Source of the DNA: Christensenella sp. UBA4651 | GTDB taxonomy: Bacteria > Bacillota > Clostridia > Christensenellales > UBA1242 | Assembly (NCBI GenBank): GCA_002405615.1 | Contig: DHMD01000072.1 | Location: 1 to 42,899, forward strand | Reading direction: 5' to 3' | Length of the DNA: 42,899 bases | Shown: positions 1 to 42,899 of the stretch, one piece after another | Position numbering within the stretch: position 1 is the first letter of the stretch | Layout of the letters: every line of letters starts with the position of its first letter | Position numbers and translations under genes: made by a program | The notes under the pieces: model-generated | Seen by the model: only the letters and a program-made list of their open reading frames with translations | The model's database searches: none | Told to the model about the DNA's origin: nothing

Positions 1-2253
1 TTACTCTGTTTTTCTTTTCCAAAAGCCAAATTTACCTTTTGTTTCGCCTAAATTAGAGATGGAAACATAATAAGTTTTTGATTCGGTTTGTTCTGAAACA
101 TTATCCGAAAATTTTGATTTGACGAGCAAATAATATTCTGTCGTTTCTGTGGGTATATCCAGCACAAAATTAAGTTTTTTGTCTGAACCTGAAATTATGG
201 ATAGCAAATTTTGACTATTTTTTGTCTTTGCGTAAAGATGATAATTATAGATTTCTTCCGCCTCCCAATCTAAGGTCAATTTGCCCTGATTTTTGGTCAA
301 ATTTAGAATAGGAATAGTTGCAATTTTGAAATTATTACTTACCTTTACTGGCGCAAATTTTGTATTAAACAAATCAGATTTTTTGTAACGCTCGGGCGTC
401 AATTCATTTGCTAATTCTAGTTTTTGCTGACCAAGGGAGAGTGTGTCTAGCGAATATGTGCTAACATTTGTGGGGCAAGCGAAGTCTCTTTTATCATCAC
501 AAATTGAGGTTAAACTTTCCCAAATTTTGACGCTTTGTCTAGCAGAAATTGTACCGCCATTCTCCGTTTTGGATAGATTGTTTTCAGCCTTTCCACTGGT
601 ATTGCCATACCAAGATAGCACAGTAAATTTAGGGGTAAAACTTACGCACCAAGCGTCAGTATTCGTGCCATCATTAGCACCAAATGTACCTGTTTTTGCC
701 GCTAAATTAGACATATTTAGCGTATTCAATTTTTTTGCAGTTCCGTCCAAAGCACAATCTTTGAGCACATCATTTATCATATATGCAGTTTCTGGACTCA
801 TCACGTTTTCACTATTATTTGGGGCTAAAAAAACAGTTTTACCAGTATGGTCTGTGATTTTGTTAATCAAATTTATAGATTTTTTACAACCCAAATTGGC
901 GAGCAGAGAATAGGCGCTTGCGATCTCTTTTATCCTTGTACCCGTTTGGGTAGCACCTAAGGCAACCGCAAGATTTTTGTCAGAGTTTTGTAGTTCAAAA
1001 CCGCATTTTTTTGCATAATTTATGGCATAATCGAGGTCGATATAAGATAAGGCTTTGACAGCAGGAATGTTGAGAGATTGTGATAAGGCAGTCCTGACAT
1101 CGGTCCAACCTATGTATTTGCCATTTGCGTTTCGAGGGGAATAACCTCCAAAATTTGTAGCGTCATCGTTTATTGGAGTTGCGGGGGAGAGGTTTCCTGT
1201 TTCAAAATTCGGAGCGTAACATACGAATGGTTTTATAGTACTGGCAGGCTGTCGGCGCTCCGAAATATTGCCAAATGTTGCAATAATTTTGCCTTTTTCG
1301 TTATCAATTACCAACGCCGCATTTTCTTTTGTTTCTGACTTTAATTTTGCAATTTTATCTTGGAGTTTGCTATTGATATTTGTATAGATTTTGTATCCCG
1401 AGCAAGATACATCTCGCTCACTTTTGTTGAGTATACTACTTGTTTCACGCAAGATTTCCTGAATATAGTCATCAAAGTTGTTTAGATTATCACTCGTTTT
1501 TAGTTCGGCCTGTGTTGCAGCCAGATATTCTGGCTCAGTGATTACTTTGTCATCTAGCATATTTTTGAGTACCAAATTACGCCGCTCTAAACAGTTTTGT
1601 GGATTAAAAATAGGGGAGTAGGTCTTCGGCGATTTGATTATTCCAGCCAAAGTTGCCGCTTCTGGTAGTGTGAGACTCGCCGCACTTTTGCCAAAATAAT
1701 TTTGCGCAGCGCTCTCAATTCCAAAAGAACCATTTCCAAAATAGATTGCATTTAGGTACGTTTCCAAGATTTTTTCTTTTGGGTATCCTTGCTCCAATTT
1801 TAGCGCCAAATACGCCTCCTGAATTTTACGAGATAGCGTCTTTTCATTAGTCAAATAGATGTTCTTAATTAGCTGTTGGGTGATAGTTGACGCCCCCTCC
1901 TTTGCATATCCCGAAAGCAAATTTGTAACCCCAGCTTTTATTATCCTACCATAATTTAGACCGCTATGTTGATAAAAAGTCTTGTCCTCAATACTCACAA
2001 ATGCTTGCGGTACAAAATCAGGCACAGACTCAATTTCGATAGTTTTTTGACCTGCTATCGAATTGGTGGAAATATGCTTGTTTTCGCTGTCGTATATTTC
2101 GTACTGATTGTTGTATAGATTGAGATTATCCAGATTAATTATATCAGGATTGCTGATTTGCCTAATTGTTACAATTACATAAATTCCAGCACTCAAAATT
2201 ATCAAAACAACTAACAAAAATAATATCAAAAAGCATTTTGCGATTTTTTTCAT
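1..2253 (-). CDS. Class A penicillin-binding protein (GT51 transglycosylase + transpeptidase, PBP1A family)
   Basis: 750-aa ORF with stop at 1-3. N-terminal TM anchor. GT51 motifs EDKTFYQHSGL and GASTITQQL; transpeptidase SxxK (ASTIKP). SD GAGGT upstream of ATG at 2253. Confidence 0.93.
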   Translation of the reverse strand: MKKIAKCFLILFLLVVLIILSAGIYVIVTIRQISNPDIINLDNLNLYNNQYEIYDSENKHISTNSIAGQKTIEIESVPDFVPQAFVSIEDKTFYQHSGLNYGRIIKAGVTNLLSGYAKEGASTITQQLIKNIYLTNEKTLSRKIQEAYLALKLEQGYPKEKILETYLNAIYFGNGSFGIESAAQNYFGKSAASLTLPEAATLAGIIKSPKTYSPIFNPQNCLERRNLVLKNMLDDKVITEPEYLAATQAELKTSDNLNNFDDYIQEILRETSSILNKSERDVSCSGYKIYTNINSKLQDKIAKLKSETKENAALVIDNEKGKIIATFGNISERRQPASTIKPFVCYAPNFETGNLSPATPINDDATNFGGYSPRNANGKYIGWTDVRTALSQSLNIPAVKALSYIDLDYAINYAKKCGFELQNSDKNLAVALGATQTGTRIKEIASAYSLLANLGCKKSINLINKITDHTGKTVFLAPNNSENVMSPETAYMINDVLKDCALDGTAKKLNTLNMSNLAAKTGTFGANDGTNTDAWCVSFTPKFTVLSWYGNTSGKAENNLSKTENGGTISARQSVKIWESLTSICDDKRDFACPTNVSTYSLDTLSLGQQKLELANELTPERYKKSDLFNTKFAPVKVSNNFKIATIPILNLTKNQGKLTLDWEAEEIYNYHLYAKTKNSQNLLSIISGSDKKLNFVLDIPTETTEYYLLVKSKFSDNVSEQTESKTYYVSISNLGETKGKFGFWKRKTE

Positions 2254-2305
2254 AAAATTACCTCATTTTTATTATGTTACAAATGATAAAAATTATTATT
2301 TATAA

Positions 2306-2334
2306 TTGATAATTTTGCTTTTTTGTTGTATAAT
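2306..2334 (+). promoter_or_regulatory. Sigma-70-type promoter for miaB-mutS-mutL-miaA
   Basis: TTGATA (2306-2311), 17-nt spacer, TATAAT (2329-2334), about 40 nt upstream of the miaB ATG. Confidence 0.55.
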
Positions 2335-2371
2335 GTGGAATATTGAAATTAATTATCGAAAGGAACGATTT

Positions 2372-3700
2372 ATGGAAAAGTTTTATTATATTTATACTTA
2401 TGGTTGTCAGATGAATGTGCATGAGTCAGAGAAGCTCGCAGGCATTCTAGAAGATAGGGGATATCAGCACGCACAATCAGTAGAAGACGCTAATGTTGTA
2501 GTGTTTAATACTTGCTGTATTCGTGAGAGTGCGGAGCAAAAGATTATGGGTAACATCGGCGCAATCAAACCTATCAAGAAAAATAAAAAAGATATGATTG
2601 TCGCAGTGTGCGGCTGTATGTCGCAACAGAAAGATATGGCGGCATTGTTACGCAAAAAATTTCCATTTGTAGACATCGTATTTGGTGCAAACAATATCGA
2701 ATTTTTCGGGGATTATTTGGACGAATTCCAGAAACAAAAGAAGTTTTGTAATCAAGTAATCGCTGATAAATCTTACCTTGAAAATGCAACAAAAGTTAAT
2801 ATGGTGAGGGACAACACTCTATATGCATATGTAAACATTATGTATGGTTGCAACAACTTTTGTACTTACTGCATTGTGCCTTATGTTCGTGGGAGAGAGG
2901 AGAGTCGCAAGCCGCAAGAGATTTATGACGAGGTAAAACGACTGCTATCTATGGGGTATAAAGTTATCACACTTCTTGGGCAAAATGTAAACTCTTATGG
3001 TCAGGACGGCAGTACAAACGGGGTAACTTTTGCAAAACTTCTAGATACCATTGCTAATTTTGACGGCGACTTTGAACTTAGGTTTATGACCTCACACCCA
3101 AAAGATTTGAGTGATGACTTGATAGAGGTTATGGCAAAGAATGCAAAAATTAGCAAATCTCTGCATTTGCCAGTGCAGGCAGGTAGCAACAAGATTTTGA
3201 AGGCGATGAATCGTAGTTATAACAAAGAAAGGTATATGGAGTTAATCCACAAAATCAAGGCAGCAATTCCAAATATCACTCTATCTACCGATATAATCGT
3301 AGGTTTCCCTGGCGAAACGGACGAAGATTATATGGAAACGGAAAAACTTTTGATTGATGTACAGTATCACAACGCATACATATTTATGTATAGCAAGAGA
3401 AAGGGCACAATTGCGGAAAAAATGGATAATCAAATTCCTTTGGCTACAAAGAGAGAGCGAATTCATAGGCTATTGGGAATCGAACACGAAATCAGCACAA
3501 AACTATTCAATCAAATGGTTGGCTCAACCCAGCGAGTTTTGGTTGAGAGCGAGAATAACCTTTACTTTATTGCAAAAGCCCAATGCGGCAAGGTTGTGAA
3601 AATAGCCAAGAGTGAGGCAAACGGCGTCAAACTCGGACAATTCTACGACTGTGAAATTACAGATTACAAAAACGGAAATTTATTAGGAAGAGTTAATTAA
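2372..3700 (+). CDS. miaB: tRNA-2-methylthio-N6-dimethylallyladenosine synthase (radical SAM methylthiotransferase)
   Basis: N-terminal YTYGCQMN, radical SAM CNNFCTYC, C-terminal TRAM-like region. Start moved to ATG 2372 (AGGAA SD at 2361-2365); the longer track ORF would begin inside the promoter. Stop overlaps the mutS ATG (TAATG). Confidence 0.93.
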   Translation: MEKFYYIYTYGCQMNVHESEKLAGILEDRGYQHAQSVEDANVVVFNTCCIRESAEQKIMGNIGAIKPIKKNKKDMIVAVCGCMSQQKDMAALLRKKFPFVDIVFGANNIEFFGDYLDEFQKQKKFCNQVIADKSYLENATKVNMVRDNTLYAYVNIMYGCNNFCTYCIVPYVRGREESRKPQEIYDEVKRLLSMGYKVITLLGQNVNSYGQDGSTNGVTFAKLLDTIANFDGDFELRFMTSHPKDLSDDLIEVMAKNAKISKSLHLPVQAGSNKILKAMNRSYNKERYMELIHKIKAAIPNITLSTDIIVGFPGETDEDYMETEKLLIDVQYHNAYIFMYSKRKGTIAEKMDNQIPLATKRERIHRLLGIEHEISTKLFNQMVGSTQRVLVESENNLYFIAKAQCGKVVKIAKSEANGVKLGQFYDCEITDYKNGNLLGRVN

Positions 3701-6318
3701 TGGAATCAGATAAAAAATATTCTAAAATGATACAACAATATTTGGACACAAAAGCAGCATTCCCTGACTGTATAATGTTTTATAGATTGGGCGACTTTTA
3801 CGAAATGTTTTTTGAGGACGCTCAAAATGTGTCTAGCGAATTAGGCTTGACCTTGACTGCTCGTGATTGCGGTTCGGGGCAAAAAGCTCCTATGTGTGGC
3901 GTGCCTTTTCATTCGGCACATAACTATGTTTCGAGGTTGGCAAACAACGGGCACAAGGTTGCGATTTGTGAGCAACTTAATACGCCAATAAAAAAGACAT
4001 CATCAGGTAATGTTGTGATTGACCGAAGTGTAGTTAGAGTAATTACCCCTGGCACTATTATGGACGAATATTTGCTGCAACAAGGCAAAAACAACTATAT
4101 TGCAGCAGTTTACGCACCTAGATCGACTGTTGTGGGATTGTCTTGGATTGACCTAAGTACTGGTGAGTTTAACATTCAGCAATTCACAGGGGATAATGCG
4201 CTAGACGATTTAAGTGATACTTTGGTGAGTATCAGTCCAGCCGAGATTATTTGTGATGAGAATACGCTGAAACTAGCGCTTGATTTGGCTTGTACAAGAA
4301 TGGGTATCGTACCTAATTTTAGCAAACACAAGTTGGAGGCCTTTGATTACAACAACGCATACAAAATGATTCTCAAACAACTCAATGCAAAGAATCTGCA
4401 GGGGTTAGGCTGCGATGACAAATCGCAAGCTATTAGTGCGGGTGGTGCTTTGCTCGACTACTTGTTGGAAACACAGATGCGTGATTTGAAGCACATCAAC
4501 AAAATTAACGTAGTAACGAGCGACTACTATATGCACCTTGACATAAACACAAGGCTAAACCTCGAAATTTGCGAAACTATGTATGACCGCAAAAAGAGGG
4601 GGTCATTATTGTGGGTATTGGACCACACAAAGACCACTATGGGTGCAAGACTCTTGCGTAGTTGGTTGGAGCAGCCTTTGCAAGATATTGCTCTAATTAA
4701 TGCGAGATTGGATGCAGTAGAGGAACTGACAAAGGATATGGTATTCCGCACCGAACTACAAGAAGCACTCAGCAATTTTCAAGACATCGAGAGGTTGTGC
4801 GGTAGGGTATCTTTCGGTAACTTGAACCCTCGCAACTGCGTGGCTTTGGGAATTTCTCTATCAAAACTACCGCATATCAAATCACTTGTATCAAAATTAA
4901 AATCTCAAATGTTTGTCGACTGCACTCACAAGATTGAGTGCCACGATGATTTGGCACAAAAATTACAGACCGCCTTTGTAGATGAGCCGCCTACCGTAAT
5001 CCGAGACGGAGGATTTATTCGCAAGGGATATAGTGCAGAACTAGACAAACTAATGGACGCAAAAAAAGATGGTCAAGACTGGATTTCTGCCTTGGAGGCA
5101 AAAGAGCGTGAATTGACTGGCGAAAAGAAACTCAAAATTTTGTATAACCGTATTGCGGGTTATTATATAGAAGTGCCAAAAGCTTCGTCAGAAAATATGC
5201 CATTTAGATTTCAAAAGGTGCAATCTATGGCAAATACAGACCGTTTTACGACTACTGATTTACGCCAATTAGAGGACACTATCAACAATGCTGAGGAGCG
5301 CAAACTAGAATTAGAGTTGCAACTATTTGACGAAATTAGGCAAGAAATTATGGACTATATTCCTTCAATTCAGCAAACTGCGCAACAAATCGCAATTATC
5401 GACTGCTTGCTTTCACTAGCGCATGTGGCTGTGCAATTCGATTACACGAGACCAACCTTTGACGAAAAGGGGACTGGTTACGAGATAATCGAATCTCGCC
5501 ATCCTGTAATTGAACGACTGATTACCAAAGAAAGGTTTGTGCCAAACGATGTTCTTTTTAACGACAAGCAACGCACAATTATAATTACAGGTCCTAATAT
5601 GGCAGGTAAGAGTACATATATGCGTCAAATTGCGCTAATTGTGCTTATGGCACATGTCGGCTGTTTTGTTCCAGCTAAATATGCTCGTGTTTCTTTGACC
5701 GACAGAATTTTTACTCGAATTGGCGCAAGCGACAACCTAGGTATGGGGCAAAGTACATTTATGGTTGAAATGAGCGAAGTTGCCAACATTATCAAAAACG
5801 CAACAAAGGACAGCCTATTGATTTTGGACGAGATTGGTAGGGGTACATCGACACAAGACGGTATGAGTATCGCTTGGGCAGTGCTCGAATATATCGCTAG
5901 TTCAATAAAAGCTCGTACACTATTCAGCACGCATTACCATAGACTGACCGATTTGCAGGGCAAATTGCCAGGAGTTGTGAATATGCGTGTAACTGTGAGC
6001 GAGTTTGACAACGAAATGACATTTTTACGCAAAGTTGAGTATGGTAGTTCTAGTCAAAGTTTCGGTGTCGAGGTTGCAAAGCTTGCTGGCATCCCTCAGA
6101 CGATTATTAATCGCGCAAAAGAGGTAATGCGTAGCCAAGAAATTGAGCATAACGACACGGTTGATGCTGCGATGGAGCAATATACAACCAAAGATTTGGG
6201 AATATCAACAAAATATGAGATGATTGCAGATATTCTCAACAAAACGGATATCAATAACCTTACTCCTTTGGAAGCATTGTCAAAGTTGTCCGAGTTAAAA
6301 AAGAAAATTAATGATTAA
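3700..6318 (+). CDS. mutS: DNA mismatch repair protein MutS
   Basis: 872 aa. N-terminal mismatch-binding GDFYEMF, Walker A GPNMAGKST, DEIGRGTS. Followed by mutL. Confidence 0.97.
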   Translation: MESDKKYSKMIQQYLDTKAAFPDCIMFYRLGDFYEMFFEDAQNVSSELGLTLTARDCGSGQKAPMCGVPFHSAHNYVSRLANNGHKVAICEQLNTPIKKTSSGNVVIDRSVVRVITPGTIMDEYLLQQGKNNYIAAVYAPRSTVVGLSWIDLSTGEFNIQQFTGDNALDDLSDTLVSISPAEIICDENTLKLALDLACTRMGIVPNFSKHKLEAFDYNNAYKMILKQLNAKNLQGLGCDDKSQAISAGGALLDYLLETQMRDLKHINKINVVTSDYYMHLDINTRLNLEICETMYDRKKRGSLLWVLDHTKTTMGARLLRSWLEQPLQDIALINARLDAVEELTKDMVFRTELQEALSNFQDIERLCGRVSFGNLNPRNCVALGISLSKLPHIKSLVSKLKSQMFVDCTHKIECHDDLAQKLQTAFVDEPPTVIRDGGFIRKGYSAELDKLMDAKKDGQDWISALEAKERELTGEKKLKILYNRIAGYYIEVPKASSENMPFRFQKVQSMANTDRFTTTDLRQLEDTINNAEERKLELELQLFDEIRQEIMDYIPSIQQTAQQIAIIDCLLSLAHVAVQFDYTRPTFDEKGTGYEIIESRHPVIERLITKERFVPNDVLFNDKQRTIIITGPNMAGKSTYMRQIALIVLMAHVGCFVPAKYARVSLTDRIFTRIGASDNLGMGQSTFMVEMSEVANIIKNATKDSLLILDEIGRGTSTQDGMSIAWAVLEYIASSIKARTLFSTHYHRLTDLQGKLPGVVNMRVTVSEFDNEMTFLRKVEYGSSSQSFGVEVAKLAGIPQTIINRAKEVMRSQEIEHNDTVDAAMEQYTTKDLGISTKYEMIADILNKTDINNLTPLEALSKLSELKKKIND

Positions 6319-6345
6319 TTTAGATGAAAGAGAGGAGGCAAAAAT

Positions 6346-8304
6346 ATGCCAAAAATCAACGTTTTAGAGCCGAAAGTTTTTAACCAAATTGCGGCAGGAG
6401 AGGTTGTGGAGCGCCCTGCTTCCATTGTCAAAGAGTTGGTTGAGAACAGTATTGATGCAGGAGCTAGCCGTATTTCAGTAGAAATTTTTGACGGCGGAAT
6501 TTCCAAAATTTTGATTAGCGACAATGGCTGTGGTATCGCTGCGGACGATATGGAATTGGCTTTTTTGCCACACGCTACCAGCAAAATTAGTGATATTACT
6601 GACATTTTTGATTTGAGTACGCTAGGTTTTCGAGGCGAAGCACTCGCTTCAATCGCTTCTGTAACACGAATTGAGGTTACCTCAAAAACCACAGAAGGTA
6701 AGGGACATACAATCAAATTAGAGGGCGGCAAAATTTTGGCAACGGGTGAGAAGGGTTCTCCTATTGGCGCATATTTTTGCGTTCAAGACCTATTTTTCAA
6801 CACTCCTGCAAGGCAAAAATTTCTAAAACAACCCAAAAAAGAAGAGTCTGAAATAACCAGCCTTATGACAAGGTTGATTTTGGCGAACCCAAACATCGCT
6901 TTTCGATACACAGCAGACGGGCGGGAAATCTTGTCTAGCACAGGCAGAGGTATTGAGGAGGCAATTTGCGCAATTTACGGTACAAAAATTTTGGAAAACC
7001 TAGTGCCAATTGATTATGTAGACGGAGATTATTCTATCAAAGGCTATATCGGCAAAACTTCATTTTTCAAGTCAAATAGGACATACCAGACAACCATTAT
7101 TAATGGTCGTTGGGTAGCAGACAGTATGGTGTCTATCGCCATTTCGCAAAGTTACGAGTCGTATATGATGAAGCACTGCTTCCCATTTTGTGTCATATAT
7201 TTTGATTTGCCGAAAGACCAGCTAGATGTAAATGTGCATCCAAATAAATTGGAGGTGAGGTTCCAAGATTCTAAAAAAGTCTTTGGCTTCGTGTATCACG
7301 CAATTTCCACATCTTTATTAGACGACCTTTCCAAAAAAACTAGACAAGAGGTTGAACTGCCTTATTCTAGACCAGTTTTATTTAATGACCCAGCAAAATT
7401 GAGTAGCACCCCTAATGAAGTTACATCATCTAACCCCGCTGAAACTGCAAACTTTGGTACAATTTCAGCGAATCCTAGCCAATCTCAACAAACACAAGAG
7501 TTAAATTTGGACTTTATTTTGGAAAATGCAAGCAAAGATGCGTCTAATAACTCTGCAAATTTGACTTTATCGAGCAGCAGTGATTCGGTGTTGGGCGAAA
7601 TTATTCTAGATAAATTAACTCAATCTGAGCCAAAATACGAATTTGATTTGGAAAATTCACAAAAAATTGAACCGAAACCTATTCAAACTCAACTTGTTGC
7701 AGATGAAATTGAAGATAAAAAAGCGTATTTGGAAACCAAAATTGTTGGGAAAATCTTCAATACTTTCATTATCGCCGAAATGGGGGACAACCTCTATTTT
7801 ATTGACCAGCACGCTGCGCACGAGCGCTTGCTCTTTGATAAGTATGTGCGTTATGTAAAGACAAAGGAAATGACTTGCCAACCACTTTTGGTACCGTACA
7901 CCATTAATGTTAATCACAAAGAGGCAGAATTTATTACCGAAAATTTGGAATTGCTACAACAGTTAGGTTTTGAAATTGACCCATTTGGCGACCTCGCTTT
8001 CAAAATTTCAGCCATTCCTAGTATTTTGCCTGACCTAAATGTAAATGCTTTTTTTGATAGTTTCCTATCAAATATAAATTCAATAGTACAAATGAAACAG
8101 ATTGATTTGGTTCTAGATAATTTGGCTGAAACTGCGTGCAAACATGCGGTAAAGGGTGGGGACGACCTCGATAGAGAGGAAATTATCAAACTCGTGAGCG
8201 ATTTTGCTGGCGGTGATGTTACTCTGCAATGTCCTCACGGCAGACCTTTTGTGGTCAAATTTACTCGTAGAGATTTGGATAAGTGGTTCAAAAGGACGGT
8301 ATAA
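6346..8304 (+). CDS. mutL: DNA mismatch repair protein MutL
   Basis: 652 aa. GHKL ATPase N-terminus (IAAGEVVERPASIVKELVENSIDAG), C-terminal dimerisation/endonuclease region (DQHAAHERLLF). SD GAGGAGG before the ATG. Confidence 0.96.
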   Translation: MPKINVLEPKVFNQIAAGEVVERPASIVKELVENSIDAGASRISVEIFDGGISKILISDNGCGIAADDMELAFLPHATSKISDITDIFDLSTLGFRGEALASIASVTRIEVTSKTTEGKGHTIKLEGGKILATGEKGSPIGAYFCVQDLFFNTPARQKFLKQPKKEESEITSLMTRLILANPNIAFRYTADGREILSSTGRGIEEAICAIYGTKILENLVPIDYVDGDYSIKGYIGKTSFFKSNRTYQTTIINGRWVADSMVSIAISQSYESYMMKHCFPFCVIYFDLPKDQLDVNVHPNKLEVRFQDSKKVFGFVYHAISTSLLDDLSKKTRQEVELPYSRPVLFNDPAKLSSTPNEVTSSNPAETANFGTISANPSQSQQTQELNLDFILENASKDASNNSANLTLSSSSDSVLGEIILDKLTQSEPKYEFDLENSQKIEPKPIQTQLVADEIEDKKAYLETKIVGKIFNTFIIAEMGDNLYFIDQHAAHERLLFDKYVRYVKTKEMTCQPLLVPYTINVNHKEAEFITENLELLQQLGFEIDPFGDLAFKISAIPSILPDLNVNAFFDSFLSNINSIVQMKQIDLVLDNLAETACKHAVKGGDDLDREEIIKLVSDFAGGDVTLQCPHGRPFVVKFTRRDLDKWFKRTV

Positions 8305-9030
8305 ATGCAAAAAGTTTTAATAATTGCGGGCTGTACGGCTGTCGGGAAATCTGCTTTTGCCCTAGAATTGAGCAAAAGCATTAATATGGAAATTATTTCG
8401 GCGGATTCAGTTCAAGTTTACCGAGGTATTGAAGTCGCCACCTCAAAGCCAACCAAAGCTGAGGAGAGGATTTGCCCACAGCATTTGATAAATATAGTAA
8501 GCCCTTTCGAAAAATTTAATGCATTCAATTTTGTCGATTTGGCAAAAAAAGCAATAGCAGAAATAGCTGGTAGGAGAAATCTACCAGTCGTTGTTGGAGG
8601 TACAGGGTTATATATAGATAGCCTGATATTCGGCTATGATTTTGTAAGTGATAGGACTCACTTGTCCGATTATGAATTCAAATTCGTACTTATTGAACAA
8701 GATAGAGATATATTGTATAGTAGGATTAACCAACGAGTTGACTTGATGATTAAAAATGGGCTAGTTGAAGAAGTCAAAAAGTTACGAGAAATTGGCATCA
8801 ATCTTGATTGTCAGTGTATGCAGGCAATTGGTTATCGTGAAATTTGGAGTTACCTAGATGGAGAAATCAGTTTGCCCGAAGCTATTTCACTAATCAAAAA
8901 GAATACTCGAAATTACGCAAAGCGTCAAATCACGTGGTTCAATCATAACGACTGCGAACGCTGGGATGTAAAAGATTTGGACAAACTCTATCAAGAGCTT
9001 TTAGAAACATACCCAGAATACAAAAAATAG
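8305..9030 (+). CDS. miaA: tRNA dimethylallyltransferase, unusually short (241 aa)
   Basis: P-loop GCTAVGKS, SADSVQVYRGIEVATSKPT, VVGGTGLYIDSL, C-terminal AIGYREIW...YAKRQITWF. Conserved position after mutL. About 70 aa shorter than typical MiaA. Confidence 0.88.
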   Translation: MQKVLIIAGCTAVGKSAFALELSKSINMEIISADSVQVYRGIEVATSKPTKAEERICPQHLINIVSPFEKFNAFNFVDLAKKAIAEIAGRRNLPVVVGGTGLYIDSLIFGYDFVSDRTHLSDYEFKFVLIEQDRDILYSRINQRVDLMIKNGLVEEVKKLREIGINLDCQCMQAIGYREIWSYLDGEISLPEAISLIKKNTRNYAKRQITWFNHNDCERWDVKDLDKLYQELLETYPEYKK

Positions 9031-9055
9031 ACTACTTTTGTAGTCTATTTTCTTT
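9028..9055. terminator. Bidirectional intrinsic terminator between convergent miaA and lexA
   Basis: TAGACTAC-tttt-GTAGTCTA hairpin (9028-9047), flanked by an A-run upstream and TTTTCTTT downstream. Contains the miaA stop codon. Confidence 0.8.
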
Positions 9056-9758
9056 ACATATTACGAATCAGTCCTACTACTTTACCAATAATTGACACTT
9101 CATCAAAATACATTGGTTCCATAGTTGGGTTTTCTGGTTGCAGTCTAAATCTTCCATTTTCTTTGTAAAATCTTTTTACAGTAGCAGAATCATCAATCAA
9201 AGCGGCAACAATCTCACCATTGTTTGCAGTATCTTGTCTCTTGATAACTACCATATCACCGTCAAAGATACCAGCTTCAATCATACTGTTACCTTTAACT
9301 TTCAAAATAAATAGGTCTGTCCCTCTAAATAAGTTATTTGGCATATAGAATACATCTTCACAGTTCTGTGTAGCCAAAATAGGTTGACCAGCAGTAATTT
9401 GCCCTAGGACAGGAATAGGGGAGTAGTTTTTTACAGCTTCCAAATCTACCTTGTCGCTGATTTCTTGCTCTGCCTTTTCAATTTCACAAATAGGTGTTGT
9501 ATCAACATCATCGATGTCGCCATCGTGAGGCTGCAAGCGCCTACCGTTCAAAATCTCAATGGCCCGATTTTTGTACACATCTCTACGAATCAAACCTTCC
9601 TCTTCCAAATAGTTTAGGTAGTATGAGATTGTAGAAGTTGAACTAATACCCATATGTGAGCCCATCTCTCTCAAAGAAGGTGGAAAACCGTTCTTCGCCT
9701 GAAATTTAATAATATATTCGAATAGTTTATCAGTCTTGTCTTGTATACGTCTTTTCAT
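9054..9758 (-). CDS. lexA: LexA repressor (S24 self-cleaving), extended inter-domain linker
   Basis: wHTH N-terminus (PPSLREMGSHMGISSTSTISYYLNYLEEEGLIRR), Ala-Gly cleavage context ITAGQP, Ser (GNSM) and Lys (VKR) dyad. Start set to ATG 9758 with AGGAG SD; the upstream in-frame ATG at 9809 lies in the -35 box. Confidence 0.93.
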   Translation of the reverse strand: MKRRIQDKTDKLFEYIIKFQAKNGFPPSLREMGSHMGISSTSTISYYLNYLEEEGLIRRDVYKNRAIEILNGRRLQPHDGDIDDVDTTPICEIEKAEQEISDKVDLEAVKNYSPIPVLGQITAGQPILATQNCEDVFYMPNNLFRGTDLFILKVKGNSMIEAGIFDGDMVVIKRQDTANNGEIVAALIDDSATVKRFYKENGRFRLQPENPTMEPMYFDEVSIIGKVVGLIRNM

Positions 9759-9780
9759 CTTAAATCTCCTTTTTCTGTCT

Positions 9781-9809
9781 ATTATAGCATAAAAATTCGC
9801 TATTGTCAA
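9781..9809 (-). promoter_or_regulatory. Consensus sigma-70 promoter of lexA
   Basis: On the - strand: TTGACA (9804-9809), 17 nt, TATAAT (9781-9786). A degenerate GAAA-N4-GTTT element (9807-9820) overlaps the -35. Confidence 0.65.
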
Positions 9810-9828
9810 ACATTTTTTCTAAACTTTC

Positions 9829-10875
9829 TCATTCATTTCTCAATTTTACTTTACTCGCTGCAGCTCTGCGCACGTCCTCCGTCATAGCGGCATAGTGCTT
9901 CTTGGTAGTATTTATATCCTTGTGTCCCAGCACGTCTGCCACAACATAAATATCTTTTGTTTCCCTATACAAATTCGTGCCATAGGTACTCCTCAACTTG
10001 TGCGGACTAATGTTTTTGAGTGGTGTAACGAGGCTACTGTATTTTTTTACGAGGTTTTGTACGGCTCTTGTTGAAATACGCTTCTTTTGCAGCGACAGGA
10101 ACAATGCCCGCTCACTCTCAGGCAATCCCTTGATAGAGCTTCTACTTTCGAGATACGCCTTCAATGCTTTTGCCACTTCATCAGAGAAATATAACACTAC
10201 CTGAGCACCGCCCTTGCGTATTACCTTGAATCCGTTTATAGAGAAATCAATGTCATCAACATCTAGCCCAACACACTCGCTCACGCGTATGCCTGTTCCC
10301 AAGAGTAGGGTAACTATGGCATAATCTCTCGCTTCTGTATGCTTGTGGAATGCCTGTTGAGTAGGGGATAGGGCATAACCAGTTTCCGCCATATCGAGGA
10401 GATTTACCATCTCATCGACCTCCAAACGAACGATATTTTTCTCATGCAATTTAGGCAAATCTACCTTATCGGTAACGTTTTTGTCCAGTTTTTCTTTCTT
10501 AAAAAAGTAGCTAAAAAACGAGCGCAAGGTAGACAATTTGCGTGATTTCGCCTGCTCATTGTTATGATATGTCTTCCCATTAAACTCATAAACAGTGAGA
10601 AATTCCATAAAATTCTCTATCTCAGTAGCCGTGAGCGTGTTTAGGTCCATCAGCGAAATCTGTTTTGGTGCACGACCGTAAAATTGCGGGGCGTGGGTAG
10701 CCAAATAATAGAAAAAAATTCTCAAATCATAAGCATAATTAAGTCGGGTGAGGGGAGTAGTCGTATTCTCGACACCCACAAAAAATTCACTGCAAAAATA
10801 CGGCAATTCCGCTCTTAATTCTCGTAAACGCTCCATATTTTTATCATTGCGTTGAACATAATACTTTTCAGACAT
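9829..10875 (-). CDS. Tyrosine site-specific recombinase, XerS-like architecture
   Basis: 348 aa. The C-terminal catalytic domain has GIRVSE, HKLRST, LGHKDINTTKKHY (R...HxxR...Y), and an N-terminal SAM-like core-binding domain is present. Start at ATG 10875 (AAGAGG SD); the longer ORF start at 10914 falls inside the promoter spacer. No phage or ICE genes flank it. Confidence 0.85.
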   Translation of the reverse strand: MSEKYYVQRNDKNMERLRELRAELPYFCSEFFVGVENTTTPLTRLNYAYDLRIFFYYLATHAPQFYGRAPKQISLMDLNTLTATEIENFMEFLTVYEFNGKTYHNNEQAKSRKLSTLRSFFSYFFKKEKLDKNVTDKVDLPKLHEKNIVRLEVDEMVNLLDMAETGYALSPTQQAFHKHTEARDYAIVTLLLGTGIRVSECVGLDVDDIDFSINGFKVIRKGGAQVVLYFSDEVAKALKAYLESRSSIKGLPESERALFLSLQKKRISTRAVQNLVKKYSSLVTPLKNISPHKLRSTYGTNLYRETKDIYVVADVLGHKDINTTKKHYAAMTEDVRRAAASKVKLRNE

Positions 10876-10894
10876 ATTCAAAACCTCTTGCAGT

Positions 10895-10923
10895 ATTATA
10901 TCAAATATTCTCAAATTTGTAAA
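10895..10923 (-). promoter_or_regulatory. Sigma-70-type promoter of the recombinase gene
   Basis: On the - strand: TTTACA (10918-10923), 17 nt, TATAAT (10895-10900). Confidence 0.55.
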
Positions 10924-10933
10924 ATATATTTGC

Positions 10934-10956
10934 GAACATTTTAGTATTAAATGTTC
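10934..10956. promoter_or_regulatory. Inverted repeat GAACATTT-N7-AAATGTTC (candidate recombinase core site or operator)
   Basis: Perfect 8-bp arms (10934-10941 and 10949-10956) around the 7-bp centre TAGTATT, 11 nt beyond the -35 of the recombinase promoter. A third direct copy, TTAGAACATTTT, lies at 10968-10979. Confidence 0.4.
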
Positions 10957-11323
10957 TATGTCTAAAATTAGAACATTTTTTCTTTTTGTTTGTTACTAAA
11001 ATGAAGTGCATAGTACTGCTAATCACTAAATATAGAATATTTCAATAGCAACATTTTGCAAAGTCGTTTGAGCGAGAGCTTTTGACATTTTATTAGTACG
11101 ACTATTTCATATAAATTAGATGAATAGTTACTCATCAAAAAATATAAACTCTGTGTCAGCGCGTTTTACAACGAGTTTATACAGAGTAAAACGTTTTATA
11201 TAAATCTATAATCAAAAAACAAAATTCAATATATAATGGATTAAATTTAATTTATTATATAAAGAAAATTTATTAAAAAATTGTAAAAACACCAAAATTC
11301 GTTTTATTTCCTGCTTTACTACA

Positions 11324-11361
11324 CTAACTATGCGTAAAACTTGTCTTTTACGCATAGTTAG
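11324..11361. repeat. Perfect 16-bp inverted repeat (stem-loop) in the ORF-free spacer
   Basis: CTAACTATGCGTAAAA (11324-11339), loop cttgtc, TTTTACGCATAGTTAG (11346-11361). No U-tract follows on either strand. Confidence 0.7.
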
Positions 11362-11492
11362 AACATTGTTAACAAATTATTCCCTACTATCCACATCAAA
11401 TTATATTTGCTCTTTATCAAACGATTTTATAATGCGATTACACAGAGCTTGTTAAAAATATCTTGTTGATTTATGGGAATTTTATACAAAAA

Positions 11493-12170
11493 CTACAATC
11501 TAAATAGCCCCAGTAAATAATCACCTTGTTTTAGGTTCTTTCTGCGTGTAGCGTAATCAGGCAGAACACTACCAACCAATTTCCAAAACAATTTAGAGTG
11601 ATTCATCTGCACCAAGTGCGACAACTCATGCACGATTACATAATCAATCAAATCGTGTGGTAACAAAATAAGACGCCAATTTAGAGAAACTACACCTAAC
11701 GAGTTACACACTCCCCAACAAGTTTTTGCATTTGTAAGCTTGACCATTTTGGGCTGTAACTGCATCAGCACGCTAAAATACTCTACACGTTTTGACAAAA
11801 TATCCAAAGCAATCGTGCGATACCATTTGACAAGTTGTTTAATGAGTATTTGTTCATCGCTATACTTCGCTGGGACAACACAGTAATTTGGCTCTAACGT
11901 AATTTTTTTGACATTCTCATCAAAAGTGATGTGATAAATCTGACCACAAAACATCATATCTGTGTAGTGTATTATGTCAAAATTAAGTTGTTGAGTTGAC
12001 CGAATTTTGTCCAAGTGAAGCCTAATCCAATCTTCACGCTTTGCCACAAGTTCCTCAATTTTGGTAAAAGGCAGGCTGCGAGGCGCTTTGACAATTATCT
12101 CACACTTTGGGCTAATGCTGATACTCACAGAACGCCTATTTGTTCTAATTAAATAATCAATTTTGTACAC
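11493..12170 (-). CDS. DUF45/YgjP-like (M48-related) metal-dependent hydrolase
   Basis: 225 aa. HExxH in VIVHELSHLVQMNHSKLFW near the C-terminus, typical of the YgjP/WLM-like family. GTG start with AGGGGA SD. Confidence 0.8.
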   Translation of the reverse strand: MYKIDYLIRTNRRSVSISISPKCEIIVKAPRSLPFTKIEELVAKREDWIRLHLDKIRSTQQLNFDIIHYTDMMFCGQIYHITFDENVKKITLEPNYCVVPAKYSDEQILIKQLVKWYRTIALDILSKRVEYFSVLMQLQPKMVKLTNAKTCWGVCNSLGVVSLNWRLILLPHDLIDYVIVHELSHLVQMNHSKLFWKLVGSVLPDYATRRKNLKQGDYLLGLFRL

Positions 12171-12344
12171 AATAATCCCCTACCCCCAAAAAAGTTGTCT
12201 ACCTAATTTTTACTACAAAAGCAGCAATTTATCAAGTAAATTTAGCCATTTTTTGAATTTTCCTATAAAAATTTTGAAATCTGCCAAATTATTTGACAAA
12301 AATTTAATTTTAATATAAAATCAAATAGAGAAATGGAGGCAAAA

Positions 12345-13865
12345 ATGGTTAGCCAGATAAATAAAATTATTCTAAAATCGCTTGAAACGGGCGACAAATA
12401 CGGTCTTGAAATCATAAAAGATATTCAATCTTTTACCAATAATAGGGTTGTTTTGAAGCAGCCTAGTTTATATAGTGCGCTTAGGCGTATGGAGAAAAAG
12501 GGGCTAATCAGTTCTTTTTGGGAAGACAGCGAGTTGGGCGGTCGCAGGCATTATTATTCTCTGACTCGTTCTGGCAGAGAGGAATTGCAGGCTGACAATG
12601 TCGTGAGTGAATCTGATATACAGTCAATTTTGTATGAGGTCAACAAGAGTTTGCAAAACGGTTCGCAAGGGATTGTCCAAGAAGTCCCAGAACCAGTAAT
12701 AAAAAACAAAATGGCTTATGAAAAATTTGACCCACGAGAGGAACAGACAGCGGGCAAGAGCTTTTCACAACAAGTTCGAAAATTTGCAGAACCAGCAACT
12801 ATTGAGGAAAAATCTACTCAAAATTCGAGTATTAATAATTTTGAAACGGTCAAATCCATGCCACAACCTGAGCCCAAGCAAAAAGAAGAAGCCAGTAGCT
12901 TTTGGCGTGAATCTATGCTAAACGAGAATAGTGAGCAATCTACTAAAAGTAATGAGTCGCTCGAATTTAAGATGGACGAGAATAAGCCGAGCAGATTTGA
13001 GATAAATTACAAGGATATTTTGGGAGATTTGGATGCTAACAAGCCACAAGAGAACACAAATCTCTCCCCTACCCCAATCGCAAATAATTTAAGCGAGCAG
13101 CAAGAACAGCAGCAGCGTGCTAAACAATATTCTTCGCAATTTAGCCAAATTTTTGCCTCTAACAAGAACACTCAACCATCTAAAACTACCATAACAAAAG
13201 AGCAAGAAGAATTGCGAAACGCAATTTTCAAGCGTCAAAATCAGAGTACTTTGGACGAAATCGGCAGAAGATACAACCTAAATACAGTACAGCATAAACA
13301 TCAGGAAGCACCTCAACAGCCAGTTCAGCAGGTTGAAGAATATAGTAATCTAACAAAAGTTTCCCCAAGCGAAATTGAGGTAAAACAATATATTCGCGAC
13401 ACAGGAATTGTAAGCAGCAGTGAAAAAGAATTTATAAACATTAATAAATTAATACTTGCACGCTCAATAATTATGGCATTCTTTTTTGCGATGTCTGTAC
13501 TGATTTCTTACTTTGTATTTAATGAGCAAAACTTTATTTACGCCCCACACGAATGTTTGTATTGGATAGCCTTGGGTGCAGCAGTCCTGTATATCGGAAT
13601 TATGCTTGCGATAACTCTGCCCAAATTCAATAAAAAAGTCCAACTGAAAAAAATAAATTGGTTTGTAAATTTATTTTACAGAGCGCTAATTGCTGTCGCA
13701 CTGTTTACGTTTGTAATTGCTCTTTGCTTGTGTTTTGGTATGACAAACTTTATGCAAATTGAGTTCTTTACAATATGGTATATCTCAGCGCTTGCAATCG
13801 GAGACATTTTAGTTTCCTGGCTTATTGGATACATTGTTTATTCTACAAAAGCTTTTAGAGAATAG
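12345..13865 (+). CDS. PadR-family wHTH regulator fused to a long low-complexity linker and a C-terminal 4-TM domain
   Basis: The N-terminus (ILKSLETGDKYGLEIIKDI...QPSLYSALRRMEKKGLISSFWEDSELGGRRHYYSLTRSGREEL) is PadR-like. About 250 aa of Q/E/N/S-rich sequence follows, then four hydrophobic helices in the last ~130 aa. ATG 12345 is preferred (GGAGG 5 nt upstream); ATG 12333 is the alternative. Confidence 0.8.
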   Translation: MVSQINKIILKSLETGDKYGLEIIKDIQSFTNNRVVLKQPSLYSALRRMEKKGLISSFWEDSELGGRRHYYSLTRSGREELQADNVVSESDIQSILYEVNKSLQNGSQGIVQEVPEPVIKNKMAYEKFDPREEQTAGKSFSQQVRKFAEPATIEEKSTQNSSINNFETVKSMPQPEPKQKEEASSFWRESMLNENSEQSTKSNESLEFKMDENKPSRFEINYKDILGDLDANKPQENTNLSPTPIANNLSEQQEQQQRAKQYSSQFSQIFASNKNTQPSKTTITKEQEELRNAIFKRQNQSTLDEIGRRYNLNTVQHKHQEAPQQPVQQVEEYSNLTKVSPSEIEVKQYIRDTGIVSSSEKEFININKLILARSIIMAFFFAMSVLISYFVFNEQNFIYAPHECLYWIALGAAVLYIGIMLAITLPKFNKKVQLKKINWFVNLFYRALIAVALFTFVIALCLCFGMTNFMQIEFFTIWYISALAIGDILVSWLIGYIVYSTKAFRE

Positions 13866-13895
13866 AAAAATCACGGAGATAATCCGTGATTTTTC
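13865..13895. terminator. Bidirectional intrinsic terminator between the PadR-like gene and rnhA
   Basis: GAAAAATCACGGA-gataa-TCCGTGATTTTTC, with an A-run and a T-run on either side. Confidence 0.8.
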
Positions 13896-14344
13896 TATTT
13901 AAGTGAATCCAAGTATCTGTCGACTTCGTCACGAGCAAGTCTATCGCAAATATTATTATATTTATCATCGGCGTGCCCCTTGACCTTGTGCCAAGTAATC
14001 TGATGTTTCTCTACCAATTCGAGTAGTTTACGCCATAAATCTTCGTTTTTTACAGGCTTTTTGTCCGCTGTTTTCCAATTGTTTTTTATCCAATTATCAG
14101 CCCAATTTTGTAAAAAAGCATTCACTACATAAGCGGAATCACTATATAGGTCGATTTTACAGGGTTCTTTTAATCTAGAAACCGCCTCAATAACAGCGGT
14201 CATTTCCATACGGTTGTTGGTAGTATTATTTTCAAAACCACTGAATTGTTTCTCTACACCATTGTATATCAAAACACACCCCCACCCCCCAGGACCTGGG
14301 TTTTCACTACACGCTCCATCAGTATATATAACAACTGATTTCAT
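13895..14344 (-). CDS. rnhA: Ribonuclease HI
   Basis: 149 aa. IYTDGACSENPGPGGWG, NNRMEMTAVIEA, LYSDSAYV, WHKVKGHADDKYNNICDRLA (DEDD catalytic pattern). AGGAGA SD. Confidence 0.93.
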   Translation of the reverse strand: MKSVVIYTDGACSENPGPGGWGCVLIYNGVEKQFSGFENNTTNNRMEMTAVIEAVSRLKEPCKIDLYSDSAYVVNAFLQNWADNWIKNNWKTADKKPVKNEDLWRKLLELVEKHQITWHKVKGHADDKYNNICDRLARDEVDRYLDSLK

Positions 14345-14384
14345 AAAATTTCTCCTTTTTTACAAAAAATGTATGCGAATTCTA

Positions 14385-14413
14385 TTGACTAAAAACGAAT
14401 TTTCTAATATAAT
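14385..14413 (+). promoter_or_regulatory. Consensus promoter of tRNA-Trp
   Basis: TTGACT (14385-14390), 17 nt, TATAAT (14408-14413). The tRNA 5' end lies 15 nt downstream. Confidence 0.65.
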
Positions 14414-14427
14414 AATATTATCCTTTT

Positions 14428-14502
14428 AGGGGAGTGGCTCAACGGTAGAGTAGTGGTCTCCAAAACCATTGGTTCAGAGTTCGAATCTCTGCTCCCCTGC
14501 CA
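14428..14502 (+). tRNA. trnW: tRNA-Trp (anticodon CCA), CCA-encoded
   Basis: 75-nt cloverleaf folded by hand: acceptor AGGGGAG/CTCCCCT, D arm GCTC/GAGT, anticodon stem GTGGT/ACCAT with loop CTCCAAA, T arm CAGAG-TTCGAAT-CTCTG, discriminator G, then CCA. Confidence 0.93.
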
Positions 14503-15439
14503 AATACGCCTTCTTGATTATAGGCGATTGTAGGACAGCACTTTGCTGTTCTTTTTTATTTTGTAAATTATTTAATATAAGCTCTTGGCTTTTGTTTGTA
14601 CCATTTTTTATTCTTTTTTCGAAATTTAGCAAATTTTGTGAAAAAACTTTATTCAACACATTTTCGGTATAAAACTTTGCTAAATAATTCCACAAATCTT
14701 GCATACCCAAATAATCCATAGAAATGCCGTTAGGATTCTGTTCGCCCGTTCCATTAAAATCTGTTCCCAGACCGACACAATCCTCACCCGCATATTCCAA
14801 AAAATTATCCAAGTGTCGGCGAATAAGCTCAAAATCGGCAAAACTTCCACCCAGCAATGTATTATACAAACAAAGCCCAACATACCCATTTCTTTTACCA
14901 ATTTCTGCAAGTTGTGCAGCATTTAAGTTTCTTTTGATTGAATACACTTCGCTACTTGCTGTATGAGAACAAAACAGTTCTTTTTGCAGTTCCGAAATAT
15001 CCCAAAACGACTGTTCGTTGAGATGTGCGACATCAACCAAAATGTTATTCTTGTTTAATTCTGTTACAACTTTCTTGCCCCACTTGCTCAATTTTTTCTT
15101 TGACAAAGCACCACCAGCAAGTTTATTTTCATAATTCCAAGTGAGAGTAGCACAAAAAGGCTTGAATTTAACAAACTTTTGTAAAGATTTGAAATCATCA
15201 ACGAACTCAATATTTTCAAACGACTTAACTACCAAATTAGAATCATTGAGTAGTGAAAACTTGTGTTCAATATCGTCAAAAACCATTGATTTTTCTTGTT
15301 TCTTTTGTTCTTGACTAAAATAATAGGCCGTAAAAAGTTTTACGACCTTATTATGTTTGCAAAAATTCAAATATCGTGAAACTTCTGCACTTGAATTAAA
15401 TGTCATTAATAAATCATTATGTGCATCTGCTATTTGCAT
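14474..15439 (-). CDS. Membrane dipeptidase family (peptidase M19)
   Basis: 321 aa. N-terminal ADAHNDLL (HxD zinc site), DVAHLNEQSFWD, SHTASSEVYSIKRNL, GLGTDFNG. AGGAGA SD. Begins 12 nt after the rny stop. The last ~40 codons run antisense through the tRNA-Trp terminator and the tRNA 3' end. Confidence 0.85.
   Translation of the reverse strand: MQIADAHNDLLMTFNSSAEVSRYLNFCKHNKVVKLFTAYYFSQEQKKQEKSMVFDDIEHKFSLLNDSNLVVKSFENIEFVDDFKSLQKFVKFKPFCATLTWNYENKLAGGALSKKKLSKWGKKVVTELNKNNILVDVAHLNEQSFWDISELQKELFCSHTASSEVYSIKRNLNAAQLAEIGKRNGYVGLCLYNTLLGGSFADFELIRRHLDNFLEYAGEDCVGLGTDFNGTGEQNPNGISMDYLGMQDLWNYLAKFYTENVLNKVFSQNLLNFEKRIKNGTNKSQELILNNLQNKKEQQSAVLQSPIIKKAYLAGEQRFEL
14533..14561 (+). terminator. 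Intrinsic terminator of tRNA-Trp
   Basis: GGACAGCA-ctt-TGCTGTTC followed by TTTTTTATTTT. Lies inside the 3' tail of the convergent dipeptidase ORF. Confidence 0.7.
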
Positions 15440-15451
15440 AAGGTCTCCTTA

Positions 15452-17053
15452 TTATTTGGCAAAATTTACAGAACGCATTTCTCTGATAACATTTACCTTG
15501 ATAACACCCGGATATTCCATTTGTGCCTCAATTGCTTTTGCAATATCGCGTGATAGAATATCCATATCGGCATCAGAAATCAACTCAGGCTTGACTGCAA
15601 CACGAATTTCTCTACCTGCTTGAATTGCGTATGCCTTGTCAACACCCTTGAACGAATTGGCAATTTCCTCCAACTTTTGCAAGCGGTGGATATAACTCTC
15701 CAACGACTCCCTACGAGCGCCTGGTCTACTACTTGAAATAGCGTCAGCCGCTTGTACAAGCATTGCCTCAACACAAGTAAATTCTACATCACCGTGGTGT
15801 GCCTCAATACAGTTAATTACCTTTTCGTTTTCCTTGTATTTACGAGCCAATTGAACACCAATTGTAACATGTGTCCCTTCTTGCTCATGGTCAACAGCCT
15901 TACCAATATCGTGCAAGAAACCGCCTCGTCTGGCAATTTTTTCATCACAACCCAATTCCGCAGCCATCATACCAGCAAGGTATGCCACCTCAATAGAATG
16001 TTTGAGCACATTTTGCCCGTAACTCGTACGGTACTTGAGCCGTCCCATAGTTTTGACCAATTCAGAATGAAGCCCCATAATTCCGACTTCCATAACAGCA
16101 GCCTCACCAGCTTCCTTGATGTCGTGTTCGAGGTCTTTGCGAGTTTTTGCCACGATCTCCTCGATACGACCCGGGTGAATTCTACCGTCTTGCATTAATT
16201 TATTGATAGCGAGTCTAGCCACCTCACGCCTAATTGGGTCAAAGCCAGACACAACGATAACCTCTGGTGTGTCATCAATAATTAGGTCAATTCCTGTAGC
16301 CTGTTCCAAAGCCTTGATATTACGCCCTTCACGACCAATCAAACGCCCTTTCATCTCATCGTTTGGCAAAGTTATTGTAGTAATTGTTGCCTCACTCGTC
16401 AAATCAGCAGAATACTTCTGTATAGCATTACATATGATTTCGGTAGCAGTTTTGTGAGCATTGTCATAAGCCTCATCAGTAATCTGCTTGACCATAACAT
16501 TAGCATCACGCTTTGCTTCCTCAGTAATCTGCTTGATAAGCATTTCCTTGGCTTCTTCTTGGCTCATTCGAGCATTGCGTTCTAGCACTTTATCTGCCTC
16601 AATTTTTTTGGCAGCAATCTCGTCCTCTTGAGACGCAAGTGCCTTTTCTTTTGCTTCTAGTTTTTCTTTGAATTTTTCTAAGTTTTCGTTTTTGTTGTCC
16701 AAGCTCTGCTCACGATTATTGATAAACTCTTCTCGTTGCAAGTATCTGTTATTCAACTTTTCAATTTCATTCCTGCGAACTTTTAACTCATTTTCAGTTT
16801 CAGTCTTGATTCGCAAAGACTCTTCTTGAGCAGAAAGCCTAGCCTCCTTTTGGATCGTCTTGGCTTCTAAATGAGCATCCTCTATAATTTTTGATGCGGA
16901 ACATTTGGCGTTATTGATTTTCTTCAAAAACACCATTCTAAACAATAATATTCCGACAACTGCTCCCACAATTACGCATAATACGATTGCTAGGACAAAT
17001 ATTGCGGTATTCATTTGGAGACCAAGCAAACCCATATTAATGGTATTTTGCAT
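15452..17053 (-). CDS. rny: Ribonuclease Y
   Basis: 533 aa. N-terminal TM helix, coiled-coil region, KH domain (GRLIGREGRNIKALE), HD domain (GFLHDIGKAVDHE). Confidence 0.96.
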   Translation of the reverse strand: MQNTINMGLLGLQMNTAIFVLAIVLCVIVGAVVGILLFRMVFLKKINNAKCSASKIIEDAHLEAKTIQKEARLSAQEESLRIKTETENELKVRRNEIEKLNNRYLQREEFINNREQSLDNKNENLEKFKEKLEAKEKALASQEDEIAAKKIEADKVLERNARMSQEEAKEMLIKQITEEAKRDANVMVKQITDEAYDNAHKTATEIICNAIQKYSADLTSEATITTITLPNDEMKGRLIGREGRNIKALEQATGIDLIIDDTPEVIVVSGFDPIRREVARLAINKLMQDGRIHPGRIEEIVAKTRKDLEHDIKEAGEAAVMEVGIMGLHSELVKTMGRLKYRTSYGQNVLKHSIEVAYLAGMMAAELGCDEKIARRGGFLHDIGKAVDHEQEGTHVTIGVQLARKYKENEKVINCIEAHHGDVEFTCVEAMLVQAADAISSSRPGARRESLESYIHRLQKLEEIANSFKGVDKAYAIQAGREIRVAVKPELISDADMDILSRDIAKAIEAQMEYPGVIKVNVIREMRSVNFAK

Positions 17054-17262
17054 TGGTTATTCCCTCTCAGATTTATTAGTTTCAAAATGTCGACAAAATG
17101 CCAACATTTTACATATCAATTGTAAATTATTATCAATAAAAAGTCAAGTTAATTATAAAAATAATATGATTTACAAAGAATTATTATGCCCAAAACAAAA
17201 TAAACTAAACCATTAAAACAAAACCAAACTAAATTACGCTAAAATATCCATTGATTTAGATG

Positions 17263-18297
17263 TTATTCCTCCGAGCTAGAGCGTACCTCTACGCATCTCT
17301 TTGGTGCATAAAAATCACTAATTTGGTCGTGCAATTCCTGCGCAAATTCAGGGTGCTCCACTATATACTGTTTGACATTTTCCTTACCTTGCCCAATCTT
17401 CTCATCATTATAAGCAAACCAACTGCCACTCTTCTGAATAATACCAGTTTCAATAGCCAAGTCCAAAAGACAACCCTCTTTTGAAATACCCTTACCATAA
17501 ATAATATCAAATTCGCAAGTTTTGAAAGGCGGTGCAAGTTTATTCTTGACAACTTTTACACGAGTCCTATTACCTATTGCGTCAGTACCGTCTTTTATCG
17601 TGTCAGCTTTTCTAACATCTAGGCGGATACTAGAATAAAATTTGAGAGCCTTACCACCAGTAGTAGTTTCAGGATTACCAAACATTACGCCAACTTTCTC
17701 TCTCAACTGATTAATAAAAATCACACAAACATTAGACTTGTTAATATAAGCAGTCAACTTACGCATTGCTTGACTCATAAGTCTCGCCAGCAAACCAACA
17801 TGAGCATCGCCCATTTCACCGTCCAATTCTGCTTTTGGAGTGAGCGCTGCAACAGAGTCAATTACTACCAAATCAATACTCCCACTCTTTACCAAACTCT
17901 CAGTGATGTCGAGAGCCTGCTCACCATTATCAGGTTGCGAAATATATAACTCATTAATATTTACGCCCAAGTTCGCAGCATACACTGGGTCAAGTGCGTG
18001 TTCTGCATCGATAAAAGCAGCAGTACACCCCTTCTTCTGTGCTTCAGCCACGACATGCAACGCAACCGTAGTCTTACCAGAAGACTCAGGTCCGTAAATC
18101 TCCACAATACGCCCTCTCGGCATACCCCCTATTCCTAGTGCCAAATCGAGTGTCAAACACCCAGTAGGGATTGTGTCCACCACTTGATGAGCGTTATCCC
18201 CCAAACGCATAATAGAACCTTTGCCAAATTGCTTCTCAATTTGCGCCATAAGTTGTTCCAAATTCTTTGCCTTTTCCAAACTATCCAAAATAGCCAC
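17263..18297 (-). CDS. recA: Recombinase RecA
   Basis: Walker [51 protein letters not shown]. The track start is GTG 18297; an in-frame TTG at 18288 has better SD spacing (GAGG at 18297-18300). Confidence 0.96.
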
Positions 18298-18308
18298 CTC
18301 ATTCTCTT

Positions 18309-18325
18309 TTGTTAATATGTTCTAA
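18309..18325 (-). promoter_or_regulatory. Candidate operator TTAGAACATATTAACAA abutting the recA -10
   Basis: Shares TTAGAACAT...YAACAA with sites at 36521-36538 and 11358-11375. It sits where a repressor would block RNA polymerase. Confidence 0.4.
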
Positions 18326-18353
18326 TTATACACTATAAAAATCAAATTACCAA
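18325..18353 (-). promoter_or_regulatory. recA promoter
   Basis: On the - strand: TTGGTA (18348-18353), 17 nt, TATAAT (18325-18330), immediately followed by TAGAACATATTAACAA. Confidence 0.55.
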
Positions 18354-19312
18354 GTGTTTTTGCGAAATTTCTCCAAAATATTATATAAAATTAGGTAAAA
18401 TAACCCTTTTACCCCATATTTTTGAAAACTTTTGAACGATATTTGAACATTTTTGCTCTTAATTTCGTCAATAAAAGCCAAAACAAACCCCTCCGAATTT
18501 CTGCTCACAACCATCAAAATATCAAATTTATTGTCAAAAATATATTGCCTTGCCTTATCCAAATTCTTGAATTCTCGTTTTTCGAGAAACTCCACAATAC
18601 CTTTTGATACAAAATTATCTAGTCCAGTTTTGAGGAAGTCGCACCCAGCATAATCGAGTATTAATAATCGCCGTCTCTGCACAGTCATTAATTCCAGCAA
18701 CGCCTCATCAATCGAAATGGAGTCATCAATATAAATTTTGTCGCCCAAAGCCGAATAAACTTGCTGCTCTATTAGCGAACTCTCGCCACTATCACAACCA
18801 AAATGCAGCAGCATATCGCCGCAGTCATAGTTATAAGTAAAATCAGCGCCTACACTATCCGACAAACACTCTGAAATATTTATAATTTCAGATACGCCCT
18901 CCTCAACGAATAGTTTGAAATTAACTCCCCCATTTGCGGGCAAATTACCTCTATCATTTTCACTTCGCAGAGCGTCAACTACCCCATCGCCTAATCCTAT
19001 ATTAATAATAAAGCAAATTTTATCCGAATTTTGAGCAATGTAACCAAACTCTCTACGAGTATAAACCGTTGCTTGCACATAAGTATCCAAAACAGATTTT
19101 ACTCGTGCTAGACACTCCTGATTATCGAACGGAACAAAGATAACGCTTTTATCCATCATTAACTCCGTCAACTGTTGTTCCAAAAAATCGGTAGTAATCA
19201 ATTTGATATTATCCATTTGATAACCCAAAATAGCAAAAAAGCCTACAACAGGAGTTATAGGCATCTTTACATTATTCAAATCATCACAAATTACGATAAA
19301 TGATGTTTTCAC
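18347..19312 (-). CDS. Divergent CinA-position protein (degenerate CinA-like; function unknown)
   Basis: 321-aa ORF between pgsA and recA, the position cinA occupies in Bacillus. It shows only faint CinA-like stretches (N-terminal MKTSFIVICDD..., LLILDYAGCDFLKTGL versus the CinA TAESCTGG region). GTG start overlaps the pgsA stop (GTGA). Confidence 0.45.
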   Translation of the reverse strand: MKTSFIVICDDLNNVKMPITPVVGFFAILGYQMDNIKLITTDFLEQQLTELMMDKSVIFVPFDNQECLARVKSVLDTYVQATVYTRREFGYIAQNSDKICFIINIGLGDGVVDALRSENDRGNLPANGGVNFKLFVEEGVSEIINISECLSDSVGADFTYNYDCGDMLLHFGCDSGESSLIEQQVYSALGDKIYIDDSISIDEALLELMTVQRRRLLILDYAGCDFLKTGLDNFVSKGIVEFLEKREFKNLDKARQYIFDNKFDILMVVSRNSEGFVLAFIDEIKSKNVQISFKSFQKYGVKGLFYLILYNILEKFRKNTW

Positions 19313-19959
19313 TCTTTTGCTTGTTCCTTTTCACTTGTGTCTTTTGCAGTTTCCACTGACTCTTCCGCTGTTTTTTCTACAAAAATGTGCTTGTTTTTTA
19401 CGCAATATTCAACACCCGAGTAAATTGTAACCACTGTCGCAACACCCATAACAGAATATGCCATAATTGCCAACACCTGATTGATAACATCACAAGCAGC
19501 GATTCCCGTTCCGACAAATAACCCTTGCGAAATAAACATAAACATAGGAATATAAATATCAGTCAAAAACGCCTTTAACTTGCCACTCTTTGCAGCAGCC
19601 AAGACCTGCCCCTTACTAGCGGCAACTTGTCTAACACCATTGATAAGTGAATCTCTAACAAAAAGAATTGACAAAGCAATAATTCCCCAAGGAGAAGCAA
19701 CCGTACCGTCCGCTATTATTAGGAAAAACGCACAAGTATAGAGCATTTTGTCAGCGAGCGGGTCTAAAAGTTTCCCCAAATCGGTAACTTCGCCCCTCTT
19801 TCTCGCAATTTTCCCATCGAACAGGTCAGTTAGTGCAGCAACAATAAACAGAGCAACCGCAATGACCTTACCATAAGGGATAAATGTTGCTAGATAAAAG
19901 AACATCATAACAGGGACTAAAAATATCCTCAAAAAAGACAATTTGTTTGGTAAATTCAT
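19309..19959 (-). CDS. pgsA: CDP-diacylglycerol--glycerol-3-phosphate 3-phosphatidyltransferase
   Basis: CDP-alcohol phosphatidyltransferase motif DLFDGKIARKRGEVTDLGKLLDPLADK. Multiple TM helices. Conserved position upstream of cinA/recA. Confidence 0.92.
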   Translation of the reverse strand: MNLPNKLSFLRIFLVPVMMFFYLATFIPYGKVIAVALFIVAALTDLFDGKIARKRGEVTDLGKLLDPLADKMLYTCAFFLIIADGTVASPWGIIALSILFVRDSLINGVRQVAASKGQVLAAAKSGKLKAFLTDIYIPMFMFISQGLFVGTGIAACDVINQVLAIMAYSVMGVATVVTIYSGVEYCVKNKHIFVEKTAEESVETAKDTSEKEQAKE

Positions 19960-19976
19960 AATATCCTCATTTTTTG

Positions 19977-22715
19977 CTAATCATCTGTCAGAAAACCTCC
20001 GTCAGAGAAAAGCTCATTATATTTATTTTCATCAATCAAGACTTTACGCTTGTTTGTACCATCGGCAGGCGAAATAAAGCCATTCGTTTCCATTTGGTCT
20101 ACGATTCTCGCAGCACGAGCATAACCAACTGCATAACGGCGTTGAATTGCACTAATTGACGCATTTCCTGATTTAATAAAGTCGAAGAGCGCCTTTGGCA
20201 AAATTGGATCATATTCTACCCCATCGCCGCCGTCATCTCCGCCAGCACTAGCACCGCCACCGCTACCACTGCCCTTACCGTTCATAATCTGATCAACAAT
20301 AGTATCATCATACTCAACATCGTTATTCTTGATAATGAAGTCAACAATATTATTGATTTCTTGGTTATTTAGATATGGACATTGGATACGAACAGGTTCA
20401 GACATATCTTGCGGGAAGTACAGCATATCACCTTTACCCAAAAGTTTCTCCGCACCACCTTGATTAATAATGGTCATAGAGTCCTGATAGCTGTTGAGCG
20501 AGAACGCAATACGAGATGGCAAGTTCGTCTTGATCGTACCAGTGATGACATCAACCGATGGACGCTGGGTGGCAATCACGAGGTGAATACCAGCGGCACG
20601 AGCAAGTTGAGCTATACGCATAATCTTGTCCTCCAAGTCCTTTTTGCCGAACATCATTAGGTCTGCCAACTCATCAACAATAATCACAATTCTAGGAATC
20701 TTTGGTTCTCTTCCCTTGTACACAGCCTCTAATGAGTTGTATTCCTCAAAATTACGCACTTTGAGACGCTGGAAAGTACTAAATCGCCTATCCATTTCGC
20801 CAATTGCCCAATCGAACGCACTGAGCGCTTGTTTTGGCTGACAAATAGCCTCTGGCGTATACAAATGTGGCAACCCGTTGAAGTTTGAAAATTCTACTCG
20901 TTTTGGGTCAATCAAAATAAGTTTGAGGTCGTCTGGCCCCATTTTATATAGCAAGCTGATAATAATGATATTTAAGCACACACTCTTACCAGAACCAGTC
21001 GAACCAGCAACCAATAAGTGCGGCATTGACGCCAAATTACAAATTTTGATAGAACCTGAAATATCCTTTCCCAAAGCAAAAGGCAACGCCGATTTTGTAT
21101 TGTGGAACTCTGGCGAATCCAGCACATCTTTCAGTCCGATAGTTGCTATCTTTTTGTTAGGAATTTCGATACCTACGAGGTTTTTACCCGGAATCGGAGC
21201 TTCAATACGGACACCACCTATTGAACGCATCATCATCGCAATATCGTCAGCGTGCTGCTTAATTTTGTTTACAGAAATACCAGCAGGCATCTTGATTTCG
21301 TACCTTGTTACCGCAGGCCCCTGAACAATACTTTCTACCACAGCAGAGATTTTGAAGCTTTCTAGCGTTTCCTCCAATATTCGAGCATTCTGCTTGAATT
21401 CCATCTCGTTGCCGTCCATTTTGCTCGATTGGGTCGTAAGGAAAGTCATCGGAGGACGCACATACGGACTAGGTCTCTTGTAAACTGTTGTAGGGCTAGT
21501 AGTCGGCTTCGTCTGAGGCATTTCCAACTGCTCTAATTTCTCTTGATGAGCCTTAGGCTTCAAATCTTGTGCAAAATCATTCCTAAATCCACCGCTTGGT
21601 TTGACATCATCAAAAAGTTTATCAATATCGCCAAAAGATTTTATACCAGAATTGTTCATTGACGACATAGACATAGGCTTTAGTTCTTCTAGTTTTAGGT
21701 CTGCACAAAAATCACCTTGTTTGGTAGCATCCTTTTGTATTGGAGCAGGCTTTGTCTCAGCAAACGAAAAACTTTCCTTTGGTTGGAAGAAATCATCATC
21801 AAAACTCTTGTTTTGAGAGAAATTGTTGCCTTGCCCGAAACTATTTTGCGACTTTGTAGAACTCCCCCCCGCAGTATTTTTACTGAAATTTGCAAATGAA
21901 TTTTCTTTTGCATTCGAGATATATTGCGATATTGTCATTGGCTCTTGACTTTCCGCCTTTGGCTCATCTTTCTTTGTCATAGTTTCATAATCATCGCCAA
22001 AGATTTTACGAGCAAATCTATCAGCAAAATCATCAGCATTACTCACATTTTGCTGCTTTTGCTTTGCGTCCAACGTGATATTTATCGCCTCGCTACTACG
22101 CTGATTTGCGGCAGATTTACCTAGAATACTCGCCTTTGCAACCTCAGTATAATTTTGAGAGGCAGCATTCCTCACAGGATAAGAAATTGAACGTTGATTA
22201 ATTTTCTTGTAATCTTTGCGTTTTAGGCTGTAATCAATCATACAAGCAATACAAATAATCGCAAAAATTCCAAACACAATTAATGTCCCAGCGAGATTAA
22301 CTAGCGCACTAATACCATAGGCAAATATTCCCGATAACGCACCACCCGGAGTGGTCTTTGCGTTGTATACCTCGGACAAATATTGCCCGAAACTATTTGG
22401 AGTCAAATCAGTCAACACCGTTTGCAACACGCAAACAATGATAAAATATAGACCAATTAACGAGAATACATAGTTTTTTGCTATGCACAATTTCTTACCA
22501 CTAATCAGCACTATCCCCATACACGTAGTCATAACTAATACGGGATAGAGAGCCAAGCCAAAAACACCCAACAAAGCAGAGCGAATGAACGGCAACCAAT
22601 TAGTAATGATACAGAACAACAAAACCATCGAAAGCACGAGCAGCGTAATCCCCCACTTTGTCGAGGTGGACATAGTTTTTTTGTCGCTCACATTTCTACT
22701 TGTGTATTTCTGCAA
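19977..22715 (-). CDS. ftsK: DNA translocase FtsK/SpoIIIE
   Basis: 912 aa. N-terminal TM helices, low-complexity linker, motor domain (AGSTGSGKS, VIVDELADL, ATQRPSVDVITG), Gly-rich spacer and gamma wHTH (ISAIQRRYAVGYARAARIVDQME). TTG start 6 nt after GGAGG. Confidence 0.96.
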   Translation of the reverse strand: MQKYTSRNVSDKKTMSTSTKWGITLLVLSMVLLFCIITNWLPFIRSALLGVFGLALYPVLVMTTCMGIVLISGKKLCIAKNYVFSLIGLYFIIVCVLQTVLTDLTPNSFGQYLSEVYNAKTTPGGALSGIFAYGISALVNLAGTLIVFGIFAIICIACMIDYSLKRKDYKKINQRSISYPVRNAASQNYTEVAKASILGKSAANQRSSEAINITLDAKQKQQNVSNADDFADRFARKIFGDDYETMTKKDEPKAESQEPMTISQYISNAKENSFANFSKNTAGGSSTKSQNSFGQGNNFSQNKSFDDDFFQPKESFSFAETKPAPIQKDATKQGDFCADLKLEELKPMSMSSMNNSGIKSFGDIDKLFDDVKPSGGFRNDFAQDLKPKAHQEKLEQLEMPQTKPTTSPTTVYKRPSPYVRPPMTFLTTQSSKMDGNEMEFKQNARILEETLESFKISAVVESIVQGPAVTRYEIKMPAGISVNKIKQHADDIAMMMRSIGGVRIEAPIPGKNLVGIEIPNKKIATIGLKDVLDSPEFHNTKSALPFALGKDISGSIKICNLASMPHLLVAGSTGSGKSVCLNIIIISLLYKMGPDDLKLILIDPKRVEFSNFNGLPHLYTPEAICQPKQALSAFDWAIGEMDRRFSTFQRLKVRNFEEYNSLEAVYKGREPKIPRIVIIVDELADLMMFGKKDLEDKIMRIAQLARAAGIHLVIATQRPSVDVITGTIKTNLPSRIAFSLNSYQDSMTIINQGGAEKLLGKGDMLYFPQDMSEPVRIQCPYLNNQEINNIVDFIIKNNDVEYDDTIVDQIMNGKGSGSGGGASAGGDDGGDGVEYDPILPKALFDFIKSGNASISAIQRRYAVGYARAARIVDQMETNGFISPADGTNKRKVLIDENKYNELFSDGGFLTDD

Positions 22716-22826
22716 AACATACCTCCAAAATCTCTTGCAAATCTCTTATATTCTATATTATCATTTTTCCCCGCAAAACACAAACAAAACAATATATTTT
22801 TTGAATTATGAATATAGAAATTTTTG

Positions 22827-24092
22827 TCAAACTCCAAAGATAGAGAGTACATCTACCACTTCTGTTTTGCTTACAACGCTAGCGGTAAGGTAATCTGCGT
22901 CAAAATATTTATTGAATGCAGCATTCATTTCTTCCAGTGCTACAGCGTCAATCTGTGCTAATTCGTAATTTACGTCAAAATCAGAATCATTGTAAATTAA
23001 CACTTCACCATTTCTCGAAGCACGCGCCGAAATCGTTTGTTGAGAGAGAACTAGCGAACTTTTGCAGATGTTTTTGAAGGTTTTTAACTCATCGTTGGTA
23101 AAGCCGTTTTCTCTAATATCTTGTATTGTTTCCTTGATTAATTCAACCACCTGTTTGGCATTTTGCTCACTACTGATAAAATTAATACTATTCACGCCAC
23201 AATCTCCAAATAGGCAAGGCGCAGTACCAATCACGTAGACCAAACCGTACTCTTCACGCAATTTGACAAACAACCTAGAAGTACTCGTAGAACCCAAGCA
23301 CAACCTTGCTAGATTAAAAGCATACTTGTCTGGGCTAGACTTGTTTATCCCCCTAAAATTTAGATAACAATAGACTTGGTCAGTATTTTTGCTCTCAAAT
23401 TTGTACCTAGTCTTTATATCAATCGGCAAACAATCTTTCCTAAAAGAAATCGGTTTTTGAGTCTTGAATTTAGGTAAAATTAGATACTCTTGAACCAATT
23501 TGTCCACTGTCCCAAAATCAATATTACCGCAGACTGACACCACAATTCTATTTGGCGTGTACCACTTGTCACGGAAAGCAAGTAAATCCTCTGTTTGTAA
23601 ACGAGAAACTGACTTAACAGTGCCACCCAGCACATAGTCGTACCCCGTCCCCTGCAAGCCTACAATTATCGAATTTGTACCAGCAACACTCTCAAAATCA
23701 TTTTCGTACATTTCTAGTTCACTGCAAACAACTGTCTTTTCTTTTGCTAATTCTTTTGCGTCAAAAACGGAATTGTACAGACAATCACTCATAACATCAA
23801 AAATAGTACTCAAATGCTCTGTCAAGCCCTGCGCATGAAAACATGTCCTATCAAAATCGGTAAATGCATTTATCATAACGCCTAATTTATCAAAAGTCGA
23901 GTTGATTTGATGAGCGGTTCTAGTTTTAGTTCCCTTAAAAAACATATGCTCCAACAAATGCGCAATTCCACGATTGCTATCGTCCTCGTCTCTACCTCCG
24001 ACCAGACAATATATTTTGACAACTGCCGCCGCAATAGTATCATTTTCTTCGTGTATTAGTCTTAAACCACAATCATAAGTCTTTGTATTCAT
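22827..24092 (-). CDS. M16-family zinc peptidase (insulinase-like, YmfH/YmfF-like)
   Basis: HxxEH motif (HLLEHMFFKGT). Located downstream of ftsK as in Bacillus. Start at ATG 24092 (GGAG SD); an alternative ATG lies at 24104. Confidence 0.88.
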   Translation of the reverse strand: MNTKTYDCGLRLIHEENDTIAAAVVKIYCLVGGRDEDDSNRGIAHLLEHMFFKGTKTRTAHQINSTFDKLGVMINAFTDFDRTCFHAQGLTEHLSTIFDVMSDCLYNSVFDAKELAKEKTVVCSELEMYENDFESVAGTNSIIVGLQGTGYDYVLGGTVKSVSRLQTEDLLAFRDKWYTPNRIVVSVCGNIDFGTVDKLVQEYLILPKFKTQKPISFRKDCLPIDIKTRYKFESKNTDQVYCYLNFRGINKSSPDKYAFNLARLCLGSTSTSRLFVKLREEYGLVYVIGTAPCLFGDCGVNSINFISSEQNAKQVVELIKETIQDIRENGFTNDELKTFKNICKSSLVLSQQTISARASRNGEVLIYNDSDFDVNYELAQIDAVALEEMNAAFNKYFDADYLTASVVSKTEVVDVLSIFGV

Positions 24093-24157
24093 AAAATTCT
24101 CCATATATTCCCTAAATTTAGTAGTTTAAGTGTAGCACTTTTTTGTGTTTTTTACAA

Positions 24158-24871
24158 TCAAATGGCTATATTTTGCGAAACTGGTACGACCTTAAAATTG
24201 TTTTCTTTGCAAAATTTGAGGATTTGAGGCAACGCTTCCATCGTGTTTAGCGTAGGGTGCATCAGTATCAAATCGCCATTTGACATATTTTTGACCGCAC
24301 GATTATAAATTGTTTGAGTATTTTTATCCCGCCAATCAATCGTATCTCTTGACCACATAATTGTCTGATACCCGTGAATTTTTGCAGCCGAAACCGTATG
24401 TTCATTGAATGAGCCAGACGGCGGTGCAAATAACTTCATCGGCTTCCCCGTATATTCCAGCACCAACTTGTGAGTATTCATAATTTCCTGCTGATTTTGC
24501 TCAAAATTCAGTTTACCTTGGTCTTTGTGAAAATACCCGTGATTTCCGATTTCGTGTCCACGCTCCACAATTTTCATAAAGAGTTCAGGGAAACGACTCA
24601 CCCAACTCCCACCTACAAAAAATGTTGTCTTGACCTCAAATTCGTCCAAAGTAGTTAGCATACTTTCCAAATACTCATTCCCCCAGTACACATTAATCAT
24701 CAGCGTTACCTCTGCTTTTTCTGTACTCCCTCTATAATATACGCCCTCCGAACTAGGGACAAATACGCTCTTGATATTGTTATCAAATGCCAACACTGCA
24801 ATTGTTGCGAGCATTACCACAATCACACAGTTTATGCCCATCGAAACCAAAAATTTTTTGCCTATCTTCAT
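24158..24871 (-). CDS. Polysaccharide deacetylase (NodB homology domain), membrane-anchored
   Basis: N-terminal TM helix, then TTFFVGGSW, HEIGNHGYFH, FAPPSGSF, LMHP. Confidence 0.88.
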   Translation of the reverse strand: MKIGKKFLVSMGINCVIVVMLATIAVLAFDNNIKSVFVPSSEGVYYRGSTEKAEVTLMINVYWGNEYLESMLTTLDEFEVKTTFFVGGSWVSRFPELFMKIVERGHEIGNHGYFHKDQGKLNFEQNQQEIMNTHKLVLEYTGKPMKLFAPPSGSFNEHTVSAAKIHGYQTIMWSRDTIDWRDKNTQTIYNRAVKNMSNGDLILMHPTLNTMEALPQILKFCKENNFKVVPVSQNIAI

Positions 24872-24925
24872 AATAACCTCTAAACCAATATATTATTTCG
24901 TCAACCTTTTTATGCTAACATTCAC

Positions 24926-24954
24926 TTGACAAAATCAACAGTTTAGGTTATTAT
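24926..24954 (+). promoter_or_regulatory. Promoter of the guanylate-kinase-like gene
   Basis: TTGACA (24926-24931), 17 nt, TATTAT (24949-24954). Confidence 0.5.
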
Positions 24955-24986
24955 TTTACAAAATCTTTTTGAACTTAGGAGAAATT

Positions 24987-25682
24987 ATGCAGAACGGGAA
25001 TATGTTGTTTTTGATTGCGGGTAGTACTGGTGCAGGCAAAACAACTATAATTAAAAAGGCTATTGAGATTTTTGGCAAACAAAATCTAAATACATTCCCT
25101 ACTTGCACGGCTAGACCACCTCGTGAGGGTGAGCAAAATGGTCGTGATTACATATTTTTTGATAAAGACGGTTTCCGTGCTGCTATTAGACGACACGAGG
25201 TCATTGAGGCAAAAAAAGTTTATAATAACTTTTATGGTACTCATCTCCCTGTGATTTTGGACAAAATGCAGCAAACCAAAGTTTTGATAAAGGATTTTGA
25301 TGTGGAGGGCTACCAAAATGTTATGAGGCGTATTGATTACGGGTTGAGTTTGCGTTGTGAGCCAGTCTTGCCTATGGTTTCCGTTCTGATAGACGCTCCT
25401 GACGAAATTTTGCTATCTAGGATTTGTGGCAGAAACGACAACACAAATGTCGCAGAAAGACAGACCTACCTTTCTCACGAGAGAGAGTGCAAGAACCGCA
25501 ATGTCTATTCCTATCGCATAGACAATTCACACAACACCCCTACTCCTTGTCTAAACACTTTGTGTGATATAATTAATCAAGAATACGCTCGCCATTACGG
25601 CACTCCTTTGCGAGAACTACCAGAAAATGGAATTTCTATGAATGCAGAGGTTGCTGCCGCCGAAGAGCAAGCAAAAATATAA
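24987..25682 (+). CDS. Guanylate-kinase-like P-loop protein (paralogue; exact activity uncertain)
   Basis: P-loop GSTGAGKTT and TCTARPPREGEQNGRDYIFF resemble the Gmk TTRPxRxGExxGxDYxF motif. Has an extra ~40-aa C-terminal region. ATG 24987 with AGGAG SD; the track TTG 24969 is rejected. Confidence 0.65.
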   Translation: MQNGNMLFLIAGSTGAGKTTIIKKAIEIFGKQNLNTFPTCTARPPREGEQNGRDYIFFDKDGFRAAIRRHEVIEAKKVYNNFYGTHLPVILDKMQQTKVLIKDFDVEGYQNVMRRIDYGLSLRCEPVLPMVSVLIDAPDEILLSRICGRNDNTNVAERQTYLSHERECKNRNVYSYRIDNSHNTPTPCLNTLCDIINQEYARHYGTPLRELPENGISMNAEVAAAEEQAKI

Positions 25683-25706
25683 AGCCCCATTTTATGGGAC
25701 TTTTTT
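25681..25706. terminator. Probable bidirectional terminator between the gmk-like gene and rlmN
   Basis: AAAGCCCCAT-ttt-ATGGGACTTT with one mismatch, followed by a T-run. Confidence 0.5.
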
Positions 25707-25707
25707 A

Positions 25708-26748
25708 TTAATCTTTATTTATAATAGAATTTCTCAATTGACCGCAAGCACCACCAATATCATCACCAATAGTACGCCTAACCGTAACAGAAACACCCAA
25801 CTTTATCAGAATATTAGCAAATTGCTCTGCTTTTTTGTGCGTAACCGTTTTCAATTCTCTTTCTTTAACTTCATTTAGTGGAATTAAATTTACATGGCTC
25901 GGGAAGCCTTTTACTAGCCCCGCCAGTTCGCGGGCACACTCGGGCGTGTTGTTGACCCCGTCTGTCAGAGCATACTCAAAAATTACTCGCCTACCAGTGA
26001 TTTCAAAATACTCTTTTGCTGCAGCGATTATCTCGGCAACCGAGTAGCGGTTAGCAATTGGCATAATTTTTCTGCGGATTTCATCATTCGGTGCGTGTAG
26101 TGAAATTGTCAAAACTACCTGTAAATTTTCGTGAGCAAGCCTAACTATATTAGGCACAATTCCGCAAGTAGATAGCGAAATATTCCTTTCCGACATATTC
26201 AAGCCATCTGGCGAATTGATGAGGCGAATGAATTTGACAACATTATCATAGTTATCTAGCGGCTCGCCACTCCCCATTAGTACAACATTGGTTATCGCCC
26301 TTTCTCTATCTTTCTTGCCACCCAAATACGCATTAACGAGCAAAACTTGACTCAAAATTTCGCCGCAAGTCAAATTCCTAACCAACCCATTGAGAGTAGA
26401 AGCACAGAACTTGCACCCCATACGACACCCAACCTGTGTCGAAACGCACAAAGTATTCCCGTATTTGTAGCTCATTAGCACACCTTCGATAATGTTACCA
26501 TCACACAATTCATAGGCAAATTTTTTTGTGCCGTCCTTTCCCTCCAAAACAGTATGAATTTTGAGAGGAAAATCATAAAATCTCCCCAATAATTTCTGCT
26601 TTAACTCATTAGAGATATTACTGTACTCGCTGATTTTTTTGCCCAAAACAATATTATCCATAATTTGGCGTGCTCTAAAAGGTTTTTCTCCAAAATCCTT
26701 AATTAATGCTTGTAGTTCTTCTAAACTGTAATCTTGTAAAACTTCCAT
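25708..26748 (-). CDS. rlmN: 23S rRNA/tRNA (adenine-C2)-methyltransferase RlmN (radical SAM)
   Basis: 346 aa. FRARQI N-terminus, radical SAM CRMGCKFC, MGSGEPL, C-terminal GGACGQL. Confidence 0.95.
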   Translation of the reverse strand: MEVLQDYSLEELQALIKDFGEKPFRARQIMDNIVLGKKISEYSNISNELKQKLLGRFYDFPLKIHTVLEGKDGTKKFAYELCDGNIIEGVLMSYKYGNTLCVSTQVGCRMGCKFCASTLNGLVRNLTCGEILSQVLLVNAYLGGKKDRERAITNVVLMGSGEPLDNYDNVVKFIRLINSPDGLNMSERNISLSTCGIVPNIVRLAHENLQVVLTISLHAPNDEIRRKIMPIANRYSVAEIIAAAKEYFEITGRRVIFEYALTDGVNNTPECARELAGLVKGFPSHVNLIPLNEVKERELKTVTHKKAEQFANILIKLGVSVTVRRTIGDDIGGACGQLRNSIINKD

Positions 26749-26774
26749 TTTTTACCTCAAAATATTTTGTAAAC

Positions 26775-26797
26775 AAAAAAGCGGCAACGATGCCACT
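26775..26797 (-). terminator. Intrinsic terminator of rpsO
   Basis: On the - strand: AGUGGCA-ucgu-UGCCGCU (one G-U pair) followed by UUUUUUG. Confidence 0.7.
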
Positions 26798-26803
26798 TCT
26801 TTA

Positions 26804-27058
26804 TTAACGCAAGCCAAGTTCGGCATTGAGTTTCCTGTAACTTTCTAGGTCAGTACGCTCCAAGTACTTTCTCAAACCTTGACGCTTACCTACCAACTTC
26901 AACAAACCACGACGAGTGTGGTTGTCCTTTGGGTGAGCCTGCAAGTGAGCAGTCAAATGGTTAATTCTCTCTGTAAGGAGAGCGATTTGAACCTCTGTAG
27001 AACCAGTATCCTTCTCATTCTGACCGTACTTAGCGATGATTTCTTGTTTAGTCATCAT
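26804..27058 (-). CDS. rpsO: 30S ribosomal protein S15
   Basis: 84 aa. [55 protein letters not shown]. Confidence 0.96.
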
Positions 27059-27144
27059 AATTTATGTTCCTCCGTAAATAAATTCGCCTAAAACAACGCA
27101 AGACGCGGAGTAAATCCGTCAAGCCTAGTAATAGGTATGCTTGC

Positions 27145-27173
27145 ATTATAGCATAAAGCCCGCCGTTTGTAAA
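27145..27173 (-). promoter_or_regulatory. rpsO promoter (followed by a ~85-nt leader)
   Basis: On the - strand: TTTACA (27168-27173), 17 nt, TATAAT (27145-27150). Confidence 0.6.
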
Positions 27174-27177
27174 GACT

Positions 27178-28344
27178 TTATGCAAAAAACTCTAATTTTT
27201 TGTCGATAATTTTGTCTACATTCTTGGTATATTCTTTCAAATCGGTCGAATTTTGATAATTCTTCCTAATATTCGGCAGGTTTTTGACAATCATACTTTC
27301 AGCACATACTCCGCAGCCAATGACAGTAGAAATGCCATACATCCTATCTTCCAAAAACTTGCTCTTCATCCCCGACAGGCAATATCCGACATTTTCAAAA
27401 CAGCCTCCCTCCACCTCAGAGCAGTACAGGAAATATGGAGTAAATTTCTGTTCCGTCATATAGTCATTTACAGTTTCTTGTATTTTGCGTTGGGCGGCAA
27501 CCTTTGCTTGCTCCAACATAGGTGCATTTTGAATTTTAGGACAATACCTAGCGAACAAGTCTATACAGTCCGCCCCAAATTCCATAGACAATTTGAGGTT
27601 ACGCATTAACTGCAAATCCCTCTCCTTACCCATTCCCACAACCAAACGTATATTTAGGTCAAAGTTATACGCTTTCAACAACTCCAAATTCGACCTAATT
27701 TCTCGCAACTCAAAATGCTTGTTTATACTACGCAAGGTAACCATATTGAATGTAAGAGCATTCAGGATAAAGCGCACATTATTAAATTTTTTGAGAATAT
27801 CCAATTTTTCACGAGTAATATGTTTCGCATCACTCACTTCGACACAAATTTCGCATAAAGGATAGGCAACCAGTGCAAAAATTTCCTCAATCTCATTCGG
27901 GGCGAAAGCCAGAACATTACCAGTAAAACATACGGCTTTAACAAAATAACCCTTTTTACGAATCATATCACGAGTCGCCTGAATTTCACTAACTAGTGCG
28001 TCATAATATTGAGCATAACATTTATGCGTTCTCTTGTACGTAACTCGATTACAATTAGAACATTGATTATCACAAATCGGCACGCAAATTTCCAGCAAAA
28101 CTTCACTATCATTCCGCACAATTCCCGACTCTTGTTGATAAGCACTGACTAGCAAATTCGCCTTGCGAAAATCCATATGTTTCTCAACAAATAGGTAATC
28201 TCTCAAATCTTCGCAAGGAACACCGCCCTCAACGAGTTTAGCTACAATTTGAGTAGGATACTTGACTCTAAATTCTTCTGTCCACGGCAATTTTGTGAAA
28301 TCTTTTGGTTTAACTTTGACTTTTGGGATTCTTAATTTTGGCAT
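27178..28344 (-). CDS. Radical SAM protein, HemN/HemZ (oxygen-independent coproporphyrinogen oxidase-like) family
   Basis: 388 aa. CxxxCxxC cluster motif CDNQCSNC. Begins 9 nt after the recJ stop. AAGAGGA SD. Confidence 0.7.
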   Translation of the reverse strand: MPKLRIPKVKVKPKDFTKLPWTEEFRVKYPTQIVAKLVEGGVPCEDLRDYLFVEKHMDFRKANLLVSAYQQESGIVRNDSEVLLEICVPICDNQCSNCNRVTYKRTHKCYAQYYDALVSEIQATRDMIRKKGYFVKAVCFTGNVLAFAPNEIEEIFALVAYPLCEICVEVSDAKHITREKLDILKKFNNVRFILNALTFNMVTLRSINKHFELREIRSNLELLKAYNFDLNIRLVVGMGKERDLQLMRNLKLSMEFGADCIDLFARYCPKIQNAPMLEQAKVAAQRKIQETVNDYMTEQKFTPYFLYCSEVEGGCFENVGYCLSGMKSKFLEDRMYGISTVIGCGVCAESMIVKNLPNIRKNYQNSTDLKEYTKNVDKIIDKKLEFFA

Positions 28345-28353
28345 AATTCCTCT

Positions 28354-30747
28354 TTAATATGTTTTCAAAATCAGTTCCAATTTGTTATAAAAATTAGAAT
28401 TTGTGAGGGTTGTTGATGGCTTATTTGTCATTCTGATAAAGTAGTTACCCAGTTCATCATTAATTTGCAAAAGCCCCAACTGCTCAAAGGTCAACAAACA
28501 CGCAACAAATTGAACATAATTAATATCTTTCTGCATTTTTTTTAATTTATTATAATAGTTATAATCATCAAAACCTACAAGACTAGATTTACTCGCCTTT
28601 TTGATAATGTTAAAATAATCACCAAAAACTTTGCGGCTCAAATCAATAAACTTGAACGGAGAGTACACAAAAGGCGTTGAACTAGGCAAATAGATTTTTG
28701 CATTTGTGCAAGAATTGAGATACACAAGGTACGCTTCATCAAGGACGCTGTCGAGCAAAATTATCCTAGAAAAATTATGATAATCATTCTTGATAGCTGG
28801 GCATAAACAAATGGTATTGTACCCACAATTATTGGTCAAGTTTAGATACTCGTAACATACAATATTATATTTCGCAGCATAGTGGTCGCAAAAATCCTTA
28901 TAACTTTTGAGAGTATTCGCAATCACCAAAGTACCATAAAGTTTACCTTGTGATTCATCTAACAACGCACTCAAATTATGCTTGCTATAGGTAGTGTAAT
29001 GAGATAGGACACCATCAGCACGCAACGCCAACTGCTTGATGTATTCCCCACCGACTCTCTCCTCACCTACATTCGGCGCAGAGCAAATCTGCAAATGCTT
29101 GATAATACCCTTGCAACTATCTACCCCTCTAAAAGTGTCAACCCAAAGTTCGACAATACACTCCTTGGTACTGCTCTGACTCAACAAGTTAAAATACTGC
29201 CCACTATTAAAAGCTAGTAAATTCACAGTCGGAGTCTGCACAGTCAAGTGGCTCGAATTACTTTTCATCGGAGTAACATTTGCTTTTTCAAACCTAATCT
29301 TGAAATTCGGCACTGTGTTTTGGCAACCATACGGCTCCAAAACAGACAGTTTCCTGAGCCTCTCGATAGAAATTTCATTAACCTCCATATCAAGGTCATA
29401 CTCACAAAAAGGCTCAAAATACCCATCGCCATACTCTGTCGCAATAATACTCTCAACTTTTGATTTGAACTCTGCGACCTTGTCCTGATGAACGGTCATA
29501 CCAGCCGCCATTACATGACCACCGAAACTGGTAAGTATGTCCTGCATTTGCGACAAAACGCTATGTACATTAATGCCCTCAATACTGCGACACGACCCCT
29601 TATAAAATTCGCCCTCTTTCCCGAGTAAAAATGTAGGCCTCTTGTACTCGTCAGTTATGCGAGCCGCAACAATTCCAAGTATTCCAATGCTCCACTTATC
29701 GCTATATAAAACGATTGCTTTCTTATCCGCCAAATTCATCTTTTTGAGTTGGTTTATACAGTCAACATATACGATATTGCATAAATCTTGCCTCTCCAAA
29801 TTATATTGCAAGAGTTGAGCAACCAAATTTTTTATCTTGTTGCGGTCTTTTTCGATATACAATTTCAAACTGTGATTTGCGTCCCCCATTCGCCCCGAAG
29901 CATTAAGTTTGGGTGCAAGTTTGAAACTAATATCTTGACTGGTAATTTTGTTCCCCAATTTTAACTCTTTGCAAAGTGCTACAATACCGTCAGGGAACGC
30001 TTTGAGAGGAGCATCTAGCCCGTATTTTACAATTACTCTATTTTCATCGACAAGCGGAACAATATCAGAGACTGTCGCAATAGCACAAACAGGCAAATAT
30101 TTTTTCATCGTGTCCTTGTTCGACAGTGCCTCAACCAGTTTGAGAGCCACACCAGCGCCGCATAATTCTCTGAAAGGATAACGTTGATTAGGAATTTTGG
30201 CATCTATAACCAAGCAATCAGGCAAAACCTCAGGACAATCATGGTGGTCAGTTACAATCACATCAATCCCTTTTGACTTGATATACTCAATTTCCTCATA
30301 CCCGCTAATTCCACAATCCACAGTTATGATAAGACTAGGCTCAAATTCATTAATAACATAATTTACTGCATCACGAGTAAGTCCGTATCCGTCAGAATAC
30401 CTATTCGGCAAAAAGGTATTTGCGTTACTCCCGACAGAACGAAAATAGTCTAATAGAATATAACTACTCGTAATTCCGTCTACATCATAGTCGCCAAAAA
30501 TCAAAATACTCTCATTGTCGTTGAGTGCCTTGCGAATCCTTGCGACAACTTTATCCATATCATTAAATAAATATGGGTCGTGCATATCCTCTAATCTAGG
30601 ATTGAGAAACTTGGCAATCTCGACATCATCACAGAACCCTCTTTGCAGTATAATTTCTGCAACATCATTAGACACCCCAAACTTTTTTGAAATGCTCAAA
30701 ACCTGATTTTGGTCATATTGAACTTTGTTAGTTTTCTTAAATTTCAT
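28354..30747 (-). CDS. recJ: Single-stranded-DNA-specific exonuclease RecJ (long Firmicute form)
   Basis: 797 aa. DHH motifs (IFGDYDVDGITS, ITVDCG, VTDHHD), DHHA1 (GGHVMAAG), and a long C-terminal extension. Confidence 0.94.
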   Translation of the reverse strand: MKFKKTNKVQYDQNQVLSISKKFGVSNDVAEIILQRGFCDDVEIAKFLNPRLEDMHDPYLFNDMDKVVARIRKALNDNESILIFGDYDVDGITSSYILLDYFRSVGSNANTFLPNRYSDGYGLTRDAVNYVINEFEPSLIITVDCGISGYEEIEYIKSKGIDVIVTDHHDCPEVLPDCLVIDAKIPNQRYPFRELCGAGVALKLVEALSNKDTMKKYLPVCAIATVSDIVPLVDENRVIVKYGLDAPLKAFPDGIVALCKELKLGNKITSQDISFKLAPKLNASGRMGDANHSLKLYIEKDRNKIKNLVAQLLQYNLERQDLCNIVYVDCINQLKKMNLADKKAIVLYSDKWSIGILGIVAARITDEYKRPTFLLGKEGEFYKGSCRSIEGINVHSVLSQMQDILTSFGGHVMAAGMTVHQDKVAEFKSKVESIIATEYGDGYFEPFCEYDLDMEVNEISIERLRKLSVLEPYGCQNTVPNFKIRFEKANVTPMKSNSSHLTVQTPTVNLLAFNSGQYFNLLSQSSTKECIVELWVDTFRGVDSCKGIIKHLQICSAPNVGEERVGGEYIKQLALRADGVLSHYTTYSKHNLSALLDESQGKLYGTLVIANTLKSYKDFCDHYAAKYNIVCYEYLNLTNNCGYNTICLCPAIKNDYHNFSRIILLDSVLDEAYLVYLNSCTNAKIYLPSSTPFVYSPFKFIDLSRKVFGDYFNIIKKASKSSLVGFDDYNYYNKLKKMQKDINYVQFVACLLTFEQLGLLQINDELGNYFIRMTNKPSTTLTNSNFYNKLELILKTY

Positions 30748-30768
30748 TATTTAACTCTTATCCTTTAC

Positions 30769-30803
30769 AAAAAGCCTCCCGATAAAATTGGGAAGGCTTT
30801 TAT
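30769..30803 (-). terminator. Intrinsic terminator after secF
   Basis: On the - strand: AAGCCUUCCC-aauuuuauc-GGGAGGCUUUUUG (one bulged U). Only ~20 nt separate it from the recJ start. Confidence 0.7.
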
Positions 30804-31835
30804 TTATTCTTCAACAGCAGTCGCAGTAGCATCTACCATTTCTTCTTTTTGAGCGGCTTTTTCAGCCTTTGCTTTTGCTCTCTCTCTAATTCCATGCTTA
30901 GAGTTCTTTGACATCATCAACGCCCACAATGGTGCAGAGATGAAGATTGAAGCATAAGTACCCGCAATCAAACCAATCAAAATTGGAATTACAAATTCTG
31001 ACATTTGCTGTACACCAATCAGAGCCAACATAAAGATTGCCAAAATTGTGGTAATAGATGTGTTGAGCGTCCTGTTGAGAGTTTGCCTGATTGACAAGTC
31101 AGCAATTTGCCTATTTGACAAGTTGTCGAGACTAGGTTTACCCAAATTCTCTCTTACACGATCAAATACAATAATAGTGTTGTTGATTGAGTAACCCAAA
31201 ATTGTAATTACAGCTGCAACAAACGAGCTGTTGATTTCGATACGAAAAATCAATACGAATGCACACATAATAAGCACATCGTGGAACAATGTTATTAGTG
31301 CAGCAACACCACTCAGAAATTCAAATCGAATAGCGATATAAATCAGGATAAATATGAGAGCAATAAACACAGCAAGCAATGCATTAGTTAATAACTCAGC
31401 ACTTGCAGAAGCGCTCTTTGTTTCCGCATTGGTTACTGTATAGTCAGGTAACGCCTCACCTAATGCCGTAACAATAGCAGAGTTTATTTCGGACATATCC
31501 TCAACGCCCGCTTTGTTTTGATATTGTATTGATACTGATTGTTGTCCAGACTCACCTACAATTTGTGCTTGGGAAAGGCTCAGCCCCTGTTCACCCAAAA
31601 TGCGTCTAGAAGTGTCTACAATAGTGTTGTATTCCTCTGTGGAAATTTCAGTTGATGACTTGATATTGAGAACATTACCACCAGTAAAGTCCATGCCGAG
31701 ATTAAATCCACAAGCAAGCAATATTATTGCACCTACCAAAATAATGGTAGCACTAAAAATTACAAAATACTTTGTCCAACGACTAGGAGTAAAATTACGC
31801 TTCATTTCGTCAAAATTTCGTTTACGCAAGTTCAA
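30804..31835 (-). CDS. secF: Protein translocase subunit SecF
   Basis: 343 aa, 6-TM SecD/SecF core (GYSINNTIIVFDRVREN). TTG start 8 nt after GGAGGA. Overlaps the secD 3' end by 14 nt. Confidence 0.93.
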   Translation of the reverse strand: MNLRKRNFDEMKRNFTPSRWTKYFVIFSATIILVGAIILLACGFNLGMDFTGGNVLNIKSSTEISTEEYNTIVDTSRRILGEQGLSLSQAQIVGESGQQSVSIQYQNKAGVEDMSEINSAIVTALGEALPDYTVTNAETKSASASAELLTNALLAVFIALIFILIYIAIRFEFLSGVAALITLFHDVLIMCAFVLIFRIEINSSFVAAVITILGYSINNTIIVFDRVRENLGKPSLDNLSNRQIADLSIRQTLNRTLNTSITTILAIFMLALIGVQQMSEFVIPILIGLIAGTYASIFISAPLWALMMSKNSKHGIRERAKAKAEKAAQKEEMVDATATAVEE

Positions 31836-33129
31836 TTACATCTTCCTCCCTTTTCAAGTTGTATGGTTTGGCTTTGTTGGAGTTCAATGGATAATAGGTT
31901 GACAACAAACCTCTCGTTACAACCAACGCTGTAAACATACTTAATACAGTACCGATGAGCAAAGTTACCGCAAAACCACGGATAGAACCTGTACCCAACA
32001 AAATCAAAATCAATGAAACTACAATAGTAGTGATATTTGAGTCAAGAATAGCAGTCAAAGATTTCTTGAAACCGCTGCGAATTGCCTGATTAATCCTCTT
32101 ACCAGTTGAATACTCCTCCTTGATACGCTCAAAGATGATAATATTACCGTCAATAGCCATACCAATAGATAGAATAATACCAGCGATACCAGCCAAAGTA
32201 AGCTGTACAAATGGCAGCGCCTGCAAGAAGAATAGCATAAGGATAATGTAGAAGCAAAGAGCGATACTCGCCATAACTCCCATCATTCTATAACGCCAAA
32301 TCATAAATGCAAAAATCAACAAAATCGCAATTCCACCAGCAATAAGACCGTACTTTATTGCGTTCACGCCCAAGGTAGCGCTAACAACCGTGTTTTCTAG
32401 TAGCGTGAGCTCTAGCGAGAAAGTACCACTCAAAATCTGAGTAGCAAACTCCTCTGCCTCTTGGAAAGTGCTCATACTACCCGAAATAAAAGTTTTACCA
32501 CCTGCGATAGCCTCATTTACAGTAGGTGCAGAGAACAATTCACCATTACGGTAAATATAAATCTTGTCCCCAGTTTGTTGTTGAGTTAATTTGTAGAAAG
32601 CTTGAGCACCCTCTGCATCAAACTCAATACTAACACCATACTTAAACGAGCCGCTAGATGTCTGTTGTTGCGAAGCATACGCCTTGACAATGTTTTCACC
32701 AGTCAAAACTGCCTCGTTAACATGACCGTCAGAATCCTCCTCCGCCTTGAATTCCAGCGATGCAGGTTGTCCAATTAGGTCAAATACTGTCTCTGGGTCA
32801 GATACATCAGGAACCTCAACTCTGATACGGTTGCCCTGTTGAACAGTAATAACAGCCTCGGTATATTCAGCGGTAATCATCTGAGTGATACGCGTCTTGG
32901 TTGCCAATAATTTTTGGTCAAAATCGCTGTCATCTCCGTCTTTTGCTTTTGCCTCATAGACAGCCATTACGCCGCCCTTGAGGTCAAGTCCCAGCTTGAT
33001 AGAATTAGCGAAACCATTATAAGTATAGTGAGTAAAAGGTATGTCAAAACTAGCAAAAGCCAATACAAAACCTAAAACCAAAAAAATGCCAATAAAAATA
33101 AATCTTTTAATTGCTGTAGGCTTATTCAT
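31822..33129 (-). CDS. secD: Protein translocase subunit SecD
   Basis: Start trimmed to ATG 33129 (AGGAG SD); the longer ORF runs through the promoter. Periplasmic domain LGLDLKGG, TM core GMAIDGNIIIFERIKEE. Confidence 0.93.
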   Translation of the reverse strand: MNKPTAIKRFIFIGIFLVLGFVLAFASFDIPFTHYTYNGFANSIKLGLDLKGGVMAVYEAKAKDGDDSDFDQKLLATKTRITQMITAEYTEAVITVQQGNRIRVEVPDVSDPETVFDLIGQPASLEFKAEEDSDGHVNEAVLTGENIVKAYASQQQTSSGSFKYGVSIEFDAEGAQAFYKLTQQQTGDKIYIYRNGELFSAPTVNEAIAGGKTFISGSMSTFQEAEEFATQILSGTFSLELTLLENTVVSATLGVNAIKYGLIAGGIAILLIFAFMIWRYRMMGVMASIALCFYIILMLFFLQALPFVQLTLAGIAGIILSIGMAIDGNIIIFERIKEEYSTGKRINQAIRSGFKKSLTAILDSNITTIVVSLILILLGTGSIRGFAVTLLIGTVLSMFTALVVTRGLLSTYYPLNSNKAKPYNLKREEDVIELA

Positions 33130-33156
33130 TCTTGAAACTCCTTGTAGATACTTGCT

Positions 33157-33185
33157 ATTATAATATAAAACTGAGGTTAAGTCAA
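33157..33185 (-). promoter_or_regulatory. secDF promoter
   Basis: On the - strand: TTGACT (33180-33185), 17 nt, TATAAT (33157-33162). Confidence 0.6.
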
Positions 33186-33295
33186 TCAAATTTAGGTTTT
33201 TTATCAAATAAATTATAGACAAAATAAAAATTTTTATAATTTAGTGATACCGAGAATTTCAAAAGCATATAATTACAAAAACGGCGGGAGGAAAA

Positions 33296-33697
33296 ATGGC
33301 AAAATCAAAGGAAATTTCAGTCAATACAGAATCAAATAGTTTTTTAGGAGTGCTAAAAGGGACATTTTGGGCAATTTCTGTTTCTCTAATATGCGTATTA
33401 ATATTTGCATTTGTTATCAAATTCACATCAATTAGTGAGAGTTGGATTACCCCTATTAATCAAGGGATAAAAATCGTGAGCATTCTATTTGGCGCATACA
33501 TTATGAGTAAAAAAATCCATTCTAACGGCTGGTTGTGGGGAATAATCTTAGGCTCGGCATATACTCTACTCACATTTTTGTTATTCTCAATACTAAACGG
33601 TAAATTTAACTTTAATATCAGTTTGCTAAACGACCTGATATTTGGAAGTATTATCGGATTAATTTCTGGTATTATAACTTTCGCTACAAGAAAGTAA
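33296..33697 (+). CDS. Small 4-TM membrane protein (YrzE/TIGR04086-like by position)
   Basis: 133 aa with four hydrophobic segments. GGGAGG SD. Lies between yajC and secDF, where yrzE sits in Bacillus. Confidence 0.6.
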   Translation: MAKSKEISVNTESNSFLGVLKGTFWAISVSLICVLIFAFVIKFTSISESWITPINQGIKIVSILFGAYIMSKKIHSNGWLWGIILGSAYTLLTFLLFSILNGKFNFNISLLNDLIFGSIIGLISGIITFATRK

Positions 33698-33722
33698 AAA
33701 GTACTCTAAATCGAGTACTTTT
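33697..33722. terminator. Bidirectional terminator between the membrane protein gene and yajC
   Basis: AAAAGTACTC-taaatc-GAGTACTTTT. Confidence 0.75.
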
Positions 33723-33724
33723 AT

Positions 33725-34246
33725 TTATTCCAAATCTTCTTGTTCAGATTTTTTAGAAGCTTTTTTCTTTTGCTCATCGTTGTCCTCAACCTCGGTCTTC
33801 TCTACCTCATCAGCAGTTGCGACCTCAGCAGGCTCACTATCATCTTGTGATTTAGCCTCAGACTCAATAGCGTTATCATCTTTTGGCTCAATAATCTCGC
33901 CGTTGGCATCACGCACAACGTCTTGCTTCTTGTCCATGCAATAGATAACACTAGTATCAACGGTTACATAACTAACATGCTTGTCATCACCAGTTTCCAA
34001 AGTAACAACTTTGCCATCTGTGGTTTCACGGATTGACACGATAGTTCCATAAATACCGCTGTAAGTCTTGACCTTATCACCAGGTTTGAGGGCGTCAATC
34101 ATAGCAATAGCCTCTTGATTATACTTTTTGCGCTTGATATAACTGAAAATGTACATAACAACCAAAACGACCAAAAGCACAATTAGGATAATCCAAGTAG
34201 AAGCACCACCATTACCACCTTGTGTCTGCAATAAAGTACTCAGCAT
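33725..34246 (-). CDS. yajC: Preprotein translocase subunit YajC with a long acidic C-terminal tail
   Basis: Single TM helix plus LKPGDKVKTYSGIYGTIVSI (YajC core), then a ~90-aa D/E/K-rich extension. Confidence 0.85.
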   Translation of the reverse strand: MLSTLLQTQGGNGGASTWIILIVLLVVLVVMYIFSYIKRKKYNQEAIAMIDALKPGDKVKTYSGIYGTIVSIRETTDGKVVTLETGDDKHVSYVTVDTSVIYCMDKKQDVVRDANGEIIEPKDDNAIESEAKSQDDSEPAEVATADEVEKTEVEDNDEQKKKASKKSEQEDLE

Positions 34247-34302
34247 ACAATCTCCTTTATAGAATATAGTCCTATATTACCATATTTCTCACAAAAAAGC
34301 AA

Positions 34303-35373
34303 TTAATTTTGAGTATTTTCATCAACAAAAGTATCTTTTGCGAAGTCTTGTAACTCTTTTTCACGCTTTTCTGGCAAAATTCTACCAAAATGTTCATAAG
34401 CGAGCGGCATAGCCACCCTACCCTTGCTAGTCCTTGCCACAAAGCCCATTTGAATAAGATAAGGTTCACAAGCCTCCTCAATCGTAGTAGCTTCCTCGCC
34501 AGTAGCCGCCGCCAAAGTATCTAGTCCCACTGGTCCACCGTCAAATTTATCAATAATTGTTGTCAACAACCTCTTGTCAACAGCGTCTAGTCCCAACTCG
34601 TCAACTTCCAAAAGTTTGAGGGCTTTTGCAGCGATTTCTATATCAATTTTTCCAGACCCCATAACATCGGCGTAATCTCGAATACGCTTCAAAAACCTAT
34701 TCGCAATTCTAGGCGTACCACGAGAAGATTTGGCAATCAATAGAGCAGCATCAGGGGTAATGCTTATATTGAGAATCTTGGCAGAACGCAACAATATTTC
34801 GCTCAACTCATTTGGCTCATATAACTCCAAACGCCCCAAAACTCCAAATCTATCACGCAAAGGCCCAGTCAGCATTCCCGCCCTAGTAGTCGCACCAATA
34901 AGAGTAAAAGGTTGAATTTTTAACCTAATACTCTTTGCTGCAGGCCCCTTACCAACCACAAAGTCGAGAGCATAATCCTCCATTGCGGGGTACAGAACCT
35001 CCTCTACCGCTCTACTGAGTCTGTGGATTTCATCAATAAAAAGCACGTCATTTTTACCCAAATTTGTCAAAATCGCAGCCAAATCCGCAGCGTGTTCAAT
35101 AGCAGGTCCACTCGTTACCTTGATTTGAGCGCCCAATTCGTTAGCAATAATATGCGAAAGTGTGGTTTTGCCCAACCCCGGAGGACCAAACAATAGCACG
35201 TGGTCTAGCGCCTCACCTCTCGCTTTTGCCGCCTGAATATAAATAGATAGATTATCCTTAAACTTCTTTTGCCCAACATACTCATTCAATGCAGTTGGAC
35301 GCAAATTATTCTCAATTACCTCATCTATTTCGGACTTGGTACTAGCGATAAATCTTTCATCATCTTCAAACAT
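34303..35373 (-). CDS. ruvB: Holliday junction branch migration ATPase RuvB
   Basis: [12 protein letters not shown], Walker [33 protein letters not shown]. Confidence 0.97.
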
Positions 35374-35376
35374 ATA

Positions 35377-35973
35377 TTATTTCCCCAATTCTCTAAACGC
35401 TTTTGCAAGCAAAGACTCCATATCGTCAGTTGTTTCGTAAACTTTATTTAATATGTCCTGCGCATGCACACGAGGAACACCCCAATCAATCAAAACATTG
35501 AGTGTCGCCGCATACGCCTCACTCTCGTTTGCCTGCATTTCTGTCAACGAAACATCAGCAAGGTGCGACAATGCGTCCATCTTCTCTTTGAGTTCTAGCA
35601 AAATACGCTCTCTAATTTTAGTCCCGACACCCTTGATATTTTTTAGCACCGCACCATTCTGTGTAGCAATAGCGAAACTCAAATCTTCTGCCGAAACGCC
35701 ACTCAAAATATTGATAGCCATCTTAGGACCTACGCCATTTACAAGGAGCAATTTGCCGAAAACCTCTTTCTCAAATTTATCATAAAAGCCATACAAGCTC
35801 ATCTCGTCCTCACGCACATTTAGATATGTCTGTATGGTAACCATCTCCCCGATTGCACCAATTCTATCTAGGCAGAATTTGCTCACATTCAGTTCAAACC
35901 CGACACCATTACAATCAATATACAACATATTCATCGCCTTATCAGCAATTACACCTTTTATAAAACTAATCAT
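35377..35973 (-). CDS. ruvA: Holliday junction DNA helicase subunit RuvA
   Basis: MISFIKG... N-terminus and HhH region LLLVNGVGPKMAINIL. ATG 35973 overlaps the ruvC stop (ATGA). Confidence 0.92.
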   Translation of the reverse strand: MISFIKGVIADKAMNMLYIDCNGVGFELNVSKFCLDRIGAIGEMVTIQTYLNVREDEMSLYGFYDKFEKEVFGKLLLVNGVGPKMAINILSGVSAEDLSFAIATQNGAVLKNIKGVGTKIRERILLELKEKMDALSHLADVSLTEMQANESEAYAATLNVLIDWGVPRVHAQDILNKVYETTDDMESLLAKAFRELGK

Positions 35974-36464
35974 TTTGCATTCCTCGCTCTCATTATTTGA
36001 TTTGTCTGTGAATGGCACAGCGCAATCGCCACCGCATCGGCAGCGTCATCAGGCCTCGGCACTTTCTGTAAGTGCAGCAAAGTCTTGACCATAAATTGCA
36101 TCTGCGACTTGTCCGCTCTACCCGTACCAGTCAACGCTAACTTTATATCTTGCGGAGTATACTCGTAAATTGGCAACTTATGTTGCTGAAACGCCAACAG
36201 AATAATGCCTCTCGCCTCCGCAACCTTGATACCAGTCGTAATATTATTATTAAAATACAACTCTTCTATTGCGACCTCATCGGGAGAAAAAGTCTCAATA
36301 ATCTTGTTCATACTGTGATAAATTACCTCCAAACGCTCGTTAAACTGCATTTCCTTTGGAGTGGTAATCACACCGTAATCTATAACTTGCAAACCCGAAT
36401 TACTCTTATCAATTACCCCGAATCCAATAATCCCAAAACCAGGGTCAATACCTAAAATACGCAA
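35970..36464 (-). CDS. ruvC: Crossover junction endodeoxyribonuclease RuvC
   Basis: (L/M)RILGIDPGFG N-terminus, EELYFNNN, DAADAVAIALCH. The TTG start at 36464 follows AAGGAGG by 5 nt. The upstream ATG 36506 lies inside the promoter spacer. Confidence 0.9.
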   Translation of the reverse strand: MRILGIDPGFGIIGFGVIDKSNSGLQVIDYGVITTPKEMQFNERLEVIYHSMNKIIETFSPDEVAIEELYFNNNITTGIKVAEARGIILLAFQQHKLPIYEYTPQDIKLALTGTGRADKSQMQFMVKTLLHLQKVPRPDDAADAVAIALCHSQTNQIMRARNAK

Positions 36465-36485
36465 AGCAGCCTCCTTGTTTTCTCT

Positions 36486-36514
36486 ATAATAGCACAAAAA
36501 TCGCATTTTGTAAA
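36486..36514 (-). promoter_or_regulatory. ruvCAB promoter
   Basis: On the - strand: TTTACA (36509-36514), 17 nt, TATTAT (36486-36491). Confidence 0.6.
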
Positions 36515-36520
36515 ACGAAT

Positions 36521-36538
36521 TTAGAACATTTGCAACAA
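36521..36538 (+). promoter_or_regulatory. Candidate operator TTAGAACATTTGCAACAA just upstream of the ruvC -35
   Basis: Same TTAGAACAT...YAACAA word as at the recA promoter. Lies 7 nt from the -35 hexamer. Confidence 0.35.
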
Positions 36539-36574
36539 TTTTTGAAAAATTTTTATTTTTTTGTAAAGAAATGC

Positions 36575-36603
36575 TTGACTTTTGTAAACCACAACTGTAT
36601 ATA
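36575..36603 (+). promoter_or_regulatory. Promoter of the ABC/YtrA operon
   Basis: TTGACT (36575-36580), 17 nt, TATATA (36598-36603). Confidence 0.55.
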
Positions 36604-36614
36604 TTATATATACA
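36596..36614. promoter_or_regulatory. 19-bp perfect palindrome TGTATATAT-T-ATATATACA (candidate YtrA/GntR operator)
   Basis: 9-bp arms around a single central T. Overlaps the -10 of the operon that encodes the GntR regulator. Confidence 0.5.
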
Positions 36615-36634
36615 CAGTTAAAGGAGTACAAAAA

Positions 36635-37483
36635 ATGCTGAAGGTTACTAACCTAAACAAGACCTACCCCAGCTTCAAACTAAAAGACGTTTCCTTTGAA
36701 ATTCCTGTTGGCTACATCACGGGATTCTTGGGAATGAATGGCGCAGGTAAAACCACTACAATAAAATCAATTCTAAATATCATCCACCCAGATAGCGGCA
36801 AAGTCGAATTTGACGGACTGGATATGGAACATAACGAATTGGAAATCAAGCAAAATATCGGCTTTATGTTGGGAGCGTTTGACTACTTCCCCAAAAACGT
36901 CATATCCGATATAACCAAAATTTACAGTAGTTTTTATCCAAATTGGAATCAAGGCGAATACGATAAATTAATCAAGAAATTCAAAATTGACGAAAAAAAG
37001 AAAATTAACGAACTGTCTGCTGGTATGAAGGTAAAATACGGACTGGCGCTCGCACTATCACACCACGCAAAAATTCTGCTGCTAGACGAGCCAACTAGCG
37101 GACTGGACCCGATTGCCCGAGATGAACTCCTAGATATTTTCCGTGAAATTATCCAAGACGGAGAAACAGGCATACTATTCTCCACTCACATAACATCCGA
37201 CCTCGATAAATGCGCTGATTATGTTCTTATGCTAAAAAATGGCGAGGTTATTGCGAACGCAACCAAGGACGAACTCATCGACAATCACGCCCTAATTTCG
37301 GGCAAAATGGAGGATTTGACTCCCGACCTAGAAAATAGAGCAATCAATATCAAGAAAAATCGTTTTGGTTTCACAGGTTTGATTAACAGAGAAAAACTAT
37401 CCCCTAGCGATAGAGTAGAAATCGAAAAACCAAACCTCGAAGATATAATGGTATACTACAATTTGGAGGCAGAAAATGACTAA
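36635..37483 (+). CDS. ABC transporter ATP-binding protein
   Basis: Walker A GMNGAGKTT, signature LSAGMK, Walker B LLLDEPTSGLD, H-loop STH. ATG 36635 with AAGGAG SD. Confidence 0.93.
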   Translation: MLKVTNLNKTYPSFKLKDVSFEIPVGYITGFLGMNGAGKTTTIKSILNIIHPDSGKVEFDGLDMEHNELEIKQNIGFMLGAFDYFPKNVISDITKIYSSFYPNWNQGEYDKLIKKFKIDEKKKINELSAGMKVKYGLALALSHHAKILLLDEPTSGLDPIARDELLDIFREIIQDGETGILFSTHITSDLDKCADYVLMLKNGEVIANATKDELIDNHALISGKMEDLTPDLENRAINIKKNRFGFTGLINREKLSPSDRVEIEKPNLEDIMVYYNLEAEND

Positions 37484-38135
37484 TCTAAAAACCTTGTTTA
37501 GAAAAGAATGGCTAATGACACTCAAACCCGCCGTTTATATGTATTTTTATTGGCTTTTGGCGCTTACATTACTCGCCCCTAATTACCCATATTGTGTGGC
37601 GTTTGGATATTGCCTAATGGGTATCCCGAATTTGTTTACAATTTTTAAGGCAAACAAAGATTTGGAATTTAACGCAATGCTACCTATTTCCAGAGAAGAA
37701 ATAGTCAAATCAAAATTTATGTCAGTAATTTTTATCCAAGTCGTACAAATTTTGATTGCAATACCATTTGCTCTCCTGTCGTGCTTTTTGATAAATCCCG
37801 CAGGAAACGGTGTTGGACTAGATGCAAACTTTACCCTATTTGCTAGCGTTTTTATTGAGTTTAGCGTATTTAATATAATATTTTTGCCAGGCTTCTTTTC
37901 GACAGGATATAAGGTTGCTACTCCCACATTTTGGGCGTTTGTCGGATACCTACTTACCCTAGGTTTGATTGAGGGCTTGATTGCGGGTATTCCTACACTC
38001 AACCTAATTTTTGACGGCTACACATATATCGGCGCTCAATTAGGATTGTTGGCGATAGGAATCATACTTTACTGCCTAACACTGTTTTTTGCATACAGAA
38101 TGAGTGTAAAGAAATTTTTGAGAGTAAATCTATAA
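37476..38135 (+). CDS. ABC-2-type transporter permease
   Basis: 219 aa with six predicted TM segments. Overlaps the ATPase gene by 8 nt. Confidence 0.75.
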   Translation: MTNLKTLFRKEWLMTLKPAVYMYFYWLLALTLLAPNYPYCVAFGYCLMGIPNLFTIFKANKDLEFNAMLPISREEIVKSKFMSVIFIQVVQILIAIPFALLSCFLINPAGNGVGLDANFTLFASVFIEFSVFNIIFLPGFFSTGYKVATPTFWAFVGYLLTLGLIEGLIAGIPTLNLIFDGYTYIGAQLGLLAIGIILYCLTLFFAYRMSVKKFLRVNL

Positions 38136-38504
38136 ATGAACATTGTTGTTCTCAAAACTTCTACTACCCCACTTTACAAGCAAATTTATGACCAAATACT
38201 TACACAAATTCTAAAAAGAGAACTCAAACCTAACGAGTGCTTACCATCAATTAGACAAGTCGCCAGAGAACTAAACATCAGCGTAATCTCAGTAAAAGGT
38301 GCTTATGACGCACTCGAACAAGACGGGTACATATACACATTACCCGCCAAAGGCTGTTTTGTCGCTGAATTATTTTCCCCCGAAGATATACATAATGGAC
38401 TAATTAAGGAGGCTGCAACTTGGGTGCGTGATTTCTGCAAAAACTATCACATAACTGTATCCGAGGTTATAGAAAGATTAAAAGAAGAAAGTCTAAATAA
38501 ATAG
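38136..38504 (+). CDS. GntR-family transcriptional regulator, YtrA subfamily (short C-terminus)
   Basis: 122 aa. PLYKQIYDQI...LPSIRQVARELNISVISVKGAYDALEQDGYIYTLPAKGCFV. Starts immediately after the permease stop. Confidence 0.88.
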   Translation: MNIVVLKTSTTPLYKQIYDQILTQILKRELKPNECLPSIRQVARELNISVISVKGAYDALEQDGYIYTLPAKGCFVAELFSPEDIHNGLIKEAATWVRDFCKNYHITVSEVIERLKEESLNK

Positions 38505-38520
38505 ACTTTCTTTCCTTTTC
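38487..38520. terminator. Terminator after the GntR gene (also faces convergent spoVAC)
   Basis: GAAAGTCTA-aataaa-TAGACTTTC followed by TTTCCTTTTCC. Includes the TAG stop. Confidence 0.7.
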
Positions 38521-38967
38521 CTAAAATATATAGTAAATCAGCCCTGCAATAATGGCCGCAACCACACCACTGACAATTACAGGACCCGCAATAACAAACA
38601 TTTTTGCCATTAGCCCAAAAACCATTCCCTCTCGCTTGAATTCCAGCGCCGAACTCGCAATGGAATTACTAAATCCAGTAATAGGGACAATACTTCCTGC
38701 CCCAGCGTATGCTCCGATTTTATCGTAAATTCCGAACCCCGTCAGTAGCGCTGCGATGACAATAATAATCATCAATGCCCAAGTTCCCGCCTCACTAGCA
38801 GGCATATAAGGGAAAATATACATACACATATCTTTGACAAATTCGCCGAAGCAGCAAATTAGCCCACCGACCCAAAAGGCGTGAAAAAGCGATGGCCAAG
38901 CCTTGGTCTTTGGCATTTTTGCATTTACGTAAGCATTATATTTAGCATTTCTTTCAGTTTGGTTCAT
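38521..38967 (-). CDS. spoVAC: SpoVAC/SpoVAEB-family membrane protein (stage V sporulation protein AC-like)
   Basis: 148 aa. FWVGGLICCFGE, ALLTGFGIYDKIGAYAGAGSIVPITGFSNSIASSALEFKREG closely resembles Bacillus SpoVAC. AGGAG SD. Confidence 0.88.
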   Translation of the reverse strand: MNQTERNAKYNAYVNAKMPKTKAWPSLFHAFWVGGLICCFGEFVKDMCMYIFPYMPASEAGTWALMIIIVIAALLTGFGIYDKIGAYAGAGSIVPITGFSNSIASSALEFKREGMVFGLMAKMFVIAGPVIVSGVVAAIIAGLIYYIF

Positions 38968-39093
38968 TTTTTACTCCTGAATAGAATAGTTGCCAATAAA
39001 TATAAATCCAAACAAAAATTTTTCAAATTTATAAATATTTTATAGAATTTAACACAAACTAGCCTTGTAAAAAATTTTTTAGAGGTGAATTTT

Positions 39094-40839
39094 ATGAAAA
39101 AAATACTAGCACTTTCGCTAACTTTGGCTATGGCATCGACATTTGCAATCTGTGGAACTGCAAACAGCGATGACCAGAGCGCTTTACGCCAAGAATTGGA
39201 CAATTTGCATTTGAACGCAAACAGTTTGGATGTGGAATATTGTAGTAGCAGTCTGCTATTTGATAATGGTATGACCTTGAATAAAGTTGATAACGACTAC
39301 TCAATCACTCCAATTAGCGAAACCCGAGGAGAAAAAAGCGTTGCTGATAACAACACAAAATCGGCAATGTCAAATGACAATAATATAAATGGAACAGTCG
39401 GTGGCAACCAAAGCACAATTTCAAATGGAAATGGCAACGCTGTAGGCACTACCAACACAAACAATGGCATAAATGACATTGCGGCAAACAACCAAGGCTC
39501 AAGTCCGTATGGGATTGGTCAAGCAAATAGCGGTGTTTTGCCAAATAGCGCCAACAGGGCGCAAGCAAATGCAAACGTTGACTCATACAATAGAACCAAT
39601 TTGGACTCAATGATTAGAACAAATAACATTGACACTTACAGAAACAATACCAACCCTAATATTGACGGCAAAATTTACAACAATAATGGCGCAGTTGTCG
39701 GCAACGATATGAATGGGAATGGAATTAACAGTGTAAACGGAGTTAATTCTGGTAGAAATGTGATTAATAGCGCAAACACAAACACCTTACCAAACGGTAC
39801 ACCAGCGCAAAACACCACAACAACTACACCAAACAGAACTGGTTTAGCACCAAATACAAACAATGCTCCTCGCCCTACCACTATGAACACAACAAATAAT
39901 TCCACTCGCCCAAGCAACATTACGCAAAATGCAAACAATACAACAAATCAAATTAAGAATAATTCAACAAACAACCAGACAAACACAAAGCCAAACAAAA
40001 TTTGGGGTCATCGTGTAAACACATTTGATAACAGAAATGGTACAAACAATGTGGACTACACCGATGTGCAGAATAGAATTGATGAGTTAAACACCAGATT
40101 GTCTTCACTCAACACCACAATGGACGAGAGTTTGACCACTGCCAGAAAAAACATTCAACGAGTAATTGACAAAGAGATTACACTCAACGACACTCAAGCC
40201 GCCCAAATCAATTCATATTCTCGTCTTTTGAGAAAAATCACTCACAAATTAACCGAAAATGAATTTGAGTTGATGCAAAGTGCTGGCGAAATCGCTTTGG
40301 CTCAGAGCAACCAAAGCAAAGCCACCGATTTGAGTGCTGTTTACCTAGATATGCAGTACACCCTCACTTGCCGTGAACATTGTATCAACTGCGCAAATGA
40401 CGCACTAAATGCAATTAATGAAATTTTTGGTTCATTTGATAACGACAACGACACAAATACTCCTAGCACAAAGCCTGTGGTAACTGACAACACGGTAAAT
40501 AACGGGAATACAAACAATAATACAAATGTTGCCGACAATACAAACAGTGGCACAAACACAAATTCAAATAATGTAAACGGGCAAACTAACACCGGCCCAG
40601 TTACACCTAGCACTCCTACAAAGGACTCAACTCCTAGTGCTTCTGCAAACACTAATGACTCAATACCTACCAAACTAGATACTGCACAAAATTTGAACAC
40701 TTCTACATTAGACTCTACAAAAAATGATGCTGCAAAAACTACCACACCAACAAAAACTGACTCAAAGTATGTAGCAAATCAAAACAGTATCCCTAATGTT
40801 ACCAAAGATTTTCAAAACAAAAACAATGAGGTATTTTAA
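39094..40839 (+). CDS. Secreted (possibly lipo-) protein, Asn/Thr-rich low complexity around a helical core; unknown function
   Basis: Signal peptide MKKILALSLTLAMASTFAICG. About 116 of 581 residues are Asn by hand count. The central ~130 aa (DYTDVQNRIDELN...NDALNAINEIF) are non-repetitive and helical-looking. ATG 39094 lies 8 nt after AGAGG. Confidence 0.75.
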   Translation: MKKILALSLTLAMASTFAICGTANSDDQSALRQELDNLHLNANSLDVEYCSSSLLFDNGMTLNKVDNDYSITPISETRGEKSVADNNTKSAMSNDNNINGTVGGNQSTISNGNGNAVGTTNTNNGINDIAANNQGSSPYGIGQANSGVLPNSANRAQANANVDSYNRTNLDSMIRTNNIDTYRNNTNPNIDGKIYNNNGAVVGNDMNGNGINSVNGVNSGRNVINSANTNTLPNGTPAQNTTTTTPNRTGLAPNTNNAPRPTTMNTTNNSTRPSNITQNANNTTNQIKNNSTNNQTNTKPNKIWGHRVNTFDNRNGTNNVDYTDVQNRIDELNTRLSSLNTTMDESLTTARKNIQRVIDKEITLNDTQAAQINSYSRLLRKITHKLTENEFELMQSAGEIALAQSNQSKATDLSAVYLDMQYTLTCREHCINCANDALNAINEIFGSFDNDNDTNTPSTKPVVTDNTVNNGNTNNNTNVADNTNSGTNTNSNNVNGQTNTGPVTPSTPTKDSTPSASANTNDSIPTKLDTAQNLNTSTLDSTKNDAAKTTTPTKTDSKYVANQNSIPNVTKDFQNKNNEVF

Positions 40840-40878
40840 TTAAATTAGAGTATAAAAACAAAAATAGAATATAAGAAC

Positions 40879-40906
40879 AAAAAGCCCCAAAGCGGGCTTT
40901 TTGTTT
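40879..40906. terminator. Bidirectional intrinsic terminator
   Basis: AAAAAGCCC-caaagc-GGGCTTTTTGTTTT. Confidence 0.8.
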
Positions 40907-40925
40907 TATCCTAATTATTTATTTT

Positions 40926-41160
40926 GGTTCGGCTGACGCCTCACGAATTCCTCGACAAGCCACACAAGGGAGGAGACGCTTTGCATATCCGCACTGTGTG
41001 GTGCGTATGCGGCGTAGCCCGCATACGGAATGGCTACTGCATACACGCTAGTGTATAACGCCGATAGGTGTTGTGGTGGCAAAAGCCAACACACGCAGTA
41101 GCCGAGCAAGAGCCAGAGGTGCTCTCACATATCTTCGTAGCCTCATAGCGTAGCCGAACC
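40926..41160. ncRNA. Candidate structured RNA (unassigned family) or MITE-like palindromic element
   Basis: GC-rich island in AT-rich spacer DNA. 13-bp closing helix (40926-40939 with 41148-41160, one bulged G). 9-bp helices 41004-41012/41019-41027 and 41032-41040/41095-41103. 6-bp hairpin 41041-41046/41051-41056 with a GCUA loop. 5-bp hairpin 41104-41108/41120-41124. GTAGCC occurs 4 times, plus one inverted copy. Strand undetermined. Confidence 0.45.
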
Positions 41161-41175
41161 CAATAGTAAAAGTTT

Positions 41176-42899
41176 TTAACTATTGTCTACATCGTCATTG
41201 ATGTTGGACTTGTCAATTTTCTCGAAGCGAGCGGTGATGAGTTTATCCTTTACATCAGAATAAGCGAATGCGCAAGTATCCTCGATGTATTTTGTAGAAA
41301 TCACGCCGTCAATCGCCCAACCAACGAACTTGTAGCCTGCACTTGGAGTAACTGTAACGACAACATAGGTTACATCGTCCTTTACGATTGTACTCATCGC
41401 AACATCGCCGCAAGCGGTAATGCTCGCATCATCGGTGCAGATAGAGTCCACAGCCACGCCGTTGATTTTTACACCAGACTCGATAAACACTGCGGTGTAA
41501 GTACAGTCGTTGGTAACTGTTACTGTGATTTGGTTTGTGTTATTGTTGGCAAAAACCTTGCCGTCCTTTAGCCAGTATGCTAGTTGATAGCCTTTTTTGG
41601 CATATGCTTTGAGAGTGGCTGAACCGTTGAGAGCGTAACTACCGCCGCCCGAAAGCACACCGACTGCACCCGAGATATTTGCGTTTACAGTAATAGAACA
41701 AGATGATGAATCTATGATTGAACTAGCGAACAGTTCGGTATTCACTACAATCTCGCCTAATTCCGCCACACTACTTGCAGTAACGGTACTGCTAGCGAAC
41801 ACTGCGGTAATGACTTTGTTACGAACCTCAGAGAGCGGAATTAGAGCGTCCGCAGTGGTATATGTGGTAGACAAAGTGTCCCCAATTTTCCACCCAGTGA
41901 ACTTGTAGCCGCTGCTTGGGCTAGCACTCACTGCTACATATTGTGTGCCGTTCTTGACTACATTCTTGGACGAAACCATACCATAAACCGTACCCGAACC
42001 ACACTCCATACGGATAGCGGAATTGTTAATTTTGACTCCCGCTTCGGCGAAAACCGCCGTATATGTGCTGTCCGAGGTTGCCGAAATTGTTACTACATTG
42101 GTGTCGTTACCCGAGAATGTTGCCCCGTCCTTGAGCCAGTGCAAAAATTCATAGCCTTTCATCGCATAAGCGGTTAGAGTTACAGACTTGTTTGCGTCAT
42201 AAGTGCCGCCACCAGTCAGCACGCCCGCTGCGCCATTGATGTTTGACTTCACTTGGATAACATAGACTTTTTGCCATACTGCGTAAAGCGTGATTGAGCC
42301 TGATGTTGCCAAGTTTTTGACACTCGCTTTGTCGGTGTATGTCGCAGAAGTTGCGGTATTTGAGGTACTCCACCCCAAGAAACGATATCCCGAACGAGTA
42401 AAGCCGTTCGCCGTAAGGTTTTTAGAGGCATCGTATGTGTGCGAACTGCTGGCAGTCGTTCCCGCACCGCCGTTTGCATTGTAGTTTATGGTATAAGTGT
42501 TGGCAGTCCATTTAGCATACAGCGTTACGGTCGCCCCTTGCGTGCTGCTGAGGTTAGACACGCTCTGACCATTTGAGTAAACCACTGCCCCACTAGCGCT
42601 CGTTGCCCAACCAGCAAAATCGTACCCAGTGCGAGTAAATGCATTTGCCGTCAACGCCTTGCTTGAGCCGTAAGTGTGCGAACTATTGCTCATCGTACCG
42701 CTACCGCCATTAGCGTTATATTTTACGCTATAAGTGTTTGCTGTCCACTTTGCGTATAGAGTTGTTGCACCTGTCAAGTCGCAAGCCTTTGCACTCGCTC
42801 CGCTGGCGGTATAGTATTGAGTACCGCCGCCATTAGTTCCAGAGTAATATCCGCCGAAAGTGTAGCCAGTTTTTGTAGGAACTGTGATACTTGGCATTG
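41176..42899 (-). CDS. Surface/secreted protein with Listeria-Bacteroides (Flg_new) repeats and divergent InlB B-repeat-like domains; 5' end outside the window
   Basis: Three TGYxFxGW...LYAKWTANTY repeats, then two copies of a ~155-aa two-domain module. No C-terminal LPXTG or TM segment. The ORF is open to the window edge. Confidence 0.85.
   Translation of the reverse strand, partial: MPSITVPTKTGYTFGGYYSGTNGGGTQYYTASGASAKACDLTGATTLYAKWTANTYSVKYNANGGSGTMSNSSHTYGSSKALTANAFTRTGYDFAGWATSASGAVVYSNGQSVSNLSSTQGATVTLYAKWTANTYTINYNANGGAGTTASSSHTYDASKNLTANGFTRSGYRFLGWSTSNTATSATYTDKASVKNLATSGSITLYAVWQKVYVIQVKSNINGAAGVLTGGGTYDANKSVTLTAYAMKGYEFLHWLKDGATFSGNDTNVVTISATSDSTYTAVFAEAGVKINNSAIRMECGSGTVYGMVSSKNVVKNGTQYVAVSASPSSGYKFTGWKIGDTLSTTYTTADALIPLSEVRNKVITAVFASSTVTASSVAELGEIVVNTELFASSIIDSSSCSITVNANISGAVGVLSGGGSYALNGSATLKAYAKKGYQLAYWLKDGKVFANNNTNQITVTVTNDCTYTAVFIESGVKINGVAVDSICTDDASITACGDVAMSTIVKDDVTYVVVTVTPSAGYKFVGWAIDGVISTKYIEDTCAFAYSDVKDKLITARFEKIDKSNINDDVDNS
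41227..42261 (-). repeat. Tandem duplication of a ~155-aa two-domain module within the surface protein gene
   Basis: Module A (41797-42261: VIQVKSNINGAAGVLTGGGTYDANKSVTLTAYAMKGYEFLHWLKDG...KVITAVF). Module B (41227-41697: SITVNANISGAVGVLSGGGSYALNGSATLKAYAKKGYQLAYWLKDG...KLITARF). Confidence 0.8.

Follow-up and report, generated by a model that had tools for sequence, protein, structure and literature searches.

REP elements are palindromes headed by the motif GTAG. In enterobacteria and pseudomonads, REP/BIME sequences (and the REPIN doublets) form GC-rich clusters of palindromes in direct and inverted orientation, which lie between convergent genes, downstream of a stop codon and upstream of a terminator. 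They are co-transcribed with the neighbouring gene, and in enterobacterial operons the clusters act as a barrier to 3' exonucleases and raise the half-life of the upstream message. A genome that harbours these elements has tens to hundreds of copies of them, and a RAYT transposase goes with them. The 3' 'positive retroregulator' of the Bacillus thuringiensis crystal-protein (cry) genes stabilizes its message likewise; it is a stable stem-loop in a Firmicute, at the 3' end of a strongly expressed gene for a secreted or surface protein. MITEs, Correia, ERIC, RUP and BOX elements and the Tn3-derived TIMEs are about 100-260 bp long, intergenic, and bounded by terminal inverted repeats. Repeats of the MITE type form one long hairpin, and they can fold as RNA and alter mRNA stability.

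GC-rich spacers have also been used as a guide to structured RNAs. The GC-IGR approach picks such RNAs from AT-rich genomes by their size, GC excess and multi-way junctions (PMC11109978). There, 4714 GC-rich intergenic regions were examined and 1274 analysed in depth; most such candidates finish as 'low-ranking' (607) or 'unnamed' (427), together 1034 of the 4714, for want of representatives (PMC11109978). These two labels describe a holding class rather than a functional family.

The block described here, 235 nt at positions 40926-41160 of the window (the whole stretch of DNA that was analysed, 42,899 nt), sits between two convergent genes on a chromosomal segment from an uncultured, spore-forming member of the gut Clostridia. 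The segment encodes RuvABC, YajC-SecDF, RecJ, MutSL, SpoVAC and a GntR/ABC transporter operon. When SpoVAC is used for comparison, the closest named relatives are MAGs labelled Christensenella or Christensenellaceae, with best amino acid identities of 89-93%. One of the convergent genes encodes a surface protein, the other an Asn-rich protein for which no Pfam family was matched. The features of the locus are collected in Table 1, where the strand of the block is entered as minus since transcription as a 3' UTR would run on that strand; the DNA itself is nearly symmetric.

Table 1. Features of the block and its surroundings (positions in the window; a point marks features given no strand).
Feature	Positions	Strand	Remarks
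GC-rich multi-helix block, 235 nt	40926-41160	-	Evidence: GC, fold z-scores, window rank, identity in same-species contigs
Surface-protein gene, 3' part (InlB B-repeat / Flg_new)	41176-42897	-	Full product 889 aa in L001
Convergent neighbour, 581-aa protein with Asn/Thr-rich tail	39094-40839	+	Stop at 40839
Intrinsic terminator, bidirectional, AACAAAAAGCCC-GCTTTG-GGGCTTTTTGTT	40876-40905	.	12-bp stem; between plus-strand gene and block
Closing helix / terminal inverted repeat, left arm GGTTCGGCT(G)ACGC	40926-40939	.	As DNA, repeat begins at 40923
Closing helix / terminal inverted repeat, right arm GCGTAGCCGAACC	41148-41160	.	As DNA, repeat reaches 41163
Interrupted hairpin CCACACA...TGTGTGG with internal loops	40959-41002	.	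Plus strand carries AAGGGAGGAG, minus strand CUCCUCCCUU
Perfect 9-bp hairpin CGTATGCGG / CCGCATACG, 6-nt loop CGTAGC	41004-41027	.	
Multi-way junction domain, closed by 9-bp GGCTACTGC / GCAGTAGCC	41032-41103	.	
Hairpin, 8 bp including 2 G-U	41106-41128	- only	Minus-strand fold

The original prediction singled out this block as richer in GC than every other intergenic region of the window, and the composition bears this out. The block has 55.7% GC, compared to 38.7% for the whole window and 20-31% for its true intergenic spacers, and it is the GC-richest 235-nt stretch in all 42.9 kb. A seeming exception, the spacer at 26749-27177 (0.41 GC), holds rpsO (84 aa, 26804-27058, minus strand), which falls below the ORF size cut-off and hence looked like spacer; the flanks of rpsO in that spacer gave no Rfam match.

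The fold of the block is stronger than chance by a wide margin. Against 200 dinucleotide shuffles, the plus-strand RNA (MFE -101.6 kcal/mol) has a z-score of -4.83 and the minus-strand RNA (MFE -106.7 kcal/mol) one of -5.64; for the fold as single-stranded DNA, z is -5.50. Among 570 overlapping 235-nt sliding windows the block ranks first, with by far the lowest energy. It is a genuine structured element, compact to an unusual degree and robust in statistical terms. Short repeats are enriched in it as well, with 20 pairs of direct 6-mers versus 7.4 ± 3.5 and 23 pairs of inverted 6-mers versus 8.9 ± 3.6, so that the block is built of a small vocabulary (GTAGCC, GCATAC, CACAC) beyond what its helices need. 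The number of predicted pairs is 84 (7 G-U) on the minus strand and 76 (4 G-U) on the plus strand, and 61 of these are plain Watson-Crick pairs common to both. Because so many pairs are shared between the strands and the single-stranded DNA fold is equally significant, the structure may be a palindrome cluster at the DNA level rather than one selected as RNA. The predicted fold mildly favours the minus strand.

The individual helices proposed earlier are present in the sequence. The ends of the block pair over 13 bp with one bulge, as had been described, and as DNA the terminal repeat extends to 16/17 (TTTGGTTCGGCT / AGCCGAACCCAA); in the folds the extended closing helix forms on the minus strand only. 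The perfect 9-bp hairpin with its CGTAGC loop was found in the predicted place, and ATACAC-GCTA-GTGTAT and GAGCA...TGCTC both occur. On the plus strand, only the 5-bp GAGCA/TGCTC helix is possible at 41106-41128, and the plus-strand MFE structure leaves it unused. The 9-bp helix that closes the junction domain is as proposed, but it encloses three hairpins (41041-41056, 41057-41072 and 41073-41092), where two had been counted. An alternative pairing of CCGCAC (40989-40994) with GTGCGTATGCGG (41001-41012) had also been suggested; both segments lie at those positions, but they match over only 5 of 6 bp. The predicted recurrence of GTAGCC is exact, with four copies (41014, 41098, 41137 and 41150) and one inverted copy, GGCTAC, at 41032.

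On the minus strand the order of elements is the surface-protein stop codon (41176-41178), 15 nt, the block, 20 nt and the terminator. From the stop codon through the block, no other terminator-like or promoter-like site was found on this strand, either inside the block or adjoining it. The terminator ends both convergent transcription units and is the only one downstream of the block on the minus strand. Its hairpin had been recognized in the original prediction, where it was set at 40879-40906; the coordinates in Table 1 replace these. On the plus strand, the block comes after the terminator that ends the upstream gene, and it lacks one of its own. Given the convergent genes, the stop codon 15 nt away and the sole terminator beyond the block, a minus-strand 3' UTR is the most likely reading, and the earlier suggestion of a structured 3' UTR for the surface-protein gene thus fits the anatomy of the locus. 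If the surface gene is expressed, the block would make up the main body of its 3' UTR. That no gene lies downstream on either strand, also noted before, follows from the convergent arrangement and argues against a leader of the riboswitch type. In the predicted fold of the whole 3' UTR, the block forms one closed multi-way junction, followed by the terminator hairpin. The minus strand carries GGCUAC four times, as well as CUCCUCCCUU, which is complementary to the Shine-Dalgarno sequence; this C-rich stretch is partly unpaired in the predicted ensemble.

Two other repeats are found in the flanks. An 18-19-nt A-rich unit, AGAnTATAAnAACAAAAA, occurs in three direct copies at 40806-40883 (TRF period 19, 2.2 copies), between the stop codon of the Asn-rich gene and the terminator, whose stem overlaps with the last copy. 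On the other side, an AT-rich inverted repeat at 41161-41185 (CAATAGTAAAA / TTTAACTATTG) spans the surface-protein stop codon and abuts the block; its arms do not pair with each other in the MFE structure of the full 3' UTR.

The explanation that we prefer, tentatively and with somewhat less than even confidence, is that the block is a lineage-specific palindromic insertion that is co-transcribed as a 3' UTR and serves as an exonuclease barrier. A 235-bp GC-rich palindromic insertion, bounded by terminal inverted repeats of 13-16 bp and containing five hairpins, adjacent or nested, made from a few recurring motifs, would have come with, or after, the GC-richer accessory surface-protein gene. 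The GC content is 0.56 in the block, 0.45-0.52 in the adjoining surface gene and 0.39 in the rest of the window. Read on the minus strand, the block would then belong to the tail of the surface-protein mRNA, since the stretch from the stop codon (41176) to the block is free of terminators and promoter-like sites and the sole terminator lies just past the block. The tail is predicted to fold as a closed multi-way junction of about -107 kcal/mol. Its effect would be passive and in cis, with a compact structure before the terminator blocking 3'-to-5' exonucleases, and the upstream message would have a longer half-life as a result.

Of the known systems, the REP/BIME clusters are close to the block in architecture, position and motif, which are the grounds on which the likeness is judged. 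Both are GC-rich clusters of palindromes in direct and inverted orientation, both follow a stop codon between convergent genes and precede a terminator, and both have a short recurring motif with GTAG (GTAGCC in the block). Co-transcription and stabilization of the upstream mRNA are known for REP/BIME sequences and are proposed for the block. In contrast to REPs, only one copy of the block and no RAYT gene were seen in about 52 kb, and the REP/BIME hosts belong to a different phylum from the host of the block. The block resembles the MITE-type repeats in its size, terminal inverted repeats, intergenic site and capacity to fold as RNA. Unlike them, it shows no target-site duplication, further copies were not found, and the search of 185,579 species genomes gave no parent insertion sequence that shares its ends; its interior is a set of branched local hairpins rather than one long hairpin. 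For the cry retroregulator, the 3' location, the kind of gene and the Firmicute host are comparable, and the barrier mode proposed for the block is the same; however, the retroregulator is in essence the terminator hairpin, whereas the block is a separate 235-nt multi-junction domain before an ordinary terminator.

The block is found in a single species only, among the collections and loci searched. All 12 same-species contigs that reach it, from independent samples in ENA, JGI, NCBI and Logan, carry it at the same place. Eleven of these were compared by sequence and have zero substitutions in the block; in the twelfth (L094) the same 336-nt gene spacing is seen, and presence was judged from gene layout, not alignment. 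Nine of the contigs read through the whole block (L094 among them by gene spacing). A contig reached via the SpoVAC 90% cluster (L101) is identical, and another (L105) stops short of the site. This identity is uninformative on conservation, as there are only 4 SNPs in the surrounding 4.5 kb.

In the two closest species (L011 and L012) the block is absent at the syntenic site. Their homologue of the Asn-rich gene is kept next to spoVAC, and beyond it are a plain terminator and different genes. Both the block and the surface-protein gene are thus missing there, which fits joint acquisition. Where the surface protein has its nearest homologues (L092, 64-69% identical; L093; L095), and likewise the Asn-rich protein (L095, L096), an ordinary terminator and no such block comes after the gene. 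Since the closest homologous genes (L092, L095) end in this way, the surface-protein family does not need the block, and, given the plain terminators in L092, L093 and L095, a 3'-UTR motif of that family was rejected. Two of these contigs have features of their own. The L011 contig (CAVEBU010000024.1) is labelled Alistipes finegoldii yet carries the spoVAC of this Clostridia lineage (93% SpoVAC identity) and the Asn-rich gene; it is probably mis-binned. In L093 (215-22201), a block of about 9.9 kb with Flg_new and polysaccharide-deacetylase genes is tandemly duplicated, the gene pattern recurring at an offset of about 9929 nt.

Searches for further copies covered a range of scales. No second copy, even a partial one, was found in about 52 kb of the same genome, and blastn and nhmmer gave no match in 80 related loci fetched through SpoVAC (1.2 Mb, 80 related species). 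A covariance model made from this one sequence with its MFE structure recovered only the block itself in 1.25 Mb of relatives and surface-gene homologue loci, even with filters off on the most relevant loci. Large sequence collections were scanned by exact strings or by the terminal-repeat pattern (both repeats with a 195-225-nt gap). The pattern had 0 matches in 185,579 species genomes, one genome each, and 0 in IMG/VR; an exact 36-mer string found only itself in metagenome contigs; three scans of viral contigs (by pattern and by exact strings from 25-36-mers) had 0 matches; and phage and plasmid BLAST in distant mode found nothing. Clusters of GTAGCC/GGCTAC were specific to this locus in 1.42 Mb scanned, the other two clusters found being unrelated. 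With all copies identical and from one species, there are no base changes on which to count covariation.

The block is not a known RNA family and is not demonstrably mobile. In Rfam 15, no family reached its gathering score in the block; the families covered include SRP RNA, tmRNA, RNase P, 6S RNA, riboswitches, ribozymes, group II intron domains and HEARO, OLE, GOLLD and ROOL. At E<=10 all matches but one fell on the neighbouring terminator (40830-40972), and the sole match in the block, mir-3347, is at noise level (14.7 bits compared to a gathering score of 124, E 3.8). ARAGORN found no tRNA or tmRNA in the block; its only gene in the window is tRNA-Trp at 14428-14502. The original prediction had seen no signature of SRP RNA, tmRNA, RNase P, the glmS ribozyme, T-box or cobalamin elements, and the negative Rfam and ARAGORN results for the block agree with it. 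The two identities that it offered fared less well. As a functional RNA, the block shows 100% identity within one species and absence from the syntenic site in sister species, so conservation does not speak for it. As a MITE-like element, it does have the terminal inverted repeats; no further copies were found in the approximately 52 kb of the same genome, in about 1.25 Mb from relatives and surface-gene homologue loci, or by pattern in the 185,579 genomes. On these results neither reading can be promoted; matching no known RNA family and found in one species only, the block stays an unconfirmed candidate.

Several other classes were compared. No target-site duplication is seen: the flanks (...TTATTTAT / TAGTAAAAG...) contain no in-register direct repeat of 2-9 bp. 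The high intergenic copy number of REP/BIME sequences is not matched, the other spacers of the window having 20-31% GC and no such block. An inverton would be expected in two orientations, but the nine read-through assemblies show one, and the nearest recombinase gene is about 30 kb away. A DGR template repeat was rejected, as the block resembles neither the surface gene nor any other part of the window, and none of the neighbouring genes encodes a reverse transcriptase. The hairpin CGUAUGCGG...CCGCAUACGG recalls the consensus of group II intron domain V (D5); it has neither the bulge nor the AGC triad, and the Rfam intron models gave no match at E<=10. The first bases superficially resemble Tn3 or IS6 ends, but the shortness of the repeat and the lack of a target duplication tell against these.

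Assemblies differ in how they treat the middle of the block. Four Logan contigs (k=31), from four samples, all end at 41015/41016 (L003, L004 and L008 start there, and L098 ends there). They enter the block from the side of the Asn-rich gene and break in the loop of the perfect 9-bp hairpin. With longer k, nine contigs made by SPAdes or MEGAHIT pass 41015 (L094 by gene layout). No 16-30-mer repeated in the window was found that would account for the breaks. The contigs may fork toward a second sequence that has the left part of the block in common, i.e., another copy or an alternative haplotype; the break may also come from systematic sequencing error after GCGGCG within the inverted repeat. 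The adjacent surface gene varies as well. Comparison of the window (41176-42897 and beyond) with L001 (5123-7792), L002 (3-3233), L005, L007, L009 and L010 gave protein lengths of 699, 885, 889, at least 966, 1056 and 1076 aa in different strains. The variability is in the 5' part of the gene; the last approximately 1.5 kb (about 98.5% identity) and the block are common to the strains.

Several of the same observations can be read without any role in message stability. The block could be a non-autonomous mobile element, solitary or decayed and similar either to a MITE or to a REP/BIME palindrome cluster, that lies neutrally in an AT-rich spacer with no role as RNA. Such a relic, the main rival to the preferred explanation, is possible, if doubtful. 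It would account for the terminal inverted repeats of 13-16 bp, a fold that is nearly strand-symmetric and as strong for single-stranded DNA, a composition foreign to the intergenic DNA of the host, the empty syntenic site in the sister species, and the four direct and one inverted GTAGCC among 6-mers enriched in both orientations; one reading of the Logan break at 41015, a second sequence sharing at least 30 nt, points the same way. A mobile origin is harder to square with the block being the only copy seen in about 52 kb of the same genome, in the 1.2 Mb from 80 related species and at the surface-gene homologue loci, with 0 matches to the terminal-repeat pattern in 185,579 species genomes and IMG/VR, with the lack of a parent element, and with nothing in the phage and plasmid collections and no target-site duplication at the ends. 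There is also no transposase, integrase or RAYT-like gene among the nearest annotated genes, and a search of 5.8 billion predicted proteins with peptides from the six frames was empty. A new class of structured noncoding RNA with a function of its own, such as a stable RNA processed from the 3' UTR, appears improbable. Its putative modes of action would include protein binding via GGCUACG repeats, or pairing with ribosome-binding sites via CUCCUCCC. The size, GC excess and multi-way junction are those sought in GC-IGR screens (PMC11109978), the block is the strongest folding outlier of the window, the minus strand is favoured, and that strand carries both the four GGCUAC copies and the Shine-Dalgarno complement CUCCUCCCUU. 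However, similar cases in the screen stay 'unnamed' or 'low-ranking' (1034 of 4714 regions; PMC11109978), the C-rich stretch is only partly unpaired, the block has no promoter-like site of its own and is absent from sister species, and with no homologues there is no covariation in its support.

The breaks in the Logan contigs and the variable neighbour could also be taken together as signs of a DNA recombination or inversion site tied to strain variation of the surface gene, which we consider very unlikely. The site would consist of the inverted repeats around about 210 bp, or of the perfect 9-bp inverted repeat with its 6-bp spacer. Inverted repeats do surround a short segment beside a surface-protein gene, that gene differs in its 5' part between strains (699 to at least 1076 aa), and four Logan contigs fork at 41015, within the 6-nt spacer of the perfect hairpin. 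Against this, the nine read-through assemblies have the same orientation and sequence (L094 by gene spacing), the variable part of the gene begins more than 1.5 kb away and not at the block, the sole recombinase gene seen (9829-10914) is about 30 kb off, and the block is at the 3' end of the gene rather than at its promoter. A bolder proposal, which we would give little chance, is that the block is a new, narrowly distributed five-way-junction RNA freed from the 3' end of the surface mRNA, its four GGCUAC repeats binding protein, or else that the central hairpin is the crossover point for cassette exchange between surface alleles; such a crossover would account for all four k=31 assemblies forking at one loop base. 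That the block encodes a small protein is scarcely credible. On the plus strand, AAGGGAGGAG (40967-40976), a strong Shine-Dalgarno-like sequence, is followed at the correct spacing of 5 nt by a TTG (40982) and a 25-codon Cys-containing frame, LHIRTVWCVCGVARIRNGYCIHASV, that ends at 41056-41058; on the minus strand, a 64-codon frame with a TTG start runs from 41109 to 40915. But the six concatenated frames had 0 matches among 5.8 billion predicted proteins, a 64-69-aa frame had 0 among 1.84 billion representatives, no gene was called at the block in any of 12 assemblies, and the plus-strand frame is past a terminator, with no promoter-like site, and buried in stable helices. With zero protein matches in six frames, the block is also not recognizable as a coding remnant or mis-called ORF.

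At present the block belongs with the 'low-ranking' and 'unnamed' GC-rich-spacer candidates of the Breaker laboratory, from which it does not differ in kind; it gives the same signal of a long GC-rich spacer with a complex predicted fold in an AT-rich genome (PMC11109978). A consensus model is out of reach for those candidates and for the block, each having fewer than five distinct representatives; on present evidence the block joins the many other orphan GC-rich intergenic candidates that a lack of relatives leaves unclassifiable. If it is transcribed and stabilizing, as in the preferred explanation, it would be a REP-like 3' stabilizer on a strain-variable surface protein in the Christensenellales, a prominent but barely studied gut lineage. 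If it is an independent RNA or a recombination site, it would represent a new class of element. Its practical value is as a defined target, whose coordinates, strand and predicted fold can serve for mapping metatranscriptomes and for running a covariance-model search across whole databases.

Elsewhere in the window, the second-strongest folding outlier (z about -6.9) is a 578-nt spacer of 24% GC at 10915-11492, between the integrase-like and YgjP-like genes. Within this spacer are two inverted repeats, a perfect one of 16 bp whose arms are 6 bp apart (11324-11361) and one of 45 nt at 71%, and the Logan contig L100 also ends there.
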